From an uncultured Gammaproteobacteria bacterium (lineage in GTDB: Bacteria; Pseudomonadota; Gammaproteobacteria; UBA9214): DNA of 10,943 nucleotides. Both the position numbers and the translations under genes were made by a program. The stretch lies in assembly GCA_963827755.1 (NCBI GenBank), contig CAWHCQ010000033.1, forward strand, positions 1-10,943, read 5' to 3'. This document shows, one piece after another, positions 1 through 10,943 of the stretch. The notes beneath the pieces are model-generated. The model was given only the letters and a program-made list of their open reading frames with translations, had not been told where the DNA came from and ran no database searches. Position 1 is the stretch's first letter. Every line of letters begins with the position of its first letter.

Positions 1-25
1 ATCGCGCTTTAGAAGCGCTCCTACA
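1..25 (-). repeat. GTAG-type REP arm (family A variant), possibly cut by the window edge
   Basis: atcgcgctttagaagcgctcctaca ends in CTAC (reverse-complement GTAG tail) and is 24/25 identical to 9696-9720. Confidence 0.75.
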
Positions 26-58
26 ATGCGCGATTCATTGGCTGTTAATTCGGTTAAT

Positions 59-117
59 TTGTGAGCGTGCTCCAGCTTACGAATATACCGGTTCGCCAGC
101 TGGCGCTGGCTCCTACA
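59..117. repeat. REP doublet (REPIN-like), GTAGGAGC family A
   Basis: Right arm ttcgccagctggcgctggctcctaca (92-117) is identical to 215-240 and 7655-7680. Left arm 59-83 is a degenerate tgtaggagcgagcgccagctcgcgaa. Resembles GTAGGAGC-type REPs known from Pseudomonas. Confidence 0.75.
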
Positions 118-153
118 ATGTAGATGGCGAATTTTCTGCGTTTCATTACCATC

Positions 154-180
154 TCAGGCGGGTCTGCCGACACAGAAATA
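154..180 (-). repeat. Exact 27-bp duplicate of the ugd 3' end (YFCVGRPA-stop)
   Basis: tcaggcgggtctgccgacacagaaata at 154-180 is identical to 276-302. Confidence 0.95.
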
Positions 181-240
181 AGCGAGCGATAGCTCGCGAA
201 TGGCTCGCGAATACTTCGCCAGCTGGCGCTGGCTCCTACA
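181..240. repeat. REP doublet, family A, left arm lacking its GTAG tail
   Basis: agcgagcgatagctcgcgaa (181-200) plus ttcgccagctggcgctggctcctaca (215-240); compare the intact doublet at 7625-7680. Confidence 0.8.
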
Positions 241-275
241 TGTTGAAATCATATTTTCTGTGGTCCGTTAGCCGT

Positions 276-1587
276 TCAGGCGGGTCTGCCGACACAGAAA
301 TACTCGAAGCCGAGGTCTTTCATGACGGCGGACTCGTATACGTTTCGCAGGTCAACAAAGACGTTATCGTTCATTAGCTTTTTAAGTTGAGTGAAGTCCA
401 GGCCGCGGTATTCGTTCCATTCGGTCATTAATACGATCGCATCGACCCCCTTGACCGCGTCATGGACATGGTCGAAGTATTTTACCTGCCCGGGAAGCAT
501 GTTCGCGGGCCTCTTTCATGCCCTGCGGGTCATGGGCGTGGATGACGGCGCCCTTGTCGACCAGGTTGGGGATGATCGCGAGTGACGGCGAGTCGCGCAT
601 GTCATCGGTTTCCGGCTTGAAGGTCAGGCCGAGGACGGCGATGGTCTTGCCGGACTCGCTGCCGCCGAGGGCCTCGCGGATCTTCTTCACCATGCGCGCC
701 TTCTGGGCGGCATTCACCTCGACCGCTGCCTCGACGATCCGGCAGGATGCGCCGTGTTCCTGTGCAATCCGGATCAGGGCGGTGGTGTCCTTGGGAAAGC
801 AGGAGCCGCCGTAGCCGGGGCCGGGGTGCAGAAACTTGCTGCCGATGCGCTTGTCCATGCCCATGCCCCTGGCCACGGCATGTACATCGGCACCCACGTG
901 TTCGCAGAGGTTCGCAATCTCGTTGATGAAACTGATCTTGGTGGCCAGGAAGGCGTTGGAGGCATATTTGACCAGTTCGGCACTTTCCAGGTTGGTGACG
1001 AGGATTGGCGCTTCTATCAGGTTGATCGGACGGTAGAGCTCGCGCAGCAGTTTTTCCGCCTGTTCACTTTCCACGCCAAGCACCACGCGGTCGGGGCGCA
1101 TGAAATCACTGATGGCCGCGCCTTCGCGCAGGAACTCCGGGTTGGAGGCCACGTCGAAATCCGCAGCCGGGTTGGTCTCCCTGATAATGCGCTCAACCTG
1201 CCGGGCGGTACCGACCGGCACCGTGGACTTGTCGACGATCACGGTGTAGCCGCTGAGGTGGGCGGCAATCTGCCGGGCCGCCTCGTAGACATAGACCAGG
1301 TCGGCATGGCCGTCACCGCGGCGGGTCGGTGTGCCGACGGCGATGAACACCAGGTCGGCGGCACCGACTGCCGGGTCATACTCGGTCGTAAATTGCAGGC
1401 GGCCGGCGGCGACGTTGCGGGCGACCAGGTCATCGAGGCCGGGTTCGTAGATCGGGATCTTGCCGGCGTTGAGCTGGTCGATCTTGTTTTGGTCGACGTC
1501 GATGCAGGTGACGGTGGCGCCGAATTCTGCGAAGCAGGCGCCGGAGACGAGGCCGACGTAGCCGGAGCCGATCATTACTACGTTCAT
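276..1587 (-). CDS. ugd: UDP-glucose 6-dehydrogenase; one apparent +1 frameshift near 508-510 joins ORFs 460-1587 and 276-500
   Basis: Rossmann motif GSGYVG, FIAVGTP, KSTVPVGT, SNPEFLREG, catalytic GYGGSCFPKD, LGLTFKPETDDMR. The C-terminal MTEW...VDLRN block continues in the neighbouring frame. Removing one base in gcccgcg restores EAANMLPGQ, so a sequencing error is likely. Confidence 0.95.
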
Positions 1588-1639
1588 GGTTTGTTATCCA
1601 TATCTTAAAGTTTGTGAAACGTTAAAAAGACCTTTAATG

Positions 1640-1832
1640 GCCACGGAATCCACGGAAGAACACGGAAAAATTTTAATTGCAAAAAAATCCTGATTTATCC
1701 CCTCTCCCGGCCCTCTCCTGGTCTATACACCCGGTGTGCATGCAAATGTTGTTTTATCTTTTCGTGTTCTTCCGTGGATTCCGTGGCTAAAAGGTTGTTG
1801 ATTTTTCCGTGAATTCCGTGTGTTTCCGTGGC
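1640..1832. mobile_element. Composite CACGGAA-triplet element, copy 1 (MITE/REP-like, no cargo)
   Basis: Forward arm gccacggaatccacggaagaacacggaaaa (1640-1669), a core with ctctcc..tctatacacccg..gttgttttatc, an inverted arm at 1759-1787 and a second inverted arm at 1802-1832. Same architecture as 5042-5650. Mobility is inferred, not shown. Confidence 0.7.
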
Positions 1833-1856
1833 TATAATATTTTGTAATTCATATTG

Positions 1857-2117
1857 TTACATCTTATCGGCTTCAGTTAAATACATTAATGCGCCTCTCG
1901 TTTGTGCATCCTGACCGGGATTTTGCCTGCCTTCTTCGGTCAATGGCAGGTCTTTCCAGGCACCGGCAAGCCGGGCTATGGATTCGGGCCATTCGCTGGC
2001 CAGTTCAGCCTTGATCAGGCGGGCTACCCAGTCGCTCTGTGACAGGTGTTCTGACTTTGCTGCAGCTGAGAGCTTTTTCTCGATTTCGTCTTCCAGGTCT
2101 ATTGTTACTTGCCTCAT
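1857..2117 (-). CDS. CopG/ribbon-helix-helix family protein, probable antitoxin without an adjacent toxin
   Basis: MRQVTIDLEDEIEKKLSAAAKSEHLSQSDWVARLI is an RHH pattern, followed by a WPESIARLAGAW tail; RBS GAGGTG upstream. The paralogous copy (~3224-3247) reads DAKREAL-stop, so the C-terminus here is probably extended by a 1-bp insertion. Confidence 0.8.
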   Translation of the reverse strand: MRQVTIDLEDEIEKKLSAAAKSEHLSQSDWVARLIKAELASEWPESIARLAGAWKDLPLTEEGRQNPGQDAQTRGALMYLTEADKM

Positions 2118-2241
2118 ATTTCACACCTCATCTGGACAGATATATTTGTAGTTGCCGGGCTGCCATTATCCTTGATTGTGGTATCGGCAGGGTTGGTTTG
2201 AAGTGTTCTGCTAAATTCGGGACCGGGTTAAGCAAGACATC

Positions 2242-2279
2242 TTGAAATGTACACGGTATGTACATACACTTGAACCATG
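2242..2279 (+). promoter_or_regulatory. sigma70-type promoter with TGTACA-N5-TGTACA operator, copy 1
   Basis: TTGAAA (2242-2247), 17-bp spacer tgtacacggtatgtaca, TACACT (2265-2270), and ATG 6 nt later with no RBS. Confidence 0.75.
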
Positions 2280-2309
2280 AAGCCTGAATGGGGCCCGGGA
2301 AAGGCTGCC
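2277..2309 (+). pseudogene. 11-codon remnant of a BrnT-like toxin N-terminus
   Basis: MKPEWGPGKAA aligns with MEYEWDPGRAV at 2517 and sits behind the same promoter; similarity then stops. Confidence 0.65.
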
Positions 2310-2370
2310 ATTCCAGTGATCACATAGTGTTGAGCGGTACATGGATACGAAATTTCATAACAACACTAAC

Positions 2371-2397
2371 GTCATACCCGCGAAGACGGGTATCCAG
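2371..2397 (+). repeat. Single arm of a GTCAT(T/A)CCCGCG..GCGGG(A/T)ATCCAG-type palindromic repeat
   Basis: gtcatacccgcgaagacgggtatccag with stem atacccg/cgggtat. Resembles the widespread dRS3/RPE-like palindrome (from recall); only one copy in the window. Confidence 0.55.
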
Positions 2398-2481
2398 TAG
2401 GTCACTGATTAGCAGGGGCACAATAATTCCTGGATTATTCGCTGCGCTCACCCTTCCGAGCAGCGGATAAAGTAGAAGACC

Positions 2482-2519
2482 TTGAAATGTACACAAAATG
2501 TACATACACTTGGGCCATG
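2482..2519 (+). promoter_or_regulatory. sigma70-type promoter with TGTACA-N5-TGTACA operator, copy 2 (brnT promoter)
   Basis: TTGAAA-tgtacacaaaatgtaca-TACACT-tgggcc-ATG, exactly 240 bp after copy 1. Confidence 0.8.
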
Positions 2520-3038
2520 GAGTACGAATGGGACCCAGGGAGGGCTGTCGAGAATCTGCGAAAACACAACGTAGATTTCGCTGATGCGGTTATCGCCCTT
2601 GAAGATGAAAATGCGCTTACGATCGAAGATCCCGATCACAAGGAGCGACGTTTCAAGACGCTGGGGATGGGTCCTTCTCTGAATATCCTGTTTGTGGTTC
2701 ATTGCGAACGCTCAGAGAACTGCATGATCAACGGAAGTGGGGAGCAGTATCGCTCATTTATTCATGTCGACAAGATCGTCCGTGCCATTGTGGGTGCCGC
2801 TGACGATCTGTGCCCTCCCGGCTTGTATAACGTAGTGGAGCACAACATGACGGTCGATGAGGTAGCCAGAGAGGTGCGCGATTTGTACCCGCAACTGGAG
2901 AGTATTCACGTAAATTATAATATTCGGATGAAAGATACACGCACACAGCTTCCCTGTCGCATATTCGATTATGTACCCTTGCCAAGCCACTCGCTACATG
3001 AGGAACTCCGAGTATTCAAGGAGAGCTTCTCATTCTGA
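2517..3038 (+). CDS. Chimeric ORF: C-terminally truncated BrnT-family toxin (2517-~2723) fused in frame to the C-terminal part of an NAD-dependent epimerase/dehydratase (~2724-3038)
   Basis: MEYEWD..K/R..NLRKH.VDF.DA..EERF/ERRF..LG..ILFVVH.ER is BrnT-like but lacks the terminal IRIISAR motif. INGSGEQYRSFIHVDKI...GLYNV matches the GxGxQxRxFxHVxD region of extended SDRs. Confidence 0.8.
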   Translation: MEYEWDPGRAVENLRKHNVDFADAVIALEDENALTIEDPDHKERRFKTLGMGPSLNILFVVHCERSENCMINGSGEQYRSFIHVDKIVRAIVGAADDLCPPGLYNVVEHNMTVDEVAREVRDLYPQLESIHVNYNIRMKDTRTQLPCRIFDYVPLPSHSLHEELRVFKESFSF

Positions 3039-3092
3039 GCAAACAAACCAGCTTGTATTAAAATCAGCCTCCTTGCCTGATTGACTTGAAGA

Positions 3093-3169
3093 CTCTCTCA
3101 TAAGATCCACGCCCACCGGGAGAGGTGATGTTGTTTTATCTTTTCGTGTTCTTGAGTGGATTCCGTGGC
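3093..3169. repeat. Partial CACGGAA-triplet element, copy 2 (core plus one inverted arm)
   Basis: ctctctc..gatcc..gggagag core, atgttgttttatc, then ttttcgtgttcttgagtggattccgtggc (3141-3169; 3 mismatches to 1759-1787). Confidence 0.8.
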
Positions 3170-3394
3170 TGTATTTTACTGTAATTCATATTGTTACATC
3201 CTTTTGGCTTCAGTTAAACACATTAAAGCGCCTCTCGTTTTGCATCCGGACAGATATATTTGCAGTTGCCGGGCTGCCATTATCCTTGATTGTGGTATCG
3301 GCAGGGTTGGTTTGAAGTGTTCTGATAAATTCTGACAACGGATCAGGCAGCACACCTTTCAATGTACACGAAATGTACATACACTTGGGCCATG
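3128..3394 (+). repeat. Internal duplication, copy 2, with the CopG gene almost entirely deleted
   Basis: Matches 1746-2279 except for loss of one CACGGAA arm and of 222 bp at catccggac (3243-3251). Confidence 0.9.
3357..3394 (+). promoter_or_regulatory. Promoter/operator copy 3, directly in front of brnA
   Basis: TTTCAA-tgtacacgaaatgtaca-TACACT-tgggcc-ATG; the -35 is altered relative to copies 1 and 2. Confidence 0.7.
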
Positions 3395-3640
3395 AGTGAA
3401 GATTTTAGCAAAGCCAAACGAGGCCCGGTTATTAAGCCCGATCCAAACAAGGTGAGAATTACTATCCGTCTGGATGCGGACATCATCGAGCATTTCAAGA
3501 AGATCGTGCATAAGTCTGGTGGCGGTAATTATCAAACGTTGATCAATGATGCCCTGAGAGAACAAATCAACGCACATGATAAAGGCCTGGAAAAAGCCCT
3601 CCGAAAAGTAATCCGGGAAGAACTCAAGAAAACAGGGTGA
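3392..3640 (+). CDS. brnA: BrnA antitoxin family protein
   Basis: DFSKAKRG..K.RITIRLD.DIIE.FK...GG.YQTLIN.ALR is the BrnA signature. Confidence 0.88.
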   Translation: MSEDFSKAKRGPVIKPDPNKVRITIRLDADIIEHFKKIVHKSGGGNYQTLINDALREQINAHDKGLEKALRKVIREELKKTG

Positions 3641-3728
3641 GAGGTAATCATGTTGGATTTACGAATATGAACAACGCGTAGTTTATATAGTATACTGGCG
3701 TCAGGAATCACAAATCAGGTAAATCGTC

Positions 3729-3938
3729 ATGGCAACACCAGAAGAAATCTTAAAAGAAGCAATTTCTCTTCGCCCTCTTGATCAGGCAAAACTGGTCGAT
3801 CGATTAATCGCTTGCCTGGATGCGCCTGATCCTGAGCTGGATAAAGTTTGGGCAGAAGAAGCAGAATCAAGACTAGATGCTTTTAAAAACGGAGAATTAA
3901 AGTCCGTTACATTGGAAAACGTATTGTCGAAAGTATAA
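3729..3938 (+). CDS. Addiction-module antitoxin component (TIGR02574-like)
   Basis: A.SL.P.DQA.LVD.L..LD.PD..LD..W..EAE.RL.A...GEL..V pattern, immediately followed by a ParE/RelE-like start. Confidence 0.85.
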   Translation: MATPEEILKEAISLRPLDQAKLVDRLIACLDAPDPELDKVWAEEAESRLDAFKNGELKSVTLENVLSKV

Positions 3939-4060
3939 ATGAGAATCGAATTTCTGGATGAGGCCCAATTGATCGAGTTAGACTGAGGCTGTCGAATACT
4001 ACAATAATGAAGTAAAAGGGCTGGGAGAAACCTTCTTACAGGAAGTGCTACATGCAATTG
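3939..4060 (+). pseudogene. RelE/ParE-family toxin, N-terminal ~40 codons only
   Basis: MRIEFLDEAQLIEL, then after a +1 shift TEAVEYYNNEVKGLGETFLQEVLHAI; this is a typical ParE-like N-terminus that breaks off at aattg (4056-4060). Confidence 0.8.
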
Positions 4061-4112
4061 GAACCTCGCGGAGCAGAGAAAACCGTTAAGGAAGATTGAA
4101 CCCCTGGAGTAG
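4056..4112 (+). pseudogene. C-terminal 18 codons of a DUF4160-family protein
   Basis: NWNLAEQRKPLRKIEPLE-stop is the characteristic DUF4160 ending and lies 4 nt before a DUF2442 gene, its usual partner. Confidence 0.8.
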
Positions 4113-4116
4113 ATCG

Positions 4117-4356
4117 ATGGTCCCGAAACTGAAAGAAGCAAAATACGTCAAGGCCTACACGCTGTGGCTGAGATTCGAGGACGGCTCCGAGGGTGAGGTG
4201 GACCTTGAATCGGAGTTGTGGGGGGAAGTCTTCGAGACGATCAAAGACCAGGAGGAGTTCAAGGCGTTTCGCCTCAATGCAGAACTCAACACCATCACCT
4301 GGCCTAATGGCGCCGACTTTGCCCCGGAATTTTTGTATCAGTCCATCTGCGCATGA
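4117..4356 (+). CDS. DUF2442 domain protein (DhiA-like antitoxin)
   Basis: Y.LWLRFEDGSEGEVDL...L.GEVFE.....F......TITWPNGADFAPEFLY motif; GGAG RBS upstream of ATG 4117. Confidence 0.88.
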   Translation: MVPKLKEAKYVKAYTLWLRFEDGSEGEVDLESELWGEVFETIKDQEEFKAFRLNAELNTITWPNGADFAPEFLYQSICA

Positions 4357-4488
4357 CGCAGCTGTTATGCGCTGATTATCATAATCGTTTGCAGCGGATT
4401 AAATGTATCGGAATGAGCGTTCACGCTCGAGCAGACAAGTTTTCACCGCGGGCCGGAAGATACAATCAGGCATATTAAAGGGCCACGG

Positions 4489-4713
4489 TCAGTCTTTGGA
4501 AAAATACGTATCCAGCTTATCAAGTAACGCCAGACCCTTTTCCAGATCACCCTTTGCCGCTAATGCGCGAAAACGCACCTCACTATCAAATTCAGCAAGT
4601 GCCTGGGTTGAGAGTTCCTCAACCAGCTTGTTTACACTCACATGCCGATGTTGTGCTAACGCTTTCAAACGGCTGTGTTTGTCGTCAGGTATCCGAATGG
4701 TCAACGTTGCCAT
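4489..4713 (-). CDS. RHH antitoxin (often annotated HicB-family), partner of the PIN toxin
   Basis: MATLTIRIPDDKHSRLKALA....SVNKL.EE RHH motif; starts 1 nt after the PIN stop, with a GAGG RBS. Confidence 0.85.
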   Translation of the reverse strand: MATLTIRIPDDKHSRLKALAQHRHVSVNKLVEELSTQALAEFDSEVRFRALAAKGDLEKGLALLDKLDTYFSKD

Positions 4714-4714
4714 A

Positions 4715-5036
4715 TTATTTACCTCTCAATAATCTTTCAGGTTTTACTATGGATAGACTTGGAAAATTTAATTCGGCATTTTGCAAATCATCAACATTGT
4801 TGGTAACAATATGCGTAGCATTCCCTGCCAGTGCCAGCTCGATCAAGAAATTATCTCCTTCATCAACTATGTTTGGGCGCCATAAATAGTAAATTGGCAC
4901 CCAATGACATATCCCATAAAAAGCATTGAGTAATTCCCTTACTTCCCCGCTTGTCAGCGGGCATACGTCCTGTATCCGCTGCCTGTTACTTACATCCTCA
5001 TACTCCATAAACAAGGCATTACTAATCAATGGGTTA
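4715..5036 (-). pseudogene. PIN-domain toxin (TIGR00305-like), 5'-truncated
   Basis: PLISNALFMEYEDV...WRPN..DEGDNFLIELALAGNATHIVT.N..D motifs are present. The N-terminal DTNV catalytic segment is absent, and the ORF start MFFRGFRGH is simply the translated repeat arm. Confidence 0.85.
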
Positions 5037-5221
5037 TAATGGCCACGGAATCCACGGAAGAACACGGAAAAATTTTAATTGCTAAAAAAATCCTTATTAA
5101 TTCTCTCTCCCGATCTATACACCCGACGGAAAGGGAAAGTTGTTTTATCAGCTCTTCCCCTGATTGAGTGGGTAACACATCAATTTTGACGTGACATATT
5201 CCTTCTAATAACAAGGTCGTT

Positions 5222-5528
5222 GGCCAAATGAATTTGGCCCTACAGTAGGGTCGAATTCATTCGACCAGCGGTGTGTCCCATAGCGCCCTGTAGGGTCGAA
5301 TTCATTCGACCAGCGGTGTTTCATCGTCATCACTCATCCAAAGGTGGCGACCGCGGGTAAACGTGGTGATGCAATAGACTTGATGGTGCAGGCAATGACA
5401 CCTCCTGCGCAATGCGTCGTAGGCCGGTTGGCCGAATGAATTCGGCCCTACAAATGCGACACAGGACATGGTGACCTCCTTGTCTCCAGTGGCAATAATG
5501 GCTGTTGGCCGAATGAATTCGGCCCTAC
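5222..5528. repeat. Cluster of five 22-bp GTAG REP hairpins (family B)
   Basis: gtagggtcgaattcattcgacc at 5245-5266 and 5290-5311; reverse copies at 5222-5243, 5430-5451 and 5507-5528. Stem changes are compensatory. Confidence 0.9.
5312..5469 (-). pseudogene. Remnant of a REP-associated tyrosine transposase (RAYT)
   Basis: AAGGAGG RBS and ATG TCC at 5469. After a REP, the frame reads YDALRRRCHCLHHQVYCITTFTRGRHL, resembling the RAYT N-terminal LRxGRxS...YxITTxTxxRxP. Flanked by GTAG REPs; no HUH core. Confidence 0.7.
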
Positions 5529-5686
5529 AACGGTAATCTACCCACCCGATCAGGGGAAGAGCCGTTTTATCTTTTCGTGTTCTTCCGTGGATTCCGTGGC
5601 TAAAGATTTTTTGAATTACCTTTCCGTGTATTTCCGTGTGCTTCCGTGGCTAATAAAGATGTACCCATCACAGCCACAGTCGACAC

Positions 5687-7438
5687 CTACGCCTTGTCGT
5701 CAGCATGGACCTCATCGCTGGTATCCAGGTACCCCTCGCGCAGCAGGTACAGCATGATCTCCTGCGCCACCTGCATCGGGCTCCGGCCGGTGGTGTCGAT
5801 GCGGATCTCGGGATGCTCGGGTACATCGTAGGGGTCGCTGATTCCCGTGAACTCGGGGATGATGCCCTCGCGCGCCTTGGCGTACAGGCCCTTGCGGTCG
5901 CGGGCCTCGCACTCCTCCAGCGGGGTCGCCACGTGGATCTCGATGTAGGCGCCGTATTGCTCGATGTTTTCCCGCACTTCCCGGCGCATGGCGGTATAGG
6001 GCGCGATCGGCGCGCAGATGGCGATGCCGGCATTCTTGGTGATTTCCGCGGCGACGAAGCCGATGCGGCGCACGTTGATATTGCGGTGCTCCCGGGAGAA
6101 ACCCAGTTCGCTGGACAGGTTCAGGCGGACCACGTCACCGTCGAGCAGGGTGACCGGGCGGCCGCCGTCTTCAATAAACTTGGCGTGAAGGATCTTGGCC
6201 AGCGTTGACTTGCCCGAGCCGGACAGGCCGGTGAAGAACAGGGTGAGACCTTTTTTGCTGCGCGGCGGGTAGACCGTGCGCAGGGAGGCGATGACTTCCG
6301 GATAGGAGAACCAGGCCGGCACCTCGTGGTTATTCTCAAGGGTGTGCTTCAGGTCCTTCTCGGTGAACCGCACGCCCTCTTCAACCTCCCCCGCGTCACT
6401 CTCGTCCGGCAGGAAAGACTCGCTGGCCGGCCGGTAGCAGAGCTCCCTGACCGGCACCATTTTGATCTTCAGCTCATCCTGGTAGCTCTCCATCAGCTCC
6501 TGTGCGGCATAGCGCGGATAATAACGCTGCTCGTCGTCGCGCACGCCCGGGGGCGCTGCATGCTCGGGGCCAACGATCATGTGGGAGCAGCCGTAGTTCT
6601 GGCGCATGATCGCATTCAGCAGCACCTCGCGCGGCCCGGCCATGCGCACGGCCGATGGCAGCAGCGACAGGACGGCCATGTTGTGCGGGTAGTGATGACG
6701 GATCGCCTGGTAGCAATGCACGCGGGCGTAATAATGCAGGTCACCCGGCTTGGTCATGCCCACCGAGGGATGCAGCAGGATATTGGCCTGTGCCTCCCTG
6801 GCCGCCTGCAGGGTGATCTCGCGGTGCAGGCGGTGCATGGGCTTGCAGGTATGGAAACCGACCACGTTCTGCCAGCCCATTTTCAGGAACAAATGCCGCA
6901 GTTCTTCGGGGGTGTCGCGCAGGGTGTCGAAATCGAAATGGGTGGGCAGCTGGACGCCGGTCAGGCGCCCGCCGATATAGGTATCGCATGTCTGTTCCAG
7001 CAGGTAGCGTACACCGGGATGTGCAGTCGAGGTCGTCCCGTAGATCTCGCTGGCCTCACGCTGCCTGTCCGGCTGCCACTTGTCCTCGACGGTCAGCACG
7101 GCCAGCATGAAACCCTCGCCATCACGCAGGGCCAGCTGCTGCCCGGGTTCGATTTTTTCGGCCTGCCTGGACGGCACATCCAGGGTAATCGGGATGGACC
7201 ACAGGGTCCCGTCGGGAAGGCGCATATTGTCGATGACGGACTCGTACGTTTCCCGGCACATGAAGCCGTCGAGCGGTGAGAAACCGCCATTCAGCAGCAG
7301 CTCGAGGTCACACAGCTGGCGCTGGTTCAGCGTGATGGAGAGGAAATCGGCGGATTCCGATTTAAGCGTCTCGGCCCGGTCCTCATCGATGAGCAAATTT
7401 AACAGTGTGCCGCCGTGCGGCGTGGTCAGATGGTCCAT
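5687..7438 (-). CDS. sat: Bifunctional sulfate adenylyltransferase / adenylylsulfate kinase (Sat-CysC fusion)
   Basis: PHGG, DLELLLNGGFSPL.GFM, MHRLH (HxxH), MAGPRE, NYGCSH.IVG..HA; kinase domain FFTGLSGSGKST, LLDGDVVR, RDRKGLYAKAR, FTGISDPY. Intact 583 aa. Confidence 0.95.
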   Translation of the reverse strand: MDHLTTPHGGTLLNLLIDEDRAETLKSESADFLSITLNQRQLCDLELLLNGGFSPLDGFMCRETYESVIDNMRLPDGTLWSIPITLDVPSRQAEKIEPGQQLALRDGEGFMLAVLTVEDKWQPDRQREASEIYGTTSTAHPGVRYLLEQTCDTYIGGRLTGVQLPTHFDFDTLRDTPEELRHLFLKMGWQNVVGFHTCKPMHRLHREITLQAAREAQANILLHPSVGMTKPGDLHYYARVHCYQAIRHHYPHNMAVLSLLPSAVRMAGPREVLLNAIMRQNYGCSHMIVGPEHAAPPGVRDDEQRYYPRYAAQELMESYQDELKIKMVPVRELCYRPASESFLPDESDAGEVEEGVRFTEKDLKHTLENNHEVPAWFSYPEVIASLRTVYPPRSKKGLTLFFTGLSGSGKSTLAKILHAKFIEDGGRPVTLLDGDVVRLNLSSELGFSREHRNINVRRIGFVAAEITKNAGIAICAPIAPYTAMRREVRENIEQYGAYIEIHVATPLEECEARDRKGLYAKAREGIIPEFTGISDPYDVPEHPEIRIDTTGRSPMQVAQEIMLYLLREGYLDTSDEVHADDKA

Positions 7439-7487
7439 TGTTGGTTTCCTGTGTATTTTGGAAGATTCTGGTTCCGGGATTTGTTCG

Positions 7488-7530
7488 CTTCGCCAGCTGG
7501 CGAAGTTCGCGAGCTCGCGCTGCTCCTACA
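7488..7530. repeat. REP family A arm with an adjacent perfect 18-bp palindrome
   Basis: cttcgccagctggcgaag (7488-7505) is self-complementary and is followed by ttcgcgagctcgcgctgctcctaca. Confidence 0.8.
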
Positions 7531-7624
7531 AGTATGCGCTATGATCTGTAGGCGGTGTGTTCAGTTAAGAGTGGGGCAATTTTCAAAAATCGCTGCTGCC
7601 CGTGTTAATACCCCGCTATCGTGT

Positions 7625-7680
7625 TGTAGGAGCGAGCGCCAGCTCGCGAAGTTCTTCGCCAGCTGGCGCTGGCTCCTACA
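7625..7680. repeat. Intact REP doublet (REPIN-like), family A
   Basis: tgtaggagcgagcgccagctcgcgaa-gttc-ttcgccagctggcgctggctcctaca, with GTAG/CTAC tails on both ends. Confidence 0.9.
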
Positions 7681-7754
7681 TCGGTGATGTTACCAGAGGG
7701 CTTATCGACAGGGGCATGTGAAAGTTTATTTTCCTGCTGATTAACGGGGTGCCG

Positions 7755-9474
7755 CTATGAAGCCAGTATTTTATCCAGCTGTTTCAGCCCTGCCTCGATA
7801 TCCGCGCCCAGGTGGATTCTGAGCGCCCGGCGCCCGCGCTCGGCCAGCACCCCGAAATCGCCGCGCGCCTGGGCCGCCTCGACCGTGCCGAAGCTGTAGC
7901 CGTGTCCGGGCACCGGCAGGTCCGGCGCAGGGTCGGCTGTAATCTGCAGAAAGACGCCGTTGTTGGCGCCGCCCTTGTAGGCCTGCCCGGTCGAGTGCAG
8001 GAAGCGCGGGCCGAAACCAAGGCATACCGCCACCTTATACGTGTCCCGCAGCCGCAGCCGCAGCTGCTGCAACAGGGCATTGTGCGCATCATTGCGGGGT
8101 ATGTAGGCAAGCAGTGCCAGGTAGTCCCCCGCCACGGTGCGATCGAGGTGGGCGCGCAGGTAGTCCCCCAGCGTCGCCCCCTGCCCGGCCGCCTTGCGCA
8201 GGGCGGCGGCATTGGCGGCATCGGTGAACAGGGAACACGGTCTGTCCTCGATCAACGGGGTCTCTGCCGGCAGCTGGCCGCTGGCCTCGAAGGCCTCCAT
8301 CAGCTGGCGGGTGCCGATCTTGCTGGCCTCGACGTCGGGCTGGTCAAAGGGATTGATGCCGCATGATGGCACCGGCAACGGCCGTGGCGATCTCCCAGCG
8401 AAAGAACTCCTGGCCGAGGCCGTAGGCATCCTGCAGGGTGATGCGCACCACCGGGTGACCGGCGCTTTCCAGTTGCCCGATGGCGGCGGCCTGCCCGGCA
8501 TCCGAATCGGTTTCCAGGCGCAGGTAGACGAAGACGCGGTCGTCGCCATAGTCCTTCGGCGCGGCCAGCGGTTCGGCATCCACCGGGATGATGCTCTTGC
8601 CCTCCTTGCCCAGCGACTCGGCCAGCAGCTGTTCCAGCCAGGCGCCGAACGATGCCAGGCCGGGCGAGGCGACGATCATCAGCTTGTCACGCCCCAGCCC
8701 GGCCGCCGCGCCGAGGATGGTACCGAGCAGCAACGCCCGGATTGTCGGCGGGTGCATCGTTGACCGAGCAGGCCTGCACCATCTCGAGGGTAGTGTCGAG
8801 GTAGCGCTGGCAGGTCCACACCGAGCAATGCGGCCGGCACCAGGCCAAAATCGGACAGCACCGAGAAGCGCCCGCCAATCTGCGGCTTGCCGTAAAAGAT
8901 ATGGCGAAAGCCTTCGGCCTTTGCCGCCTTGTTCAAGACTCGAAACGGGGATCGGTAATCGCGACAAAATGCCCCGCGGCCCTGTCGGCGCCGACGGTAT
9001 CCACCACGCGCTGAAAGAAGTAGGCCTTGAGGATGTTCGGCTCCAGGGTGCTGCCGGACTTGCTGGCAACGATAAACAGCGTCTGCGCCAGGTCAACGGC
9101 ATCATCCACCGCCTTGACCTGGCCCGGGTCGGTTGAATCAAGCACCAGCAGGTCGGGGCAGTTGGCAGCGACACCGAAGGTATCGCGCAACACCTCCGGG
9201 CCCATGCTGGAACCGCCCATGCCCAGCAAGCACGACCTGGCGGAAACCGGCCGCGTTGATTTCACTGGCAAACGCGCGCAGTTCCTCCAGCGCATCCGGC
9301 TTTCACGGGGACGGCGGTCAACCAGTCAAGCCACTGCGCCTCATCGCGGTTGCTCCACAGCGAGGCATCCTTGTCCCAGAGACGCGCGGTGTTGTTGTGC
9401 TGCTGCCAGTCGGCCAGTGAGTTTTCAACGGCCGCCTGCAGGTCATTCGGTAATTTATAACTGATTGTGTTCAT
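7755..9474 (-). CDS. Glucose-6-phosphate isomerase-like protein (PGI half of Tal-Pgi type), split by several apparent frameshifts
   Basis: Collinear fragments: LWDKDASLW..WLDWL, LLGMGGSSMGPEV, LDSTDP, IVASKSGSTLEP, IGGRFSVLS.FGLVPAA, WLEQLLAESLGKEGK, GINPFDQPDVEASK, GFGPRFLHSTGQAYKGG, AQARGDF.VL.ERGRR. Start MNTISY at 9474. Confidence 0.88.
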
Positions 9475-9512
9475 TCGTTCTTTCCCGGCTTTGTTAAAAG
9501 CTATTTTTAATA

Positions 9513-9595
9513 GCCACGGAATCACACGGAAGAACACGGAAAAATAAACATCCATGAACTTTTATTTTTCCGTGTCCTTCCGTGGATTCCGTGGC
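9513..9595. repeat. CACGGAA-triplet element, copy 4 (compact hairpin)
   Basis: gccacggaatcacacggaagaacacggaaaaataaa / short loop / tttatttttccgtgtccttccgtggattccgtggc, a ~35-bp near-perfect stem. Confidence 0.9.
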
Positions 9596-9695
9596 CATAA
9601 TATTCATCAGGATAATGCAATACCAGCTTTCTGAGACATCATTGATTGATTGCTTATACATCATAAAGCCAGGCAATAATCCTGCATGAGACCCC

Positions 9696-9759
9696 ATCGC
9701 GCTTGAGAAGCGCTCCTACACCAGTCAATCAACTTGTAGGAGCGGATCTAATCCGCGAT
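9696..9759. repeat. REP pair, family A variant, tail-to-tail
   Basis: atcgcgcttgagaagcgctcctaca (9696-9720) and tgtaggagcggatctaatccgcgat (9735-9759), 7 bp past the glk stop. Confidence 0.8.
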
Positions 9760-9766
9760 AAACCAG

Positions 9767-10766
9767 CTAGTTTTCTGCTGCATCACCATTTGACTGCATG
9801 TACATCGCCGCGCCAAGCAGCGAGACGTCCGTATTGAGTACCACTCCGACAGGAATATCCTGCATCAGCGAGGACATGCGTCCCTTGGCACAGAAGGCCT
9901 CCATAAAGTCCGCCTGTTTCAGGCGCTCCAGTATTTTGGGGGCGATGCCCCCGGCAATATAAACCCCGCCGGTCGCCATCATTTTAAGCGCAAGGTTGCC
10001 GCTCTCGGCACCAAGAAACCGGACAAACATATCAAGCGCCTCGCGACAGGTGGCGTCCCTGTCCGCCATGGCCGCTGCTGAAATGGCCGCCGCCGTATCG
10101 CCCGAGCGCATTTCTTCAGCCAGCCATTCGGGACGGCTTGCAGTCAGCGGTACTGCAGCAGGAACTCATAAATGTTTACCAGCCCCATGCCGGATACCAC
10201 ACGCTCCCAGCTGACATGACCGTGTTGTTCTGCCAGCCAGTCTGAAAAAGCCATCTCTGTTTTGTTCACCGGCGCAAAGTCTGCGTGCCCGCCCTCGCAG
10301 GCAAACGGGATATAGCGCTGACCATCCCGACAGAGCCCTGCCTGGCCCAGGCCGGTACCCGCCGCGATCACGGCGGCATTACCCGTCAGCCGTCCGGCTT
10401 GCCTGCATTCAATATAAAGAAATCGTCTGCGCCCAGCACGGGGATACCCCAGGCAACCGCCTCGAGGTCGTTGATCAAGCCGACATTCGACCAGCCGTAG
10501 TCGGCCTTGATCTTTTCGGCGTCGATGACCCAGGGCAGGTTGGTCGTCTCGCAACGGCCGTCCCTGACCGGCCCGGCCACGCCGAAACAGGCAACATCGG
10601 CAACGCTATCGGGCCGGGAAAGATACTCATCCAGGACCGCATCAAACGAATCGAAATCACGGGAGCGGAACTCGTGCGCCAGGGCTATCTCCGGATACCC
10701 GGCTTGCAGGTCGACGATGCAGAGGCGGGTTTTTGTCCCGCCGATATCACCTGACAATACCTTCAA
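9767..10766 (-). CDS. glk: Glucokinase, with apparent frameshifts near 10390 and 10145
   Basis: GDIGGTKT, ACFGVAGPV, TNLPW.I, LINDLEA, IAAGTGLG, EGGHADFAP, SWERVVSG.GL, GGVYIAGGIAPKI, F..KGRM across three consecutive ORFs. Start uncertain (TTG 10766, or ATG 10783 with another indel). Confidence 0.92.
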
Positions 10767-10943
10767 TGAAATTTTCCCGACATGGGCCTTATATTACTCA
10801 AAACGAGGGGAATGCCCAGAGGGAATCACAGGGGAGATAACAAGGCCGGCAATTGAACAAGCGGATGTCTTTATAATTCATAATACTGCTTGCTGCTAAA
10901 GCTGAACTTAGAGAATTCCAGTACGCGGAACCGAGCCACGCCC

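Follow-up and report, generated by a model that had tools for sequence, protein, structure and literature searches.

Gene content of the locus

The window (the whole 10,943-nt stretch of DNA that was analysed) carries an island between ugd and sat/cysC, with a GC content of 0.42–0.50 in the island and 0.58–0.68 in the flanks. Five antitoxin ORFs were found open by profile search in 1857–5036, encoding a VapB-like ribbon-helix-helix protein (RHH1), BrnA, a PF09720 protein, a DUF2442 (DhiA-like) protein and a second ribbon-helix-helix protein (RHH2), and all of the cognate toxin genes are reduced by deletion to a stub or fragment (Table 1). A preliminary description of this DNA had reported five intact antitoxins and broken cognate toxins throughout, and every antitoxin call and toxin lesion in it was reproduced.

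Table 1. Features of the toxin-antitoxin (TA) island and its borders in the window.
Feature	Position	Strand	Basis or remark
CCACGGAA palindromic repeat element, arms 1640–1671 / 1756–1787, and half-element 1796–1849	1632–1849	.	Island left border; direct repeat families D1, D4, D8; inverted pairs I4, I14
RHH1, VapB-like ribbon-helix-helix antitoxin, 86 aa	1857–2117	-	VAPB_antitox E 0.0013, below cut-off (weak)
Intergenic repeat D3, copy 1	2129–2218	.	97% identical to 3243–3332 (copy 2)
Predicted brnT promoter/operator copy 1 and 11-codon brnT stub (2277–2309)	2224–2309	+	Repeat comparison (D2), promoter scan
135-nt repeat element	2301–2436	.	2 copies in MAG; copies in G000:C9 and several G050 contigs
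Predicted brnT promoter copy 2 (2464–2516) and brnT codons 1–68 (2517–2720), with fusion	2464–3038	+	BrnT_toxin 1–64/77, E 1e-16
Second copy of unit 1751–2276	3133–3391	.	Repeat comparison (D1, D5, D3, D2)
brnA antitoxin, 82 aa, full length	3392–3640	+	BrnA_antitoxin E 2.2e-12
PF09720 (Unstab_antitox) antitoxin, 69 aa	3729–3938	+	Profile positions 1–54 of 54
parE/relE-like toxin remnant, ~41–42 codons	3939–4055	+	Joined at ~4050–4060 to DUF4160 tail
DUF4160 (DhiT-like) remnant, last 18 codons NWNLAEQRKPLRKIEPLE and stop	4056–4112	+	Comparison with intact partners
DUF2442 (DhiA-like) antitoxin, 79 aa	4117–4356	+	E 3.6e-13, profile positions 2–68 of 72
RHH2 antitoxin, 74 aa, HicB/FitA-like RHH	4489–4713	-	Profile search; downstream of PIN gene in operon
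PIN_3 toxin remnant, residues 35–141 of the 141-aa ortholog	4715–5038	-	PIN_3 profile 32–114 of 115
CCACGGAA element, arms 5042–5073 / 5569–5600, and half-elements 5616–5660	5037–5660	.	Island right border; pairs I6, I20

The native part of RHH1 stops at ...RGAL and its final 9 codons consist of vapC codons 1–3 plus read-through; its homologs are ~76 aa long. BrnA has the length of its three orthologs. The PF09720 antitoxin is preceded by a promoter-like site (3668–3696, promoter scan), and its relative in G026 (70 aa) is followed by a ParE of at least 92 aa. The preliminary description equated DUF4160/DUF2442 with DhiT/DhiA, which is correct at the level of the domains as given in the available text of PMC8198452; the window DUF2442 protein scores 30.5 bits against the DhiA equivalog model, far below the cut-off of 200, and is thus a family relative and not DhiA itself. 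The native upstream region of RHH2 is gone together with the PIN 5' end.

Modules in which both genes are dead are also present. The repeated unit at 3133–3391 holds a CCACGGAA half-element, the RHH1 3' end with the vapC stub (3161–3240), D3 copy 2 and brnT promoter copy 3, and the body of this second RHH1 copy (the equivalent of 1904–2128) is deleted. Two brnT pieces in the window have no adjacent brnA. The statement that antitoxins are always kept is therefore partly a matter of counting.

Toxin lesions and repeats

All that remains of vapC is 'MYL' (1878–1886), in frame with RHH1 and followed by the CCACGGAA element. An overlapping VapC/PIN gene starting 'MY[ILVA]LDTN' follows RHH1 homologs in 7/7 loci examined, a count that takes in the unpublished G075 (6/6 without it). 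By alignment, the vapC junction of the window is common to G012, so this loss is old.

The 11-codon brnT stub, ended by the 135-nt repeat element, lies behind a predicted promoter (TTGAAA-17-TACACT) that overlies the palindrome ATGTACA..TGTACAT. In the second brnT piece, codons 1–68 of a gene whose complete product in G003 has 93 aa continue in the same frame into an epimerase-like C-terminal fragment of 104 codons (2724–3038; Epimerase 190–239/240, E 0.0013), of which no other copy was found elsewhere in the MAG. Comparison of the brnA junction with G003, G023 and G045 shows brnA joined at its own ATG straight to the brnT promoter and start site, and thus the brnT ORF was removed ATG-to-ATG. 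The -35 of this third predicted promoter copy (3339–3391) is changed to TTTCAA, a weakened form, and the copy was not called by the promoter scan.

The parE-like remnant has one +1 frameshift near 3984. Intact DUF4160 partners of DUF2442 homologs have at least 85–86 aa and end ...NW.LA..RKPL.KI.PLE; a DUF4160 ORF lies upstream of DUF2442 homologs in 5/6 loci (four full length, one N-terminally short), the remaining locus being cut. The parE-like and DUF4160 genes were killed by one single deletion, so that the toxin losses represent at most four independent events. From the PIN_3 remnant the N-terminal 34 residues are missing, among them the aspartate of 'VVDTSVL' that the intact G048 ortholog has; a CCACGGAA element stands where they and the upstream region would be. 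The lesion sizes previously noted (no toxin after the first antitoxin, an 11-codon BrnT stub and a truncated fusion, ~40 ParE codons, 18 DUF4160 codons, a PIN without N-terminus) agree with these findings, as does their description as large deletions, the parE remnant having its frameshift in addition.

Near-full copies of the CCACGGAA arm number 28 in the MAG, and the element is present in 6/9 empty sat-ugd spacers of relatives. At the right border it is split by a 412-nt MITE (5151–5562) with 24-nt terminal inverted repeats, further copies of which lie on contigs C27, C4, C31, C21 and C9. Breakpoints fall at repeats in three places: the vapC stub lies beside 1796–1849, the breakpoint of the truncated PIN falls precisely on 5037/5038, and the 135-nt element terminates the brnT stub. 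The repeats probably cause the deletions.

The same spot in related genomes

Both sat and ugd are present in 10 of 21 sat loci of congeners. In nine of these ten the ugd-sat spacer is 148–1064 bp long and without TA homology; the tenth, G023, holds a 6.1-kb island. At the same spot TA genes run up to the contig ends in G048 (at least 3.7 kb) and G015 (at least 4.5 kb), giving differently eroded islands in three other species. The G048 island contains 4 intact pairs, among its genes an intact PIN_3 (141 aa) with RHH2 on G048:C11, and 1 orphan antitoxin; G015 contains 2 intact pairs (RHH/Doc, MNT/HepT) and further orphans, with a FitA-like RHH adjoining a PIN whose profile match is confined to positions 17–116 of 120; in G023, HigBA is intact and is accompanied by dead remnants and 3 orphan RHH genes. 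Of the four islands, that of the window, with 0 intact pairs, has eroded furthest.

The brnT-brnA pair is intact in G003:C40, the only one of five nucleotide-level brnTA orthologs with an intact brnT. The remaining lesions are a 2-nt insertion (G023), a nonsense codon at 76 (G045), a fragment (G017) and, in the window, both a fragment and a deletion of the ORF. Of the loci with a brnA, all four keep that gene intact. Toxin genes have been damaged independently in different species. The antitoxins enjoy no protection: apart from the loss inside the window, G012 has a degraded RHH1, G047 a frameshifted one and G015 a halved one, and in G023 a MITE cuts DUF2442 after ~8 codons.

Sequence constraint and toxins elsewhere in the genome

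The dN/dS comparison proposed in the preliminary description was carried out against relatives. Antitoxin values are low (0.02–0.17), with very strong pairwise constraint on BrnA (0.02–0.06) and 0.05 for the N-terminal DNA-binding half of RHH2; RHH1 gave 0.53 (0.30–0.96) against G023. The dead toxin fragments are equally low (0.07–0.19; BrnT 0.07–0.18, PIN 0.19), so that the ratio reflects history before the lesions and cannot discriminate selected from neutral antitoxins.

The suggested search of the same genome for intact cognate toxins found no intact BrnT, DUF4160 or PIN_3 elsewhere in the 92%-complete MAG, and no DUF4160 match anywhere in it. Four ParE, one PIN and one HicA with full profile coverage are present elsewhere in the MAG, and there has thus been no genome-wide toxin purge.

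Several observations count against decay. The five antitoxin ORFs are open, though the housekeeping genes nearby show ~five frameshifts over 5.7 kb; at that rate the chance of 1.2 kb staying open is about one in three. The constraint on BrnA and the lack of any intact pair in the window were weighed in the same direction. The exact removal of brnT with a promoter copy kept is tidy enough to suggest that expression may have been retained for a reason.

Explanations for the antitoxin-only state

Survivor bias in a repeat-rich deletion hotspot, late in ordinary two-step TA decay, is the likely explanation. It was one of two readings offered in the preliminary description and is supported by the comparative data, since the spot is empty in 9/10 loci, holds variably eroded islands in three species and has modules that are intact in relatives, and since the toxin lesions are independent, antitoxins are lost too and several breakpoints abut repeats. 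No positive evidence was obtained for the other reading, a selected antitoxin library.

That the orphans are kept for anti-addiction or anti-TA immunity against plasmids and phages, or as RHH transcription factors, is improbable. All five antitoxin ORFs are open, and RHH2 is intact in 3/3 species with its PIN lost or truncated independently in two of these, as such maintenance would have it, but RHH1 and DUF2442 have decayed or been destroyed in the relatives named above and the RHH1 ratio against G023 is 0.53 (0.30–0.96). The low ratios of BrnA and of the RHH2 DNA-binding half are shared by dead toxin fragments; brnA retains promoter and start context, but behind a weakened -35, and RHH2 is without its native upstream region. 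Relatives of BrnA occur on plasmids (6 records, 41–52% identity) and viral contigs (6 loci, 47–64%), showing that cognate-family modules travel on mobile elements, but the nearest of these are at most 64% identical, no PADLOC family was matched, and BrnT, DUF4160 and PIN_3 are not intact in the rest of the MAG. The principle of anti-addiction is established (Saavedra De Bast 2008, as cited in the available parts of PMC7167474 and PMC13617665).

It is also unlikely that the 10.9-kb contig joins strain variants or collapses repeats, such that some deletions and the three partial brnT-promoter copies do not belong to one molecule. The window is a whole short contig, full of repeats and with apparent indel errors in housekeeping genes, from a MAG with 5.4% contamination; every public run holds at most 0.13 of its sampled words, and a contig of run X2 is near-identical over 4725–5038 (1 difference) and, right at the PIN junction, continues with 54 letters that differ from the window. 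Against this, the gene order ugd-island-sat-pgi is syntenic with G023, island modules recur at this spot in three other species, G012 has the same vapC junction, and toxins of the same modules are truncated in independently assembled relatives. Short contigs of run X1, which may be the source sample, match 2071–2217, 2195–2344, 4473–4644 and 4717–5000 with 2–5 differences each, and the second of these bridges the brnT-stub junction.

It is very improbable that a remnant or unrecognised small ORF still acts as toxin, since the two open candidates, the BrnT(1–68)-epimerase fusion (173 aa) and the truncated PIN (116 aa), lack the last quarter of the BrnT domain and the first conserved acidic residue, respectively, and parE and DUF4160 are down to 42 and 18 codons, truncations that, from what is generally known of these folds, would abolish activity.

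Relation to known systems and interpretation

The domain families of the window match BrnTA (PF04365/PF14384), DhiTA (DUF4160/DUF2442, PMC8198452, available text), PF09720 with ParE/RelE, VapBC and PIN_3-RHH. Stop/start overlaps match those in relatives and the gene order in brnTA, dhiTA and the PIN_3-RHH2 pair is likewise toxin first, but unlike these systems only the antitoxin halves are complete. Orphan antitoxins, chromosomal genes similarly without a working partner toxin, are abundant in Klebsiella (Horesh et al. 2020, PMC7192599, in the portion available). Anti-addiction as described through citing papers (Saavedra De Bast et al. 2008) involved a complete chromosomal ccd against plasmid ccd, whereas the window offers orphan genes known from sequence.

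The pattern matches two-step erosion of chromosomal type II TA modules in Photorhabdus. According to the available text of PMC13617665 (Belot et al. 2026), the modules there sit by themselves in small, variable, high-turnover spots, absent from most relatives and surrounded by repeats and mobile remnants, and toxins are pseudogenised first while antitoxins linger before both are lost; the pseudogene counts given there are toxin-only 185, both genes 186 and antitoxin-only 8, and at 185:8 five of five is expected and no surprise. Decay of chromosomal TA systems is reviewed in PMC7167474, which in its available part cites ccdO157 (Mine et al. 2009) as a further case. The window differs in that every module is toxin-dead at once, in that most of its lesions are not point mutations but deletions with an anchor at short palindromic repeats or MITEs, and in that its organism is an uncultured MAG.

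Under survivor bias, a type II TA islet would have reached an uncultured sediment gammaproteobacterium by horizontal transfer and settled between ugd and sat/cysC, and deletions, several probably anchored at repeat elements flanking and within the island, would have removed or truncated each toxin gene (vapC, brnT, parE-like, DUF4160, PIN_3). Killing an antitoxin while its toxin works would be lethal, so that only lineages losing the toxin first, or both genes at once, would survive, and the intact antitoxin ORFs would be the residue of this survival filter and not a selected assembly. The islet is thus probably a case of the usual, already described TA decay and not a purpose-built antitoxin collection, and its surviving antitoxins are probably now neutral or nearly so.

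Antitoxins and toxin remnants of the island

Five intact antitoxin genes had been listed at 1857-5036 in the preliminary description, and Pfam and NCBIfam scans bore this out. The accompanying claim, that the cognate toxins are broken by large lesions, also held: the remnants were as described and the intact versions in related genomes were longer. Judged by lengths in these relatives, no window antitoxin is shortened, and the lesions in the toxins are true truncations.

Features of the contig, with coordinates in the window
Feature	Coordinates	Strand	Description
UDP-glucose dehydrogenase (ugd)	460-1587	minus	Flank
RHH1	1857-2117	minus	86 aa; weak VAPB_antitox match, E 0.0013
brnT stub	2277-2309	plus	11 codons
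brnT codons 1-68	2517-2720	plus	Pfam positions 1-64 of 77; fused to 104-codon epimerase-like tail
BrnA	3392-3640	plus	82 aa; PF14384 BrnA_antitoxin, E 2.2e-12
PF09720 antitoxin	3729-3938	plus	69 aa; Unstab_antitox, profile 1-54/54
parE/relE-like remnant	3939 to ~4055	plus	~42 codons, one frameshift
DUF4160 remnant	4056-4112	plus	Last 18 codons; joined directly to parE remnant
DUF2442	4117-4356	plus	79 aa; DhiA model 30.5 bits
RHH2	4489-4713	minus	74 aa; HicB/FitA-like RHH
PIN_3 remnant	4715-5038	minus	Profile positions 32-114 of 115
Fused ATP-sulfurylase/APS kinase (sat/cysC)	5687-7438	minus	Flank
CCACGGAA/TTCCGTGG palindromic repeats	1637-1849, 3133-3186, 5037-5089, 5564-5660, 9503-9612		Repeat family
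MITE-like element	5151-5562		412 nt; 24-nt terminal inverted repeats, internal REP-like hairpins
REP-like palindromes TGTAGGAGC...GCTCCTACA	1-26, 92-118, 213-240, 7625-7680, 9696-9759		Both contig ends, between genes

Homologs of RHH1 were present in 10 of 301 class-level genomes. In all seven loci examined (one from the unpublished genome G075) a homolog of ~76 aa overlapped by one base the gene after it, which encodes a VapC of 131-133 aa starting MY[ILVA]LDTN, and the toxin noted as missing beside the CopG/RHH gene is named VapC on this basis. The window has no PIN-domain VapC after its VapB-like gene; three vapC codons (MYL) remain in frame with RHH1, followed by a repeat element. RHH1 itself was degraded in the related genome G012, which has the same vapC junction as the window, carried a 1-nt deletion in G047 and was halved in G015; its body is deleted in a second copy within the window.

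An intact brnTA pair was found on contig C40 of the related genome G003, where brnT (93 aa) overlaps brnA (82 aa); the nucleotide sequence there is 86-91% identical to that of the window. Window BrnA is identical in length to three orthologs. Window BrnT lacks the last 25 of 93 residues, and its remnants are not adjacent to brnA, which thus has no complete overlapping brnT upstream. The brnT promoter, with its TGTACA palindrome, is present in three copies: the first stands before the 11-codon stub, cut short by a 135-nt repeat element; the second leads into codons 1-68; the third is joined at the brnT ATG straight to the brnA ATG, and the brnT ORF was therefore excised exactly. Ten loci were tested against the G003 reference, and four nucleotide-level matches gave five orthologous loci including the reference. 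Only the reference had an intact brnT. The others had a 2-nt insertion, possibly an assembly error (G023), a nonsense codon at position 76 (G045), codons 1 to ~70 only, inside a broken katG (G017), and, in the window, the fragment plus the exact ORF deletion. All four loci possessing brnA had it intact.

Several side observations concern brnT. In G017 (contig C5, 4272-5028) the promoter and brnT codons 1 to ~70, with no brnA, stand in place of katG residues ~150-410. The G017 and window fragments terminate within ~8 nt of each other, which could reflect a recombination-prone site or coincidence; the idea of a discrete mobile unit consisting of the brnT 5' fragment was not adopted, as the left ends differ in the promoter alignment. 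Synonymous divergence to the same relatives was 0.07-0.40 for the brnT fragment vs 0.64-1.06 for brnA, and with dS 2-4 times lower in the former the two pieces may differ in history. A promoter scan of the window judged against shuffled sequences gave no enrichment (7 sites vs 6.5 +/- 2.8 in shuffles); the only individual promoter-like sites noted accompany the brnT copies and precede the PF09720 gene.

The adjacent parE and DUF4160 remnants were assessed in the same manner. In the related genome G026 the PF09720 antitoxin is followed by a ParE-like gene of at least 92 aa; the window ParE lacks about half of a full ParE/RelE-fold toxin (~95 aa). Window DUF4160 lacks ~68 of 86 residues, leaving no ~85-aa toxin before DUF2442. 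A single deletion fused the 5' part of parE to the 3' part of DUF4160, and two toxins were therefore lost in one event. DUF2442 homologs were found in 23 of 300 genomes, and a DUF4160 ORF preceded them in five of six loci (four full length, one N-terminally short), the sixth being cut too close for judging. PMC8198452 describes dhiTA as a DUF4160/DUF2442 domain pair in which the toxin gene leads. The proposed correspondence to DhiT/DhiA stands at the level of this domain pair and fails at the equivalog level, the window DUF2442 protein scoring 30.5 bits against NF048016, below the cut-off of 200. Outside the genus, the DUF2442 homolog nearest to that of the window (64% identity; locus L075, G130:C237, 1322-1785) follows a 57-aa DUF4160 ORF whose N-terminal part is missing, which may be a further toxin-first lesion in an unrelated lineage.

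PIN_3 and RHH2 could be followed at the syntenic place beside sat. Contig C11 of the related genome G048 carries a 141-aa PIN_3 and then RHH2 (86% identity). Window PIN lacks the first 34 residues of this ortholog, including the first conserved aspartate, so that the gene upstream of RHH2 has no complete acidic active-site set. All three of G048, the window and G023 have an intact RHH2, but only in G048 is PIN_3 complete; the window gene has lost its N-terminus, and little of the gene is left in G023.

A search of the same genome for intact cognate toxins had been suggested, and the outcome was divided. Within the metagenome-assembled genome (MAG) no other match to BrnA, DUF2442, DUF4160 or PIN_3 was found. 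The only other BrnT match was a distant N-terminal fragment on contig C40 (95239-95343), which spans profile positions 1-35 of 77, shares 39% identity with the window fragment and has no BrnA match near it. Matches of full profile coverage were found elsewhere for ParE (4), PIN (1) and HicA (1), and contig C11 of the MAG carries an intact PF09720-ParE pair. There has therefore been no genome-wide toxin purge, and by these searches the orphan antitoxins have no resident toxin to restrain.

Assembly reliability

The window is the whole of contig C33 (10,943 bp), one of 52 contigs in a MAG that totals 2.85 Mb (completeness 91.8%, contamination 5.4%). Housekeeping genes at ~500 (ugd), 7755-9555 and 9767-10766 are broken across two or three frames; the glucose-6-phosphate isomerase-like and glucokinase-like genes in the flank occupy three frames each, and the ugd break near 500 was confirmed by comparison with two relatives. 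These breaks are probably assembly indel errors, real pseudogenes being possible. Such errors bear on single-base lesions, not on the large toxin deletions. The C-terminal 72 residues of Ugd were 55-62% identical to relatives vs 89-90% for the remainder. GC content is 0.42-0.50 at 1600-5650 and 0.58-0.68 outside.

None of 23 public sequencing runs contained the whole stretch (best share, 0.13 of sampled words), and in four runs aligned to the window no record spanned it, depth lying mostly on repeat elements. A 368-nt contig from run X2 had one difference to the PIN remnant over 4725-5038, followed by 54 letters unlike the window; it departs exactly where PIN adjoins the repeat, and its source may be a co-occurring strain with another junction or an intact PIN. 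Reads also gave the assembly partial support: short contigs of run X1, which may be the source sample, matched 2071-2217, 2195-2344 (across the brnT-stub junction), 4473-4644 and 4717-5000 with 2-5 differences each. Contigs from RNA run X20 were 90-96% alike to 4132-4358 and to parts of brnA. Further upstream they departed from the window, at 4057 and 3391, so these contigs come from relatives and are uninformative on expression in the window. Scans of the window with PADLOC, Rfam and a tRNA search gave no matches.

The sat-ugd spot in related genomes

The sat protein retrieved 21 loci, ten of which hold both sat and ugd; the closest relative (L047) has a sat 92% identical to that of the window. 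In nine of the ten the spacer is 148-1064 bp, and these nine showed no similarity to the island except for CCACGGAA elements (in 6 of 9). The spacer of G023 holds a 6.1-kb island, and in two further loci toxin-antitoxin (TA) genes extend to the contig end, in G048 (at least 3.7 kb) and G015 (at least 4.5 kb). Eight sat loci ended within 273 bp after sat and were uninformative; locus L066 (8 kb, no ugd) was left out. The spot is thus a variable interval between conserved genes that holds a TA-only cluster. Pfam annotation of the G048, G015 and G023 islands covered 37 of 94 ORFs of at least 45 aa, the longer, non-nested ones being chosen.

Contents of the four islands at the sat-ugd spot
Island	Intact	Orphans, remnants and other genes
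G048	TumE + neighbour, RHH/Doc, PIN_3/RHH2, HigB/HigA	Orphan PF09720 antitoxin, 8-codon parE stub
G015	RHH/Doc, MNT/HepT	FitA-like RHH beside PIN whose match is limited to profile 17-116 of 120; orphan HTH gene; same orphan PF09720 gene, parE stub fused to half of RHH1
G023	HigBA	Large Fic protein, three orphan RHH genes, truncated HepT; DUF4160 tail; DUF2442 cut by MITE after ~8 codons
Window	No intact pairs	Five orphan antitoxins and toxin remnants

No intact TA toxin without its antitoxin was found in the four islands; a possible exception is the Fic protein in G023 (348 aa), although it is not necessarily a TA toxin. Both a stage with the toxin dead and the antitoxin intact and a later stage with both lost were found in the related genomes.

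Repeat elements

The vapC stub at the left end of the island and the truncated PIN at its right end both adjoin CCACGGAA palindromic elements, the right-hand one being interrupted by the 412-nt MITE. One unit (1751-2307) joins a CCACGGAA element, RHH1, spacer D3 and the brnT promoter; its second copy lies at 3133-3422. Near-full copies of the CCACGGAA/TTCCGTGG arm number 28 in the MAG, and nearly every genome of the genus contains the family. Five full copies of the MITE-like element (90-95% identity) and 83 short matches to the REP-like palindromes, on 23 contigs, were also found in the MAG. An integron cassette array was rejected: the longest ORF at 1600-5650 is 183 aa, so an integrase cannot fit, and the CCACGGAA palindromes also occur in empty spacers.

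Selection estimates

The ratio dN/dS of each antitoxin had been proposed as a check on its upkeep, and pairwise Nei-Gojobori estimates (omega) were obtained. Values were low for BrnA (0.02-0.06) and RHH2 (0.15-0.17; 0.05 for the N-terminal 53 codons and 0.24 (0.07-1.30) for the C-terminal 21), and 0.53 (0.30-0.96) for RHH1 between the window and G023. The fragments of BrnT (codons 1-68; 0.07-0.18) and PIN (0.19), which we infer to be dead, lay in the same low range as the antitoxins. A low omega thus mirrors the period in which the modules were intact, is silent on antitoxin upkeep after toxin loss, and does not discriminate. A ratio near 1, which had been named as evidence of neutral decay, is inapplicable with genomes this distant. 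As a caution on method, the upkeep of orphan antitoxins is not demonstrable by pairwise dN/dS where adjacent dead toxin fragments are equally low.

Interpretation

The preliminary description had offered a selected antitoxin library or survivor bias in a deletion-prone hotspot. The island is probably the product of the second, namely ordinary TA erosion under a lethality filter in a repeat-rich insertion/deletion hotspot. As an antitoxin lesion beside a working toxin kills, the toxin would be removed first, by deletions tending to sit at short repeats, and the antitoxins would follow later. The process itself is already known; the anatomy of the lesions is now known in more detail. In PMC13617665, Photorhabdus TA systems are described as clustered in small high-turnover spots and often lost, with a two-step, toxin-first decay (185 toxin-only pseudogenes, 186 with both genes affected and 8 antitoxin-only). 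The window island resembles these spots in clustering, loss and toxin-first decay.

A selected array would be an antitoxin bank maintained after toxin loss, comprising at least brnA and RHH2 and disarming BrnT-, PIN- and DhiT-family toxins from plasmids, phages or abortive-infection systems. We consider this unlikely. The best hints of such a bank are that a promoter of brnA was retained through the exact excision of brnT and that RHH2 was kept in three species despite two independent PIN losses; against it, identities of BrnA relatives from plasmids and viral contigs are 41-64%, the closest on any mobile element not exceeding 64%. In PMC7192599, orphan antitoxins are abundant in Klebsiella and anti-addiction is mooted only as a possibility. 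If the bank were real, a TA graveyard would be a heritable immunity locus, and orphan arrays would be a heritable defence against addictive mobile elements. The present data do not require this reading.

Under the favored reading of erosion, the locus shows cleanly, in nature, how a chromosomal TA islet dies, and it can be compared in four species at one spot. Most documentation of this pattern has so far come from enterobacteria, and the present lineage is environmental and uncultured.
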